Source: Gemmatimonadales bacterium (GTDB lineage: Bacteria > Gemmatimonadota > Gemmatimonadetes > Gemmatimonadales > GWC2-71-9). Taken from it: DNA of 64,000 nucleotides. This document shows positions 1-64,000 of the stretch, piece after piece. The DNA is taken from NCBI GenBank assembly GCA_035456525.1, contig DATICZ010000224.1:4362-68361 (forward strand), read 5' to 3'. The stretch's first letter is position 1. Each line of letters starts with the position of its first letter. A program made the translations under genes and the position numbers. Below the pieces are notes generated by a model. That model was not told the origin of the DNA, made no database searches, and was given only the letters and a program-made list of their open reading frames with translations.

Positions 1-836
1 CGTCCCTCGTCCCTCATCCCACAGAACGCTTCGTAGTCGATCAGCCGGGTCACCGTCGGATGCGGACCGCAGACCGCGCAGTCGGGGTCCTTGGTGAGCG
101 CGATCTCCCGGAACTGCAGCTTCAGGCCGTCGAACAACAGCAACCGGCCCAGCAGCGAATTGCCGACGCCCGTCACCAACTTGATGGCCTCGAGCGCCTG
201 GAGACTCCCGATGATGCCGGGCAGCACCCCCAACACCCCGCCTTCGGCGCACGAGGGGACGAGCTCGGGCGGGGGCGGCTCCCGATACAGACACCGATAG
301 CAGGGCCCGTGGCGTGCATCGAACACCGAGACCTGTCCCTCGAAGCGCAGCACGGCGCCATAGACGTTGGGCCGCCCCGATAGCACGCACGCGTCGTTGA
401 CGAGGTAGCGCGTGGGGAAGTTGTCGCTGCCGTCGAGCACGACATCCCAGCCGCCGAGGATGTCGAGGGCGTTCGCCGACGTGAGGCGGGTGGAGATGGT
501 CTCCAGACGCACGTGGGGGTTCAGATCGGCGATGCGGGCGCGCGCCGAATCGAGCTTGGGGCGGCCGACCATGCCGGTACCGTGAAGGATCTGGCGCTGC
601 AGGTTCGAGCGGTCCACCACGTCCCAATCCACCAACCCCAGTGCGCCGACGCCGGCCGCGGCCAGGTACAGCGCCGCCGGGGAGCCGAGGCCTCCCGCTC
701 CCACGATGAGGACGCGCGCGGCCTTGAGCCGCTGCTGTCCCTCGAGCCCGATCGCGGGCAACACCAGGTGGCGGGAGTAGCGGATCAGCTCTTCGTGCGA
801 GAGCGGGAGCGCAGGCGCGGGAGTGCGGGCAGTCAT
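1..836 (-). CDS. moeB: MoeB/ThiF-family adenylyltransferase; 3' end lies beyond the window edge
   Basis: Absent from the ORF track because there is no stop in the window. Manual minus-strand translation from ATG 834-836 gives MTARTPAPALPLSHEELIRYSRHLVLPAIGLEGQQRLKAARVLIVGAGGLGSPAALYLAAAGVG...DRSNLQRQ. It has the GAGGLG Rossmann loop plus CYRC and CAVC zinc motifs typical of MoeB/ThiF. Confidence 0.85.
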   Translation of the reverse strand, partial: MTARTPAPALPLSHEELIRYSRHLVLPAIGLEGQQRLKAARVLIVGAGGLGSPAALYLAAAGVGALGLVDWDVVDRSNLQRQILHGTGMVGRPKLDSARARIADLNPHVRLETISTRLTSANALDILGGWDVVLDGSDNFPTRYLVNDACVLSGRPNVYGAVLRFEGQVSVFDARHGPCYRCLYREPPPPELVPSCAEGGVLGVLPGIIGSLQALEAIKLVTGVGNSLLGRLLLFDGLKLQFREIALTKDPDCAVCGPHPTVTRLIDYEAFCGMRDEG

Positions 837-883
837 CGGACCACGACAAGAATATAACCGCGGCGCGAGCACCCCCGACGACG

Positions 884-1303
884 CTACTTCACGAGCAAAC
901 CGATGACCATGCCCGCCACGTTCATGCGGACGAACCACGACCAGAAGGTCGCGTTGAGGAGCGGACGGGCCCGGTCGTACCAGATGCCGCTGCCGAGCGT
1001 CGACAGGGCGATCGTCGGCAGCCACAGCACCGTCGCGAACTCCATTCCCGCCAGCGGACCACCGCCGGGCACCCAGAGCGCACCGATGAAGCGCCGGTAC
1101 AGCCACGCCAGCAGGAGACCGAAGACCAGCGACAGCACCGCGGACTTCCCCAGCATCGGCCCCATGTTGATGGGCTGGCCGGCCGGCGGGGGCGTCACGA
1201 ACAGATCCATCCCCTTGGTGAACACCTTGCCCCACATGAAATAATCGGCGAAATACGCGGCCACACCGGCGATCAATCCCGCGAGCCACCAGCTCATCGC
1301 CAC
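884..1303 (-). CDS. Hypothetical integral membrane protein
   Basis: 139-aa ORF with several hydrophobic helices (WWLAGLIAGVAAYF, LSLVFGLLLAWLY, VLWLPTIALSTL, VAGMVIGLLV). GGAGG lies about 6 nt upstream of the ATG. No family recognised with confidence. Confidence 0.6.
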   Translation of the reverse strand: MAMSWWLAGLIAGVAAYFADYFMWGKVFTKGMDLFVTPPPAGQPINMGPMLGKSAVLSLVFGLLLAWLYRRFIGALWVPGGGPLAGMEFATVLWLPTIALSTLGSGIWYDRARPLLNATFWSWFVRMNVAGMVIGLLVK

Positions 1304-1322
1304 CTCCAGGTAGGGAGTCCGC

Positions 1323-2735
1323 TCAACCGCCTCCGCCCACGCCGCGCACGCCGATCTCGGTCATGGCGCGCAGATCGAGGACCTCGTCCAGCTCTTTCCC
1401 CTTCAGGATGCCCTTCTGCAGCAGCAGCTCGCGCACCGACAGGTTCTGCTCCACGGCTTCCTTGGCGAGCTTCGCGGCCTCGGCATATCCGATCTTCGGC
1501 GCCAATGCGGTCACGAGCGCCGGACTGCGCTCCAGCCAGTGCGCGGCCATCGCCTGATCCGCTTCGATTCCCTCGACGCAGCGCTCGGCCAACACGCGGC
1601 TGGCGGACGAGAGGATCCCGATGGTGAGGAACAGGTTCTGGGCGATCAGCGGCATCATCACGTTCAGCTCGAGCTGGCCGGCCTCCGCCGCCGTCGCGAT
1701 CGTCACGTCGTTCCCGATCGCCTGGAAGCAGACCATGTTCACCATTTCCGCGACCGACGGATTCACCTTGCCGGGCATGATGCTCGAGCCGGGCTGGACG
1801 GCCGGCAGCCGGATCTCGGCGAGCCCGGTTCGCGGCCCCGAGGCGAGCAGCCGGATGTCGTTCGCGATCTTGCCGAGATCCACGGCGTAGGTCCGCAGCG
1901 CGCCCGACAGCGCGCAGGCGTCTCCCATGGATTGCATGAGCTGCACCCGGTCGGAGCCCTCCCGGAGATCGAGGCCCGTGATGGCCCGCAGGTGCCGCAC
2001 CATGAAGCCGGGATAGGCAGGCTCGGCATTCAGGCCGGTGCCCACCGCGGTGCCGCCGATCCCCAGGTCGCGCAGATCGTCGGCGGCGCGGGCGATCCGG
2101 TCGCGGTTGCGCTGCACCGTGTGACCATACGCCGTGAATTCCTGGCCGAGGCGGATCGGCGTCGCATCCTGGAGATGCGTGCGCCCCGATTTGAGGACGT
2201 CATCGAACGCCGTGCCTTTGGCCAGGAATGCGGCGGCGAGCCGTTCCAGCGCGGCGAGCAGCGCCGGCAGGAGGCTCAGGGCGCCGAGCCGGATCGCCGT
2301 CGGAATCACGTCGTTGGTGGACTGCGCCATGTTGACGTGATCGTTCGGGTGCACCGGCTTGTACTCGCCCCGCTTGCCGCCGAGCAGCTCGTTCGCCCGG
2401 TTGGCGAGCACCTCGTTGCAGTTCATGTGGTGGGAGGTGCCCGCGCCGGCCTGGTAGGGGTCGACGACGAACTGCTCGCGGTAGCGGCCGGCCAGGATCT
2501 CGTCGGCGGCCCGCACGATCGCGTCGGCGAGCGCCGGCTCGAGACGGCCGGTTTCCCGGTGCGTGAGTGCCGCGGCTTTCTTGATCCAGATGACCGCGTC
2601 CACGAAGACGGGATGGGGCGTGAGCCCCGAGATCGGGAAGTTGCGGCGGGCCCGTTCGGTCTGCACGCCGTAGAGGGCGTCGACCGGGACGGGCAACTCG
2701 CCCAGGGGATCGCGTTCGACTCGCGTTGCGCTCAT
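1323..2735 (-). CDS. aspA: Aspartate ammonia-lyase (class II fumarase/aspartase family)
   Basis: GSSIMPGKVNP signature. The downstream VNMVCFQAIGNDVTIATAAEAGQLELNVMMP resembles aspartase more than FumC. Start moved from the track start 2819 to MSATRVERD (ATG 2733-2735). Confidence 0.85.
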   Translation of the reverse strand: MSATRVERDPLGELPVPVDALYGVQTERARRNFPISGLTPHPVFVDAVIWIKKAAALTHRETGRLEPALADAIVRAADEILAGRYREQFVVDPYQAGAGTSHHMNCNEVLANRANELLGGKRGEYKPVHPNDHVNMAQSTNDVIPTAIRLGALSLLPALLAALERLAAAFLAKGTAFDDVLKSGRTHLQDATPIRLGQEFTAYGHTVQRNRDRIARAADDLRDLGIGGTAVGTGLNAEPAYPGFMVRHLRAITGLDLREGSDRVQLMQSMGDACALSGALRTYAVDLGKIANDIRLLASGPRTGLAEIRLPAVQPGSSIMPGKVNPSVAEMVNMVCFQAIGNDVTIATAAEAGQLELNVMMPLIAQNLFLTIGILSSASRVLAERCVEGIEADQAMAAHWLERSPALVTALAPKIGYAEAAKLAKEAVEQNLSVRELLLQKGILKGKELDEVLDLRAMTEIGVRGVGGGG

Positions 2736-2853
2736 CGTCTCCACGTGCTCCGCCCGACTGCCGTCGGTGTCAAGCCAGGAATCGCCCATGCAGCTCCGAC
2801 CGGGACGACGCGGACCCATTCTATTCCGCCGTGCCGGGAAAGGCGAGGTTCGG

Positions 2854-3738
2854 TCACTGCGGTTCCGTCGGGGCGGGCCGCTTTCTCCGCCACCCGATCG
2901 TCATCAGCTCCCGGGCCGCGCGGCTGCCCAGGGAGTGGATCATCAGATAGACGCCGACGGCGGTCAGCAGGATGACCGTGTAAAAGCGCCACCAGACCAG
3001 CATGCGCACGCCGTTGGCTCCGAAATCTCCGGCGAACCCCGAGAGAAAGACCACTTCGATGCCGCCGCCTCCGGAGGGGATCGGGACGACGAGCGGGGAG
3101 GCGAGAAGCGCGAGCGAACCGAAGAACATCTGCCCGAAGGACGGCGCACCGGGCATGCCCCAGGCCAGCGCCGGGAGGACCAGGGCGCGTGCGGCCAGGC
3201 TGACGGCCGTGAGCGCCGCGTTCACGGCCTGGGCCCAGAGCGGCGCCCGTCGCACGTGCGCCAGCGCGACCCGCCACTGCCGCCGCACGCGGTGCCGGAT
3301 GGCCCCCGCCTTCACGAGGCGCTGCGTGAGGTAGATGACGAGGAGGACGGCGAGCGCGGCGAACTCGATCGCCAGCAGGTCTCCGGCGACGTGACGCTGC
3401 AGCCAGGCTTGCGCCGCGCTCTTCCAGTCGGGGACGTAGTGCAGCAGCAGCGACAGGAGCATCAGCAGGAACACCGGCCATTCGGCCGCGACCTCCACGC
3501 CGACCGCGACCAGCGCCGTCACCGAGCGCAGGCCGGCCTGCGTCAGCCCCGCGAACCGCGCCGCTTCCCCACCCAACCGGTTGGGCGTCAGGGTGGAGGC
3601 GGCTTCGCCGTAGAGATTGAGCCGCACGGCGGGCCAGAAGGTCAGCGCGCCGCCCGCCGTCCAGGCCGCGAGCTGGATGCGCCAGGCGCGGACGATGACG
3701 TCGAGCGCGAGCGCGAGCAGGGCGAGGACGTGGTTCAC
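2854..3738 (-). CDS. UPF0104 / lysyl-phosphatidylglycerol-synthase-TM-like (flippase-like) membrane protein
   Basis: Multi-pass membrane protein with motifs of this family (GEAASTLTPNRLGGEAARF, PSGGGGIEVVF). Start taken at GTG 3736-3738, which overlaps the ferredoxin stop (GTGA). The track N-terminus up to 3921 is a GC-shadow extension. Confidence 0.7.
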   Translation of the reverse strand: MNHVLALLALALDVIVRAWRIQLAAWTAGGALTFWPAVRLNLYGEAASTLTPNRLGGEAARFAGLTQAGLRSVTALVAVGVEVAAEWPVFLLMLLSLLLHYVPDWKSAAQAWLQRHVAGDLLAIEFAALAVLLVIYLTQRLVKAGAIRHRVRRQWRVALAHVRRAPLWAQAVNAALTAVSLAARALVLPALAWGMPGAPSFGQMFFGSLALLASPLVVPIPSGGGGIEVVFLSGFAGDFGANGVRMLVWWRFYTVILLTAVGVYLMIHSLGSRAARELMTIGWRRKRPAPTEPQ

Positions 3739-4022
3739 AGGCCGTCCAGGCTGTACGGCGGACGCTCGAGCGTCACCGCACGACGCGGGCTGAACTGGCA
3801 CGCGAGTCGCCACCCCTGCTCCACCAGCGCTCCCAACCGGAGCCGATCGGTCTTGCCGGCGGGCCATTCCCCGTCCACCACGCGGACGCGGCAGGCCGTG
3901 CAATTGCCGATGCCGCCGCACACCGTCCGCAGCGGATCGCCCGTCGCCGCCGACAGCTGCAGCACCGTGGCCCCGGTGCAGATCGCCACGCTCCGGCGGT
4001 CGGGCAGGAAGGTGACGGTCAC
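3735..4022 (-). CDS. 2Fe-2S ferredoxin-type small protein
   Basis: 95 codons. The cysteine pattern CGGIGNCTAC, then about 31 aa, then RLACQ, matches plant-type 2Fe-2S domains. The GTG start lies 1 nt after the upstream Zn-ribbon ORF stop. Confidence 0.7.
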   Translation of the reverse strand: MTVTFLPDRRSVAICTGATVLQLSAATGDPLRTVCGGIGNCTACRVRVVDGEWPAGKTDRLRLGALVEQGWRLACQFSPRRAVTLERPPYSLDGL

Positions 4023-4023
4023 G

Positions 4024-4218
4024 TCAATCAGAGCAATCGCCCAGAGGATAGATGAAGCCGCAGTTGGCGCACGGATTCTTGCAGCCCCACGGCCTGGGAC
4101 GCACCTCCGCGCCGCACCGCAGACAGGTGGGCCGCGGGCGACCCCTAGGCGATGGGGACAGCGCCGGAGAGGAAGGGATTGGAGCGGCGCTCGGCGCCGA
4201 TGGTGGTCTGTGGTCCAT
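4024..4218 (-). CDS. Small Zn-ribbon-like peptide (CxxC...CxxC); start uncertain
   Basis: The C-terminal TCLRCGAEVRPRPWGCKNPCANCGFIYPLGDCSD carries two CxxC pairs. The stop lies 1 nt before the ferredoxin GTG. The only canonical starts (ATG 4218 or 4242) lie inside the 3' end of the MBL gene. Confidence 0.4.
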   Translation of the reverse strand: MDHRPPSAPSAAPIPSSPALSPSPRGRPRPTCLRCGAEVRPRPWGCKNPCANCGFIYPLGDCSD

Positions 4219-4783
4219 GCCCGCTGTACACGATGGTCGCATCGGGCAGAACGAGCAACTCCCGCTCGATGCTCCCGATCAGCGTCCCGAAGTCACCGCC
4301 GGGAAGGTCGGTGCGCCCGATGGAGCCCTGGAACAGCACGTCGCCGCTGAATACGACACCCTCACCCACCAGCGCCACGCTCCCGGGCGAATGGCCGGGC
4401 GTGTGCCGCACGCTGAAGCTGAGCCGGCCGACCCGCGCAACGTCGCCGTGTGACCAGAACGCGTCGGGAGGCGGGGGTTGCTCGGCCTCGAGGCCGAATG
4501 CCACCGCCTGCTGCGACACGCGATCATACAGGGGCCAGTCGGCCGCGTGCAGTCACACCGGAGCTCCGGTGGCAGCGCGCACCCGCGCGACTCCCATGAC
4601 GTGATCCAGATGCGCGTGCGTGACCCAGATCCCCACGGGCCGCACCGCCTCCCGCTCGATCTTGTGCAGGATCAGCCCCGCCTCTTCGCCGGGGTCCACG
4701 ACGGCGCACTCGGCCGACGCCTCGTCGATCACCAGGTAGCAGTTCTCGGCGAACACGCCGTTGGGGATCGCGATCACCTTCAC
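4145..4783 (-). CDS. MBL-fold metallo-hydrolase (GloB/YcbL-like) interrupted by an in-frame TGA at 4553-4555 (pseudogene, sequencing error or recoding)
   Basis: Track ORFs 4553..4783 and 4145..4519 share one frame. THAHLDH (HxHxDH) lies upstream of the TGA; HTPGHSPGS, GDVLF and SGHG lie downstream. The GTG start overlaps the trxB stop (GTGA). Confidence 0.75.
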
Positions 4784-5763
4784 GTGACGATCGCTCCGGC
4801 GGATGCGGACGGCCTGCCCTGCTCCCGCAGCTGCGCCAGGTACTTCTCCACCGCGATTGCCGCCGTCGTGGCATCTCCGACCGCGGTCGTGACCTGCCGC
4901 GTCAGCTGACTGCGGACGTCGCCGGCCGCGAACAACCCCGGGATCGAGGTCATCATGCGCTCGTCGGTAAGGAGGTACCCGCCGGCGTCATGGTTGACGT
5001 GGCCCTCCACGATTCCCGTATTCGGCTTGAACCCGATGAAGACGAACACGCCGCCCACCCTGAGCTGGCTGCGGGCCCCGGTCACCGTGTCCTCGAGCTC
5101 CAGATGGTCGGTGCCGCGCTCGGTTCCGGCGATCTCCACGACCCGCTTGTTCCAGACCGCTTCGATCTTGGGATTCGCGAAGGCCCGCTCCTGCAGGATC
5201 TTCGACGCGCGGAACCGGTCGCGGCGATGCACGATGTACACCTTCGACGCGTAGCGCGTGAGGTAGTCCGCCTCTTCGACCGCCGCGTCGCCGCCGCCCA
5301 CCACCGCCAGCACCTCACCCTTGAAGAAGGCGCCGTCGCACACGGCACAGTAGGACACCCCTTTGCCGGCGTACTCGCGCTCCCCCGGCACGCCGAGCTT
5401 CACCGGCGTGCCACCGGCCGTGAGAATCACGGCGGGGGCGCGGTAGTGCCGCTCGCGCGCCGTGGTCACATCGAACCACCCGTCCGGGGCCCGCCGCACC
5501 TTCTCCACGGTGTCGGTGACGATCTCCGCGCCGAACTTCTTGGCGTGGTCCGTGAACTTCTGGGCCAGGTCCCACCCCTTGACGCTCTCGAACCCGATGT
5601 AGTCTTCCACGAGATCGGTGTTCAGGAGCTCACCGCCGGGGGCACCCCGCTCGATGGTCAGGGCCTTGAGCATGCCCCGTCCGGCGTACAGTGCGGCGCA
5701 CAGCCCTGCCGGACCGGCCCCCACGATGATCACGTCGTAACTCTGCTGCCCGTTCTCAGGCAT
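4780..5763 (-). CDS. trxB: Thioredoxin-disulfide reductase
   Basis: GAGPAG FAD loop, redox-active CAVCDG and GGGDAAVEEA NADPH loop. Start moved to MPENGQQSYDVIIVGAGPAG (ATG 5761-5763). Confidence 0.9.
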   Translation of the reverse strand: MPENGQQSYDVIIVGAGPAGLCAALYAGRGMLKALTIERGAPGGELLNTDLVEDYIGFESVKGWDLAQKFTDHAKKFGAEIVTDTVEKVRRAPDGWFDVTTARERHYRAPAVILTAGGTPVKLGVPGEREYAGKGVSYCAVCDGAFFKGEVLAVVGGGDAAVEEADYLTRYASKVYIVHRRDRFRASKILQERAFANPKIEAVWNKRVVEIAGTERGTDHLELEDTVTGARSQLRVGGVFVFIGFKPNTGIVEGHVNHDAGGYLLTDERMMTSIPGLFAAGDVRSQLTRQVTTAVGDATTAAIAVEKYLAQLREQGRPSASAGAIVT

Positions 5764-6115
5764 CGCTTCTAAAGTCCAATCGCGGGGGATCTCCCTCCCC
5801 CGCCAAGGCACGCGCCAGAACGGCGCGAAACCGCAACGTATCGAACTCCACCGCGGGGTGCTGTGGCCCGGACAGCTTCTCGAGGGCCGCGGCCCCGACG
5901 ACGACGGTACCGTGCCGGTTGCCGCTTCGCTGGTGCAGCAGGGCTGCGGCCGCCTGGATCAACCCCTGCCAGACCCGTCGCTCACTGTCGTCTATTATAG
6001 AACGCCAGACGGTTTCCAGGGCTTCGTGGGCGAGCCAATATTCCCCATCGTTGAACAGCGTCTGCGCCTGTTCCAGTTGGCGCCGGCGGGCCTGCGGATC
6101 CAGCAACGAGGCCAT
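5756..6115 (-). CDS. DUF309 domain protein
   Basis: LFNDGEYWLAHEALETVWR...WQGLIQAAAALLH matches the DUF309 helical motif. Start taken at MASLLD. It overlaps the trxB start by 8 nt. Confidence 0.65.
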   Translation of the reverse strand: MASLLDPQARRRQLEQAQTLFNDGEYWLAHEALETVWRSIIDDSERRVWQGLIQAAAALLHQRSGNRHGTVVVGAAALEKLSGPQHPAVEFDTLRFRAVLARALAGEGDPPRLDFRSDA

Positions 6116-6128
6116 CAGCCGTGAGCCC

Positions 6129-6896
6129 TCAGCCGTCAGCGGGCGACGCCCCGATCCGCAACACATTCAGGGCCCCGTGGCAGGAACTGACCGTCCCAAC
6201 GAGCACGTGTGCGGTCTCCCGCTCAGCGGCGGCCTGCGCCACGATGCGCTCGCCCTCCAGCACCGCGTCCACGGCGAACGTCCCCACGCCGAACACGTGG
6301 TGGCGGCACACGAACAGGACGGGCCCGGTGATGGACGTGCCGCTCGCCCGCAGCCGTTCAGCGAGGGACCGCACCGCCACGGACATTTCCCACGACCGTG
6401 GCCCGCCGATCGCCGGGCAGGCGGCGGGCTCGATGCAGTGCGTCGGGCAGATCCACTCGGCGAAGGAGACGTAGCGCGTGTGGTCGGAGCCGGAACGATC
6501 GTACGGTGTCCCGAGCGAGTCCGGAACCGGGACGACGTCCACGGGGCGATCCACACACCGCGCCCGCGTGCGGCGCACCAGCCACTCGAACATGAGGTGC
6601 GACATGTGCGGCGAGGGGACGACGTAGTCGGGCGGATCCCCGGCCGCGGTGGGGCGCGCCGCCGCGAGGTGCCGGTCGAAGAACGCGTCCCACTCGCTGG
6701 CGACGAATCGCCGATCGGCCGACTCGGGGAGCTCGCGGCGCGCGCGGCAGTCCGGATCCCGATCCACGACGATGACCGTCCGAAACGCCGCTTTGCCGCG
6801 CTGCTTCGCCCTGGCGAGCTGGGTGGCGTAGAAGGTCCCGTAACAGCCGCCCCCCACGACTACGATGTCCCGCATCGCCGCGATCCCGTCGCTCAT
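6129..6896 (-). CDS. Hypothetical Rossmann-like protein with a Cys-rich motif
   Basis: The real gene is the C-terminal 255 codons of track ORF 6129..7355. N-terminal IVVVGGGCYGTFYA is a dinucleotide-binding-like loop. There is an internal CPTHCIEPAACP motif. The ATG overlaps the SDR stop (ATGA). Family not recognised. Confidence 0.6.
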   Translation of the reverse strand: MSDGIAAMRDIVVVGGGCYGTFYATQLARAKQRGKAAFRTVIVVDRDPDCRARRELPESADRRFVASEWDAFFDRHLAAARPTAAGDPPDYVVPSPHMSHLMFEWLVRRTRARCVDRPVDVVPVPDSLGTPYDRSGSDHTRYVSFAEWICPTHCIEPAACPAIGGPRSWEMSVAVRSLAERLRASGTSITGPVLFVCRHHVFGVGTFAVDAVLEGERIVAQAAAERETAHVLVGTVSSCHGALNVLRIGASPADG

Positions 6897-7621
6897 CGAA
6901 CCAGGCGACCCCCGTCCACCGGAAGCACCACTCCCGTGACGTAGTCGTTGTCGAGCAGGAACAGGACGGCCCGCACCACGTCCTCGGGGCTGCCGAGCCG
7001 GCGCAGCGGCGTGGTCGCGACGAGGTGGTCCCGCGCCTCGGCGGGCCAATCCTCGGGGGGAAGCACGGCCCCGGGCGCGACGGCGTTCACCGTCACCTCC
7101 GGGGCCAGCACGCGCGCGAGCCCGTGGGTCAGCATGACGACCCCCGCCTTGCTCACGTTCAGCGGGAGATACGCCGGCCACACCTCGAAGGCGGCGACGT
7201 CGGCGAGGTTGACGATCTTGCCGCGCACGCGCCGCAGGTGCGGTGCGGCTCCCTGGGCGGTGTACAGTGCCGCCGAGAGATTGAGCGCCAGCGCGTCGTT
7301 CCAGTCGTCCGGCGTGATCGCCGCGAATTCGCGCCGCACCATGACGCCCGCGCAATTGACGAGAACGTCGAGGCGGCCGAAGGTCTCGGCGACACGCCCG
7401 GGAAGCGCGCGCGCGGCCGCGGGATCACGCAGATCCGCCGCGAACCGCTCGCCGCGCCGCCCGGCCCCCCGTACGGCGCCGAGCGTCGCTTCCGCTCCAT
7501 CCGCGGACGCGTGGTGGTGAGCGGCGATGTCGTATCCCGCCCGGGCGAGCCCCGCGGCGATCGCGGCACCGAGGCGACGGCCGGCGCCAGTTACGAGCGC
7601 GACTCGCCCGGTGGGCTCCAC
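6893..7621 (-). CDS. SDR-family oxidoreductase (pteridine-reductase-like)
   Basis: VALVTGAGRRLG cofactor loop, NCAG, and IVNLAD...NVSKAG active-site region. Asp replaces the usual Ser, as in the PTR1-type triad (see findings). Confidence 0.8.
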   Translation of the reverse strand: MEPTGRVALVTGAGRRLGAAIAAGLARAGYDIAAHHHASADGAEATLGAVRGAGRRGERFAADLRDPAAARALPGRVAETFGRLDVLVNCAGVMVRREFAAITPDDWNDALALNLSAALYTAQGAAPHLRRVRGKIVNLADVAAFEVWPAYLPLNVSKAGVVMLTHGLARVLAPEVTVNAVAPGAVLPPEDWPAEARDHLVATTPLRRLGSPEDVVRAVLFLLDNDYVTGVVLPVDGGRLVR

Positions 7622-7624
7622 CGA

Positions 7625-8353
7625 TCAGTGCGACCCGGGGAGGAGAGGGAGAATCTGACCCGTCACCGCGCGGGCTTCGGTGGACGCCAGCCAGAGCACG
7701 GTGCGCACCACGTCGGCCATCTCCACCAGCTTCGCGTCCGGCCCCATGTCCTGCACGTTGGTGGACGTGCGGACCGCCTCCGGGGCGAGCGCGTTCACGC
7801 GGATGCCGCCTCCGTCGTCCCGCAGCTCGCGGGCGAGCGCGCGTGTCAGCGCGGCGACGCCCCCTTTCGCGGCCAGGTACGCGGCCAGATTGGGCTGGGG
7901 GTGCAGCACCGCAATGGAGGCGAAATTGATGATCGCCCCACCCCCGCGGCGGCGCAGCGACGGAACGGCGGCCTGACACACGCAGAAGACGGTGCGGAGA
8001 TTGATCGCGATTTCGCGCTCGAAGGCGGCGACGTCGATCCCTTCGAACGGCCCGTATGTGGTGAGTCCACCGGCGACGTTGACCACGATGTCAAGGCCGC
8101 CGAAGCGGGCCTCGGCGAGCCCCACGGCGGCACGTGCGGCGTGCGGCTCGGTCAGGTCCCCTGGAGCGGCGGCGGCCTCGATGCGGGCGGCGGCGAACTC
8201 CCGGACCCGTTCATCCAGGGACTCGGCCGAACGGTCGGCGAGGACGAGGCGGGCGCCCGCGGATCCGAAGCCTGCCGCCACCGCGTGGCCGATCTGACCG
8301 ACGCGCCCCACCCCGGTGACGAGCGCGACCCGGCCCGCAAACTCACCCGCCAC
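7625..8353 (-). CDS. SDR-family oxidoreductase
   Basis: VALVTGVGRVGQIG, NVAG, IINFASI and the canonical YLAAK (YxxxK). Confidence 0.8.
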   Translation of the reverse strand: MAGEFAGRVALVTGVGRVGQIGHAVAAGFGSAGARLVLADRSAESLDERVREFAAARIEAAAAPGDLTEPHAARAAVGLAEARFGGLDIVVNVAGGLTTYGPFEGIDVAAFEREIAINLRTVFCVCQAAVPSLRRRGGGAIINFASIAVLHPQPNLAAYLAAKGGVAALTRALARELRDDGGGIRVNALAPEAVRTSTNVQDMGPDAKLVEMADVVRTVLWLASTEARAVTGQILPLLPGSH

Positions 8354-8801
8354 GGCCGCCCGACCCCACCGCGGCGACTACCTCTTCCGGAGGCGGTGCG
8401 CCGCGCTGGGCGTACCGGATCGTACCGTCCCGCCCCACCACGTACACCGTGCGGGCGATCCCCGTCCCGTCGTCCTTGAGGGCGTGATACGCCCGCGCGA
8501 TGGACCGGTCGGGATCCGACAGCAGCGGGAAGTTGAATTTCATCTTCTCCACGTATTTCCGGTGACTGTCGAGGCTCGCGGGATTCACCCCCAACGGCTG
8601 GATCCCGGCGGCTTCGAACCTGCTCATCTCATCGCGCACGGCGGAGAGTTGGCGGTTTCACCCGGGCGTGTTGTTTCCCGGGTAGAACACCAGCGCCACG
8701 TGGGTGCGTCGCAGTAGTTCGGCCAGTCGGTACGCTTTCCCGTCCGACGCCTGCGCCTGGAAGTCCGGAGCTTTGCCGCCCACCGGTAGCACGTCGCTCA
8801 T
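8343..8801 (-). CDS. bcp: Bcp/PrxQ-type peroxiredoxin with TGA (8658-8660) at the peroxidatic-Cys codon (candidate selenoprotein, or pseudogene)
   Basis: Manual translation from ATG 8799-8801 gives MSDVLPVGGKAPDFQAQASDGKAYRLAELLRRTHVALVFYPGNNTPG-TGA-NRQLSAVRDEMSRFEAAG. This continues in frame into track ORF 8343..8639. The total is 152 codons, a typical Bcp length. Confidence 0.7.
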
Positions 8802-8817
8802 GGAGTGTGTCTCCCGT

Positions 8818-9654
8818 TCATCCGTACGCCTTCGCCTTGCGACACTCCAGCTCCTCCAGCCACTCCACCGGCACCTGCATCCCTCCCAACGGCGCGTGGG
8901 AGATCCCGGCGCTCGACTCCCCGTGCCAGTCCGATCCTCCGGAGATCACCAGATCGAGCTGGCGCGCCAGCTTCGTGAGCCGCCGTTCCACCCGCGGCGA
9001 GTGGCTCGGGTGGCGCACCTCGATACCGTCCAGCCCGTCTTGCTGGAACGCGCGCAGCTGCTCCGCGTGGCCGCGCTCCCCCATGTGCGCGGCGAGTACC
9101 AGCCCGCTTCCCGCGTGCACCAGGTCGGCCACCTCGCGCAGGGGCGGCAGCTCCTTTTCCACGAAGGCCGGTCGGCCGCGGCCGAGAAAGCGATCGAAGG
9201 CTTCTTCCAGACCATCCACCACGCCCGCGTCGATGAGCGCGCGAGCCACGTGGGGCCGTCCGACGGCGCCGCCGCCGGCCTGGAACGCCAGGTCCTCGAG
9301 ATCGATCTCGACGCCCAGCTTCTGCAGCTTCTCGATCATGCGGGTGCCACGCCGCTCCCGCGCCTCGCGCATTTGGGCGAGGAACTGGTCGAGCGCCGCG
9401 TCGCCTTCGGGCAGGAAGTACCCGAGCAGGTGCAGCTCGCCCCACGGGGCCTGCACGCTGAATTCGCACCCGGACACGATGCGCACCCCCAGCTCACGGC
9501 CGGCCGCCACGGCGGCCGGCATGCCGTCGAGCGTGTCGTGATCGGTGAGCGCCAAGGCGGACAACCCGACGGCAGCTGCCCGTTGTACCACGGCTTCGGG
9601 GCTCGTCTGGCCGTCCGAGGCGGTGGAATGACAATGCAGGTCAACGTGCGCCGT
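8818..9654 (-). CDS. PHP-domain phosphoesterase (TrpH/YciV-like); start codon unresolved
   Basis: The track ORF starts at GTG 9591, but the conserved PHP N-terminus VDLHCHSTASDGQTSPEAV is encoded in frame just upstream. The in-frame stop is at 9721-9723, with no ATG/GTG/TTG in between. ACG 9652-9654 is preceded by GGAGAG with a 5-nt spacer. Confidence 0.7.
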   Translation of the reverse strand, partial: TAHVDLHCHSTASDGQTSPEAVVQRAAAVGLSALALTDHDTLDGMPAAVAAGRELGVRIVSGCEFSVQAPWGELHLLGYFLPEGDAALDQFLAQMREARERRGTRMIEKLQKLGVEIDLEDLAFQAGGGAVGRPHVARALIDAGVVDGLEEAFDRFLGRGRPAFVEKELPPLREVADLVHAGSGLVLAAHMGERGHAEQLRAFQQDGLDGIEVRHPSHSPRVERRLTKLARQLDLVISGGSDWHGESSAGISHAPLGGMQVPVEWLEELECRKAKAYG

Positions 9655-9910
9655 AGGCGCTCTCCGGCGAGGTCCAGGCGGGTTGGGATTGGCGGAACAG
9701 CTCGAGCAGCGTCCGTTCGCTCAGCTCGCTCAGCGACGCGTCGGTGCGCCGTGCCCCGCTGGGGGAGTACCGTGTGAAGCGTCGCTTGCGCTCGGTACCG
9801 GTGCCGAGCTGGAACACCAAGCCGTACTGGTCCTGACCGTACACGGTGGGGTGGCCGGACGGGAACACCTCCCAGCGCTGTCCGTCCACGGTGAGTTCGC
9901 GGCGGGCCAT
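9641..9910 (-). CDS. Hypothetical small protein
   Basis: MARRELTVDGQRWEVFPSGHPTVYGQDQYGLVFQLGTG... The ATG lies 2 nt after the upstream stop, and codon usage is coding-like. Its TGA overlaps the PHP N-terminal codons. Confidence 0.5.
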   Translation of the reverse strand: MARRELTVDGQRWEVFPSGHPTVYGQDQYGLVFQLGTGTERKRRFTRYSPSGARRTDASLSELSERTLLELFRQSQPAWTSPESAYGAR

Positions 9911-9912
9911 GC

Positions 9913-10227
9913 TCAGGTCTCCGCCGGCGTCGCGAGGGAGACCTCGCTCCACAGTTCCCAGGCGTCGGGAGAGTAGGTGACGAGGCTCTGCAGCTTCTTC
10001 TCGAGCTTCGTTTCTTCTGGCAGGCGGGAGGCCTGCGCGCGATGGGACATCTCCGTCGGGCTCTCCGAGAACTCGATGAACAGGCGCGGGTCCTTGGCGT
10101 TGCGGAACACCCAGATGCGCTGCCCCCGGGCGTCGGCGAACTGGGCCAGCTCGCGCAGCGTCGCCAGATAGTCGAGCTCGTTGGCGGCGGGCACACGTAC
10201 CCGGGCCGCGGTGAGGACCTTCGCCAT
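9913..10227 (-). CDS. Hypothetical small protein
   Basis: 104-aa ORF (MAKVLTAARVRVPAANELDYLATLRELAQFADARGQRIWVFRN...). It starts 2 nt after the E2 stop. No family recognised. Confidence 0.5.
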   Translation of the reverse strand: MAKVLTAARVRVPAANELDYLATLRELAQFADARGQRIWVFRNAKDPRLFIEFSESPTEMSHRAQASRLPEETKLEKKLQSLVTYSPDAWELWSEVSLATPAET

Positions 10228-10229
10228 GG

Positions 10230-11591
10230 CTACATCTCCTGCTCGGGGAAGTCCTGCAGCGTGGCCTTCACGTCGGCCAGGAACTTGTCGGCGTCCGCGC
10301 CGTCCACCACGCGGTGGTCATAGGACATGGTCAGCATGCCCATCGTGCGGATGGCGATCGCGTCCGCGCCGTCCTGGGTCACGACCTTGGGGCGCTTCTC
10401 GATCGTGCCGACGCCGAGGATCGCGACCTGCGGCTGATTGATGATAGGGATGCCGGCATACGGTCCGAACCCGCCGGGATTGGTGATCGTGAACGTGCCG
10501 CGCTGGATTTCATCGGGCGAGAGCTTCTTGGTGCGCGCCCGCTCGCCCAGGTCGTTGATGGCACGCGCCAGGCCCAGCAGCGACAGCTCGTCGGCACGCT
10601 TGACGACGGGAACGATCAGCCCCCAATCGAGCGCCACCGCGATTCCGATGTTGACGTCCTGGCGGTAGATCGTGCTGTCACCCGAGACCGCGGCATTGAC
10701 GATCGGATGCTTGCGCAGGTTCGCCGCGCACGCCTTCGCGATGAACGCGAGGTAGGTGAGGTTCACTCCCCGCTCGGCATAAGCGGCCTTGAACTTCGCG
10801 CGCAGCTGCGCCACGCGCGTGTAGTCGATCTCGAAGAAACTGGCCACGTGCGCCGATACCCGGCGCGACATGATCATGTGATCCGCGGTGATCTTGCGGA
10901 TCTTCGACCACGGCTCGACGCGGTCGCCGGGCCAGGGCTCCGCCGCCGGATGCGCCACCTCCCCACCCGCGGGGAGCGGGGACCCTAAAGGACTCGGGCG
11001 GGGAGCGGTCGGCGTCGGTGCCGCGGGTGCGCGCTCGATGAAGCCGAGGATGTCCTGCTTGGTGACCCGTCCGGCGAACCCGGTCCCCGGAATCTGCGAG
11101 ATGTCGAGCTGGTGCTCGGTCGCGATCTTGCGGACCAGCGGCGTCGAACGGCGCCGCAGGCGCTCTTCGGCGGTCTCGAGACCGTCACCCTTTGGAAGGA
11201 CGGGGGACGGGGGACGAGGGACGGGCGGTGCGGCCGCGGCGACCACGGCCGGCGCGGCCGCGGGAGCCGGCGCCGCTTTGGGAGCAACTGGAGCCGTGGG
11301 GGCGGCAGGAGCGGCCGGAGCGGGCGCGGCCGCGGTGACCGACGCCCCTTGTTCCGTGTCCAGCACCGCCACGAGCGTTTGCACCGGAACCGTCTGGCCT
11401 TCCTGCACCTTGATCTCGACCAGCGTCCCCGCGGAGGGCGCCGGAATCTCGGCGTCCACCTTGTCGGTCGAGATCTCGAACAGCGGCTCGTCGCGCTTCA
11501 CGGTATCGCCGAGCTTCTTGAGCCACTTGCTGAGAGTCCCTTCGGCGATGGACTCTCCCATTTGGGGCATCAGCACATCGACTCTGGCCAT
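10230..11591 (-). CDS. 2-oxoacid dehydrogenase E2 (dihydrolipoamide acyltransferase)
   Basis: Lipoyl domain (EISTDKVDAEIPAP), Ala/Pro linker, E3/E1-binding segment and catalytic DHRVVDG. Start taken at MARVDVLMPQMGES. Confidence 0.9.
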   Translation of the reverse strand: MARVDVLMPQMGESIAEGTLSKWLKKLGDTVKRDEPLFEISTDKVDAEIPAPSAGTLVEIKVQEGQTVPVQTLVAVLDTEQGASVTAAAPAPAAPAAPTAPVAPKAAPAPAAAPAVVAAAAPPVPRPPSPVLPKGDGLETAEERLRRRSTPLVRKIATEHQLDISQIPGTGFAGRVTKQDILGFIERAPAAPTPTAPRPSPLGSPLPAGGEVAHPAAEPWPGDRVEPWSKIRKITADHMIMSRRVSAHVASFFEIDYTRVAQLRAKFKAAYAERGVNLTYLAFIAKACAANLRKHPIVNAAVSGDSTIYRQDVNIGIAVALDWGLIVPVVKRADELSLLGLARAINDLGERARTKKLSPDEIQRGTFTITNPGGFGPYAGIPIINQPQVAILGVGTIEKRPKVVTQDGADAIAIRTMGMLTMSYDHRVVDGADADKFLADVKATLQDFPEQEM

Positions 11592-11607
11592 GATTGCTCC
11601 AATCAAT

Positions 11608-11678
11608 CGCTATCGGCTATCGGCTATCAGCTATCGGTGTCGGCCGAGCTGCTAGCCGATAGCCGATAGCTGATAGCG
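11608..11678 (-). repeat. 71-nt near-perfect hairpin built from tandem heptamers (GCTATCG/GCTATCA) between E1beta and E2
   Basis: Base-by-base pairing of 11608-11637 with 11649-11678 gives about 25 Watson-Crick pairs plus 2 G-U pairs and 2 mismatches. The arms consist of CTATCGG CTATCGG CTATCAG CTATCGG and its complement. Confidence 0.85.
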
Positions 11679-11682
11679 CTTC

Positions 11683-12660
11683 TCAGTATTTCGCCAGCCA
11701 TCTCGCCGCGTTGACGATGTCGTCCGTCTGCGGCAGCACGAAATCCTCCAGCGTCGGCGCATAGGGCAGCGGTACGTCATGCGCCGTTACGCGCTTGATC
11801 GGGCCGTCGAGCCATTCGAACGCGCGCTCGTTGATGCGCGCGGTGATCTCGCCCGCCAGTCCGCCGGTCCGGGTATCCTCGTGGACGATCAGCACCTTTC
11901 CCGTCTTCTTCACCGTGGCGACGATCGCGTCGTCGTCGAGCGGCAGCAGCGTGCGCAGGTCCAGCACCTCGAGCGACACGCCGTCCGGTGCAAGCTGGTC
12001 GGCCGCCTCGAGCGCCTTCCAGACGGTCGCCCCGTAGGTGATCACCGACATGTCCTGCCCTTCCCGGGCGAGCCGCGCCTGGCCGATCGGGGTGAGTACT
12101 TCCTCGCCGTCCGGCAGCGTCTCCTTGATGCGGCGGTACAGCCACTTGTGCTCGAGAAAGAGGACGGGATCCTCGTCCCGGATCGATGCCTTGATGAGAC
12201 CCTTCGCGTCGCGCGCGGTCGCCGGGTAGACGATCTTCAGGCCGGGTGTGTGCAGGAACGCCGCTTCGGGATTCTGCGAATGGAACGGGCCGCCGCGCAC
12301 GTACCCGCCGCAGGGGCCGCGCACCACGATCGGCGTGGCGAGCCCGGCGCGATAGCGCGCGGTCGCCACGTAGTTCGTCAACATGTCGTAGGCGCACGAG
12401 ATGAAATCGATGAACTGCATCTCCGCGACCGGCCGCATCCCCATGTGCGCGGCCCCCGCTGCCGCCCCCACGATCGCGGCCTCCGAGATCGGGGTGTCGA
12501 TGACGCGCGCCTCCCCGAACTTCTTCTGGAACCCCTCGGTCACCTTGAATGCGCCGCCGTAGGCCCCGATGTCCTCGCCGAGCATGAACACGCGCTCGTC
12601 GCGCTCCATCTCCTCCCACAACCCCTGGCGCAGGGCTTCGAGGAACGTGACGTCGGCCAT
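11683..12660 (-). CDS. 2-oxoacid dehydrogenase E1 component, beta subunit
   Basis: Transketolase-like pyrimidine-binding and C-terminal domains (MADVTFLEALRQGLWEEMERDERVFMLGEDIG...). The start shares one base with the E1alpha stop (TGATG). Confidence 0.9.
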   Translation of the reverse strand: MADVTFLEALRQGLWEEMERDERVFMLGEDIGAYGGAFKVTEGFQKKFGEARVIDTPISEAAIVGAAAGAAHMGMRPVAEMQFIDFISCAYDMLTNYVATARYRAGLATPIVVRGPCGGYVRGGPFHSQNPEAAFLHTPGLKIVYPATARDAKGLIKASIRDEDPVLFLEHKWLYRRIKETLPDGEEVLTPIGQARLAREGQDMSVITYGATVWKALEAADQLAPDGVSLEVLDLRTLLPLDDDAIVATVKKTGKVLIVHEDTRTGGLAGEITARINERAFEWLDGPIKRVTAHDVPLPYAPTLEDFVLPQTDDIVNAARWLAKY

Positions 12661-13721
12661 CACAGACTCCGGAACCACAGCCGCTCGGCGGCCGCCGGTT
12701 GCGCGTAGACGCCGGGCAGCGCCGATTCGGGCGCCGGCAGCGGCTCGTCGACACAGGCGTCGGTCGCCTGATCGATCTCGTCCTTCGCCGCCTGGTCGAT
12801 CTCGGCCAACTCGCCCGCTTCGGCCCAGTCGTTGTCCAGCAGCTGCTTCACGAACCGGTCTACGGGGTCGTTCTCCCGCGCCCAGCGCTCGATCTCGTCC
12901 TTCGGCTGATAGGATTGGTCATCGTGCTCCGCGTGTCCCTTGCGGCGGTAGGTCTTCACCTCGATAAAATGGACTCCCTTGCCGCGACGCGCGCGCTCCA
13001 CCGCATATTTCGTCGCCGCGTACACGGCGAGCACGTCGTTGCCGTCCACCGTGACCGCATGAATCCCGTAGCCCTTGGCCCTGTCGGCGAGGTGCTGCAC
13101 CGCGAACTGCTTCTCGGGCGGCGTGGAATAGGCCCAGTGGTTGTACTCCCCGATCACCACGAGGGGGCAGCGCTGCACGGCGGCGAAGTTCAGTCCCTCG
13201 TGAAACGCCCCCGTCGACGTCGCGCCGTCACCCACGAATACCAGACCGACGCGCGGCTCGCCGCGCATCTTGAAGGTGAGGGTGATCCCGGCCATCACGG
13301 GCACCATGTCCCCCAGATGCGAGATCTGTCCCAGATACCCTTTCTCGAGATCGTTGAAATGGACGTTCAGCTCGCGTCCGCGGGTGGGGCTTTCCGCCTT
13401 GGCCATGTACTGGCGCAGGATCTCGATCGGCTTGGCGCCCATCACGAGCAGGGCGCCGAGGTTGCGGATCAGAGGCGAGAGGACGTCGCGATGACGGCCG
13501 CGCTCCAGCGCGAAGGCCGCCGCCACCGACTCCCCCTCCTGCCCCAGGGAGCGGAACAGCCCCCCGATCACCTTGCTTTGGCGGTACAGCGCGACCAGCC
13601 GCTCTTCCAGCACCCTGGTGAGGCGCAGATAGCGGTACACCTCGAGCAGCTGGAGCCGCTCGAGGTCGGCCGGGATCGCGGGCGTGTCCGACCGGGTGTC
13701 GGGTACGGAGTGGGGAGGCAT
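12660..13721 (-). CDS. 2-oxoacid dehydrogenase E1 component, alpha subunit (TPP-dependent)
   Basis: TPP-binding region VFVGDGATSTGAFHEGLNFAA...NHWAYSTP. 353-aa ORF. Confidence 0.9.
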   Translation of the reverse strand: MPPHSVPDTRSDTPAIPADLERLQLLEVYRYLRLTRVLEERLVALYRQSKVIGGLFRSLGQEGESVAAAFALERGRHRDVLSPLIRNLGALLVMGAKPIEILRQYMAKAESPTRGRELNVHFNDLEKGYLGQISHLGDMVPVMAGITLTFKMRGEPRVGLVFVGDGATSTGAFHEGLNFAAVQRCPLVVIGEYNHWAYSTPPEKQFAVQHLADRAKGYGIHAVTVDGNDVLAVYAATKYAVERARRGKGVHFIEVKTYRRKGHAEHDDQSYQPKDEIERWARENDPVDRFVKQLLDNDWAEAGELAEIDQAAKDEIDQATDACVDEPLPAPESALPGVYAQPAAAERLWFRSL

Positions 13722-13796
13722 CAGCTAAATTATAGTGGGCGGGAAAGTTGGCTCTTGGGGAAGGGCAAATCAAGCTGTGGCGGGAGGACCGCACGT

Positions 13797-14012
13797 ATGG
13801 CCAGCGCGAAACTCAAGGTGACCGGCATGACCTGTGGACACTGCCAGAAGACCGTAGAGCAGGCCCTGAAGGGTCTCAGCGGCGTGTACTCGGCGGTGGT
13901 GGACCTCCAGGACGGCGAGGCCGAAATCGATTTCGACGATGATGCAGTGACGGCGGGCGCGCTCGTGGCCGCGGTGGAGCAGGCGGGGTACGGCGCCAAG
14001 CTCGCCGGCTGA
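13797..14012 (+). CDS. copZ: Heavy-metal-associated (HMA) copper chaperone
   Basis: MASAKLKVTGMTCGHCQKTVEQAL..., 71 aa with the GMTCxxC motif. GGGAGGA lies 8 nt upstream. It is the 3' end of shadow ORF 12699..14012. Confidence 0.85.
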   Translation: MASAKLKVTGMTCGHCQKTVEQALKGLSGVYSAVVDLQDGEAEIDFDDDAVTAGALVAAVEQAGYGAKLAG

Positions 14013-14019
14013 CTCCGCC

Positions 14020-14310
14020 TCAGTACGCCCCCCGCAGCTCGTACGCCGGCTCGACCGTGCGGTGCACTTCCGCGAGAAATCGTTTCGCGAGCTTGTCGAT
14101 CTCCGATTCCCCGACCTGGTCGGTCACGATGTCGATGAACGTGTAGTGCCCGCCTTCCGCGCGCGCCGAGACCGTCACCTTCCCCAGCGAGCCCCGGTAG
14201 CCCAGACGGCGCGGCGACTCCTCCGAGGGCGCGAGCCGCGCCCCGAAATAGTCCCGCGCGGCAGCGAGCACGTCCGCCGGCGATAACGTCGTCCTGTGGA
14301 AGTATCTCAT
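14020..14310 (-). CDS. Hypothetical protein
   Basis: 96-aa ORF downstream of copA and convergent with copZ (7-nt gap). No family recognised. Confidence 0.45.
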   Translation of the reverse strand: MRYFHRTTLSPADVLAAARDYFGARLAPSEESPRRLGYRGSLGKVTVSARAEGGHYTFIDIVTDQVGESEIDKLAKRFLAEVHRTVEPAYELRGAY

Positions 14311-14350
14311 GTGATGTCCTTGGCGTCTGTGCGGCTCGACGGCCGCGCGT

Positions 14351-16918
14351 CTAGGAGACCCACGCCGGAGTGTAGCGCCGCAGGCGCAGGCTGTTCAAGA
14401 CCACGCTGAGACTGGACCACGCCATGGCCGCGCTGGCGATCACCGGGGAGAGCAGCAGGCCGGTCAACGGATAGAGCGCCCCCGCGGCGATCGGGATGCC
14501 TAACACGTTGTAGAGAAATGCCCAGAACAGATTCTGTCTGATGGTCCCCAGGGTCCGGCGCGACAGCTCGACCGCGGTGACCACGCCACGCAGATCGCCG
14601 CGGATGAGGGTGACGTCGGACGCTTCCATGGCGATTTCCGTCCCGGTGCCGATCGCGATCCCCACGTCGGCCTGGGCCAGGGCCGGCGCATCGTTGATGC
14701 CATCGCCGACCATGGCGACGACGACGCCCCGCCCCTGTTCCTGCTTCACGAGATCGGCCTTCTGGGAGGGCAGCACCTCGGCGCTGACATCGTCAATGCC
14801 GACCTCCGCCGCGACCACGAGGGCCGCACGCCGCGCGTCGCCGGAAACCATGCGCACTTCCAAGCCGAGGCTCCGCAGGCGCGCCACGGCATCCTTCGCG
14901 GTCGGTTTGACCGGATCCGAGATACCGATCACCGCGTGCACGGTGTTGTTCACGACGACGATCACCGGCGTCCGCCCCTGATCCGCGAGGCGGTCGGCGT
15001 CCTGGGCCAGACTGCCCAGCTCGAGGCTGCGCTCGCGCGCGTGCCGCGCCGAGACGACCTCGACGATGCGCCGGTCCACCGTCCCGCGGACCCCGCGGCC
15101 CTCCATGGCGGCGAATTTCTCGACGGGCAGCAACAATACCGTCCGTTCCTGCGCCGCCCGGAGGATCGACTGGGCGATCGGGTGCTCGGACCGCTGCTCG
15201 ACCGAGGCGGCCCAGCGCAGCACTTCGGCCGCCGAGACTGCGGTCCCGTCGGGTTTGCGGGCGGTCACGATGTGCGTGACGGACGGCTGGCCCTCGGTGA
15301 TCGTCCCCGTCTTGTCGAGCAGCACCGTGCGGACCTTGGCAAGGCGCTCGAGCGCCTCGCCGCCGCGGATCAGGACGCCCTGCTCGGCGGCGCGCCCGGT
15401 GCCGACGAGGATCGCGGTGGGCGTGGCGAGCCCGAGGGCGCACGGACAGGCGATGATCAGCACCGTGACGAGCGCGATGGTGGAGAAGAGCAACGCGGGG
15501 CGCGGCCCCAGATCGAACCAGAGCACGAACGCGGCGATGGCGATGGCGATCACGACAGGGACGAAGACGCCGGCGACCCGGTCGGCCAGGGTCTGAATCG
15601 GGGCCTTGGATGCCTGCGCCTCCTCCACCAGCCGGACGATCTGGCCAAGGGCCGTATCCTTGCCGACGCGAGTGGCGCTGAACGTGAAGCTCCCAGTGGT
15701 GTTCAGCGTGCCCCCGATCACCTCGTCTCCGGGGTGCTTCGACACCGGCATCGGCTCGCCGGTGAGCATCGACTCGTCGAGCGACGACGTGCCTTCGACG
15801 ATCACGCCGTCGGCCGGGATCCGCTCGCCGGGCTTCACCACCACACGATCGCCGACCGCGACGGCGGCCACCGGGATGTCCTGCACGGCGCCGTCGCGCT
15901 CGACATGCGCGAGCGCCGGAGCGAGCGCGGCGAGACGCCGGATCGCGGCGGATGTGCGACCCTTGGCGCGGGCCTCGAGCAATCGTCCCAGGAGAATGAG
16001 CGCGATGATGGCGCAGACCGCTTCGTAGTAGACGTCGGCGGGCAAACCGGCGCGGGTGAACACACCCGGCACGAGCGTCGCGACCACCGAGTAGAGAAAC
16101 GCGGCGCCGGTGCCGACGGCGATCAGTGTGTTCATGTCGGCGGTCCGGTGCCGGAACCCGCTCCAGGCACCCCGGTAGAACCGCCGCCCCGACCAGAGCA
16201 GCACCGGGAGCGTGAGTCCGAGGAGCAGCAGCTTGAGGAGCGTCGGATTCCCCGGCAATCCCGCGCCAGCCTCCCCTCCGACGGCGCTGCGCAATCGCAT
16301 CGCCAGGGGCATGAGCAGGCGACCCAGCAGGTCCACCCGGCCGATGCCGGCGGCGGCATCGTGTTCCGCCATCAACAGCATGGCCCCGAGCATCGTGAGC
16401 AGCGCCACGCTGGCGGCGAGCGCGAACTGCCAGGTGAGCGTCCGGATCTCCCGGCTGCGCGCCAGCCGTTCGCGCTCCAGCGGGTCCTCGGCCGCGATCG
16501 GCTCGGCGACCCGGAATCCCGCGCTGCGGACCGCGTCCTCCAGCTGGCCGGCCGTGGTGACGCCCGGGACGTAGACGACGGTCACGCTCTCGGTCGCCTG
16601 GTTGGCGGCGGCGCGGATCACGCCGGGCACGGCGGCCAGCTCGCGCTCGAGCGCGGCGGTGCTGGGCGCGTAGTGCAGGTCGGGGATGCCGAACGTGACG
16701 CTCGCCTGGCCGCACTGGTACCCGGCGTCGCGCACCGCCTTGGCCAGCTGCCCCACGCCGATCGCCGCGTCGTCGTAGTCCACCGCCGCCTTCGCGGTGG
16801 CGTAGTTGACGCTCGCCGAGGTCACGCCGCGCGCGGCGCCCAGCGCCTGCTGCACCGTCTGGGCGCAGGCGGCGCAGCTCATGCCTTCGATCGGCAGGAT
16901 GATCCGCTGTCTAGCCAT
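14351..16918 (-). CDS. copA: Copper-translocating P1B-type ATPase
   Basis: N-terminal HMA domain with GMSCAAC, a second HMA-like domain lacking Cys, the CPC motif ([12 protein letters not shown]), DKTGTIT, and [10 protein letters not shown]. Confidence 0.92.
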
Positions 16919-17339
16919 GATGACCGTGTGGCGTGGGCGCGGGGCGCCGGTCGCCCGGCGGCTCGACTACCAGCAGCCCCTTCAACATGGACATCCCGCA
17001 CCGGAAGGGAAACTCACCCGCCTCGCCCGGCGTGAATTCGATGGTAGTGGTCTGGAAGGGCGGGAGCAGGCGGTCGATGCCGAAGTGCTCGAATACCACC
17101 CGCTCAGAGCAGTCGGCCGTCTCGTCACGATAGAACTGCAACCGTACGGGCTTCCCAGCCTGCACGAGAATCGTGTCCGGAGTGTACCCGCCTTTCACCG
17201 TGACGGCGATCTCCTGGACCGCTCCTCCCCGCTCCCCCGCGGGACGGACGGCGGAGGAGCGGGAGAAGAGGAAATACCACAACACCCAGACGATGGCGGC
17301 GACCCCGAACGTGGTGACGACGAGCTGCGCCGCGGTCAT
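16911..17339 (-). CDS. Cupredoxin-like domain protein (copA-associated)
   Basis: N-terminal TM helix followed by a cupredoxin_1-type domain with DCSERVVF...FPFRCGMSM. It overlaps the copA start by 8 nt. Confidence 0.7.
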
Positions 17340-17346
17340 CTCCGCC

Positions 17347-19824
<2,478 letters not shown>

Positions 19825-19853
19825 CAGAGAAACTCTCCGCGAGTCGAGGGTGG

Positions 19854-21185
19854 TTACTTCTCTCCGTACTCGTAGTATTCGACGCCCAGGTGGGTGATCT
19901 GGGATTCGCCCATCAGCCACCGCAGCGTGTTCTTCAGTTTGGTATGCTGGATGAAGAGATCGTGCTCCGGGTACAGGCCGGGCGCGGTCTGGGGGCTCTT
20001 GAAGTAGAACGAGAGCCACTCCTGCACGCCCGAGAGGCCGGACCGCTGGGCGAGGTCGAAGAACAGCGCCAGGTCGAGCACGATCGGCGCCGCGAGAATC
20101 GAGTCGCGGCACAGGAAGTCCACCTTGATCTGCATCGGGTAGCCGAGCCACCCGAAGATGTCGATGTTGTCCCACCCTTCTTTGTTGTCCCCGCGGGGCG
20201 GATAGTAGTTGATCCGCACCTTGTGGAACACGTTCCCGTACAGCTCGGGATACGCGTCGGGCTGGAGGATGTACTCCAGCACGCCAAGCTTCGACTCCTC
20301 CTTGGTCTTGAACGACTCGGGATCGTCCAGCACCTCGCCGTCCCGGTTACCCAGGATGTTGGTCGAGTACCAACCGGCCAGACCGAGCATCCGCGCCTTG
20401 AAGGCCGGGGCGAGGACGGTCTTCATCATCGTCTGCCCGGTCTTGAAGTCCTTGCCGCCGATCGGCACGCGCCGCGCTTCGGCGAGACTGACGATAGCCG
20501 GGATGTCCACGGTCAGATTCGGCGCGCCGTTCGCGAAGGGCACGCCCTCCATCAGCGCTGCCCAGGCATACAGCATCGACGGGGCGATGGCGGGATCGTT
20601 CTGCTCCATCGCCTGCTCGAACGCGGCCAGCGTCTGATGCGCCGGCCCCGGCGTGAGAAATATCTCAGTCGACGCGCACCACACGAGTACCAGACGGTCG
20701 CAGCCCGCGCGCTGTTTGAACGCGCGGATGTCCTCGCGCAGCGCCTCGGCGAGCTCGCGCTTGGTCTTGCCGCGCTTGACGTTCGTGCCCTGGAGGCGTT
20801 TGACGTAATTCTGGTCGAACACGGCCGGCATCGGCTTGACGCCCTTCAAGAAATCGGAGATCGGCTCGAGATGCCGGGGATCGAGTACGCCCGCTTTCTT
20901 CGCCGCGGTGTAGGCATCGTCGGGAATCGGGTCCCAGGCGGCGAAGACCAGGTCCTTCAGATCGGCCAGCGGCACGAACTCCCGGATCTTCGGCGCGCGG
21001 CGATCGGTCCGCTTGCCGAGCCGGATCGTCCCCATCTGGGTGAGCGATCCGATCGGCAGCCCCAGACCGCGGCGCACCGTTTCCACACCCGCGATGAACG
21101 TGGTGGCGACCGCCCCCAGCCCCACCAGCAGGACACCCAGCTTTCCCTGCGCCGGAGCGATCTCCCGGCGAGCCTGTGACGGCAC
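19854..21185 (-). CDS. ino1: myo-Inositol-1-phosphate synthase
   Basis: The C-terminal 443 codons of composite track ORF 19854..23141 (GKLGVLLVGLGAVATTF, GWYSTNILGNRDG, INYYPPRGDNKEGWDNIDI). GTG start at 21183-21185 with AAGGAA 7 nt upstream. Confidence 0.85.
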   Translation of the reverse strand: MPSQARREIAPAQGKLGVLLVGLGAVATTFIAGVETVRRGLGLPIGSLTQMGTIRLGKRTDRRAPKIREFVPLADLKDLVFAAWDPIPDDAYTAAKKAGVLDPRHLEPISDFLKGVKPMPAVFDQNYVKRLQGTNVKRGKTKRELAEALREDIRAFKQRAGCDRLVLVWCASTEIFLTPGPAHQTLAAFEQAMEQNDPAIAPSMLYAWAALMEGVPFANGAPNLTVDIPAIVSLAEARRVPIGGKDFKTGQTMMKTVLAPAFKARMLGLAGWYSTNILGNRDGEVLDDPESFKTKEESKLGVLEYILQPDAYPELYGNVFHKVRINYYPPRGDNKEGWDNIDIFGWLGYPMQIKVDFLCRDSILAAPIVLDLALFFDLAQRSGLSGVQEWLSFYFKSPQTAPGLYPEHDLFIQHTKLKNTLRWLMGESQITHLGVEYYEYGEK

Positions 21186-21187
21186 GA

Positions 21188-21877
21188 TCAGTTTCCTTTC
21201 CGAAGTGACGCGTGCCCGGGCTGCGTGTCCCGGCGCCGCGACGCGCGCGCCGTCCGGCTCCCCGCCGTGACGCCGGCCACGTGCACGATCCGCTGCACCA
21301 CGGTAGTCGCCGTGGCGAGCGCGAGAACGGCCATGATCCACAGCAGCAGGCGGCCACCCGGCCCGGCGCCGAAGAACAGCGTAGGCGCGCCGAGCACGAG
21401 AATCCGCTCCGCCCGCGCGGCGATCCCCACTTTGCACTCGATGCCGAGGCCTTCCGCACGCGCGCGGGTGTAGGACACCAGCAGTGAGGACGACAGGGCC
21501 GCGAACGCGAGCATGACGCCCAGCGTCACCTGCGCCGCCGGCAGCCCGCCGCGCAAGAAGTGGAGCGCGATACCGGCGAACAACGCCGCTTCGCCGACGC
21601 GGTCCAGCGAGCTGTCGTAGAAGGCTCCGAACGTGGAGCTCTGGCCCCCCTGCCGCGCCACCTGCCCGTCCAGAATGTCGAACAGGCCGGAGAGCAAGAT
21701 CAGCAAGCCCCCCAGTCGGACGGCGCTCATCCCGTAGGCCACTGCCGAGCCGATCACGACCAACGCCCCGATTGTCGTGATGGTGTTGGGCCGCACGTGC
21801 CCGCGCACCAGGGCTCGCACCATCGGCCCGGTCAGGCGCACGAAGCCGTCCTTCACGGCTTGCGGGATCACGTTCAT
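21188..21877 (-). CDS. CDP-alcohol phosphatidyltransferase (phosphatidylinositol-phosphate-synthase-like)
   Basis: DILDGQVARQGGQSSTFGAFYDSSLDRVGE matches DGx2ARx8Gx3Dx3D. There is a 2-nt gap to ino1. Confidence 0.85.
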   Translation of the reverse strand: MNVIPQAVKDGFVRLTGPMVRALVRGHVRPNTITTIGALVVIGSAVAYGMSAVRLGGLLILLSGLFDILDGQVARQGGQSSTFGAFYDSSLDRVGEAALFAGIALHFLRGGLPAAQVTLGVMLAFAALSSSLLVSYTRARAEGLGIECKVGIAARAERILVLGAPTLFFGAGPGGRLLLWIMAVLALATATTVVQRIVHVAGVTAGSRTARASRRRDTQPGHASLRKGN

Positions 21878-21925
21878 AGCCGGGTGAAAGTAACAGCCCC
21901 CGGACCACCCGCAAAGGGCAAAACG

Positions 21926-23158
21926 CTAGTAGAGCAAGTACTTGAGGCGCGTTTCCTGAAACTGCGCGAGCGGCGCCGACCAGGCGTCCCAGATGTCCGC
22001 CGGCGAGCGGCCGGCGCTCAGGGCGACACGCAGCGCGGGTCCCGCCGCGAGGCGGTCGAAACTCGCGGGCCGGAACTGGAAGCTGTCCGGATACAACGCC
22101 ACGAGGCCGGCGAGCAGCGCCACCGCGAGGCGCGTGGGGTCGTAGCGCGCGCGATCGGTGACGCGGAATCGCAGCCCGCGCACCGTCACGCCGCCATACT
22201 TCCCGTCGGTCGGCGTGTGCGGTGTGAACTCCGTCGCGACGACTTCCACGCCCGCCAGGACGGACGGCTCCGTGTTCCCTGCTCCCTGGAGGAGGTGGAG
22301 GAGCCGGGGAGGGTCGAGCCACGGCGCCCCGATCACCTGGAACGCCACCGGGGTCCCCCGACCCACCGAGAGGTTGGTGCCCTCGAACAGACACGTGCCC
22401 GGATAGTGAAAGGCACTCTCGAGATCGGGCATGTTGGGTGAGGGACGGATCCACGGCAGCCCCGTGCCATCGTAGGCCATGTCGCGGTGCCATCCCGCGG
22501 CCGGGACCACCACGAGGTCGGCGCGCAACGCGAGCACGTCGTTGGCGAGCCGCAACAGCTCGCCGAGCGTCAGTCCATGCCGCATCGGCACCGGGAGGAA
22601 ACCGACCAGCTGACTGTCGGGGTCTCCCACCGCCGCGCGGACGTCGCCCCCCACCAGCGTCCCACCGATGGGGTCGGGGCGATCGAGCACCACGACGGCC
22701 TTGCCGCGGGCCGCGGCCTCGCGCATCAGGCTGGTCGCCGTGGCCGGATAGGTGTAGTACCGGGCGCCGATGTCCTGGAGATCGATGAGCAGCACGTCGA
22801 TCGAATCGAGGGCCGCCCGTGCGGCGGCGCGCGAGCCTCCATACAGGCTGTAGATTGGGAGACCGGTCGAGGAATCCACGGCGTCCGGCAGACCGGGACG
22901 ATCTTCCTGGCCCCGGAAGCCGTGCTCGGGGCTGAACAGCGCCACCAGCTGCAGACCGGCGGCGCGCAGGGCGTCGGCGTCTCGCCGGCCGGAGCGATCG
23001 ACGCCGGTCTGGTTCGAGAGCAGGCCGAGGCGTCGCCCCCGGACGAGGTGGATGGAATCGGTCATCAGCACCTCGATGCCCGGCCGCACCCGCGCAGCGG
23101 GGGACGGTGGACCGCTGCAGGCGACTATCCCCAACACCCAAAGGCTATGCGCTCGCAT
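21926..23158 (-). CDS. DUF1343 family lipoprotein (YbbC/NamZ-like exo-muramidase)
   Basis: MRAHSLWVLGIVAC lipobox. Motifs LLSNQTGVD, LFSPEHGFRG, IDLQDIGARYYTY and VLDRPDP. It is the C-terminal part of track ORF 21926..24457. Confidence 0.8.
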   Translation of the reverse strand: MRAHSLWVLGIVACSGPPSPAARVRPGIEVLMTDSIHLVRGRRLGLLSNQTGVDRSGRRDADALRAAGLQLVALFSPEHGFRGQEDRPGLPDAVDSSTGLPIYSLYGGSRAAARAALDSIDVLLIDLQDIGARYYTYPATATSLMREAAARGKAVVVLDRPDPIGGTLVGGDVRAAVGDPDSQLVGFLPVPMRHGLTLGELLRLANDVLALRADLVVVPAAGWHRDMAYDGTGLPWIRPSPNMPDLESAFHYPGTCLFEGTNLSVGRGTPVAFQVIGAPWLDPPRLLHLLQGAGNTEPSVLAGVEVVATEFTPHTPTDGKYGGVTVRGLRFRVTDRARYDPTRLAVALLAGLVALYPDSFQFRPASFDRLAAGPALRVALSAGRSPADIWDAWSAPLAQFQETRLKYLLY

Positions 23159-24916
23159 CGTTGGATCGTCCTCGCGCTGATCGTGGCGTGCCGCCCCGCC
23201 CCCGCCGGTCCGGGACCGGCGGGGCCGCCCGCGCCGGTCTCTCCCGTGTCGCTGGACAGCGTCCTGGCCAGCCTGTCCGACAGTCAGAAGATCGGCCAGC
23301 TGATCGTCCCCTGGCTCTCCGGCGCTTACACGGCCCTCGACGACTCGTCGTTTCTCGAGGCCGCCCGCTGGGTCGACTCCCTGCACGTAGGCGGGATCAT
23401 CATCTCCGTCGGCCCCCCGCTCGAGATCGCGGCCAAACTGAACGCGCTGCAGACCCGCTCGGCGCTCCCGCTGCTCATCTCGGCCGACCTCGAATGGGGC
23501 GCCGCCATGCGAGTCGTGGGCGCGACGGCCTTTCCCCAGATCATGGCAGCGGGAGCGACCGGCGATCCTAACGACGCGTTCACCATCGGCACGGCCGCCG
23601 CCATCGAGGGCCGGGCCGTTGGCATCCACGTGAATTTCGCCCCTGATGCCGATCTCAACAACAACCCCTCGAACCCGATCATCAACACCCGCTCGTTCGG
23701 CGAGGACCCCCGCGCGGTCAGCCTGCTCGTCACCGCCTACGTGCGCGGCGCGCGCGAGCAGGGGATGCTGGCCACGCTGAAGCACTTCCCCGGCCATGGC
23801 GATACCGAGACCGACTCGCATCTGGGGCTGCCGGTGATCCGAGCGGACTACGCGCGCCTCGATACCGTCGAGCTGGTCCCATTCCGCGCCGGGATCGCCG
23901 CGGGCGCCGATATCGTCATGAGCGCCCACATCGCCTTCCCTTCGCTCACAGGCAGCGAGGACCCGGGGACGCTCTCTCCCGCCGTGCTCACGGGCCTGTT
24001 GCGCGACTCGCTCCACTTCCGCGGCATGGTGGTCACCGACGCGCTCACCATGGGCGCGATCGTCGCGAAGTACGGCGCCGGCGAAGCGGCGGTGCGCGCG
24101 TTCCTCGCCGGCTCCGACCTGCTCCTGATGCCCGCCAGTCCCGATTCGGCCCTGGGCGCGATGCTGGCCGCTGTGGCCTCGGGCCGGGTCTCCCGCGCGC
24201 GCCTCGATAGCTCGGTGCGACGGCTGCTCGAGATCAAGAAGCGCCTGGGGTTGTTCGAGTACCGCACCGTGCCGCTCGACAAGGTGATGCAGACGGTCGG
24301 CACGCGGCGCTGGCAGCGGGCGGCGGAGGACATCGCCGCGCGCGCGCTCACGCTGGTGCGCGATACGGCGGGAACCGTCGCGGCCTTGCGCGCGCGCCGC
24401 ACCCGCCTCGCGCTCGTGACCTACGCCGACGAGGCGACCCCGTCGGTGGCGCTGCACCTGGCCGAGCTGCTCCGGGTGAACGGGGACACGGTGGACTATT
24501 TCCGGCTGTGGCCGATGTCGGGACCGGCGTCGTACGACTCGGCCCGCCAGGTGCTCGCCCGCTCGCCCGTCGCGGTGTTCGCCACGAACGTGAAGCCGAT
24601 CGCCTGGAAGGGCTCCATCGCCCTCCCCGACTCACTCGCCGCGCTCATCACCGCGACCGATTCCCTGAAGCCCACCGCCCTGGTGTCGTTCGGCAGTCCG
24701 TACCTGCTGAATCAGACGCCGACGGTGAAGAGCTATCTCATCGCCTGGAGCGGCGTACGGGTCGCCGAGCGCGCCGCTGCCCGCGCGCTACTCGGCCTGT
24801 CCCCGATTCGCGGCCACCTCCCGATCCGCATTCCCCCGGCGTACCCCGTGGGCTGGGGCATCGTGATGCCGGATTCCTCTCCGCCGCCTCCGGCCTCGCC
24901 GCGGCCGATTCCATGA
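23147..24916 (+). CDS. nagZ: Glycoside hydrolase family 3 beta-N-acetylhexosaminidase, lipoprotein
   Basis: MRSHRWIVLALIVAC lipobox. Motifs KHFPGHGDTETDSH and VVTDALTMGA. It is the C-terminal part of track ORF 22487..24916. Confidence 0.85.
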   Translation: MRSHRWIVLALIVACRPAPAGPGPAGPPAPVSPVSLDSVLASLSDSQKIGQLIVPWLSGAYTALDDSSFLEAARWVDSLHVGGIIISVGPPLEIAAKLNALQTRSALPLLISADLEWGAAMRVVGATAFPQIMAAGATGDPNDAFTIGTAAAIEGRAVGIHVNFAPDADLNNNPSNPIINTRSFGEDPRAVSLLVTAYVRGAREQGMLATLKHFPGHGDTETDSHLGLPVIRADYARLDTVELVPFRAGIAAGADIVMSAHIAFPSLTGSEDPGTLSPAVLTGLLRDSLHFRGMVVTDALTMGAIVAKYGAGEAAVRAFLAGSDLLLMPASPDSALGAMLAAVASGRVSRARLDSSVRRLLEIKKRLGLFEYRTVPLDKVMQTVGTRRWQRAAEDIAARALTLVRDTAGTVAALRARRTRLALVTYADEATPSVALHLAELLRVNGDTVDYFRLWPMSGPASYDSARQVLARSPVAVFATNVKPIAWKGSIALPDSLAALITATDSLKPTALVSFGSPYLLNQTPTVKSYLIAWSGVRVAERAAARALLGLSPIRGHLPIRIPPAYPVGWGIVMPDSSPPPPASPRPIP

Positions 24917-26157
24917 GCAGTCGATGGGTCGCATGCGCGGCGGTGCTGCTCGCCGCCTGCCACTCCCGCGTTCCCGCTTCGATCAGCCCGCCGGTACCGG
25001 TCGCGGCCGCGGCGGAGCTGGGGTTCGACAGCACGCGTCTCGCGGCCGTCGCCGCGTATGTCGCGTCGCAGGTGGACAGCGCGTTTCCGGGCGCCGTGGT
25101 CGCGGTGGGCCGCCACGGGCGCCTGGCGCTGCTCGCCGCGGCCGGTCATTACGGGACGGACGATCCGCGTCCGGTCGACCCGCAGACCATCTACGATCTT
25201 GCATCCCTCACCAAGGTCATCGGACTGACGACGGCCTGCATGACGCTGGTCGCGGAAGGACGGCTCGATCTCGATGCGCCGGTGCGGGCATACGTTCCGG
25301 AATTCCGCGGACCGGACAAGGAACGGGTCACGATCCGCCACCTGCTGACCCACGCGTCGGGACTGCCGGCGTGGCGGCCGTTGTTTCGTGAAGCGCGGGA
25401 CCGCCGGACAGCGCTCGCGCTGGTGGACACGACGCCGCTCGACTCCGTACCGGGCTCCCATTTTGTCTACTCGGACCTCGGGGCCATCCTGCTGATGCAG
25501 GTCGTGGAACGGATCACGGGGGAGCGGATCGACCACTACCTCACCCGGCGCGTCTTCGAGCCGCTCGGCATGACGTCTACCCGGTACCTCCCGCCCGGGA
25601 GCTGGCGCGATCGGCTCGCCCCGACCGAAATCGACACCGCGTTCCGCCACCGGCTGATTCGCGGCGAGGTGCACGACGAAAATGCGGGACGCATGGGCGG
25701 GGTGTCGGGACACGCGGGGCTGTTCAGCACGGCGCCGGACCTGGCGCGGTTCGCGGCTTGGCTCCTAGACACTTACGGCAGAGAGCAGGGAGCACGGAGC
25801 AGTTCGCTCACTGCATCGGACACACACCCTGCTCCGTGCTCCGCGCTCTGCGTTTCGTCCGACGTCGTCGTTCAGTTCACGCGCCGCCAGGGCATCCCTC
25901 CCGGCTCCACCCGTGCCCTGGGCTGGGACACGCCGTCGGATTCGGGCTATTCGAGCGCCGGGAAGAAGTTGTCGAGGGCGTCGTTCGGGCACACGGGCTT
26001 CACCGGCACCTCGATCTGGATGGACCCCGAGCGCGACCTGTTTGTCATTCTGCTCACCAATCGCGTGAACCCGACCCGCGCGAACACGAAGATCCTGCAA
26101 GTGCGCGCCACAGTGGCTGACCTCGTGGCCGACGCGCTGCTCCCGCTCAGGCCATAG
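24913..26157 (+). CDS. Serine hydrolase (class C beta-lactamase / AmpH-like), lipoprotein
   Basis: SLTK (SxxK), YSDLG and HTGFTGTS motifs. The ATG overlaps the nagZ stop (ATGA). Signal sequence with LLAAC. Confidence 0.85.
   Translation: MSSRWVACAAVLLAACHSRVPASISPPVPVAAAAELGFDSTRLAAVAAYVASQVDSAFPGAVVAVGRHGRLALLAAAGHYGTDDPRPVDPQTIYDLASLTKVIGLTTACMTLVAEGRLDLDAPVRAYVPEFRGPDKERVTIRHLLTHASGLPAWRPLFREARDRRTALALVDTTPLDSVPGSHFVYSDLGAILLMQVVERITGERIDHYLTRRVFEPLGMTSTRYLPPGSWRDRLAPTEIDTAFRHRLIRGEVHDENAGRMGGVSGHAGLFSTAPDLARFAAWLLDTYGREQGARSSSLTASDTHPAPCSALCVSSDVVVQFTRRQGIPPGSTRALGWDTPSDSGYSSAGKKLSRASFGHTGFTGTSIWMDPERDLFVILLTNRVNPTRANTKILQVRATVADLVADALLPLRP
25789..25842. repeat. Perfect 14-bp inverted repeat (GGAGCACGGAGCAG / CTGCTCCGTGCTCC, 26-nt spacer) inside the serine hydrolase CDS
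   Basis: Arms at 25789-25802 and 25829-25842, verified base by base. It coincides with the low-complexity segment GREQGARSSSLTASDTHPAPCSALCVSS. Confidence 0.8.
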
Positions 26158-26161
26158 CCGG

Positions 26162-26221
26162 CCTCGTCCGTCGTTGTCCGCCCTTGTCCACCCTCATCCG
26201 CCCTTGTCCGCCTTCGTCCGC
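26162..26221. repeat. Six tandem copies of a degenerate 10-mer (consensus CCTTGTCCGC)
   Basis: cctcgtccgt cgttgtccgc ccttgtccac cctcatccgc ccttgtccgc cttcgtccgc, immediately after the hydrolase stop. Non-coding. Confidence 0.85.
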
Positions 26222-26280
26222 CCGCCCTCTTTCGCGCTCTTCCGCCCCTATTTAGGTTATTGCCTGACGGAGGAAATGAC

Positions 26281-26640
26281 ATGACCACGACCCAGAAGCC
26301 CGAGTCCATTACCCTCACCCTCACCGAGCGCGCCGCGGTCGAGGTCCGGAAGTTCATGGCCGACGAAAAGGTGGACCCGGCGATCGCGGGTCTGCGCGTC
26401 GGCGTGATGCCGGGCGGGTGCTCGGGATTCAAGTACCAGTTGAACATCGAGGACAAGGCCGCCGACGACGATCTGACGATCGAATCGAGCGGTGTGCGCC
26501 TGTTCGTGGACGCCTTCAGCGCCACCTACCTGAACGGCGTGACCATCGACTACAAGAGCAACTTCCAGGAATCCGGCTTCGCGTTCGACAACCCGAACGC
26601 CACCGGCGGCTGCGGCTGCGGATCGTCGTTCACGGTCTAG
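26281..26640 (+). CDS. Iron-sulfur cluster insertion protein (IscA/ErpA/HesB family)
   Basis: PGGCSGF and the C-terminal GGCGCGSSF cysteine triad. GGAGGA lies 7 nt upstream of ATG 26281. Confidence 0.85.
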   Translation: MTTTQKPESITLTLTERAAVEVRKFMADEKVDPAIAGLRVGVMPGGCSGFKYQLNIEDKAADDDLTIESSGVRLFVDAFSATYLNGVTIDYKSNFQESGFAFDNPNATGGCGCGSSFTV

Positions 26641-26667
26641 CCCCGCTCCCGTTTTCCACCGTAGCTT

Positions 26668-26704
26668 CCGAGGCCCGCCTACCCGCGGGCCTCGGTTCGT
26701 TTTC
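26668..26704 (+). terminator. Rho-independent terminator after the IscA/ErpA gene
   Basis: Perfect 11-bp stem CCGAGGCCCGC / GCGGGCCTCGG (26668-26678 and 26685-26695), a 6-nt loop, then TTCGTTTTC. Confidence 0.75.
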
Positions 26705-26720
26705 CACCCGGGAGGCGCGC

Positions 26721-28247
26721 GTGCGACCGCTCGACATCGCCGTCATCGTAGCCTACTGCGTCGCGGTCGCTGCCGTCGGCGTCCTGCTCGCCGGCCGCCA
26801 GCGCGACAGCACCGACTACTTCCTCGGCCGTCACGGTCTCCCCTGGTGGGCGATCCTCCTCTCGATCGTCGCCACCGAGACCTCGGCCCTGACCGTGATC
26901 TCCGTTCCGGGCCTCGCCGCCACGGGCAACCTCACCTTCATCCAGCTGGCGTTCGGCTACCTCGTCGGCCGGATCGGCGTCGCCGCCATTCTCCTCCCGG
27001 GATACTTCGAAGGCACCCAGGACACGGCCTACCAGCGGCTCGAGCGCCGGTTCGGACCCCATGCGCGCCGTGCGGCGTCCGGGGTGTTCCTGGTCACGCG
27101 CGCGCTCGCCGACGCCGTGCGCGTGTTCGCCACGGCGATCCCGCTGGCGATTATCACCCACTGGAGCATCCCCGCCGGCATCCTGGCGACGGGGGTCATC
27201 ACCCTGGCGTACACCTGGTTCGGCGGGATCCGGGCCGTCGTCTGGACCGACATCCTGCAGCTTGGCGTCTACATCCTGGGCGGCGTCGCCACCCTGATCG
27301 TGGCGCTGGGCCGCGTCGGCGGCGTGAGCGCGTTCGGCACCGCCTACGAACACTTCAAGCTGGTGTTCCTCGACTTCAGCTTCGATTTCACCCACACCTA
27401 CACGCTGTGGAGTGGACTCATCGGCGGCGCGCTGCTCTCGGCCGCCTCGCACGGCACCGATCACCTGATCGTGCAGCGCCTCCTCGCCGCACGCGGACTC
27501 CGCGACGCCCGCAAGGCGCTCATCGGCTCCGGGGTGTTCATCATCTTCCTGTTCGCCCTGTTCCTGATCGTGGGCACCAGCCTCTGGCTCGCGGGCGCGG
27601 CCCACCCGGGCGTGCCGGGAGACCAGGTCTACCCGGGCTTCATCGCCACGCAGCTCCCAGCTGGGCTTGCCGGTCTGGTCGTGGCCGGCCTGCTGGCCGC
27701 GGCGATGGGCACGCACGCATCGGCGATCAACTCGCTGGCCTCCGCCTCCACCAACGACTTCTACGCGCCCCTGACAGGCGTGCGCGACCCCGCCCGGCTG
27801 CTCAAGGTGGGTCGTGCCATGACGCTCGTGTGGGCCGTGGTCCTGGTGGCCGGGGCGATGCTCTTCCCCGATCGCCGGACGCCGGTGGTCGAGCTGGCGT
27901 TACAGGTCGCCTCGCTCACCTACGGCGCGCTGCTCGGCACCTACCTGCTGGGAGGGTTCTGGCCCAGGGCGCGCGAGCGCGACGTGATCGTTGCGATGGT
28001 CGTGGGGGTGATCGTGATGGTGCCGGTGATCTTCGCGGCCCGGTTGGCGGGCGTGCTGCACAATCCTGGTTGGCTGGTCTCGCTCAGCCATCTCGCCTGG
28101 CCCTGGGACGTCCCGCTCGGGACGGTCGTTACTGTCGTGGTAGGAATGGCATCTTCATTCATCGGCAGGCCGACAGCCGATACCACGGCACCTCAGGCGG
28201 GGGGCAAGGCGACCGACGATGCTGCGACGGACACCCCCGCTCCATGA
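26721..28247 (+). CDS. Sodium:solute symporter (SSF) family transporter
   Basis: About 13 hydrophobic segments (WWAILLSIVATETSALTVISVPG, GGIRAVVWTDILQ). GTG start with GGGAGG 6 nt upstream. It is the C-terminal part of track ORF 26418..28247. Confidence 0.8.
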   Translation: MRPLDIAVIVAYCVAVAAVGVLLAGRQRDSTDYFLGRHGLPWWAILLSIVATETSALTVISVPGLAATGNLTFIQLAFGYLVGRIGVAAILLPGYFEGTQDTAYQRLERRFGPHARRAASGVFLVTRALADAVRVFATAIPLAIITHWSIPAGILATGVITLAYTWFGGIRAVVWTDILQLGVYILGGVATLIVALGRVGGVSAFGTAYEHFKLVFLDFSFDFTHTYTLWSGLIGGALLSAASHGTDHLIVQRLLAARGLRDARKALIGSGVFIIFLFALFLIVGTSLWLAGAAHPGVPGDQVYPGFIATQLPAGLAGLVVAGLLAAAMGTHASAINSLASASTNDFYAPLTGVRDPARLLKVGRAMTLVWAVVLVAGAMLFPDRRTPVVELALQVASLTYGALLGTYLLGGFWPRARERDVIVAMVVGVIVMVPVIFAARLAGVLHNPGWLVSLSHLAWPWDVPLGTVVTVVVGMASSFIGRPTADTTAPQAGGKATDDAATDTPAP

Positions 28248-28257
28248 CTACCGCTTC

Positions 28258-29208
28258 ATGACCACCGGCTCACCATCCGCCGCTTCATCCGACGTCGTGT
28301 CACCCACCGTGCTGCTGGGCGTCGACGTCGGGGGAAGTCACACGGCTGCCGCAATCTCCCGAACCGACTTCGTCGTCCTGAGCCGGGCCGAGGGCCCCGG
28401 AGTGCCGATGCGCTCCGGCGGCGCGTCGCAGACCGCCGCGGCGATCGCCGAAGTCACGGCGCGTGCCGCCCGGGTCGCCGGGGTGACCCTGCCCGTGGAT
28501 CGGGCGATGGTGGGAGCGGCCGGCGCGGGCCGCGCGATGGAACGCCGCGAGCTCAAGCAGGCGTTGGCAGCGCACGGCGTGGCGCGGTCCCTGGAGGTGG
28601 TGGCCGACGGGGAAATCGCGCTGGCGGCGGCCTTCGGCACCGAGCCCGGAGTCCTCGTGAACGCCGGCACGGGCTCGATCGCCTACGCGCGGGACCACCA
28701 CGGCCGCCTGCGCCGCAGCGGTGGCTACGGGTGGCAGCTGAGCGACGAAGGGGGAGGCTACTGGATCGGGCGTCGCGCCCTGTCGGTCGCGGCCAAGGCG
28801 CGCGACGGCGGCGGGGACGGCGGGGCGCTGCTGGCGCGGCTGCTCCCCGCTCTCAAACTGCATGAGTTCGACGACCTGGTACGCTGGGCGGCTTCGGCCG
28901 ATCCGGCGCACATCGCCGCGCTCGCCCCGCACGTCATGAGCGCGGCCGCCGCGGGCGATCCCGCGGCCCTGCGTATCACCGAGGACGCCGCCGCCGAGTT
29001 GGTGTCGCTCGTTCAGGTGGTCGAACCAATGTTCGCCCCGGATGATCCGCTGCCGATCGCCGCGGCGGGAGGGTTACTCCGAACGGGAAGCCCGCTGCTC
29101 AATGCGTTCAAGACCCGGCTCGAGGCCACGTTGCCGCGGGCCCGGTTGCGGGAAGTCACCGTCGACGCTCCACTCGGCGCGCTGCGCCTGGCTGCAGAGC
29201 TGACCTAA
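28258..29208 (+). CDS. BadF/BadG/BcrA/BcrD-type ATPase (N-acetylglucosamine-kinase-like)
   Basis: LGVDVGGSHT, VNAGTGSIAY and GWQLSDEGGGYWIG motifs. The start is either ATG 28258 or ATG 28219. Confidence 0.75.
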   Translation: MTTGSPSAASSDVVSPTVLLGVDVGGSHTAAAISRTDFVVLSRAEGPGVPMRSGGASQTAAAIAEVTARAARVAGVTLPVDRAMVGAAGAGRAMERRELKQALAAHGVARSLEVVADGEIALAAAFGTEPGVLVNAGTGSIAYARDHHGRLRRSGGYGWQLSDEGGGYWIGRRALSVAAKARDGGGDGGALLARLLPALKLHEFDDLVRWAASADPAHIAALAPHVMSAAAAGDPAALRITEDAAAELVSLVQVVEPMFAPDDPLPIAAAGGLLRTGSPLLNAFKTRLEATLPRARLREVTVDAPLGALRLAAELT

Positions 29209-29300
29209 CGCACAGGCGGCATTTGACTTCGGCCGCCGACCCGCCTACCTTTGGGAAGAGCGCCAGGCACGCCAACCGCGTGTCGGCATCAGCGGAAGTC

Positions 29301-29346
29301 AAGGCGGGACTTGGCCATGCGCGCCGGTCCCGCCTTTGCTTTTCGC
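29301..29346 (+). promoter_or_regulatory. Leader hairpin plus T-run upstream of the CSD gene (terminator/attenuator-like)
   Basis: AAGGCGGGAC (29301-29310) pairs with GTCCCGCCTT (29327-29336) and is followed by TGCTTTTCG. It lies about 30 nt upstream of ATG 29374. Confidence 0.45.
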
Positions 29347-29373
29347 GAAACCTCACGGATGGGAGTCGTAACG

Positions 29374-29610
29374 ATGCGTGTATTGGGTAAGGTGAAGTGG
29401 TACGATCTCGTGCGCTGCTTCGGCGTGATCGGCCGGGCGAATGGGGGGAGGGAGTGCCTCGTGCACCACTCCGCGATCCGGGGGACGATGTGCAACCCGC
29501 TCGCCGAGGGTGAACCGGTGGAGTTCGAAGTGGCTGAAGGCGGGGGCGGCGCCACCGCGCGTGACGTCATTCGTCTGGGGTGGTCGTTCGCCGCGCCGGA
29601 GGTTGCGTGA
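29374..29610 (+). CDS. Divergent cold-shock-domain protein
   Basis: MRVLGKVKWYDLVRCFGVIGRANGGRECLVHHSAIRG...GEPVEFEV. It has CSD topology but non-canonical RNP motifs (RCFGVI, CLVHH). GGGAG lies 8 nt upstream. Confidence 0.7.
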   Translation: MRVLGKVKWYDLVRCFGVIGRANGGRECLVHHSAIRGTMCNPLAEGEPVEFEVAEGGGGATARDVIRLGWSFAAPEVA

Positions 29611-29807
29611 ACCGGTCACGCGTGGAGCTCGGCCGGACGGGCCTGGTCATGGACGGGGGGCCGCCGTTCTGCGAGGGCTGCGGGCAGCGCCTCCATTTCA
29701 GCACCGACCGCTCCGGCCGCACGATGGAATCCTGTGATTGCGGCTACCGGGCGTTCGTGAAGACGCAGCGAAGCCCGGCGGAAGAGGTGCGCCCGAAGTC
29801 GCGGTAA
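29607..29807 (+). CDS. Small Zn-finger protein (CxxC...CxC), translationally coupled to the CSD gene
   Basis: The GTG overlaps the CSD stop (GTGA); the alternative start is ATG 29649. FCEGCGQRLHFSTDRSGRTMESCDCGYRAF. Confidence 0.4.
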   Translation: MNRSRVELGRTGLVMDGGPPFCEGCGQRLHFSTDRSGRTMESCDCGYRAFVKTQRSPAEEVRPKSR

Positions 29808-29815
29808 CGCGCCCC

Positions 29816-31093
29816 TCACGCCGCCTGTTTGACCCGCCGCGCATCCCAACCATCTTCCGTCCGGGCGACGTACACCGTCGCCGACATATCCCCGATCACG
29901 TTCAACGTCGTGCGACTCATGTCGAGGATCCGGTCGACTCCGAGGATGACCGCGATGGCTTCCGGCGGAACGCCCACGGTCGCGAGCACGACCATGAGCA
30001 GGGGGAGCGACCCCCCCGGCACGCCCGCCGCCCCGACGGCGGTGATCACGCTCAACACGATCACGAAGGCCTGGGTCCCGATGCCGAGCGGCACGCCGAA
30101 TACTTGAGCGAGAAAGAGCACGGTCACGCCCTCATAGAGGGCGGTGCCGTTCATGCACATGGTCGAGCCGATCGGCAGGACGAAGCCCGCGATGCGCGGG
30201 GAGATCCCCAGCTGCTCCTCCGCCACGGCCAGGTTGGTAGGTAGCGTCGCGTTGCTCGAGCTGGTCGAGAACGCCGTGATCATGCTGGCGCGAATGCGGG
30301 AGAAGAAGGTGACGGGGTTCAGCCCGCCCAGGAACCGGACGATGGCCGACAACGTGATCGCGCCGTGCAGCAGCAACCCCACGAGCACGACCGCCATGTA
30401 CTTGCCCAGGGCCCCGAGGAGGTTCCACCCGAACTTCGACGTCACGACGAAAATCAGGCCGAACACACCGTAGGGGGCGAGCCGCATCGCGATGTCGATG
30501 ATCTTGACGATCACGTCGCCACCCGCCTCGAGGAGCTTCTGCACCGGCTTCGCCTTCTCCTCGGGGATCAGGGTGAGCGCCACGCCGACCATCACCGAAA
30601 AGAAGATGATGCCGAGCATGTCGAGATCGGCCGCCGCCTTGACGGGATTGCGCGGTACGATGTTGACCACCATATCGACGCCCGGCTTGAGCGTCATCGA
30701 CGCTTGAATTTCCTGCGCTTTGCCGCCATACGTCGCCATCAGCTGCTCGCGCACGGTGACGTCGAGTCCATCCCCCGGCCGGACGAGATTGACCAGGATG
30801 AGCCCCAGGGTCGCCGACAGCGCGGTGGTGACCAGGAAATACACGATCGCCCGTCCACCCACCCGACCGATGCGCCGCACGTCTCCCAGGCCTGCGACGC
30901 CGACCGTCAGGGAGCAGAACACCAGCGGCACGACCGTCATGATCAGCAGCCGCAGGAAGATCTGGCCCACCGGCTCGGCGAGGTTATTCCGCAACCATGC
31001 GACGGTCGTCGAGTCGTGCGCCCAGGTGTAGCTCGCGAGCCCGGCCGCGGCGCCGAGCACGAGGCCGAGGAGAATCTTGGTGTGGAGTTTCAT
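29816..31093 (-). CDS. Dicarboxylate/amino acid:cation symporter (DAACS family)
   Basis: 425-aa ORF with the typical GltP/SstT-like organisation (FSTSSSNATLP, GVPGGSL). Confidence 0.88.
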   Translation of the reverse strand: MKLHTKILLGLVLGAAAGLASYTWAHDSTTVAWLRNNLAEPVGQIFLRLLIMTVVPLVFCSLTVGVAGLGDVRRIGRVGGRAIVYFLVTTALSATLGLILVNLVRPGDGLDVTVREQLMATYGGKAQEIQASMTLKPGVDMVVNIVPRNPVKAAADLDMLGIIFFSVMVGVALTLIPEEKAKPVQKLLEAGGDVIVKIIDIAMRLAPYGVFGLIFVVTSKFGWNLLGALGKYMAVVLVGLLLHGAITLSAIVRFLGGLNPVTFFSRIRASMITAFSTSSSNATLPTNLAVAEEQLGISPRIAGFVLPIGSTMCMNGTALYEGVTVLFLAQVFGVPLGIGTQAFVIVLSVITAVGAAGVPGGSLPLLMVVLATVGVPPEAIAVILGVDRILDMSRTTLNVIGDMSATVYVARTEDGWDARRVKQAA

Positions 31094-31096
31094 GCG

Positions 31097-32590
31097 TCAG
31101 GGAGTGGTCTGTTGCCGGACTCGGCTGTGTCGTACGCTGTACAGGAAGTAGATGGCCGCGCCCGCCAGCATCCACAGCACGAACCGCAGCCAGGTGATCT
31201 TCGGCAGGTTGTAGATCAGGTAGGCGCAGAAGGCGATCGAGAGTAGCGGCAGCCACGGCACGAACGGCGTCCGGAAGGGACGCGGGCGGTCCGGCTCCCG
31301 GTAGCGCAGCACGATGATCCCGACGGCGACGAGCATGAACGCGAACAGGGTCCCGATGTTCGTGAGCTCGAGGACCACGCCGATCGGCGCGAAGGCCGCG
31401 AACAACCCGACGAACACGCCGGTCACGATCGTGGTGATGTGCGGGGTCTTGAAGCGCGGGTGGACCTTCGCGGCCCAGGGCGGCAAGAGGCCATCACGCG
31501 CCATGGACATGAAGATGCGCGCCTGACCCAGCTGGAACACGAGCAGGACCGACGTCATGGCGGCGACCGCGCCGAGCGCGAGCACCCCGGCGGCCCAATT
31601 GGCGTGGATGTACTGCAGCGCGACCGCGAGCGGATCGGGCACGTTCAGCTTGTCCCAGGGGATCAGCCCGGTGAGCACGAGGCCGATGGCGATGTACAGG
31701 ACCGTGCAGAGAATCAGCGACGCGATGATGCCGATCGGGATGTCGCGTTGCGGGTTCTTCGCCTCCTCCGAGGCCGTGCTCACGGCGTCGAACCCGATGT
31801 AGGAAAAGAAGATGATCGCGGCCCCGGCGCCGATCCCCGTCATGCCGTTGGGCGCGAAGCTCGGCGTGGTCCATTGCTCGGGGCGCACGTACTTCAGACC
31901 GACGAACAGGAAGAGCCCGATGATCCCCACCTTGACCGCGACCATCAGGGTGTTCACCCACGCCGATTCGCGCGTCCCGATGACGAGCAGCACGGTGATC
32001 ACGCCGACGATGGCGAGCGCCGGCAGGTTGAACACGATCGGAAGCGGGCCGAGGTGCGGCGCCGACGCCAGCAGCTCCGGATTCTTCATCGCCGAGAGGA
32101 AATCGGTCATGATCCAGCGCGGGAGCTCGATCCCCATGCCCCGCAAGAGGGAATCGAAATAGCCGGCCCAGCCGATCGCCACGGCGATGTTGCCCACGGC
32201 GTATTCCAGAATCAGGTCCCAGCCGATGATCCACGCGAACAGCTCGCCCAGCGTCGCGTACGCATAGGTGTACGCACTCCCCGAGATCGGGATCAGGGCC
32301 GCGAACTCCGAGTAGGTCAGCGCCGCGAGCGCGCTCGTGATGCCGGCGAGCCCGATCGACACGACGATGGCCGATCCCGCGCCGAGGTGGCCCGAGTCGC
32401 CGCTGATGGCGGTGCCAATCGCCGCGAAGATCCCCGCGCCGATGATCGCCCCCACCCCAAGCGCGGTGAGCTGCAGGGGGCCGAGCGAGCGGCGTAGCCC
32501 CCCGCCCCGCTCGCCGTCGGCGATGCACTGATCCACGGATTTCCGGGCAAACAACTGTCCCCGGGCCGGGCGAGCCACGCCTTCGTTCAT
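31097..32590 (-). CDS. Amino acid permease (APC superfamily)
   Basis: [20 protein letters not shown] and 12 or more TM segments. Start at MNEGV, with AGGAG 6 nt upstream. Confidence 0.88.
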
Positions 32591-32617
32591 CAACCACTCC
32601 TGCATGCGATGGGTTTT

Positions 32618-32633
32618 GGGGCCGCGCGGCCCC
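32618..32633 (-). other. GC palindrome GGGGCCGCGCGGCCCC between the TonB-like gene and the permease gene
   Basis: Perfect 16-nt palindrome. There is no U-tract on the transcribed strand, so its function is unclear. Confidence 0.4.
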
Positions 32634-32640
32634 GTACCGG

Positions 32641-33399
32641 TTAGTGCTGCAGATGCACCTCAGTGACGGCAGGCACCGCACGACCATCCCGGGTCCGAGC
32701 CGGAAGAAACTGGTAGCCCTGCATCTTTTCCTGCATCTCCCGTCGGCACCGGGCATCTTTGGGCGGCGGCTCTACGACCACCCGCGAGACCGTGCCGTCG
32801 GCCTCGATCCAGAATCGGACGGTGAACCGGCCGCGGGCGCAGTCGGCCGGCAGCAGCACGGTCCGGGCGTAGGGCGGAGTAATGTAGTCGCCGGACCCGC
32901 CGCGGCCAGGTCCGGAATCGGTGCCCACTCCCCCGCCGGTGCCGGCGCCGGCTCCCCCACCGGTGCCCGGCCCCTGCCCCGCACCTCCCCCGGTCCCCGT
33001 CCCTGCAGTGGGGGCTGCGGGGATCGGGAGCGACGCGGGTGCCACGACCGGGACGTCGGGTACCGCCGTCTCGGACTCCACCGGAACGGGATCGGGTGGC
33101 GGAGCGGTGACCACCGGCGCGGGCGCCGTGACCTGGGAAGGCGGAGGAGCCGTGAGCGCAGGCAACTCGACGTAGCGCGTCGACGCACCCGCGCCGCCAC
33201 CGCCGCCTCCCCGGGGTCCGCGGGCGTCGCCCGCGCCGTTGATCCAGTCCACGCCGAACCGCACCAGCGACAGCAGGATGAGGGCGTGCAGCACCACGGA
33301 GGCGACGACCCCTCCGGAACGGCGCCGCGGGCGCGGCAGCCGGAACGGTGGCGGAGGCGGGAGGACCCGCGGCAACTGGTCAGGGAGAGGGGCGTTCAC
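32641..33399 (-). CDS. TonB-family protein (Pro/Gly-rich linker, C-terminal TonB-like domain)
   Basis: TM anchor [16 protein letters not shown], Pro-rich then Gly-rich linker, and a C-terminal [18 protein letters not shown] domain. Start taken at GTG 33399, downstream of the hairpin; the track start is 33435. Confidence 0.65.
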
Positions 33400-33427
33400 G
33401 GCAGGTAGATACCCCGAAACGCAACGC

Positions 33428-33450
33428 AGGGGCACGGCATCCGTGCCCCT
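33428..33450 (-). other. Perfect 10-bp hairpin (AGGGGCACGG cat CCGTGCCCCT) between exbD and the TonB-like gene
   Basis: Verified base by base. It lies 32 nt downstream of the exbD stop and is followed on the mRNA by GCGUUGCGUUUCGG. Confidence 0.6.
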
Positions 33451-33481
33451 ACGCGTCCGGCCTTCATCTGGTTGCGCGACG

Positions 33482-33910
33482 CTATTGCGCGGCCGTCGGC
33501 TCCGGCGGCGGCGTGAAGCCGATCACCTGGACGCCCGCCCCGCGGGCGATGTCCATCGCCTCGATCACGTCGCCGTACTGGCGATTGGGTGCGGCCTTGA
33601 TGAACATGAGCTTGGCGACGCGCTGGTCGAAGATCTCATGCAACGCGGCGTCGAGCTGGCCCTTGGCGAACGGTTTGGTGTTGATCGCGTACCCGCCCTC
33701 GGGCGTGAGCTCGAGCACGATCTGAGCGGATTGCTGCGGCGGCTTTTTCTGCTGCGGCTGCTCGGGCGGCACCTGCGTAATGAACGCCTTGCGCGACAGG
33801 GGCAGAATGATCATGAAGATGATCAGCAGCACGAGCAGCACGTCGATCATCGGCGTGACGTTGATGTCGGACGAGAGCCCGCCGTCATTGCCACCGGTTT
33901 GCATAGCCAT
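33482..33910 (-). CDS. exbD: Biopolymer transport protein ExbD/TolR
   Basis: INVTPMIDVLLVLLIIFM signature. Confidence 0.9.
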   Translation of the reverse strand: MAMQTGGNDGGLSSDINVTPMIDVLLVLLIIFMIILPLSRKAFITQVPPEQPQQKKPPQQSAQIVLELTPEGGYAINTKPFAKGQLDAALHEIFDQRVAKLMFIKAAPNRQYGDVIEAMDIARGAGVQVIGFTPPPEPTAAQ

Positions 33911-33919
33911 GGCTGCCCC

Positions 33920-34381
33920 CTATTGCGCCGGTTCCGTCTTGCGCTGCTCGGCAATGGCCCCGATCACGCGCACTCCCGCGCGACGGGCGATGGCAATCGC
34001 CTGCTGGACCCGCTCGTACTTGATGTTCGCATCGGCCTTGAGAAACAGGATTTTGTCGCTCGTCCGGGCGGCGTAGATGGCCACCAGCTGGCTGGCCAAC
34101 TCCTCGTCGCTGATGAAGCGCATCCCGGTGTACTGACCGCCGGGCCCGGGCAAGTCGAGAAAGAACTGCCCGTCCTTGTCAATGCCGAGGCGGATCTCGC
34201 CTTCCTTTTCTTCCTGCTTGTCCGGGTTCAGCGCGCGCGGGATACTCGCCTGGAAGCCGGCCGTGATCAACGGCGTCACGATCATGAAGATGATCAGCAG
34301 CACCAACATCACGTCAATCATCGGCGTGACGTTGATGTTGGCGTTGACCGGCGCCTTGGCGCTAGCGGCTGATCGGGCCAC
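33920..34381 (-). CDS. exbD: Biopolymer transport protein ExbD/TolR (second copy)
   Basis: INVTPMIDVMLVLLIIFM signature. Confidence 0.9.
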   Translation of the reverse strand: MARSAASAKAPVNANINVTPMIDVMLVLLIIFMIVTPLITAGFQASIPRALNPDKQEEKEGEIRLGIDKDGQFFLDLPGPGGQYTGMRFISDEELASQLVAIYAARTSDKILFLKADANIKYERVQQAIAIARRAGVRVIGAIAEQRKTEPAQ

Positions 34382-35108
34382 TGGACTGCGTCGCCTTCTG
34401 AGCCTGGAATTCCTTGGTGAAGATCGACCGGCCGAACTCCGACCCGACGCTGCGGATCAGATAGTCGATCAGCTCCTTCGAAGTGTACGTCATTTCCACG
34501 GAGATGAAGTCGATCTTCGTGGTGAAGTAGTTGTAGAACCACACCGCCGGGATCGCCGCCACGAGGCCGATGGCCGTCGTGATCAGCGCTTCAGAAATAC
34601 CGCCGGCCACGGCACCCAGGGAGCCGCCGCCGCCCGACGCCATCATGCCGGTGAAGGCGTTCACGATTCCCATCGTCGTGCCCAACAGCCCCACGAACGG
34701 CGCCGTCGCGCCGATCGTCGCCAGGATGCCGAGCCCGCGCTTCAGCTCGGAGACGATGATCAGCATCTGCCGCTCCACCGCGCGCTCGGCCGAATTGATG
34801 TCGGCCGCGGTGATCGTGGCACGGTCGCGCAGCAGCGGCTTCACCTCGGCGAGCGCTTCACCCAGCACACGCGCCACGTGGCTCTTCTTGGTCTTCTCGG
34901 CGAGCGCGATGGCCGCGTCGAGATGCTCTTCCTGGAGGAAGCGCGAGAACTCGGGAACGAACCGCACGGTCTCGCTCGTGGAGCGGCGCAGCTGCCACCA
35001 TTTCATGATGAACGTCGACACCGACCAGATCGACATGAACACGAGGATCACCACGATCCCCTTCGCGAAATAGGTCGACGCGTTCCACATCTCGATGATG
35101 TCGGGCAT
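34362..35108 (-). CDS. exbB: MotA/TolQ/ExbB proton channel protein
   Basis: Three TM helices and the conserved GTTMGIVNAF / ALITTAIGL region. Confidence 0.9.
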   Translation of the reverse strand: MPDIIEMWNASTYFAKGIVVILVFMSIWSVSTFIMKWWQLRRSTSETVRFVPEFSRFLQEEHLDAAIALAEKTKKSHVARVLGEALAEVKPLLRDRATITAADINSAERAVERQMLIIVSELKRGLGILATIGATAPFVGLLGTTMGIVNAFTGMMASGGGGSLGAVAGGISEALITTAIGLVAAIPAVWFYNYFTTKIDFISVEMTYTSKELIDYLIRSVGSEFGRSIFTKEFQAQKATQSSGPISR

Positions 35109-35133
35109 CCGAGGCAGCTCCTCCGCGCAGCGG

Positions 35134-35811
35134 TTAGTGCTTCAGGTTGTAGTTGATCGGGATCTGGATCAGCACGCGCACCGCCTTGCCGTACACGCGT
35201 GCCGGGCGGAACAGCGACTTGAGCACCGTCTGCTTGGCGGACTCGTTGAAGCCGGGGTTGGCGGTCTGGATGATCTTGAGCGAGTTCGGCTCGACGCGCC
35301 CCATGGTGTCGATGATCGCCTGCACCATGACTACGCCTTCGATCCCGGCCTGCGACAGGAGCGGCGGGTAGACGGGCAGCGGCCCGGCCAGCCGTTCCGG
35401 CTTCTCCTGCACGACGTCCACCGAGAGCACCGCGTCGCTCGAGGGCACGATGCCCGTGGCGACACCGCCCTCGACGCCGACGCCCGAGAAATCCTTGGGA
35501 TCGAAATGCTCCTGCAGGTTCACGGGCGGGATGTTGGTCGGAATGTCGGTCGGCGCCACGACGGTCTGGAAGCCCTTGAACTGGACGTCGAGCTGCGGCG
35601 GCGGCGGCTGGTCGGGTTGCTTCTGCTGCTCGGGCTGGATGTACACCAGCGCCGTGTCCACCTTGATCGCGTCATCCGCCGGTCCCGCCGACAGGGTCGC
35701 GTACACGGCCCCGCCGATGACCAGCGTATGGAAGATGAGCGAGGCGAGGCTGGTCCCCGCCATCCGGCCCTTGTTGCTGGGCTTCTTGGACTCGATCAGA
35801 ACGTCGAACAC
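35134..35811 (-). CDS. tonB: Energy transducer TonB
   Basis: MFDVLIESKK N-terminus, TM anchor, QPPPPQ linker, and a C-terminal domain YPPLLSQAGIEGVVMVQAIIDTMGRV. Confidence 0.85.
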   Translation of the reverse strand: MFDVLIESKKPSNKGRMAGTSLASLIFHTLVIGGAVYATLSAGPADDAIKVDTALVYIQPEQQKQPDQPPPPQLDVQFKGFQTVVAPTDIPTNIPPVNLQEHFDPKDFSGVGVEGGVATGIVPSSDAVLSVDVVQEKPERLAGPLPVYPPLLSQAGIEGVVMVQAIIDTMGRVEPNSLKIIQTANPGFNESAKQTVLKSLFRPARVYGKAVRVLIQIPINYNLKH

Positions 35812-35918
35812 GGTCCACTCTCCGTCGCGATGGCTACCGAGATAGTATCCCGCCTCGATTGTCCGCTAGTGGGTGTTTCATTACAAAATGATGACAGGCG
35901 CATGACCGTTCGTCGGAG

Positions 35919-36713
35919 TCAGGGACCGGCGAGATTGTAGCGAAAATGGTCCATCCCCTCGGCATGGATGTCCACGCGCAGGCGCACCCGGGCCCGGACC
36001 GGTCGCGGGCCAAGCATGGCGGGCCGGAACCGCGCCTGCAGGAGCCCCTGCCGGAACGCAGGCTGCCAGGATCGTGCCGTGCTCATGCTGACCTCGACAG
36101 ATCCTGGCTCCACCGACCCCGCTTGGTTGACGATGAAGTGGAACTCAATCGCCCCGCGCAACCCGGAGGCACCCAGACCCGAGGCGCCGGGGTAGATCTG
36201 CGACCCCGACGCAGGAACGTCCTGCGGCTGCACCTGCGGAAAATGCGCGAGCGAGGGTCTGGAAACGCCGGTCGGGCAGCGCTTCACGCATTCGTAGACC
36301 GAGTCCGCGGTCGCCGGCGCGGGCAACACCGCAGCGACCGTCTCGGGCCGCTGGGCCTCGAAGGTCGCCGCCAGCGACGAATCGATCGCGCTCAAGCCCG
36401 CGGCCTGCACCCCCGGGTCGAGGGCGAACGCTCTCCGGAATGCCGCGACCACGGAGGAATCTTCTCCCCTGAAGAACGACACCACCCCCGTGAAGATCCA
36501 GGCTTCGACCTGGCGCGCCACCGGCTCTCCGGCCTGCGAGTCGGTCACGAGGCGCAGCAGCGCCAGGGCGCTGTCGCTGTTCCGCTGGGAGAGCTGCTCG
36601 CGCGCTCGTGCCAGATAATCCGGGCGCGTCTGGGCATGAACCGCCGACACAGTGAGCAACAGCAGCAGCGCGCCGCCGAGTCCCCGTGATCGACTCGTCG
36701 AAAGCTCGGTCAT
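35919..36713 (-). CDS. Secreted protein with a TonB-C-terminal-like domain
   Basis: Start moved to MTELSTSRSRGLGGALLLLLTVSAVHA (signal peptide). The C-terminal GAIEFHFIVNQAGSVEPGSVEV...ARFRPA resembles a TonB_C fold. Confidence 0.6.
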   Translation of the reverse strand: MTELSTSRSRGLGGALLLLLTVSAVHAQTRPDYLARAREQLSQRNSDSALALLRLVTDSQAGEPVARQVEAWIFTGVVSFFRGEDSSVVAAFRRAFALDPGVQAAGLSAIDSSLAATFEAQRPETVAAVLPAPATADSVYECVKRCPTGVSRPSLAHFPQVQPQDVPASGSQIYPGASGLGASGLRGAIEFHFIVNQAGSVEPGSVEVSMSTARSWQPAFRQGLLQARFRPAMLGPRPVRARVRLRVDIHAEGMDHFRYNLAGP

Positions 36714-36765
36714 ATTGAAGAAGCTACGGGCCCCGTGAGCGCTGGCAATAGGCGCCAGGCGCTGC

Positions 36766-37425
36766 TCACGAGGGAGGCCGCAGGCGAAACTCCACCGGGA
36801 CCCGCACCAGCACGCGCACCGCGCGCCCCCACACTCGCCCCGGCCGGAACAGCGCCGCACGGATCGTTGCCACGGCGGCCGCATCGAAGCCCGCGTTGCT
36901 GCTCTGCACCACCCGCAGCGACCCGGGCTCCGGCCGGCCGGTCGTGTCCACGACCACTTCGACCAGGACGTGCCCTACCACTCCGGCGGCACGCAACCGT
37001 GCCGGATAGGGCGGCACCGGGGCGACCAGCAGTTCGGGAGGATGCTCGACCAGCGCTTCCGGAACGGCATCGGTATTCCCGATCCACCCAGGACCTGGAG
37101 GCCCTGCCGCGGGCGTCGCCGGAAGACCCGGCGCCGGCACACCAACAGCAGGCAGGCCGGGAATCGGCAGCGGTGAGGGAATCGGGGGAAGATCGAAGTG
37201 GGTCGGACCCGGCACGACCAGTCCGCCCGGGTCGATCAGCGGGGGACTCGACGGCTCGACGAACGGCAGGAGCTCTGTCCCGAAGACCACGGGCTGCACC
37301 TCACGGGGAGGCGCAGGACGGAGCACCGCGCCGACCACGGCGGCATGCAGACCAACGGCGACGGCAACGCCCCAGCGCGGCAGGCTCAGCACGGTGTGAC
37401 GGCTCTCGAGCAGGGTGTCGAACAT
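36766..37425 (-). CDS. TonB-family protein
   Basis: MFDTLLESRH N-terminus, TM anchor, Pro-rich linker, and YPARLRAAGVVGHVLVEVVVDTTGRP C-terminal domain. Confidence 0.8.
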   Translation of the reverse strand: MFDTLLESRHTVLSLPRWGVAVAVGLHAAVVGAVLRPAPPREVQPVVFGTELLPFVEPSSPPLIDPGGLVVPGPTHFDLPPIPSPLPIPGLPAVGVPAPGLPATPAAGPPGPGWIGNTDAVPEALVEHPPELLVAPVPPYPARLRAAGVVGHVLVEVVVDTTGRPEPGSLRVVQSSNAGFDAAAVATIRAALFRPGRVWGRAVRVLVRVPVEFRLRPPS

Positions 37426-37516
37426 GGCGACCTCGCGTCACGGTTCCCCGCAACGATGGGGAACGCCCGTGTCGCCGGCGTGCCGGTCGCATGACGAATC
37501 GATGACGCGGGGATGA

Positions 37517-37603
37517 TCAGTGCGGCCGGGCGGTGATCTGAATGCGTTGCTCGATGAGGACAGGGAGCCAGCCGAAGGCGGCGAGCGCCGTCCAGCGTCT
37601 CAT
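37517..37603 (-). CDS. Candidate 28-aa small hydrophobic peptide coupled to the sensor kinase
   Basis: The ATG overlaps the kinase stop (ATGA). Sequence MRRWTALAAFGWLPVLIEQRIQITARPH. No homology evidence. Confidence 0.3.
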   Translation of the reverse strand: MRRWTALAAFGWLPVLIEQRIQITARPH

Positions 37604-39072
37604 GACTGAGCCGGGCTCGCGCTGGCCGCCGGATCCGCGGCCGCCGGGAGCGTCACCGTGAACGTCGTCCCCCGTCCCGGCCGACTCTGCACGTCGATCG
37701 TGCCGCCGTGCGCTTCCGCAATCCACTTGCAGATGGCGAGACCGAGACCCACTCCGGGGCGATCGGCGGTGCGGGTGCGGGCGGTATCGGCCCGGTAGAA
37801 GCGGTGGAAGATGTGCGGCAGATCGCCGGGCGCGATCCCGATCCCGGTGTCCGATACGCCGAAGCGGACACGGCCGTCGTCGCGCTCCAACCACAGCCGC
37901 ACCCGCCCACCCTGGGGCGTGTACTTCACCGCGTTGCTGAGCAGGTTCATCACGAGCTGGCGGAAGCGACTCGGGTCTGCCTGAACGACCACCGGTCCTT
38001 CCACCGCCTCGACGCTTATCGTGACTCCCGCGGGTTCCGCCAGCAGCTCCGCTGTTTCTTCGGTGTCGAGCAACAGCGCGCGCAGGTCCACCGGCTCCAG
38101 ATGCAGGGGCGCCGTGCCTTCATCGGCCCGGGCCAGCGTCAACAGCGTGTCCACGAGCTCGGTCATGCGCTTGATCTCCTGGAGGGTCTCCTCCAGGTCG
38201 GCGAGTGCTTCTGGCGGCATCCCGGGCGTCGTGATGGCGCGCTCCACCCCGGCGCGCAACACCGTGAGGGGTGTCTTCAGCTCGTGGCTGGCGTCCGCGG
38301 TGAAGCGCCGCAGGGCGCTGAAACTGCGCTCGAGACGTCCCAGCATCTGGTTGAGCGTCTCGGCGAGCCGCCCGACCTCGTCCTTCACGAAGGGCACGGG
38401 GACTCGTCGGTGCAGCGTGCGCCCGTCGGTGATCTCACGCACCTCGGTGGTGAGACGGTCCACCGGCGCGACGGCGCGGAACGCGAGCCACCAGCCCAGC
38501 ACGTAGGCGGCGAGTATGCCGAGCGGCAGGGTCAGGAGGAAGGTCGAGAGCAGCGGCTCGAGACCCAGCTCGACCGTCTCCGGATGCGCGCCCGCCAGCA
38601 CCGTCCCGCCCACGGGAGCGACGTCGCCCAGGGGATGGACGACGTAGCGGAGCGTCGGACCGCCCGCGATCAACCGGATGGTCGCCTGCACGCGCCGCCC
38701 GCGCGCCTCGAGAATCACGCGGCGCAGCTGCTCGAACTGCTCGTAGATGAGGTTCGTGTTCGTCGACGTGTATACCGGCTGCCCGAGCGAGTCGGTGATC
38801 ATCAGGAAGTCCGGAACGGCGTCGAGCGTCGCCTGCAGCTCGGACACGAGCGTCGGGTGGCCGTTGGGGTCGCGGGTCACCACGGCGCCGCCGGCACGCG
38901 ACACGCCGGCCAGGATGCCCGCCGTCAGGTCCGCTTCGGACGCAATGCGGCGGTCGAGCTCCTGGTAGGAAGCGTGGCGGCGGGTGAGGTACAGCGCGAC
39001 GGTGAAGCCGGTGAGGGCGAGCGCGAGGGCGGTGGCGTACCAGGCCGTCAGCCGGCCGCGAAGGGTTCCCAC
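37600..39072 (-). CDS. Sensor histidine kinase (CusS/CopS-like heavy-metal sensor type)
   Basis: LRGRLTAWYATALAL N-terminus, two TM segments, HAMP domain, H-box ADASHELKTPLT, and the ATPase boxes NAVKYTP, DTGIGI and GLGLAICK. Confidence 0.85.
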   Translation of the reverse strand: MGTLRGRLTAWYATALALALTGFTVALYLTRRHASYQELDRRIASEADLTAGILAGVSRAGGAVVTRDPNGHPTLVSELQATLDAVPDFLMITDSLGQPVYTSTNTNLIYEQFEQLRRVILEARGRRVQATIRLIAGGPTLRYVVHPLGDVAPVGGTVLAGAHPETVELGLEPLLSTFLLTLPLGILAAYVLGWWLAFRAVAPVDRLTTEVREITDGRTLHRRVPVPFVKDEVGRLAETLNQMLGRLERSFSALRRFTADASHELKTPLTVLRAGVERAITTPGMPPEALADLEETLQEIKRMTELVDTLLTLARADEGTAPLHLEPVDLRALLLDTEETAELLAEPAGVTISVEAVEGPVVVQADPSRFRQLVMNLLSNAVKYTPQGGRVRLWLERDDGRVRFGVSDTGIGIAPGDLPHIFHRFYRADTARTRTADRPGVGLGLAICKWIAEAHGGTIDVQSRPGRGTTFTVTLPAAADPAASASPAQS

Positions 39073-39073
39073 C

Positions 39074-39742
39074 TCACTCCTTCACCACGTAGCCGACACC
39101 GCGGACCGTGTGGATCAGTTTGGGTTCGCGCGCCTGATCGATCTTCTTGCGCAGCCGGGTGATCACGACGTCCACGATGTTCGTCCCGGGGTCGAAATGG
39201 TAGTCCCAGGCATACTCGGTGATCAGCGTGCGGGGCATGACGCGCCCGCGATGCCGCACCAGGTACTCCAGCACGGCGTATTCCTTCGGTGTCAGCTCGA
39301 TCGGCCGGCCGCCGCGCCGCACCTCCCGGCTGCCCGTATCGAGTACCAGATCGCCCACCCGAAGCAGCGGCGGGGCGAGGGCCTTGGGCCGGCGCCCCAG
39401 GGCCTCCACCCGGGCCAGCAGCTCTTCCAGCGCGAACGGCTTGGTCACGTAGTCGTCGGCGCCCATCCGCAGCGCCTGGACCTTGAAATCGACGGCGTCC
39501 TGGGCCGTGAGCACGAGCACCGGCACGGCGTTGCCGCGGTCGCGCAGCGTCCGCAGCACCTCCCGTCCGTCCATGGACGGGAGCCGCAGGTCGAGGACGA
39601 CGACATCGTAATGTCCGTCGGAGGCGAGGTGGAGTCCTTCCGCGCCGTCGGCCACGAGATCCACCTGGCTGCCCGCTTCGGTGAGGCCGCGCTTGACGTA
39701 CTGGCCCACCGTACGGTCGTCCTCGATGACGAGCAGCTTCAT
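39074..39742 (-). CDS. OmpR-family response regulator (CusR/CopR-like)
   Basis: MKLLVIEDDRTVGQYVKRGLTEAG...DVVVLDLRLPSMDG...ADDYVTKPFALEELLARV, with a winged-helix C-terminus. It is the C-terminal part of track ORF 39074..40465. Confidence 0.9.
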   Translation of the reverse strand: MKLLVIEDDRTVGQYVKRGLTEAGSQVDLVADGAEGLHLASDGHYDVVVLDLRLPSMDGREVLRTLRDRGNAVPVLVLTAQDAVDFKVQALRMGADDYVTKPFALEELLARVEALGRRPKALAPPLLRVGDLVLDTGSREVRRGGRPIELTPKEYAVLEYLVRHRGRVMPRTLITEYAWDYHFDPGTNIVDVVITRLRKKIDQAREPKLIHTVRGVGYVVKE

Positions 39743-41298
39743 TGGACCGCCGGCAGGTAGACTTTGAAGTTCGAGCCGACGCCCACCTGGGACTCCACTT
39801 CGATGCGGCCGCGGTGGTCGGCGACGATCCCGTAGCAGATGGACAGGCCGAGTCCGGTCCCGCGCCCCTGCGGCTTCGTGGTGTAAAACGGCTCGAAGAT
39901 CTTGGACAGCTCCTCCTGCCGGATGCCGGTGCCCGTGTCGATGAACTCGACCAGGACCTCGTCGCCGCCGCGGCCAGCGATGCGGCTGGAGCGCACGGTG
40001 AGGACGCCGCGCGAGTTCATCGCGTCCATCGCGTTCAGCATCAGGGACATGAAGCCCTGGATGAGGCGTTCGGGGTCCACCAGCACCGGTGGGAGTCCCA
40101 GCGCGAACTGACGCCGGACGCTGATGCGCTTGAAGCGGTCGTGGTGCTTCAGCAGGAACAGCGTCTGCTCGACCAGGTGATTCACGTCCACCCGCTGCTT
40201 TTCGCCCGTCTTGGGACGCGAGAGATCCAGCAGGCCGTCCACGATGCGGCGGCAGCGCTGCACCTCGGCGTCGATGATCTTGAGGTACTCCTCGAACCCC
40301 GCGCGCGCCGCATCCGGCAGCTCCTCGGCCCGGTGGTTCAGCGCCTCGGCGCACGCGAGAATCGTGGCCAGTGGATTGTTGATCTCGTGCATGACGCCGG
40401 CCGCCAGCTGGCCCACGGCGGCGAGCTTCTCGCTCTGCGCCAGCCGCTGCTGCGCGCGCCGCCACTCGGTCACGTCCTCGGCGATGGTGATCACGTGCGT
40501 GATGTGCACGTTGTCGAGCCGCATTGGAATCTTGGAGACGCGGTAGAAGCGCGACTCGCCGCTCGCAGTGGATTCCATCTCCATCTGCTGAATCTCACCG
40601 GTCTCGAACACGCGATCGAATTCGCGGCGCAGCAGCTCGCGCGGCTGCCGGTCCAGCACGCCGAAGATCTCCCGCCCCACCGCATCGTCGCGCGCCACGC
40701 CCTGCGTGCCGCTTTCGCGCTGCCGATTCCAGGCCCGGATGATGTAATCCCGGTCGATGACGTACAGGCCGGTCGGCAGCGAATCGATGATGCGGGCAAC
40801 GAAGCCGCGCTGGGCATCGGCCTCCCGCGCCGCCAGCGCCACCTCGGAGGCGAGGTCCTGCGACAGTTCCGTCGCCGCGATCGCCGCGCCGAGCAGCCTG
40901 GCGACGACGCGGCCCACGTCGATCGCCAGCTCGTCGGTCCGCCCACCCGCGATCCGGAGCTCGAGCGCGCCCACCCCCTGGTCCTCGAACACGAGCGGAA
41001 ATCGTACGCGCATGCCTCCGCCCGCGATGCGCTCGCGCTCCAGATCCTGGCGGAACCACGCATCGGCCGGGGCGAACCCCGCGTCACCGGCGGGCGGCAA
41101 CCCGACGAGGAGACGGTATCCGCCACCCGCCGGAGCGCGCAGCCACAAGCGCACGTCAGCCACGTCGAGGCCGCGGCGTAACACGGCCGTGACACGCATG
41201 AGCGCGTCTTCGGTCACGAAACCGGCGGCGAGGATGTCGACGACGTCCGCGAGGACGCGGAGCCCGGCGGGAGGTGACTCGAGGGTCGAGCCTGCCAT
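39739..41298 (-). CDS. Cytoplasmic GAF-PAS sensor histidine kinase
   Basis: No TM segment. GAF-like N-terminus, PAS region, H-box HEINNPLATI, DTGTGI and GTGLGLSICYG. The stop overlaps the regulator ATG (ATGA). Confidence 0.85.
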   Translation of the reverse strand: MAGSTLESPPAGLRVLADVVDILAAGFVTEDALMRVTAVLRRGLDVADVRLWLRAPAGGGYRLLVGLPPAGDAGFAPADAWFRQDLERERIAGGGMRVRFPLVFEDQGVGALELRIAGGRTDELAIDVGRVVARLLGAAIAATELSQDLASEVALAAREADAQRGFVARIIDSLPTGLYVIDRDYIIRAWNRQRESGTQGVARDDAVGREIFGVLDRQPRELLRREFDRVFETGEIQQMEMESTASGESRFYRVSKIPMRLDNVHITHVITIAEDVTEWRRAQQRLAQSEKLAAVGQLAAGVMHEINNPLATILACAEALNHRAEELPDAARAGFEEYLKIIDAEVQRCRRIVDGLLDLSRPKTGEKQRVDVNHLVEQTLFLLKHHDRFKRISVRRQFALGLPPVLVDPERLIQGFMSLMLNAMDAMNSRGVLTVRSSRIAGRGGDEVLVEFIDTGTGIRQEELSKIFEPFYTTKPQGRGTGLGLSICYGIVADHRGRIEVESQVGVGSNFKVYLPAVQ

Positions 41299-41310
41299 TA
41301 CCTCGCTAAC

Positions 41311-41871
41311 CTAGGGACCCCCACGAGTACGCGCCAGCGGGAGCTCGACCCGCAGGCCGAGAAACGGATGCACTTCGGTGGGGTGGCCCATGAACCAGGC
41401 CGGGCCGAGGAGAATGGCGAAATGGGCGCCGTCATCCTGCCCGACGCGGATGGCCGGCAGCACCGCCGCCGACACCCAGCGATTGCCCTGCGGCAACGGC
41501 GAGCGCGCCGTGAGGTAGCCCGCGGCCTCGAGCGTCACGTCGACGCCGATCCGCGTGATGTCCTGTCCCTCGCCCCCGACGTCGAAGACCTCGATCGTGC
41601 CGCTGCGCAGGCCGAGCGCGAACGCACTGACGAAGCCGCGCTGGTGACTGATAATCGACGTGCGATTGTCCCCGAACCACCCGGCCCGCACCGAGCCCGA
41701 AATGTTGCGCAGCGGCCCGAGCCCCACCGGCAGCACGACGCCGAACTCCCCCGCTTCGATCGACCAGTCCCCGCCCAGCGTTCCGGCAAATCCGAAGGAC
41801 AACGCCTGGCCTGCGAGCGGCGCGGACAGGAAGGGAAACACCAGGAGCAGAGGCGCGATCGATCGACGCAC
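41311..41871 (-). CDS. Secreted hypothetical protein (possible beta-barrel)
   Basis: Signal peptide MRRSIAPLLLVFPFLSAPLAGQA, with alternating hydrophobic beta-strand-like segments. Confidence 0.55.
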   Translation of the reverse strand: MRRSIAPLLLVFPFLSAPLAGQALSFGFAGTLGGDWSIEAGEFGVVLPVGLGPLRNISGSVRAGWFGDNRTSIISHQRGFVSAFALGLRSGTIEVFDVGGEGQDITRIGVDVTLEAAGYLTARSPLPQGNRWVSAAVLPAIRVGQDDGAHFAILLGPAWFMGHPTEVHPFLGLRVELPLARTRGGP

Positions 41872-42006
41872 AGGTGTGGTCCTCTCGAGGGTGACTGCGG
41901 GTACGTGCCGGACTCTCTCCTACCACGAGCCCGCCGCCCCGTTCCGTCGTGACGCAGCCGGGGACCTGGAAAATGTCACCGTGAGACGAGGTCCGATACC
42001 CGGCCC

Positions 42007-42147
42007 TCAATCCTCGTCGTGCAGGATGCGCTCGGGTGGATCGTCCAGATCGTCGAACTGGTCGTTGCGCACGGCGAGCACGAACAGCCCCACGAAGATC
42101 ACGCCCAGGAAGAGTACCACCGGCAGCAGGATCAGCACGCCGCGCAT
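42007..42147 (-). CDS. ccoS: cbb3 oxidase maturation protein CcoS/FixS
   Basis: Below the track length cut-off. Manual translation: MRGVLILLPVVLFLGVIFVGLFVLAVRNDQFDDLDDPPERILHDED. The start shares one base with the ccoI stop (TGATG). Confidence 0.8.
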   Translation of the reverse strand: MRGVLILLPVVLFLGVIFVGLFVLAVRNDQFDDLDDPPERILHDED

Positions 42148-44507
42148 CAGGTCGCCTCGTCGCGCCGCACGGCGCGCTCCACCCGCGCGGCGCTCCAGAT
42201 GACTACGCCGCTCGACAGCGGCATGAGGACGGCCGCCACCAGGGGATTGACGAACCCCGCGACCGCCGCGCTCACCGCGAGCACGTTGTAAACGATGGAA
42301 CGGCGCAGGCTCCGGTTGACCGCGGCGCGCGCGGCCCGCGCGGCCCGGATCCCCGCCGCGATCGGGACCAGCGAGGGCGGCGACACGATGCCGTCGGCCA
42401 CCAGGACGCTCGCGGCGGCACCGGAGGACATCGCGATGCCGATGTCCGCCGCCGCGAGCGCCGGTCCGTCGTTCAACCCGTCACCGGCGAACACGACGCG
42501 GCGGCCGGCCTGTTGCCTCGCGCGGACCCAGCTCACCTTGGCGGCCGGATCCGCCCTGGCGAGCACCTCGTCGACGCCCGTCTCCGCCGCCACCTGCCGG
42601 GCCGTGTCGGGATGGTCGCCCGTGAGCAACGTCGAGCGCAGCCCGAGCCGGCGCACCTGCTCCATCGCGTGACGGGCGTCAGGACGGGTCACGTCACCCA
42701 GGCGGATCGTCGGATCGGGCGGCAGGGTCGCCGGGTCGTCGCCGGACAGCAGCAGCTCACCCGATGCGCCACCACCCAACCGCCAGCGCCGGCCGTCCAC
42801 CATTCCTTCGACCCCCACCCCGGGCGTCTCGTGCACATCGGCAGCCCGCGGGAGCGGGATGCCGCGGCGTCCCGCTTCCGCGGTGATCGCCCGGGCGATC
42901 GGGTGTGCGCTGTAGCGCTCGAGGCCGGCCGCGATGCGGAGGGTGCGGTCGTCCGCGGCCGTGACGACGGCGGCGCCGGCGGTGACCGTGCCGGTTTTGT
43001 CGAGGCCCACCTCGTTCACAAGCGCGAGCTCGAGCAGGACGTCTCCGGAGCGCAGCAGCAGCCCGCGACGGGCGGCGGCGGCGAGTCCCGCGGCGGCAGC
43101 CAGCGGCTGTGCCAACGCCAGCGCGCACGGGCAGGCGACGACGAGCACCGCGACGGTCCGCGGGACGGCCAGCTCCGCGCCACCCACGATCCACCAACCG
43201 GCCAGCGTGGCGGCGGCCACGAGCAGGGTCCCCGCAGTGAACCAGGGCGCGATGCGATCGGCCGACGTGGGCGTCATGGCGCGCTCCTGCGCCAGCTGCA
43301 GCTGGGACGCCATCCGGTGGACCACGGTGCCGACGCCGACGGCTTCCGCGGCCACGGTCAGCGCGCCGTCGGCGAGCAGCGTCCCGGCGATCACGCGATC
43401 ACCGGGAGCGACCGGAACGGGAGCGGCCTCCCCGGTGAGCAGCGCCATGCGAACTTGACCCGTCCCCTCGCGTACGACGCCGTCGACGGGCAGCTCCTCG
43501 CCCGCCGCGACGTCGACGAGGTCGCCGGGCCGGATCTCGGACATCGGGACCACCGTGATCCGGCCGGCGGCCCCGTCGTCCACCCGGCGCGCCGTGCGCG
43601 GCACATGGCCGACGAGGGCCGCGGCCGCCTCGGTCGTGCGGCGACGGCCGCGCGATTCCAGCACGCGGCCCACGAGCAGCAGCGCCACGAGCATGGTGAG
43701 AGAATCGAGATAGGCGTCCTGCCGCAGCAGCGTGGCGACGATGCCGTGGACGTAGAGGATCAACACACCCAGCGCGATCGGGAGATCCATATGCAACACA
43801 CGGTTCCGCAAGCCGCTCCAGGCGCCGGCGAAGAACGGCTCGGCGCACCATAGCGTCACCGGCGTCGCCAGGGCGAGGCTCGTCCAACGGAACAACGCGG
43901 CGTAAGCCGGCTGCATGGCATCGTACCACCAGCCGGCGTAGAGCCCCTCGTACAGCCCCATGACCGCGAGCGAGGCGAACAGCGCGAGCCCGGCCCGCAC
44001 CATCAGTCCCCGATCGGGGGCGGTCGCGAGCGCGAGGGGCCGCGGGCGGTAGCCGAGGGCGGCGATCCGCCGCGCCAGCGTGGGGAGATCGACCTGCGAC
44101 GGGTTCCAGCGCAGGGTGGCGCGTCCCGTCGCATAGCTGACACTCGCTCGCACGACCCCAGGCGTGCGCGCGAGCACCCGTTCGGTGACCCAGACGCAGG
44201 ACGCGCACCGCAACCCGTCAACCACGAGACGGGCCTCGCAGATACCCCGCGCGTCGCTGGTGACCGGTACGGCGTCCCAGTCGCCGGTGTGGGCCGGCTC
44301 GGGGCGCGGGGCGAACTCGGTGCGCTCCGCGTAGTAACGCTCCAGGCCGGCGCCGCGGATGATGGCGGCCGCCATCTCGCACCCGGCGCAGCAGAAGGCG
44401 TCGGCGGGTCCTTCCACCGCCGTGCCGCAGTGCGGGCAGCGCGCGGCGGCGCTAGCGGGGCTAGCGGGGCTCGGTGCGGTAGGAGTCGACGACGTGGTCG
44501 GCCCCAT
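42147..44507 (-). CDS. ccoI: Copper-transporting P1B-type ATPase CcoI/FixI
   Basis: N-terminal CPHCG...CCAGCE metal site, HMA-like domain, CPC (VACPCALALAQP), DKTGTVT, and GDGLNDGPAL. Confidence 0.9.
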   Translation of the reverse strand: MGPTTSSTPTAPSPASPASAAARCPHCGTAVEGPADAFCCAGCEMAAAIIRGAGLERYYAERTEFAPRPEPAHTGDWDAVPVTSDARGICEARLVVDGLRCASCVWVTERVLARTPGVVRASVSYATGRATLRWNPSQVDLPTLARRIAALGYRPRPLALATAPDRGLMVRAGLALFASLAVMGLYEGLYAGWWYDAMQPAYAALFRWTSLALATPVTLWCAEPFFAGAWSGLRNRVLHMDLPIALGVLILYVHGIVATLLRQDAYLDSLTMLVALLLVGRVLESRGRRRTTEAAAALVGHVPRTARRVDDGAAGRITVVPMSEIRPGDLVDVAAGEELPVDGVVREGTGQVRMALLTGEAAPVPVAPGDRVIAGTLLADGALTVAAEAVGVGTVVHRMASQLQLAQERAMTPTSADRIAPWFTAGTLLVAAATLAGWWIVGGAELAVPRTVAVLVVACPCALALAQPLAAAAGLAAAARRGLLLRSGDVLLELALVNEVGLDKTGTVTAGAAVVTAADDRTLRIAAGLERYSAHPIARAITAEAGRRGIPLPRAADVHETPGVGVEGMVDGRRWRLGGGASGELLLSGDDPATLPPDPTIRLGDVTRPDARHAMEQVRRLGLRSTLLTGDHPDTARQVAAETGVDEVLARADPAAKVSWVRARQQAGRRVVFAGDGLNDGPALAAADIGIAMSSGAAASVLVADGIVSPPSLVPIAAGIRAARAARAAVNRSLRRSIVYNVLAVSAAVAGFVNPLVAAVLMPLSSGVVIWSAARVERAVRRDEAT

Positions 44508-44619
44508 GAACGGCCAGGTAGGCGAACACCGCGTTCACCAAGACGACGAAGGCGAGGCCGAGCCCGATTGCCCAGGGCCAGCGGCGCGCGCCCCGGGTGC
44601 TGCGCTCACTCAGTTTCAA
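44461..44619 (-). CDS. Short FixH-like membrane protein
   Basis: TTG start with GGAGGG 5 nt upstream: MKLSERSTRGARRWPWAIGLGLAFVVLVNAVFAYLAV... It overlaps the ccoG end and the annotated ccoI start. Confidence 0.4.
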   Translation of the reverse strand: MKLSERSTRGARRWPWAIGLGLAFVVLVNAVFAYLAVHGADHVVDSYRTEPR

Positions 44620-45934
44620 GGCGACCCTCCGTTTTGAAGGTGGCGGCCAGAGCCTTGTCCCGGCTCGGCGACGCGACATGGACCTGGATGGGAATCGTGC
44701 GCGGCAGGTCGGGGCGCGCCTTCATCCGGATGATGAGGGGCACCGTGCGGCTCTCCGTGGTCGCGAGCGAGAGGTCTCCCACGATCACGTCCTCCGCCGG
44801 GACGCCTTCGACGCGGACGTGGAACGGCACCGGATCGGGGGACGCCAGCTTGTTGGTCACCCGCAGCAGGTAGGTGTTCCGCACGTAGCCGTCGGGGTCC
44901 AGGGTGAAGAGCGACCCGGGAGCGCGCTGCACGGCCGCGTCGAACGGCGCGCGGGCGATCATGAGCAGCACCGCCGCAGCGGCGAGGCCGCTCAGGATGC
45001 CGGCGTACATCACGGTACGCGGCCGGAGGCGACGCCGTGCACCCCGGGCGCGCGCGACCGAGGACCACTGGATCAGGGTCCGGTGCCCCAGTTTCCCCAT
45101 GACGATGTCGCAGGCGTCGATGCAGCGGGCGCAGGCAATGCACTCCAGCTGGAAGCCGTTGCGGATGTCGATCCCCTGGGGACAGACGAACACGCACTTG
45201 CCGCATTCGACGCAGCGACCGGCGGTCTTCGCGTCCTCGCCGCCGCGCGGCTCGCCCCGGACGGTGTCGTAGTGGACCAGCAGCGTGTCGGCGTCGGTGA
45301 GGGCACTCTGAAAACGCGCGTACGGACAGAGATAGTTGCAGAACTGCTCCCGGAACCAGGCGAGGTCCAGGAACCAGATGGCGGTGAAGACCCCGACGAT
45401 GGCGTACTCGAGCGTGCTGCCGCGACCACTCCACAGCTCCCATGCGCCGGTGAAGTAGCTGCCGAACGACATCGAGACGGCGAGCGCGATCGCGAGATAC
45501 AGCGTCCACTTGAGACTCTTGCGCCACAGCCGGTCGAGGCTCACTCCCGCCTGGTCCCGCTTGCGCCGCTGGACCCAGTCGCCCTCGATCCACTCCTCCA
45601 GCGGCCGGATCCAGGTGTCGAGGAACACCGTCTGCGGGCAGGCGAATCCACACCACAGCCGGCCGAACAGCGACGTGAAGAAGAACAGGGCGAATGCCAG
45701 GAACAGGAGCAGCAACAGCACGAACACCGTGTCTGCCGCCGTGAAGATGGCGCCGAACGCGTACAACCGGCGGCCCGGCAGATCGATCCGCAGCGCGGGG
45801 TTGCCGTTCACGGTGATCCACGGGGTCACGAACAGGATGAGGTGCAGCGCGGCGAAGGTCGCCTTGCGCAGCCGCTGCCACGGTCCGGTGACCGCCTGTT
45901 CATAGATCCACTTCCGCTCCACAAACCCCAGCAT
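44606..45934 (-). CDS. ccoG: cbb3 oxidase accessory protein CcoG/FixG (4Fe-4S)
   Basis: TM helices plus CVECGKCVFVCP and CIACARCIDAC ferredoxin motifs. Confidence 0.9.
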   Translation of the reverse strand: MLGFVERKWIYEQAVTGPWQRLRKATFAALHLILFVTPWITVNGNPALRIDLPGRRLYAFGAIFTAADTVFVLLLLLFLAFALFFFTSLFGRLWCGFACPQTVFLDTWIRPLEEWIEGDWVQRRKRDQAGVSLDRLWRKSLKWTLYLAIALAVSMSFGSYFTGAWELWSGRGSTLEYAIVGVFTAIWFLDLAWFREQFCNYLCPYARFQSALTDADTLLVHYDTVRGEPRGGEDAKTAGRCVECGKCVFVCPQGIDIRNGFQLECIACARCIDACDIVMGKLGHRTLIQWSSVARARGARRRLRPRTVMYAGILSGLAAAAVLLMIARAPFDAAVQRAPGSLFTLDPDGYVRNTYLLRVTNKLASPDPVPFHVRVEGVPAEDVIVGDLSLATTESRTVPLIIRMKARPDLPRTIPIQVHVASPSRDKALAATFKTEGRLETE

Positions 45935-45936
45935 GG

Positions 45937-46503
45937 TCAGTGATGCTCCTCCTCACGGTCGTGCTCGCGCTCGTCGTCCGTTCGCCCGGTCGCCTCGCGG
46001 TTCTTGTCCACCACGTAGGCGGCCACCTGCGCGACCTTTTCGGGCCCGAGAATCGGACCCCAGGTGATCATCCCCTTTTCGGGGACGCCGGCACTGATCG
46101 TGTGCAAGATGTCCTGCGGCCGGCCGCCGTGGATCCAGATGGTGTCGAGCAGATTGGGGCCGATCTTCCCGCGCAAGTCCTCCCCGTGGCAGGAGACGCA
46201 GTTGGCCTTGAAGATCGCTTCGCCCGCTTCCACGGCCTCGTGGGTCATCGCGAGGGTCGTGTCGGCGGCCGCCGCGGCCTGTCGCGGCCAGCGCCGGTCG
46301 GCGGCGGCCATCTCCGCCGCGAGCTGTTTGACCTGGGAGCGGCGCGCGATGAAGTGGTAATGCACCCCGTACGCCACCGCCCAGACGATGGTGGCGTAGA
46401 ACAGGCCCAGCCACCAGTTGGGCATCCGGTTGTCGAATTCCTCGATCCCGTCCGCTTCGGCCGCGTGGCCCAGGACCTGATCGCGCGTGCGTTCCTTGCT
46501 CAC
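45937..46503 (-). CDS. ccoP: cbb3 oxidase subunit III (CcoP), single-haem form
   Basis: DGIEEFDNRMPNWWL N-terminal motif, one TM helix, and one CVSCH haem site. The GTG start overlaps the ccoQ stop (GTGA). Confidence 0.75.
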   Translation of the reverse strand: MSKERTRDQVLGHAAEADGIEEFDNRMPNWWLGLFYATIVWAVAYGVHYHFIARRSQVKQLAAEMAAADRRWPRQAAAAADTTLAMTHEAVEAGEAIFKANCVSCHGEDLRGKIGPNLLDTIWIHGGRPQDILHTISAGVPEKGMITWGPILGPEKVAQVAAYVVDKNREATGRTDDEREHDREEEHH

Positions 46504-46679
46504 GACTCTCCTCCGTCCTCGAATGGGAGGCGGCTGTCCGCATCCCAGCGTGCCTTGTTGCGACCCGCCCAGGCCCACCAGACCCAGAACACGAAGCCGC
46601 CGAGGAACACCAAGGTCGTCACGCCCAGAACCCAGCCGAGCGTGACGCTGCCCGCGGCGGCATCGAGGAGCGGGTTCAT
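46500..46679 (-). CDS. ccoQ: cbb3 oxidase subunit CcoQ/FixQ
   Basis: 59 aa: MNPLLDAAAGSVTLGWVLGVTTLVFLGGFVFWVWWAWAGRNKARWDADSRLPFEDGGES. The ATG overlaps the ccoO stop (ATGA). Confidence 0.75.
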   Translation of the reverse strand: MNPLLDAAAGSVTLGWVLGVTTLVFLGGFVFWVWWAWAGRNKARWDADSRLPFEDGGES

Positions 46680-47386
46680 GGTGCCTGCCCGGCTTCGATC
46701 GCCGCCCGGCCGTCCTTGCCCAGGCGCTGCAGGTAGGCGATCAACGCCACGATCTCCCGGTCCGTCGTGGTGGTAATGCCGGACTGCCCGAGTCGGGCGA
46801 CGATCCCTTCGGCCTGTTGCTGTATCGCGGCCGGCGCGGTCGCGATGTCCGCCTCGCCGTAGGGCACGCCCACGCGTCGCAGCGCCCGCAGCGAGGCCTG
46901 GATGTCGGCCGCGTCGTAGCGCCGGCCGTAGAGCCAGGAGTAGCCCGGCATGATGCTCCCCGGCGAGGTGCTGCGCGGATCGCGCATGTGCTCGAAATGC
47001 CAGGCATCGGGGTACTTGCCCCCGACCCGCTGCAGGTCGGGACCGGCACGGCGCGAGCCGAGCAGGAACGGATGATCGTAGGCGTACTCGCCCGCCCGGG
47101 TCCACTCGCCGTAGCGCAACACTTCGGCGCGCAGCGGGCGGATCATCTGGGTATGGCAGGTATAGCAGCCTTCCCGGATGTAGACGTCGCGACCGGCGAC
47201 CTCGAGCGGGGAGTAGGGCGTCACACCCGCCAACGTCTCCGGGCCGGTGCGGGTCGAGAACATCGGGACGATCTCGACCATGCCGCCGATCAGGATCACG
47301 ACGGTCGCGAGAGCCGCGAACAGTGCGCCCTTGCCTTCCAGCGCGCGGTGCAGCGCGGTGTAGCCGCGTGCGACGGGCTCGTTCAT
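46676..47386 (-). CDS. ccoO: cbb3 oxidase subunit II (mono-haem CcoO)
   Basis: CYTCHTQMIRP haem motif and an N-terminal TM helix. Confidence 0.92.
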   Translation of the reverse strand: MNEPVARGYTALHRALEGKGALFAALATVVILIGGMVEIVPMFSTRTGPETLAGVTPYSPLEVAGRDVYIREGCYTCHTQMIRPLRAEVLRYGEWTRAGEYAYDHPFLLGSRRAGPDLQRVGGKYPDAWHFEHMRDPRSTSPGSIMPGYSWLYGRRYDAADIQASLRALRRVGVPYGEADIATAPAAIQQQAEGIVARLGQSGITTTTDREIVALIAYLQRLGKDGRAAIEAGQAP

Positions 47387-48840
47387 GACGCCGCCTCCGT
47401 TCCGGCCGCCGCGGGAGCTCCGGTCGACGTCTCCATGGTCCGCCCCGTGATGGTCTTGAAGAAGTTCACCGCGAGCATGATGGCGCCGGTGAAGTAGAGG
47501 AGCCCGCCCGCGAGGCGCAGCCAGTAGAACGGCGCGAGCTGGTGGACGATGTCCACGAAATTCGGGTAGCGGAGCTGGCCGGCGTCATCGAAGGCACGCC
47601 ATTCCAGGCCCTCGGTGAGTCCCGCCGCCCACATCGACACCGTGTAGAGGACGATGCCGATCGTCGCGAGCCAGAAGTGGATCGCGGGCCAGTCGGGATG
47701 CGCCAGCCGGCGGTTCCACACCTTGGGAATCACCCAGTAGAGCACGCCGAAGGAAATCATCCCCACCCACCCCAGCGCCCCCGAGTGCACGTGGCCGATC
47801 GTCCAGTTGGTGTTGTGCGAGAGACTGTTCACGGTGCGAATGGACATCATCGGCCCCTCGAACGTGCTCATCCCGTAGAAGCTCACGGCCACGACGAGGA
47901 ACTTGAGGATGGGATCGGTGCGGACACGGTCCCAGGCGCCGCGCAGGGTCAGCAGGCCGTTCAGCATGCCGCCCCACGACGGAGCGAGCAGCATGATGCT
48001 GAAGACCATGCCCAGCGTCTGCGCCCACTCGGGCAGCGCCGAGTACAGGAGGTGGTGGGGTCCGGCCCAGATGTAGAGGAAGATCAACGCCCAGAAGTGC
48101 ACGATCGAGAGGCGGTAGCTGAAGATCGGCCGCCCAGAGATGCGCGGCAGATAGTAGTACATGAGCCCTAGGAACGGGGTGGTGAGAAAGAACCCCACCG
48201 CGTTGTGCCCGTACCACCATTGCACCAGCGCGTCGGTGAGCCCCGCGTACACCGGATAGGAACGCAGCCACGTCGCCGGCACGGCGAGGCTGTTCACGAT
48301 GTGCAGCACGGCGATCGTGATCACGAACGACATGTAGAACCAGAGCGCGACGTACAGGTGCTGCGTCTTGCGGATGGCGATCGTGCCGAAGAAGTTGACG
48401 GCGAAGATCACCCAGACGACGGTGATCAGGACGTCGATCGGCCAGATCAGCTCGGCATACTCCTTCGATTCGGTGAGGCCGAGCGGCAGGGTGATCGCGG
48501 CGCAGACGATGACGAGCTGCCAGCCCCAGAAGTGGAGCCGTGAGAGCAGGTCGCTGTACATCCGCGTCTTGAGGAGGCGCTGCATCGAGTGGTAGATCCC
48601 GAAGAAGCAGACGTTCCCCGCGAAGGCGAAGATCACGGCATTGGTATGCAGCGGCCGCAGCCGCCCGAAGGTCGTGAACGACAGCCCCAGATTCGCGGGC
48701 CACCACGCGAGCTCCAGCGCGATCCAGACGCCGACGAGCATGCCCACGACCGCCCACACGACGGTCGCGATGACGAACATCTTGACGATCTGGTTGTCGT
48801 AGCGAGGCTCGTCCACGTTCTTCACCCCGGTATATTCCAT
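47383..48840 (-). CDS. ccoN: cbb3 oxidase subunit I (CcoN)
   Basis: Start moved to MEYTGVKNVDEPRYDNQIVKMF (ATG 48838-48840). 12 or more TM helices and conserved His ligands (WAGPHH, HVHSGALGW). Confidence 0.92.
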   Translation of the reverse strand: MEYTGVKNVDEPRYDNQIVKMFVIATVVWAVVGMLVGVWIALELAWWPANLGLSFTTFGRLRPLHTNAVIFAFAGNVCFFGIYHSMQRLLKTRMYSDLLSRLHFWGWQLVIVCAAITLPLGLTESKEYAELIWPIDVLITVVWVIFAVNFFGTIAIRKTQHLYVALWFYMSFVITIAVLHIVNSLAVPATWLRSYPVYAGLTDALVQWWYGHNAVGFFLTTPFLGLMYYYLPRISGRPIFSYRLSIVHFWALIFLYIWAGPHHLLYSALPEWAQTLGMVFSIMLLAPSWGGMLNGLLTLRGAWDRVRTDPILKFLVVAVSFYGMSTFEGPMMSIRTVNSLSHNTNWTIGHVHSGALGWVGMISFGVLYWVIPKVWNRRLAHPDWPAIHFWLATIGIVLYTVSMWAAGLTEGLEWRAFDDAGQLRYPNFVDIVHQLAPFYWLRLAGGLLYFTGAIMLAVNFFKTITGRTMETSTGAPAAAGTEAAS

Positions 48841-48846
48841 GGCGTC

Positions 48847-49512
48847 GTGTACCTCCTCGGTGCCGCGTTTCTCACCGGCTTGCTCGGCAGCGTGCATTGC
48901 GTCGCCATGTGCGGCGCCTTCGCAGCGTCCTGCACCCGCGTGCCGCGCGGGCTGCCCGCCTGGCACGCCGGGCGCATCGGCACGTACGCACTGCTCGGCG
49001 CCTTCGCCGGCGCCGCCGGGCATCTCCTGCCGGGTCCGCCGTGGCTTCCGGCCGTGGTCGCGGCGGCCCTGCTGCTGTGGTTCGCCCTCGCTCTCGCCGG
49101 ACTCGTCCCCGAGCCTCGTCTCATCCCGCGGGGGCTCACCAGCGCCGCCAGCCGCGCCGCGCATACCACCGCCCCCGCCGCACAACTCGCCTTCGGGATC
49201 GCGAACGGCTTCCTGCCGTGCGGCCTCGTGTACTCGGCGCTCAGCATCCCCGTCGCGCTCGCCGATCCCGCTCGCGGTGCGCTCGCGATGCTCGCGTTCG
49301 GCGCGGGCACGCTGCCCGCGCTGAGCTTCGCCGCGTTCGGCCTGCGGCGTTTCGTCATGACGAGCCTGTGGCGGAGACGCGCCCTGGCCGTTCTGGTGCT
49401 GGCTGCCGGCGCGTGGGCCATCTGGACCCGGGCGACCGGCATGATCACCGCCGGCCACCACCAGGCGCCGGCCGCGCCCGCGATGCCACATCCGACGCCG
49501 GCTTCAGAGTAG
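48847..49512 (+). CDS. DsbD_2 / TauE-SafE-like membrane protein with an HCxxMCG motif
   Basis: GTG start giving YLLGAAFLTGLLGSVHCVAMCGAF. About 6 TM helices. This family is commonly linked to cbb3 maturation genes. Confidence 0.65.
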   Translation: MYLLGAAFLTGLLGSVHCVAMCGAFAASCTRVPRGLPAWHAGRIGTYALLGAFAGAAGHLLPGPPWLPAVVAAALLLWFALALAGLVPEPRLIPRGLTSAASRAAHTTAPAAQLAFGIANGFLPCGLVYSALSIPVALADPARGALAMLAFGAGTLPALSFAAFGLRRFVMTSLWRRRALAVLVLAAGAWAIWTRATGMITAGHHQAPAAPAMPHPTPASE

Positions 49513-49609
49513 GCGGGAATTGGTGAAGGAAGGGGCGTGACTGGATGAAGAAACGTTCACGTCGTCCAGCAACCTCATACCCGACAGCGGTCTGACGATG
49601 TTTCCCCGG

Positions 49610-50464
49610 CTACTTCAGACCGCTGAGCTGGATGCCTTTGACGAAGTAGCGCTGAGCGAGGAAGAACAACACCACGAGCGGCACGACCGCCGTCACCGCC
49701 GCGGCCATCTGATACGGCCAGTTCGTGTAGTAGATCCCGTGGAACGAGGCGATGCCGACCTCGACCACCTGCATGCGCACCGAGCGCGTGACCACGAGCG
49801 GCCAGAGGAAGCTCTTCCACTGATCCACCAGCCCGAATACCGCCAGCGTAGCCAGCGCGGGACGTGACAGCGGCAGCACCACCTTCCAGAAGATCTGCCA
49901 CTCTCCGGCGCCGTCGAGCCGGGCCGCGTCCTCCAGCTCCCGCGGCAGCGTCTGGAAGAACTGCCGCAGCAGAAAGATCCCCCACACGGTGACCAGCTCG
50001 GTCGTGATCAGGCCCGCGTAGCTGTTCACCCAGCCGAGGGAGGTCACGATCAGAAACCGGGGAATGAGCAGCACGACGGCCGGGACCATCAGGACGGCGA
50101 GAAACAACAGGAAAACGCGGTCACGGCCCGGGAACCGGAGGCGGGCGAACGCATAGGCCGCAGCCGCGCTGGTGAGCACCTGCCCGGTCACGACGACGAC
50201 GGAGACGACGGCGGAGTTCACGAAGAAGCGCCAGAACGGCAGCGCCGTCAGGGCCGAGCCGTAGTTGTCGAATTTCGGATGCGCGGGCAGGATGGCCGGG
50301 GGGTAGCGCATCACCTCGAATTCGTCCATGAGCGACGTGGTCAGCATGTAGAGGAAGGGCAGCGCCATCGTCACCCCGACGATGCCGACCAGCGAGAGCC
50401 GCGACCACCGGCCCCAGCGGACCTTCCCCTTCCGCGAGGCGATCACTGCGGGCGCGTCAGGCAT
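49610..50464 (-). CDS. Carbohydrate ABC transporter permease
   Basis: EAA loop LEDAARLDGAGEWQIFWKVVLPLSRPAL. Start at MPDAPAV, overlapping the upstream permease by 8 nt. Confidence 0.88.
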   Translation of the reverse strand: MPDAPAVIASRKGKVRWGRWSRLSLVGIVGVTMALPFLYMLTTSLMDEFEVMRYPPAILPAHPKFDNYGSALTALPFWRFFVNSAVVSVVVVTGQVLTSAAAAYAFARLRFPGRDRVFLLFLAVLMVPAVVLLIPRFLIVTSLGWVNSYAGLITTELVTVWGIFLLRQFFQTLPRELEDAARLDGAGEWQIFWKVVLPLSRPALATLAVFGLVDQWKSFLWPLVVTRSVRMQVVEVGIASFHGIYYTNWPYQMAAAVTAVVPLVVLFFLAQRYFVKGIQLSGLK

Positions 50465-52265
50465 ACTGGACCTGCCTGCCGAGCAGCCGGAACTGCATCC
50501 AGGTAGCGACGAACAGCAGCGCGAACAGCAACAGCGCCAGGGCGCTCGCCGGCCCGAACTGCAGGAATTCCCACGCCAGCTGGTAGATGCGGTAGACCAG
50601 GACGTCGGTCGCGTGCAACGGTCCGCCGTCGGTGAGCACATACACCAGCGTGAACACCTGGAACGAGGTGATGATGCCGGTCACGAGCACAAACAGCGTG
50701 ACGGGCCGGAGCAAGGGAAACGTGACGCGCCAGAAACGCCGCCAGGCGTTCGCGCCGTCCACTCGCGCCGCATCGAGGTAGTCCCGCGGGATCCCCTGCA
50801 ACCCGGCCTGGAACACGACCATCTGGTAGCCGACCTGCACCCAAATCGAGACGAGCATCACGGCGAGCAGCGCCGTGCGCGGGTTGCCCAGCCAGTCGAC
50901 GGGCCGGATGCCGACCAGCCCGACCAGATAGTTGAGCAGGCCGAAGTCCGGGTGATACATCCACTGCCAGACCAGGGCGATCGCCACGGCGGACGAGACG
51001 TAGGGAAGGAAGAACACCGTGCGTACCAGGCGCGTGGCACGCGAGTGCCGGCGCAGCAGCAAGGCCATTCCCAGTGCGATGGCCATCGCGACCGGCACGT
51101 GCAGGGTGTAGAGCAGCGTGTTCCGCAGCGACACCCACACGAGTGGATCACGCACCACCGTCACGAAGTTCGCGAGCCCGACGAAGGGGCGGGCTGGCTC
51201 GATGGGACTCCAGCGATGCAGCGCGAGGTACAGCGCGAAGAGCATCGGACCGAAGGAGAACGCCACGAGATGCAGCGTCGCGGGGGCAAGGAATCCCCAG
51301 GCGGCCATCGTCTCGCGCAGCGCCCCCGGGCGAACCCGGGATCGCTCGATCCATCCCAGGAGCAGTGCCCCGAGCGGCCCCAGGGCGGCGAGCACCATCG
51401 TGAGCACGAGCCAGCCGCCGGCATTGTCCCCCGCGAAATCCCGCAGCACCACCCACCGGTCAAAGCCGAGCCGCACGCGGATTTCCGCGTGCGGCACGCC
51501 GGCGACGGTCACGCGGCGCACTTCGGTGGGCCCGCTGTCGGCCACGGCGAGGTCCGACTGCGGGGCGAGGCGGGCCAGTCGATCGAGGGGGGGCCAGACT
51601 CGTACGGGAAACCGTGCGGCCGCTTCCTCGAGCAGCAGGCCGGTCTGGTTCAGCCAGCGGGCAGTGGCGTCTCTCCGTCCCTGCACCGCTTCCCGCTGGG
51701 CGACCCATCCGACCAGGACGGCGACGGCGGCGCAAACGACCACGGCGCGGCGGCCACCGCTCAGCGCCAACGCGCCGGCGAGCGCGAGCAGGACGAGCAG
51801 CACGAGGTTCCAGCCGGCGAGCAGCGGTTCGGTCGCCGCCGGGCGGACGGTGACGGCGCCGACGACGTCCCAATCATCCCGGTCCTTCAACGGCGCCACC
51901 ACGACGTCGTCCAGCTGCCGAGTCGCTTCGCGCTGGCGCAGCTCGCTGAACAGCGCGGCGGAGAGCGGCGGATCGGCCGCCCGCACCAACGGCGCGGTCC
52001 CGTGGTACACCTCGATCTGCCCCCGCCATCTCGGCAACCGGCCAAGTCCGCGCGCCTGCACCAGCAGCCGCGCGAGATCGTAGCTCGCGCCGCCGGTTGG
52101 GCTCGACGCCGGCGTCACGATCGCCAGATACGCGGCCGCGGTCTGGGCCGCCCGGGCCGCCGCTTCCCAGCCGGCTTTCCGGGCGGCGGCATGGCCCACG
52201 CCGAGGGCCGCCAGGCCGCCGGCCACCGCGACCAGGGACGCCGCGAGGCGCCACCCCAGTTTCAT
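50457..52265 (-). CDS. Carbohydrate ABC transporter permease with an N-terminal extension of about 315 aa
   Basis: The C-terminal half is MalF/UgpA-like (YLDAARVDGANAWRRFWRVTFPLLRP). The N-terminal half has extra TM helices and loops of unknown family. The ATG overlaps the binding-protein stop (ATGA). Confidence 0.8.
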   Translation of the reverse strand: MKLGWRLAASLVAVAGGLAALGVGHAAARKAGWEAAARAAQTAAAYLAIVTPASSPTGGASYDLARLLVQARGLGRLPRWRGQIEVYHGTAPLVRAADPPLSAALFSELRQREATRQLDDVVVAPLKDRDDWDVVGAVTVRPAATEPLLAGWNLVLLVLLALAGALALSGGRRAVVVCAAVAVLVGWVAQREAVQGRRDATARWLNQTGLLLEEAAARFPVRVWPPLDRLARLAPQSDLAVADSGPTEVRRVTVAGVPHAEIRVRLGFDRWVVLRDFAGDNAGGWLVLTMVLAALGPLGALLLGWIERSRVRPGALRETMAAWGFLAPATLHLVAFSFGPMLFALYLALHRWSPIEPARPFVGLANFVTVVRDPLVWVSLRNTLLYTLHVPVAMAIALGMALLLRRHSRATRLVRTVFFLPYVSSAVAIALVWQWMYHPDFGLLNYLVGLVGIRPVDWLGNPRTALLAVMLVSIWVQVGYQMVVFQAGLQGIPRDYLDAARVDGANAWRRFWRVTFPLLRPVTLFVLVTGIITSFQVFTLVYVLTDGGPLHATDVLVYRIYQLAWEFLQFGPASALALLLFALLFVATWMQFRLLGRQVQYA

Positions 52266-53551
52266 TGGTCCTGTGCCAGCAAGCGGTCGAGCCGCAGCGC
52301 CATCTCGCGCGCCGCGACCGCGGGATCGACGTGCTCGAGGGTGATGCGATCCATCATGTCGGGGAGCGCAGCTTCCACCTCGCGCCAGGGCTCGATGCGC
52401 GCCCCCCACGGGATGCGGGCGTGCCGGCTGGCGCGCAGGAAGACCGCTTCCCATCCGGTCGTATCGAGAATCGCCAGCGCCTGGGCCGCCGCGGTGAGGC
52501 TGGGCAGCTCGAGGCCGCCCGCAGCCCGGATCGACTGGGCCAGCGAGTCGGCCAGGTACGCGGCGAGCTGGACCGAGAGCTTGCGATGGAGCGCCGTCGC
52601 CGGAACCGCGAGTCCCGACGCGTAGATCACGGTCTGGGGAGCCGAGCCCGCGCGGTGCGGGATTTCCGCGAACCCCACCCGCAGCCGCCCGTCCTCGGTG
52701 TACGGCCGCACGTTCGGAATCCAGAAATGTCCGCTCGTGAGCATTGCGACCTTGCCCGAGTAGAACAGCCGCAGATTGTCACCCAGGGAGCGACGCAGAT
52801 TGTGGGCGCGCGGCACGATGCTGTCGCGGGTCACCCAACCGGTATACCAGCGAATCGCCTCGATGCTCGCCGGTGAGTCGAGGCAGCCCGACGCCCGCCA
52901 GCCGCCGGCGCACAGGATGTCGCCGCCCCCGGACCACAGCCACGCGGCCCAGAGGAAGTAGCGCCGGTCGTACGCCGTGCCCCACTGGTCCACCTGCCCG
53001 TCCCCGTCGGTGTCGCGCGTCAGTGCGTGCGCGATCCGCAGGAAGTCGTCCCACGTCCAGTCGCCGGTCGGATACGGGATGCCGGCCTGATCGAACAGGT
53101 CTTTGTTGTACATGATGACCATCGGCGTGTATCCCTTGGGCAGCGCGTATACGGCGGCGCCGCGGCGGAATACGTCGAGCACGGTCGGATCATAGCGCGC
53201 GAGGTCGATGCCCAGGCGCGGGAGGTAGGGCGCGAGATCGAGCAGCACCCCGCGGTTCGTGAACGCCGGGACGTCGATGTTGTCGAGCAGGAGCACGTCC
53301 GGGGGGTGGCCCGCCGCGATCGACGTGAGGATGCGCTCGCGATACTCCGCCTGCCCCGTGCCGGCGCTCTGCTGCTGGACCGTGATCCCCGGGTGGCTCC
53401 ACTCGAACGGGGCGAGCACCCGGTTCTCGAGGTCCGCTTCCCGGTAATCGGCCCAATTGGCGAGCTCCAGCTCGGTGCGTCCATCGGCGGGCGCAGCCGC
53501 CCCGCAGGCGCCCACGGCCAGGGCGGCGACGAAGAGGAATGCACACTTCAT
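52262..53551 (-). CDS. ABC transporter sugar-binding lipoprotein
   Basis: [16 protein letters not shown] lipobox and a family-1 solute-binding fold. It is the C-terminal part of track ORF 52262..54487. Confidence 0.85.
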
Positions 53552-54606
53552 CCGATGCGCGCGCCTCCGCCATCGAACAGATGCACGTTGGCCGGCTCCA
53601 CCTGCACCCCCACTCCCATGCCCGAGGCGAGGAGCGGAATCCCTGGCACCTTGGCCACGAGACGGGTGCCGCCCGCATCGAGGTGCACCAGCGTATCGCT
53701 CCCCAGGGGCTCGATCATACGGACCGTTGCGTCTCCCACGCCCTCCCCCTCGACGCCGAGGCTCAGGTGCTCGGGCCTGATACCGATCTGGACGGGCCCG
53801 AGTACGTTCGCCGGCATGCGGAACCGGAGCGATCCGCTGATCACCACCCGCTTGCGCTCCGGCTCCGGCGCGCCAGCCAGGATGTTCATGCCGGGACTGC
53901 CGAGGAACGCGGCGACGAAGGCATCGGCCGGCGCGCGGTACACGTCGGCGGGGGCGCCGAGCTGGCGCAGCCGCCCCTCGTGCAGCACGGCGATGCGCTG
54001 CCCCATGGTCATCGCCTCGATCTGGTCGTGCGTGACGAAGATCATCGTCGCGCCGAGGTCGCGGTGCAGGGTCAGGAGCTCCGCCCGCATCTCGACGCGC
54101 AGCCGCGCGTCGAGATTGGAGAGCGGCTCGTCGAACAGGAACACGCGCGGCTGGCGCACGATGGCGCGTCCCAGCGCCACGCGCTGGCGCTGGCCCCCCG
54201 ACAGCTCTCCGGGGCGTCGCTCCAGCAAGTCGCCCAGGCCCAGTCGGTCGGCCGCCTGCCGCACGCGACGGACGACCTCCGCCTCCGGCGTGCGGCGCAT
54301 CTCGAGCGGGAAGGCGATGTTCTCCCGCACGGTGAGGTGCGGATAGAGCGCGTAGTTCTGAAAGACCATGGCGACGTCGCGATCGCCCGGCGGCAGGAGC
54401 GTCACGTTTCGCGGGCCGATCCGGATCTCCCCCGCCGTGGGCTCCTCGAGACCGGCGATGCAGCGCAACGCCGTGGTCTTGCCGCATCCCGACGGCCCGA
54501 GCAGGACGAGGAACTCCCCGTCCGCCACCTCCAAGGTGAGATCCTGGAGCGCTGGCGCGCCGGAGCTGAACCGCTTGGTGAGCCCGAGGAGGGTGACGGA
54601 GGCCAT
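53548..54606 (-). CDS. Sugar ABC transporter ATP-binding protein (MalK/UgpC/MsmX type)
   Basis: Walker A GPSGCGKTT, signature LSGGQRQRVAL, Walker B VFLFDEPLS, and a C-terminal regulatory domain. Confidence 0.92.
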   Translation of the reverse strand: MASVTLLGLTKRFSSGAPALQDLTLEVADGEFLVLLGPSGCGKTTALRCIAGLEEPTAGEIRIGPRNVTLLPPGDRDVAMVFQNYALYPHLTVRENIAFPLEMRRTPEAEVVRRVRQAADRLGLGDLLERRPGELSGGQRQRVALGRAIVRQPRVFLFDEPLSNLDARLRVEMRAELLTLHRDLGATMIFVTHDQIEAMTMGQRIAVLHEGRLRQLGAPADVYRAPADAFVAAFLGSPGMNILAGAPEPERKRVVISGSLRFRMPANVLGPVQIGIRPEHLSLGVEGEGVGDATVRMIEPLGSDTLVHLDAGGTRLVAKVPGIPLLASGMGVGVQVEPANVHLFDGGGARIG

Positions 54607-54653
54607 CGCGCGGGGTAACCTAGGGTTATTCTGCTGCGGAGGAAACCCTGGCG

Positions 54654-56060
54654 ATGCACCGACCGGCTGCCGCGCTGCTCATCGCCCTTGCGGCGTGCGA
54701 GGGGCCGTTCGTGCCGCCCGCACCCTACCCGCCCCCGCCGGCACCGCCCGCCAGCGTCACGCTCTCACCCGACTCCGCCGTCGTCATCACCGACGACACG
54801 CTGCGCCTGTCCGCCCTGGTGCGGGACTCGGCCGGCAACGTGCTCCCCGATCGCGCGGTGAGCTGGGGCTCGGCCGACACCACGATCGTCGCGCTGGTCA
54901 ACGCGCTCGGCACGGTCCGCGCCCGCCGGCCGGGCTCGACCACGGTGCGGGCCTTCGCCGGCACGGTCTCCGGCTCCGTCACCGTCTTCGTGACGCCGCT
55001 GGTCTTCCACTCGATTTCCACCGGCGCCAACCACACCTGCGCCGTCGCCAACAACCACCACGCGTACTGCTGGGGGGACAACGACGACGCCCAAGTCGGC
55101 ACCGGCACCGCCTCCTTCCTCGAGGCAGCGCCGCGCCGCGTGGCCCTGCTCCCCGAGCAGACCGCCGCCGTCGCCGGGGGTGCCTCGACCTGCGCGCTCG
55201 ATCGCAGCGGAGTGGCGTATTGCTGGGGACGCCAAGTCAACGGCCGGCTGGGGCGGGACGGAAATCCCGGGGATCCGGCGACGCCGACCGCCGTCGCCAC
55301 GGGGCTGCGGTTCGTGACCATCGCGCTGGGCGGCGCGCATGTCTGCGGGCTCGCCGGCGACGGCCATGGATCGTGCTGGGGGGCGGATGGCGCCGGACAG
55401 CTCGGCGTCGGCGGCGGCGTCGATCGCACGACGCCGACGGCGATCTTCGGCGACACGCCGTGGCTCGCCATCACCACCGGAGCCGCTCACACCTGCGCGC
55501 TGGCCAGTGATTCGACGGCCGCGTGCTGGGGCGCCAATCAGGCGGGCCAGCTGGGTGACAGCTCGACCAATGGCCGGAACGTTCCCACGGCCGTGGGCGG
55601 GGGATTGCGGTTCACGGCGATCTCGGCCGGAGGAGAGATCACCTGCGGCCTCACCGCGTCCGGCGCGGCCTACTGCTGGGGACGAAACGCGAGCGGCCAG
55701 ACGGGCACGGGGGGCACCGACACCATCGTCGTCACACCTGCACCGGTGGCCGGTGGACTCGCGTTCCGGACGATCACGGCCGGCGGCCAGCACGCGTGCG
55801 GCATCGCCGCCGACAGCCTCGCCTGGTGCTGGGGAGCAAACGGCAGCGGTCAGCTGGGCGACAGCTCGCAAGCCCCGCGCGCGACGCCGGTCTCGGTCCG
55901 GGGCGGCCTGCACTTCGCCGATCTGCGCGCCGGCGCGGCGTTCACGTGCGGCCTCGCCGGCGGGCTGGTGCTGTACTGCTGGGGGGACGGCACGCAGGGT
56001 CAGCTGGGGCGGGTCCTCCTGGGGTCGAGCACGGTTCCGGTCCGCGTCGCCGGGCAATAG
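54654..56060 (+). CDS. Lipoprotein with a Big_2-like Ig domain and a seven-bladed RCC1/BLIP-II-type propeller
   Basis: LIALAAC lipobox and an Ig-like segment (VTLSPDSAVVITDDTLRLSA...). There are seven repeats of HTCA...(Y/S/A/W)CWGxNxxGQLG. Confidence 0.8.
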   Translation: MHRPAAALLIALAACEGPFVPPAPYPPPPAPPASVTLSPDSAVVITDDTLRLSALVRDSAGNVLPDRAVSWGSADTTIVALVNALGTVRARRPGSTTVRAFAGTVSGSVTVFVTPLVFHSISTGANHTCAVANNHHAYCWGDNDDAQVGTGTASFLEAAPRRVALLPEQTAAVAGGASTCALDRSGVAYCWGRQVNGRLGRDGNPGDPATPTAVATGLRFVTIALGGAHVCGLAGDGHGSCWGADGAGQLGVGGGVDRTTPTAIFGDTPWLAITTGAAHTCALASDSTAACWGANQAGQLGDSSTNGRNVPTAVGGGLRFTAISAGGEITCGLTASGAAYCWGRNASGQTGTGGTDTIVVTPAPVAGGLAFRTITAGGQHACGIAADSLAWCWGANGSGQLGDSSQAPRATPVSVRGGLHFADLRAGAAFTCGLAGGLVLYCWGDGTQGQLGRVLLGSSTVPVRVAGQ

Positions 56061-56066
56061 CCGGCT

Positions 56067-59036
56067 TCACTCTTTCGCGTGCCAGAATTCGACCTCGTGC
56101 TCGTCGGCCAGCTCGAGGGTCACCGCCGCGTGCCGGCATCCCATGGCCTCCGAGATGCGTGGCGTGAGCCGCTCGTCATCCACCCGTGCTTCGGTGACTT
56201 TACGCCCCGCCGGCAGCGCCGGGGCGACGGTCACCGCGAGATGCCCACCGGCGGTCCGCCGCACGCGCACCTGCACCCGGTCCGGCAGCGCGGCGACCCG
56301 GACGTCCAGCGTCGTATGCGCCACGTGCAGGCCGCGCCATTCGCACGCGCGCCATCCCGAAGGCAGGTGCGGCGTCAACGTCAGCCGGCTGGCGAGGGCA
56401 TCCGGCCGAGCGCCGAGCATTCCCTCGATCACCGGAGACACGAGCATCGCCGCGGACCACGCCTGATCAGGACAGACGCCGGCGGGCGTTCCGAGATCGC
56501 CGTCCAGCACCTCGGCAAATGATCCCTGTCCGTGCGCGAACGGCAGCCGGGCGTTCGCCAGCAGGTGGGCGAACCCCTGCTCCGCGCGATGGCAGGCGAA
56601 CTCGGCGAGGCTGACCCACCCCGTGTAGAGCGGCCAGACGGCGCCGCTGTGGTAACCCGCGGGACTGTAGTGTGGGTCCTCGCGGGGAATCAGGCGCACG
56701 CCCCAGGGCGTGGAGAACCCCGGGGACGCGATGGCATCGAGCCACGCGGTCGCCGGCGCCGGGTCGACCGCATCGAGCAGCAGGGCCACGGCCGTCAGCG
56801 CCGTGCGCGAGCGCTGTTGCGTGCCGTCGGCCAGCAGACCCAGCGCGTACCCGTCGGCCATCCGGAACTGCCGGGCGATGCGGGCGCGGGCCCGCGCCGC
56901 GCGCTCCGCCAGCTCCTGGCCAAGCGCGCGGTGGCCGAGTGCCAGGGCGACGGGCTCGAGCGCGGTGAGCGCGGCCACCCAGATGCTCGCGAGATAGAGC
57001 GTCACGTGCGCGCCCGAGAGCGGCCCCATCTCGATCCACCCGTGCCCCACCCGCGTATTCTCGATGAGCCCGTCGCCGTCGGTGTCGGTCTCGAGACAGA
57101 ACCGATAGGCGCGCTCGATCTCGGGCCACCGTTCGGCGAGAAACGCGAGGTCGGCGGTCCACGCCGCGTAGCGGCCGGCCAGCAGCAGATACAGCGGCGT
57201 CGCATCGGCCGCGTCGTAATGGGCGAGTCCGCTCGTGGTGTACTCGTGGATCACTTTGCCGCTCACGTCCTGGGTCGAACCCAGAAACCGCAGCACGAGC
57301 CGGCAGCCCGCATAGTCACCCGCGGCGAGCAGTGCGAACGCGGTCCAGCACGCGTCTCGTGCGAAGTACCACGCGTAGCCGGGACGCCCGTCCCCCCACC
57401 CGGGGCGGGACGGCGCGTACCCGGCGATGAGCGAGCGCCCCACGCCCGGCGTCTCCACGAAGCACCCGTCGAGGCGGCTCTTGGCCCATTCGAACGCGCT
57501 GTTGAGCCCCGGCTCGGGCGAGCGCAGCTGGACGAGATGTTCCTGCACCTGGCCCTCGTGACGCGACCGCTGCGCGGAGAGCCCGGCGACGCCGCGACGA
57601 CCCAACGCGGCCACCGCGCCATCGAGCTCGGCGCGGGACGCGCCCCCCAGTACCGCGAGCCGGAACGGCGCCTCGAGCGCCGTCCGCAGCTCGCACGAGA
57701 GGACCGGCTCCTCCTCGACCGGTTGGAGGCGCCATTCGACGGCTCCCCCGCTCACGACGAATGCCGCCCGCGGCAATCCCGTCGCGTCGGTCACGACCAG
57801 GGTGGCGCCGTGCGGCGCCAACCGATAGCGCAGGTCTCCGCCCGCGCCCGCGGGATACGGCCAGGTGCGCCGCAAGTCCACCTGCCACTTGAGCCACAGC
57901 TCGGTCGGCGCGCGCAGTCCGCGGGCGCGTCCCACCTTCTCCGGCCGGTACTCGATCAGCACGATCGGGTGATCCAGGGCGCTCGTCACAGTCTCTTCGA
58001 CGATCCTGGCCCGGCTCACGAGATGCCGCTGGATCAGGAGCGGTGTGATCTGCGCGTCGCGGATGAGCGGTGCTTCACCGCCCACGGTGACCCTGAGATC
58101 GCGCAGCAGCCGGTAGGGGTGCGCCCAGATCTCCCGCATGCCGCGTTGCTCGCCGCCCACGATGAGGACGCGCCGGCCGGCCAGCGTCACGGCCTCGTCG
58201 GAAAGCGCCCGGCTCGCGACGTGCAGCGGGGAGTCCAGACCGGGTAACGGACCGTCGAACCGCACGCGGTCGGGTAGCACGAGGTTCGGGTCCTCGTGCG
58301 CCCGGCGCCCGGGCTCCGGCCACGCGGCGGCGGGGACCTCGCGGCTCTGGTGGGGAATCCCCTGCCCGGCGAGCGCATTCGCGAGCACAGTGCGCAGCTG
58401 CCGCGCCAGCAGCGCGTCGCGCGCCCCCAGCACGACGAACGCCCCGATGCACAGCACGCCGCCCGCACCGACCTCGTATTCCCAGGCGACCACCCGATCC
58501 GCGTTGACGTGGATGTAGGATCGCTCGCACGCCACCACCCGGCCGCGCGCCGGACGCCGGCCGCGGGCGTACGTCGTCTGCACGAACCGCTCCCCTTCGC
58601 TCGGCGCCCACACGAAGGCGCCTTGCGCGAGCCCCTCGAACAGCGGGTGACTCCCGAACGCTGCCAGCCCCCGCACGTGGGGGAACGCCCCGAACGACCG
58701 CATGTCCGGGAACCAGAACTCGTCGTCCTCGTGCCGCCAGAGCCGGACCGCCGTGTCGTTGGGGCCGTCGGATTCGAGCCCCAGGGCGACCACGCGGGCG
58801 ACGGCACGCTGCGTGAGCAGCAGGCGGCCGCCCCGTTCCACCCATGGGACGACGACCTCCCGGGGCATCGGAAACGGCTCCTCCTCGGTATGCACCCAGA
58901 GCAGGTCGGTCTGCGCGATCGCCTCCGACCAGCCGTCCGGCGCGAGCCGGCGCGGCGTGATGTCGCGAAGTGCGCTCAGGAAATCCCAGGCCGCATCCGC
59001 TCCGGCACCCACTGCGAGCAGCGCGACGCGACGCAC
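56067..59036 (-). CDS. Large multidomain glycosidase-like protein: unknown N-terminal domain plus a C-terminal amylo-alpha-1,6-glucosidase/GDE-like (alpha/alpha)6 barrel
   Basis: The C-terminal half (YFARDACWTAFALLAAGD, DGDGLIEN, GYHSGAVWPLYTGW, PDQAWSAAM) resembles GDE_C/six-hairpin glycosidases. The GTG start lies 1 nt after the upstream stop. Confidence 0.7.
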   Translation of the reverse strand: MRRVALLAVGAGADAAWDFLSALRDITPRRLAPDGWSEAIAQTDLLWVHTEEEPFPMPREVVVPWVERGGRLLLTQRAVARVVALGLESDGPNDTAVRLWRHEDDEFWFPDMRSFGAFPHVRGLAAFGSHPLFEGLAQGAFVWAPSEGERFVQTTYARGRRPARGRVVACERSYIHVNADRVVAWEYEVGAGGVLCIGAFVVLGARDALLARQLRTVLANALAGQGIPHQSREVPAAAWPEPGRRAHEDPNLVLPDRVRFDGPLPGLDSPLHVASRALSDEAVTLAGRRVLIVGGEQRGMREIWAHPYRLLRDLRVTVGGEAPLIRDAQITPLLIQRHLVSRARIVEETVTSALDHPIVLIEYRPEKVGRARGLRAPTELWLKWQVDLRRTWPYPAGAGGDLRYRLAPHGATLVVTDATGLPRAAFVVSGGAVEWRLQPVEEEPVLSCELRTALEAPFRLAVLGGASRAELDGAVAALGRRGVAGLSAQRSRHEGQVQEHLVQLRSPEPGLNSAFEWAKSRLDGCFVETPGVGRSLIAGYAPSRPGWGDGRPGYAWYFARDACWTAFALLAAGDYAGCRLVLRFLGSTQDVSGKVIHEYTTSGLAHYDAADATPLYLLLAGRYAAWTADLAFLAERWPEIERAYRFCLETDTDGDGLIENTRVGHGWIEMGPLSGAHVTLYLASIWVAALTALEPVALALGHRALGQELAERAARARARIARQFRMADGYALGLLADGTQQRSRTALTAVALLLDAVDPAPATAWLDAIASPGFSTPWGVRLIPREDPHYSPAGYHSGAVWPLYTGWVSLAEFACHRAEQGFAHLLANARLPFAHGQGSFAEVLDGDLGTPAGVCPDQAWSAAMLVSPVIEGMLGARPDALASRLTLTPHLPSGWRACEWRGLHVAHTTLDVRVAALPDRVQVRVRRTAGGHLAVTVAPALPAGRKVTEARVDDERLTPRISEAMGCRHAAVTLELADEHEVEFWHAKE

Positions 59037-59037
59037 G

Positions 59038-61221
59038 TCAGAAGTCCACGGTGAGCGGCTCGCCCACCCGCCCGCTGCCGGCGCGGAGACCATCCACGTG
59101 CACGCGGTATCCCGGTCCGGCGATGGCGATGGCCACGCGGTGGCCGGCCACGGGCAGGCCCGCCACCCGCGCCGCTGCGATACCGAGTGCCAGGGGATGA
59201 ACGGTGAGCCCGGTCGCGCCGTGCGGCAGCACGCCGAGCACATGGGACACGATCAAATCGATGAGCCACGAATGCTGATAGTCGTCGATCCCGCGGTACC
59301 GGCTGGGGCGGCCGGTCCCCGGGTGGTAATGCTCGAACGCGTTGGGCCGGTCGGGGCGGCCCTCATCGGACATCATGCGCACGAGGCGCCGCAGCAGGTC
59401 GCCCAGCCGCGGCGCCCACTCCGGCCGGTGCGCCCGGACCACCTGCGCCAGGGCATCCACGACGTGCGAGTTGGTCATCGGCCAGACACGGCCGTTCCAC
59501 GGGCAGAGGTGGCGCTTCCCTTTCCACTCCGCATCGGGATTGAAGTTCGGGTCGTCCATGCTCGCCGAGGGCACGGGGAACGCCGTCCAGAATTCCCGGC
59601 GGTTGAACAGATGGCGGCGCAGTCCGGCGAGATGCTGGTGGTCGACGAGATCGGTAGCGTACGGATAGAAGCACACCGCGGCCTTCACCCCGGTGCGACG
59701 GCCCAGCCGCGGATCCACGTCGCTGAACATCTCGAGCTCCGGGTCCCACATCACGCCGCGCACCGCCTGCCGCGTGCGGTCGGCCGCCGTGTGCCACCGG
59801 TCCGCGGCCGCCGGCTCGATCTCCGCGGCGAGATACGCCAGCGCGCGGAACAGGCGGTAAGCGTACACCGTCGCATCGATGCCCTTCAACCGGATGCGGT
59901 TCGCCCACTCGTCGCGGTCCGCCGTGGGATCGACGGCGACGTATCGCGATGTGTATTCCTGACCGGTTTCCTGCTGGTCCACGACGTCCACCATGCCGCT
60001 CTCGTCCCGGTCCCGCGTGCGGCGCAGCCAGTCGGCGTAACGGGCCAGACCGGCGTACGCCTCACGGCGAAACGACGCCTCGGGATGGACCGCGTCGAGC
60101 GCCAGCACGGCGCCGCCCCAGTCGGCGTGGTAGAAATCGGGCCCCTCCACGTGGTCGGCCGGGATGCGGCCCGGGAGCGATCCATCGGGGCGCTGGTGAT
60201 CGAGAAAGGTGCGGAGGACGCCACGCCCCCAGGCCGGGTCCCGCAGCCACCGCAGCTCCCGCAGATGACACTGGGCGCTGTAGCTGATGGGCGTGTGGAA
60301 ATAGTGGATGCCCTCGCACACGGTCGGGTGCCGGTAACTCGGCGCCGCCCCTGGCGCGATACCGTGGAGGCGGAGCCCGTACCAGCGATACCACCATTGA
60401 TGATCGAGGTAGGGGTCGCTGCAGTGAAACTGCGGCACGCCCGCGAAGAAGCGACGCCAATCGCCGGCGCCGCGGCGCGACGTCGGCGGCCCTCCTTCGA
60501 GCGCGAGCGTGAGCGCCCCCTCGAACGAGGCGCTGCCCCGCCCCGCGATCCGGAAACGACGCTGCACCCCGAGGAAGACGACACCCCGCGGCTCGATCCC
60601 GCCCAGGTGCAGCTCGCGACGCAACCGGCCGGACCGCTGGTACCGGTCCCAGAACGGTGTCACTTCGAACCGGGGAGGCAGGGCCGCGGCATTCCCCTGC
60701 GAGCGGTAGCCGGCGAACGACTGTGCCGAGGGAGTCAGCGCGAGGAGCGAGCGCACCGCGGCATGGTGCTCCTGGCGATCCCTCACGGCCCGCACGAACG
60801 ACAGCGCGCCGCGCCGCGCCGTGACGCCGCCGGCCGAGAGATCCTCCCCGTCCACCGCCGTCCATGCGATGGCGTCGAGCGTCACCGGCCGCGCGCCGGG
60901 GTTGCGCACATCCCACCGGGTGGTCAGGGCGCCGCCCGGCGCGCTGCGCGTCTCCCGCGCGCGCAGTGACCCGAGGTCGTATTCGAGGGTGAGGGCGGCC
61001 GGCGACCAGCTCCGCCGGCGGCAGCGGGCCGGGAGCGGCGCGCCGTCCACGACGAAGCTCACGGTGAATCCCGGCGCGATCGCATACTGGAAGATGTGCG
61101 CCTCGTCCCAGAACCCCGGAGTTTCCAGCCAGCGCGGGAACGGCGGCGCCCAGATCAGTCCGTCCCCCGCCCCGAGGTACCACTTGTCAGGCCGGGCGAG
61201 GAGCCGGAGGGCGTCGGTCAC
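59038..61221 (-). CDS. GH63/trehalase-like (MGH1-like) six-hairpin glycoside hydrolase
   Basis: The C-terminal catalytic-domain-like region ([20 protein letters not shown]...[27 protein letters not shown]...DYQHSW). The GTG start overlaps the Prx stop (GTGA). Confidence 0.65.
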
Positions 61222-61709
61222 AGCGAGCGGATGACGCGGAGCAGCTCGGCATCGTCGCGCCGGTCGCCGAGCTTGGCCTCGGTGTGCTGCCAGCGCAGGA
61301 CGCCCTGCCGGTCGATGACGAAATAGGCGCGACTCGAGTAGAACTTGTCGTCCAGGAGCGTCCCATAGCGGCGGCAGACGTCGCGCTTGAAATCGCTCAA
61401 CAGGTCCTGCCGCATGGCGTACTTCGCCTTGTATTCCTTGAGGGTGGCGACGGAATCGACGCTGATCGGCAACACCACGGTGTCGGCGCCGTCGAACGCG
61501 TCGAAGCTCTCGCTGAAGGAGCAGTTCTCCGCCGTGCACGTGCTCGTGAACGCGAGGGGGTAGAACGCCAGCAGCACGTTCTTGCGACCGCGAAAGCCCG
61601 ACAGGGTCACGTCCGTCCCCGCCGTGGAGGGCAGCGTGAAATCGGGAGCCGGGTCACCCACGCGCGGCGTGCTGGACGTGGCGTCGAACACTGGTGAGCT
61701 CTCCTGCAC
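61218..61709 (-). CDS. Peroxiredoxin (AhpC/TSA, Bcp-like) with a normal Cys
   Basis: [11 protein letters not shown]...[17 protein letters not shown], a canonical peroxidatic Cys context. Confidence 0.85.
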
Positions 61710-61836
61710 GGAACGGTTCGGGGATGAGGGCCGAAATGTCGTCGCGGGAACTATTCACCGCAACGGCGGCGTTTGATTTCCCGAACAGCCGTGGCCATTT
61801 TCCTCATCTCCTCTAGATCCCGGAGTACAGCGCACC

Positions 61837-62445
61837 ATGCCCCATACCCTGCCTCCCCTGCCGTACGATTTCGCGGCCCTCGAGCCCCACATCGACACCC
61901 AGACGATGCAGATCCACCACGGCAAGCACCATCAGGCCTACGTCAACAATCTCAACGCCGCGCTCGACAAGCACCCGGAGTGGCACCAGAAGAGCCTGGA
62001 CGAGCTGTTGCGCGGCATCGCTGGCGTCCCCGAGAACATCCGGACGGCGGTGCGCAACAACGGCGGCGGCCATCACAACCACTCGCTGTTCTGGACCAGC
62101 ATGGCCCCCAAGGCCGGCGGCGAGCCGAGCGGCAAGCTGGCCGATGCGATCGGCACGACGCTGGGCGGGTTCGCCAAGTTCAAGGAATCGTTCACGGCCG
62201 CCGCGACGACCCGGTTCGGGAGCGGCTGGGCGTGGCTCGCCGCGAGCGGCGGGAAGCTGGAGGTGTACTCCACCGCGAATCAGGACAGCCCGCTCATGGA
62301 CGGAAAGATCCCGCTGCTGGGACTCGACGTGTGGGAACACGCCTACTATCTGAAATACCAGAACCGGCGGCCGGACTACATCACGGCCTGGTGGAACCTG
62401 GTGAACTGGCCCGAGATCACGCGGCGCTTCGAAGCCGCCAGGTGA
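61837..62445 (+). CDS. sodA: Superoxide dismutase (Mn type by motif)
   Basis: [39 protein letters not shown] and DVWEHAYY motifs. Confidence 0.92.
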
Positions 62446-62464
62446 ACCGACGGGCCGCGGCGCG

Positions 62465-62490
62465 GCCGAGCCGCTCTACAGCGGCTCGGC
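62465..62490. terminator. Perfect 11-bp hairpin between convergent sodA and the CPXCG gene (no U-tract)
   Basis: GCCGAGCCGCT ctac AGCGGCTCGGC. The loop contains the TAG stop of the minus-strand gene. Confidence 0.5.
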
Positions 62491-62712
62491 GCTGACCGCC
62501 GCGCCGCCGTCGAGGCCGTAGCGCACCACGACCCGCCAGGGACGGCAGCACACCTGGCAATCCTCCACATACTCCTGCGCGGCGCCGCCCCCGGGGTCGA
62601 GGGTGAGGGTGTTCACCTCGCCGCAATGCGGACAGGCGACCGTCGCCTCCCCGTCGGCGGTGCCGTCACCGAGCGGGAACTCTTCCTCGAGAGAATCGGG
62701 CTGATCGATCAC
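62476..62712 (-). CDS. CPXCG-motif cysteine-rich small protein
   Basis: [35 protein letters not shown]. The GTG start overlaps the DUF411 stop (GTGA). Confidence 0.7.
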
Positions 62713-63182
62713 GGCTGGCGGTGCGCGTAGACCGTCGTCTTGCCCGCACGGTCCCACGCCACCACGTCGTAGGCCTCGGCCCCCGGTCCTTCCATCCCGG
62801 GTGAGCCGGTGACCATCCCCGGGACCGCGAGCCCGACGACCCGCGGCTGGTCGGCGAGCAGCTTCTGGATCAGGTCCGCGGGCACATGCCCCTCGATCAC
62901 GTACTTCCCCACCTTGGCCGTGTGACACGACCCGAGCCGGAACGGGACGCCGAAGGCGCTCTGCACGCCGTTCAAGTCGTCGGTGTCGTGGGCGACGACC
63001 GTGAACCCGGCCGCGCGCAGGTGCGCGATCCATTTCGTACAGCAGCCGCAGGTGGGGCTCTTGTACACAGTGACAGTGGGAAGCGGAGACGCCGGGGCGG
63101 CTACGAGCGCGGCGCCGGCCAGCCCGGCTGTCGCCACGCCGGCCACAGCGGCCAGACGCCGTATCGCGGATGACAGAATCAT
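62709..63182 (-). CDS. DUF411 (CopG-like) periplasmic metal-binding protein
   Basis: Signal peptide, then [23 protein letters not shown] and GMEG motifs. Start at MILSS, with GAGGAG 7 nt upstream. Confidence 0.8.
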
Positions 63183-63310
63183 GAACATGCTCCTCGGAAG
63201 TCGGGAACGGCCTTCCCGCAAACTAGCCTGAACCCCCGGTCCGGTGAAGCGGCCCCAAAGCGCTCATCCCCGATTCAGGGCCGTTTCATCCGCCAACACC
63301 TAGGATTTGT

Positions 63311-63342
63311 CGCAGTGCGGCAGGAGTGTCTGACGCACTGCG
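63311..63342 (+). promoter_or_regulatory. 9-bp perfect inverted repeat (CGCAGTGCG N14 CGCACTGCG) upstream of phaR; candidate operator
   Basis: Arms at 63311-63319 and 63334-63342, 27 nt upstream of the phaR ATG. Confidence 0.4.
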
Positions 63343-63368
63343 GAAACCGAAAACGCCAGGGTGCAGCG

Positions 63369-63875
63369 ATGACACGAGTGATCAAACGCTACCGGGGCGG
63401 CAGTCGCAAGCTCTACGACACAGCCGACAGCCGCTACATCTCGCTCGACGAGATTCCGGAACTGATCCGGCGCGGCGACCAAGTCCGCGTGGTGGACAAC
63501 GCGACCGGGGCGGACGTGACGGGCCAGGTCCTGGCGCAGGTGATCTCGGAAGGCGAGCGGCGTGGGGTGTCGTTTCTCTCGGCCGATGCCCTGCACGAGA
63601 TCATCCGCAGCGGCGAGCGCCTGCTCGCCAGCGGGGTTCGTACCCTGCGGCGCGAAATGGACCGCCTGCTCGCGCCGGTATCCGAAGCGAAGCGGCGGGC
63701 TGGGCCTCCGCCGGGGGAGTTGGATCTCCTGCGCACCGGCCTGCGCCAACTCGAGGAATCGCTGACCCAGGTGGGGCGCGGCGCAGGCCGCCGGCCCCCC
63801 GGTCGGCGCCCGCGGGGAAGTCCGCCCCGCGTGCGTCATCGTACCCGAATCCGGACTGAGGTGGAGGAGCGATGA
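63369..63875 (+). CDS. phaR: Polyhydroxyalkanoate synthesis repressor PhaR
   Basis: MTRVIKRYRGGSRKLYDTADSRYISLDEIPELIRRGDQVRVVDNATGADVTGQVLAQVI matches the PhaR N-terminal DNA-binding domain. Confidence 0.8.
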   Translation: MTRVIKRYRGGSRKLYDTADSRYISLDEIPELIRRGDQVRVVDNATGADVTGQVLAQVISEGERRGVSFLSADALHEIIRSGERLLASGVRTLRREMDRLLAPVSEAKRRAGPPPGELDLLRTGLRQLEESLTQVGRGAGRRPPGRRPRGSPPRVRHRTRIRTEVEER

Positions 63876-64000
63876 AGAAGACGAAGAAGAATCTGGAGCC
63901 CCGCACCATCCGCCGGTCCGCGCAGCAGATCTGGCTCGCGGGCCTGGGGGCGTTCGCCCTGGCGGGCGAAGAGGGCGGGAAGCTGTTCGGCTCGCTGGTG
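63872..64000 (+). CDS. Phasin-family protein; 3' end beyond the window
   Basis: The ATG overlaps the phaR stop (ATGA), with GGAGGAG upstream. MKKTKKNLEPRTIRRSAQQIWLAGLGAFALAGEEGGKLFGSLV resembles the PhaF/PhaI-type phasin N-terminus. Confidence 0.6.
   Translation, partial: MKKTKKNLEPRTIRRSAQQIWLAGLGAFALAGEEGGKLFGSLV

Follow-up and report, generated by a model that had tools for sequence, protein, structure and literature searches.

The stretch of DNA analysed here, 64,000 nucleotides of contig DATICZ010000224.1 from a Gemmatimonadales bacterium (GCA_035456525.1), is referred to below as the window. On its minus strand we identified a complete gene for a Bcp/PrxQ-type peroxiredoxin (hereafter Bcp) that is read through one UGA codon and is flanked by co-directional genes for a PHP-domain phosphoesterase and a short-chain dehydrogenase (SDR). 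A candidate structured RNA element directly follows the UGA within the coding region. Coordinates of these features are collected in Table 1.

Table 1. Features of the Bcp locus, in positions of the window
Feature	Position	Strand	Description
TrxB, thioredoxin-disulfide reductase gene	4780..5811	minus	About 2.5 kb downstream of Bcp; TIGR01292, 364 bits versus cut-off 343
Short-chain dehydrogenase (SDR) gene	7625..8353	minus	Downstream, co-directional; start overlaps the Bcp stop by ORF coordinates
Bcp/PrxQ-type peroxiredoxin CDS, complete	8343..8801	minus	152 residues, read through one UGA (putative Sec48)
Predicted hairpin	8628..8648	minus	8648-8646 pairs with 8630-8628; 8643-8641 pairs with 8635-8633; RNAfold and RNAalifold
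Candidate bacterial SECIS block, 30 nt	8628..8657	minus	Codons 49-58, NRQLSAVRDE; spacer and hairpin
UGA codon 48	8658..8660	minus	Peroxidatic Cys position of P41-x3-T45-x2-U48; probably read as selenocysteine
Shine-Dalgarno-like GGGAG	8811..8815	minus	9 nt 5' of the Bcp ATG
PHP-domain phosphoesterase gene	8818..9591	minus	Upstream, co-directional; stop 16 nt before the Bcp ATG

A peroxiredoxin gene with a UGA codon at its catalytic site

The reading frame of the gene extends from an ATG at 8801..8799 to its own stop codon, a TGA at 8345..8343, and comprises 152 codons. It contains one in-frame TGA, at 8660..8658. An initial annotation of this DNA had described the same 152-codon frame starting at ATG 8799-8801, and the peptide that it quoted is reproduced exactly. 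Of 80 orthologues, 78 begin with ATG and two with GTG.

The gene product is a member of the peroxiredoxin superfamily on both sides of the TGA. When Cys is placed at codon 48, the Pfam domain AhpC-TSA (PF00578) spans the TGA, covering residues 7-130 (E=1.1e-34, 119.4 bits versus a cut-off of 26). The closest PDB structures are BCPs, whose TPGC aligns with TPG-TGA (residue 48), and the corresponding column in full-length homologues is Cys, within the peptide TPGCNRQLS. Residues P41, T45 and U48 of the PxxxTxxC motif are all found, and the catalytic Arg117 is invariant in 26 aligned sequences. The Pfam match across the TGA and the Cys in the homologue column bear out the proposal of the initial annotation that the TGA occupies the catalytic Cys codon.

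The residue at +5 from codon 48 is Ser53, also read correctly by the initial annotation as a Ser in place of the resolving Cys, and the whole protein lacks Cys. Most Cys-form relatives likewise have a single Cys. Because Ser53 stands at the position of the resolving Cys, Bcp is of the 1-Cys type; its family membership stays the same. No specific NCBIfam model, selenoprotein models included, reaches its cut-off with Bcp, which scores 70.4 versus 140 bits with the equivalog model for E. coli Bcp (NF006960), 61.9 versus 260 bits with that for Deinococcus PrxQ (NF053650) and 46.7 versus 270 bits with that for PrxU (NF040737).

The neighbouring genes are stable companions of Bcp. The PHP phosphoesterase gene is syntenic with it in 79 of 80 loci and the SDR gene in 78 of 80, and an operon of Bcp and SDR is likely because the start of the latter overlaps the stop of the former. 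TrxB is conserved downstream of Bcp in 66 loci, and also in Cys-type genomes; from this context it is a candidate source of reducing power for Bcp. Elsewhere in the window, codon 77 of an MBL-fold gene is a one-off TGA (4555..4553) at which the nearest relatives have TGG.

Conservation of the UGA codon and of both halves of the frame

A scan of GTDB with one genome per species yielded 328 relatives, and the best 80 of these 328, all of them Gemmatimonadales/Gemmatimonadota MAGs, were analysed. Codon 48 is TGA in every one of these 80 best-matching species representatives (68-94% identity). Soil metagenome contigs (JGI) found with Cys-form protein queries have TGA at this codon in 74 of 80 cases, TGC in three (five if L083 and L084, which this count leaves out, are included) and TGT in one. 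Two independent Logan read-level assemblies of an identical C-terminal protein both contain the TGA, and one of them carries a synonymous change in the Gly codon just before it. The initial annotation had suggested that sister genomes be compared for TGC or TGT versus TGA; the comparison gives TGA in all 80 GTDB species and in the 74 contigs.

Both halves of the frame evolve as coding sequence. Across the 80 species the entropy at codon positions 1, 2 and 3 is 0.51, 0.42 and 1.25 bit, respectively, for codons 2-47, and 0.46, 0.36 and 1.14 bit for codons 59-143. Mean pairwise amino-acid identity is 73.4% before the TGA and 73.8% after it, and no stop besides the TGA of codon 48 occurs inside the Bcp frame in any of the 80 species. 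Both halves of Bcp are under the same protein-level purifying selection.

These observations bear on the origin of the TGA. Because the TGA occupies one and the same position in each of the 154 relatives that carry it, its presence is not due to chance, in agreement with the earlier judgement that a random nonsense hit was unlikely. Mutation or a base-call error, which the initial annotation had kept as its alternative, is excluded by the TGA in the 80 GTDB species, the 74 metagenome contigs and the two read assemblies. We find it scarcely credible that the gene is a pseudogene or that the window contains a sequencing or assembly error turning TGC or TGT into TGA: a one-off TGA does exist in the window, in the MBL-fold gene described above, but that of Bcp recurs in 154 independent sequences from varied species, samples and assemblers, with purifying selection on both sides.

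Global reassignment of TGA was also considered and is ruled out: of the 44 GC3-supported genes in the window (69% G+C), 32 end in TGA, Bcp included, which makes it the main stop codon.

The protein databases present a different picture of the gene at first sight. Matches in a protein search are of two kinds, full-length proteins (147-158 residues, with Cys) and short ones (91-100 residues). The sequences closest to Bcp (72-95% identity) are among the short matches, which begin just 3' of the TGA. Among the best 120 database matches U is entirely absent, and all 49 short ones are called as fragments, 47 of them as proteins of 91-100 residues from internal codons. Short calls that start past the TGA are the signature of gene callers halting at an in-frame TGA. 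Read literally, as gene callers assume, they would make the TGA a true stop, with the locus yielding an N-terminal peptide of 47 residues, a C-terminal redoxin fragment of 94-98 residues or both, the fragment beginning at an internal start (GTG 8639 or ATG 8627), and an ATG or GTG is indeed present at the internal start positions. This we consider very improbable. In the 80 species, the frame of the 47 codons before the TGA is conserved; these codons vary synonymously and encode the complete PxxxTxx active-site motif. No function is known for a fragment that is missing both the peroxidatic residue and the initial beta-strands of the thioredoxin fold, and the internal ATG is not conserved, codon 59 being Met, Ile or Leu.

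Cysteine-containing orthologues

Among the best 120 database matches, 69 of the 71 full-length homologues have Cys at the codon-48 column. Syntenic orthologues of the Gemmatimonadaceae type (P0032, P0033, P0034 and P0041) use TGC at this codon. The gene order common to TGC- and TGA-forms consists of E1-E2 (2-oxoacid dehydrogenase), two small ORFs, PHP and Bcp, and continues 3' of Bcp with SDR, AF_1314_C, TrxB and MBL, the same arrangement as in the window. Judged by sequence and gene order, the TGA-forms and the syntenic TGC orthologues are a classical Sec/Cys pair. The alignment of orthologues that the initial annotation had recommended thus places TGC in more distant syntenic orthologues and TGA in close relatives.

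The Cys-type Bcp of Gemmatimonadaceae (P0033 and P0034; loci L167 and L171) is about 60-64% identical to the TGA-form and of the same length, and shares with it the active-site peptide TPG-C/U-NRQLSAVRD as well as the gene order. It differs in having TGC rather than TGA, and the synonymous sites of codons 49-57 vary freely; it is therefore without the frozen RNA element described below.

In an NJ tree built from 140 distinct Sec-forms plus 74 Cys-forms, the smallest clade to include every Sec-form leaves out 45 of the Cys-forms and takes in the other 29. This distribution suggests a change from Cys to Sec that may have been followed by several reversions, for which an NJ tree of 143 residues is weak evidence. 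One Cys-form (P0001/L083) still has nearly all of the element found downstream of the TGA in Sec-forms, a pattern consistent with recent reversion.

A conserved candidate RNA element downstream of the UGA

The 30 nucleotides that follow the UGA are exceptionally conserved. The codons AAC CGC CAA CTC TCC GCC GTG CGC GAY GAG are nearly invariant across the window and the 80 GTDB loci, whereas the codons that flank this block show free synonymous variation. Considering conserved, degenerate codons only, codon entropy is 0.16 bit for codons 49-58 versus 1.11 bit for 70 other codons (Mann-Whitney p=1.1e-6). For example, Gln51 is CAA in 76 of 80 sequences, while Gln68 is CAG in 68 of 77, and Leu52 is CTC in 80 of 80, while other invariant Leu residues are spread over three to six codons. 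In contrast, eight of nine synonymous sites vary among eight distinct Cys-form lineages whose peptide is identical or almost so, with the codon variants AAT, CGG, CAG, CTG/CTT, TCG, GTA/GTT, CGG/CGT and GAC. Because the Cys-forms vary at those synonymous sites, the nucleotide constraint is tied to the TGA. Such strong suppression of synonymous change supports the presence of a functional RNA element.

The predicted structure of this element consists of a spacer followed by a small hairpin, nucleotides 13-33 counted from the U of UGA. Its lower stem (CUC/GAG) and upper stem (CGC/GCG) are separated by a 2x2 internal loop, and the apical loop CGUGC (8640..8636) carries G22 and U23 in the same numbering. 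The predicted folding energy is -6.5 kcal/mol for 24 nt, -7.8 kcal/mol for 37 nt and -14.5 kcal/mol for 49 nt of the window sequence. A hairpin had been drawn at 8647..8627 in the initial annotation; it is present, but RNAfold and RNAalifold place its register one base off, and the spacer between it and the UGA, given there as 11 nt, is 10 nt for the hairpin as drawn. The same source called the hairpin weak, and at -6.5 to -7.8 kcal/mol it is thermodynamically modest. It is not significantly stabler than shuffled sequence (z of -1.1 to -1.6), and the 76-nt fold has a z of +1.0.

No covariation was observed in the Bcp hairpin, all six pairs being invariant in 77 distinct sequences. Compensatory change is impossible here unless the active-site helix is altered as well, because the synonymous stem sites C15, C18, C27 and G33 each pair with a base fixed by the amino-acid sequence. 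The synonymous sites in the stems (four) and the loop (two) are all invariant in Sec-forms, and the variable synonymous sites of the block are nucleotides 9, 12 and 30, each of which is unpaired in the model. Variable sites that are unpaired and stem sites that are frozen provide good, though indirect, support for the hairpin as modelled. The exact SECIS fold is a prediction. A conserved structure downstream of the UGA, to which the initial annotation had looked for evidence, is thus borne out as strong constraint confined to the TGA-forms, but not as covariation of the hairpin pairs.

We compared the element with the criteria for bacterial SECIS elements (bSECIS) of the bSECISearch model, which comprise a loop of 3-9 nt with G in the first two loop positions, a spacing of 16-37 nt, an MFE of at most -7.5 kcal/mol and an upper stem of at least 4 bp (PMC13188914). 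The predicted Bcp hairpin resembles this consensus in its location just 3' of the UGA, in its loop of 5 nt with G and then U at loop positions 2-3, and in a UGA-to-loop spacing of 17 nt and an MFE of -7.8 kcal/mol, both within the limits. It differs in its upper stem, which has 3 bp followed by the internal loop (3+3 bp) and so falls short of 4 bp if bulges are disallowed, and in that spacer and loop are sequence-invariant across the entire order. This invariance is explained by the fact that the element overlaps an invariant peptide and so has no scope for compensation.

A second UGA-containing gene in related genomes

The 80 GTDB loci were screened for further conserved in-frame TGAs. A second gene with such a codon lies some 5 kb 3' of Bcp in at least 15 related loci; the 64-kb window does not contain it. 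It encodes an AhpD-like protein of the carboxymuconolactone-decarboxylase family with the motif C-R-Y-TGA-L-N-S-H (CxxU). The AhpD core domain scores above its cut-off and two '(seleno)protein' NCBIfam models score below theirs. The orthologue in Cys-type genomes has C-E-Y-C.

A hairpin of 7 bp is located 13 nt downstream of the TGA of this gene, and three of its pairs show compensatory double changes. Of the alignment cells, 99% are paired, versus 32-58% in slid controls, and its covariation score was reached by none of 500 shuffles. Some of the changes alter the protein (Arg to Gly) yet keep the pair. As predicted from these sequences, this hairpin is a textbook bacterial SECIS. The conserved TGA together with the covarying hairpin therefore makes Sec decoding likely in these genomes. 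Beyond Bcp and the AhpD-like gene, the screen of the 80 loci returned only off-frame shadows and adjacent-gene junctions.

Searches for selenocysteine machinery and the identity of the inserted residue

Queries with the E. coli proteins (tblastn) gave no match to selA, selB or selD in the window and the 80 loci (1.18 Mb). ARAGORN found no tRNA-Sec, nor any other tRNA, within the window, and no Rfam family matched there. A tRNA-SeC reported by ARAGORN in one of the related loci (L071:13192-13268, 77 nt) was rejected as a false positive; it lies inside a 670-codon ORF and is without Rfam support at the gathering threshold or at E up to 10. A search of PLSDB with SelA gave no relevant Gemmatimonadota replicon among the matches listed. 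Searches of the literature on Sec use in Gemmatimonadota or Gemmatimonas retrieved no specific report, and the supplements of the 2016 census hold no Gemmatimonadetes entry (PMC5029168).

These results allow for another way of reading through the codon. UGA48 might be recoded to a standard amino acid, with the downstream element acting as a read-through stimulator; the residue would be Cys, brought by a tRNA with a UCA anticodon, or Trp, Arg or Gly, inserted by near-cognate read-through. Deliberate recoding of UGA to Cys by a tRNA with a UCA anticodon has been described. The outcome of the search for Sec machinery in the window and 1.18 Mb of flanks favours recoding of this kind, as does a downstream element that is unusually sequence-invariant and weakly structured. 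Nevertheless, we judge it improbable. Every Cys-form homologue has its catalytic Cys at this position, a typical site for Sec; Sec-peroxiredoxins with PxxxTxxU are already established; and the second gene of the lineage has its UGA at the cysteine of a CxxC together with a classical covarying hairpin. Moreover, an enzyme with Trp, Arg or Gly in place of the peroxidatic residue would be inactive, yet the gene is under purifying selection.

The in-frame TGA at the catalytic site of Bcp almost certainly encodes selenocysteine, as is indicated by its conservation, by the Sec/Cys pair and by the nucleotide constraint linked to the TGA, and the residue inserted at UGA48 is inferred to be Sec and not another. 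The initial annotation, which had put selenocysteine forward as a candidate, is upheld on these three grounds. We consider it highly probable that the product of this Gemmatimonadales gene is a Bcp/PrxQ-subfamily peroxiredoxin with a single selenocysteine.

Proposed decoding and catalytic cycle

UGA48 would be decoded as selenocysteine by SelB and Sec-tRNA(Sec), recruited by a hairpin that is predicted to start 9-10 nt past the UGA, to expose the loop CGUGC and to lie within the codons of the active-site helix NRQLSAVRDE. Sec48 would stand in for the peroxidatic Cys in an active site that also includes Thr45 and Arg117. The peroxide would be attacked by the selenolate of Sec48, which would thereby be converted to a selenenic acid. 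Because Bcp lacks Cys and hence a resolving residue, reduction of the selenenic acid would fall to a thiol from outside the protein; thioredoxin, regenerated by the TrxB of the cluster, is the most plausible candidate, as the gene context suggests.

Relationship to known peroxiredoxins

PrxU of Eubacterium acidaminophilum is a studied example of the Sec-peroxiredoxins. These are an established family of bacterial selenoproteins, found in 78 organisms in the 2016 census (PMC5029168), for which a 2026 review gives the motif PxxxTxxU (PMC13188914). Proteins of the PrxU type and Bcp have in common the PF00578 superfamily, a Sec (putative in Bcp) at the peroxidatic position of PxxxTxxU, a UGA followed by an in-frame hairpin in the coding region, and the existence of Cys homologues. 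However, Bcp is not an equivalog of PrxU (NF040737), being a protein of 152 residues and of the BCP/PrxQ type without Cys, and its host belongs to the Gemmatimonadales, for which the literature searched gave no report of Sec use.

With E. coli Bcp (NF006960) and the solved BCPs (3DRN, 5ENU and 2CX3) the protein shares the fold family, a TPGC-type site and the conserved Arg. Thioredoxin-dependent reduction is presumably common to it and to E. coli Bcp, a thioredoxin-dependent thiol peroxidase. The Gemmatimonadales protein differs from all of these in having Ser for the resolving Cys and, in all probability, Sec for the peroxidatic Cys.

Conclusions

A UGA with a hairpin in the coding region and the Sec-peroxiredoxin family are both established, and the gene described here is not a new principle. 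Sec-Bcp would extend a selenoprotein type already known to a further lineage. It also represents a widespread antioxidant enzyme that bears an active site and whose annotation is consistently wrong across hundreds of soil MAGs. Taken with the AhpD-like gene, Sec-Bcp indicates Sec decoding in Gemmatimonadales, of which we found no report.

A BCP with one Sec and no Cys, accompanied by syntenic Cys orthologues and apparent reversions from Sec to Cys, offers a clean natural example, and this set of Sec- and Cys-forms should be useful for asking what Sec gives a peroxiredoxin. Its candidate SECIS overlaps an invariant peptide and is frozen in sequence, and is therefore invisible to covariation tests.

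A broader proposal, for and against which we hold the chances to be evenly balanced, is that Gemmatimonadales are obligate selenium users. Nearly every species would have Sec-Bcp and many would have the Sec-AhpD-like protein, within one conserved thioredoxin-reductase cluster, and the SECIS of Bcp would lie within the codons of the active-site helix, where 30 nt are frozen order-wide by RNA and protein constraints combined. Gemmatimonadales are among the abundant soil bacteria. If the proposal is true, a phylum-level lineage would be added to the map of selenium use, and the availability of selenium in soil would bear on the oxidative-stress defence of a dominant group of soil bacteria.

Gene cluster and variants of the Bcp element

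The Bcp peroxiredoxin gene lies in a co-directional cluster that encodes, in order, 2-oxoacid dehydrogenase E1a, E1b and E2, two small ORFs without family matches, a PHP phosphoesterase, Bcp, two SDRs, an AF_1314_C-domain protein, TrxB and an MBL-fold hydrolase.

The frozen element, the near-invariant 30 nucleotides following the Bcp TGA, is almost wholly retained in a Cys-form protein, P0001 (loci L083 and L084), whose codons 48–58 read TGC AAC CGG CAA CTC TCC GCC GCG CGC GAT GAG, with a Val-to-Ala change that removes the GU of the loop. By sequence, P0001 looks like a recent Sec-to-Cys reversion carrying a fossil SECIS. Among TGA-forms the block is altered only in L090 (metagenome contig Ga0184632_10046464), where codon 52 changes from CTC to CGC (Leu52Arg), a substitution on the 5' side of the predicted stem; this copy may contain an error or be decaying.

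Another in-frame TGA and apparent Sec-machinery matches

The MBL-fold hydrolase gene also carries an in-frame TGA, at codon 77. This codon is TGG (Trp) in the nearest relatives (L001 and L003) and encodes Tyr, His, Phe, Ile or Cys in others. Among the sequences compared the TGA is confined to the window, which points to a probable nonsense mutation or an error in base calling; the window's copy of the gene may be a pseudogene.

ARAGORN predicted a 77-nucleotide tRNA-SeC (anticodon TCA) at locus L071. This call is probably a false positive, as it lies inside a 670-codon ORF and matches neither tRNA nor tRNA-Sec in Rfam, even at E-values up to 10. A 494-residue PLP-dependent decarboxylase-family protein of Cys-type genomes has a weak precomputed Pfam SepSecS match, which most likely marks a fold-type-I relative rather than Sec machinery.

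Locations of the features described
Feature	Location	Strand	Remark
Gene cluster	window 4145-13721	minus	common to Sec-type and Cys-type Gemmatimonadota
Small cluster ORFs	window 9913-10227; 9641-9952		
MBL-fold hydrolase gene	window 4145-4783	minus	TGA at 4553-4555
Predicted tRNA-SeC	L071:13192-13268		
PLP-dependent decarboxylase-family gene	L167:5-1489; L171:1-1471	minus	
Candidate AhpD-like selenoprotein gene	L022:14956-15513		TGA at 15217
Cys-type AhpD-like orthologue	L167:14127-14663		CEYC at motif

A second candidate selenoprotein

No copy of an AhpD-like (CMD-family) gene was found within the 64-kb window. In related Gemmatimonadales genomes such a gene, approximately 5 kb downstream of Bcp, contains a TGA (L022, L023, L026, L031, L040, L043, L044, L046, L048, L054, L055, L064, L067, L072 and L073). 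The protein of these loci has a CxxU motif, and a 7-bp hairpin 3' of the TGA includes three compensatory pairs. The gene is a candidate for a second selenoprotein of these genomes.
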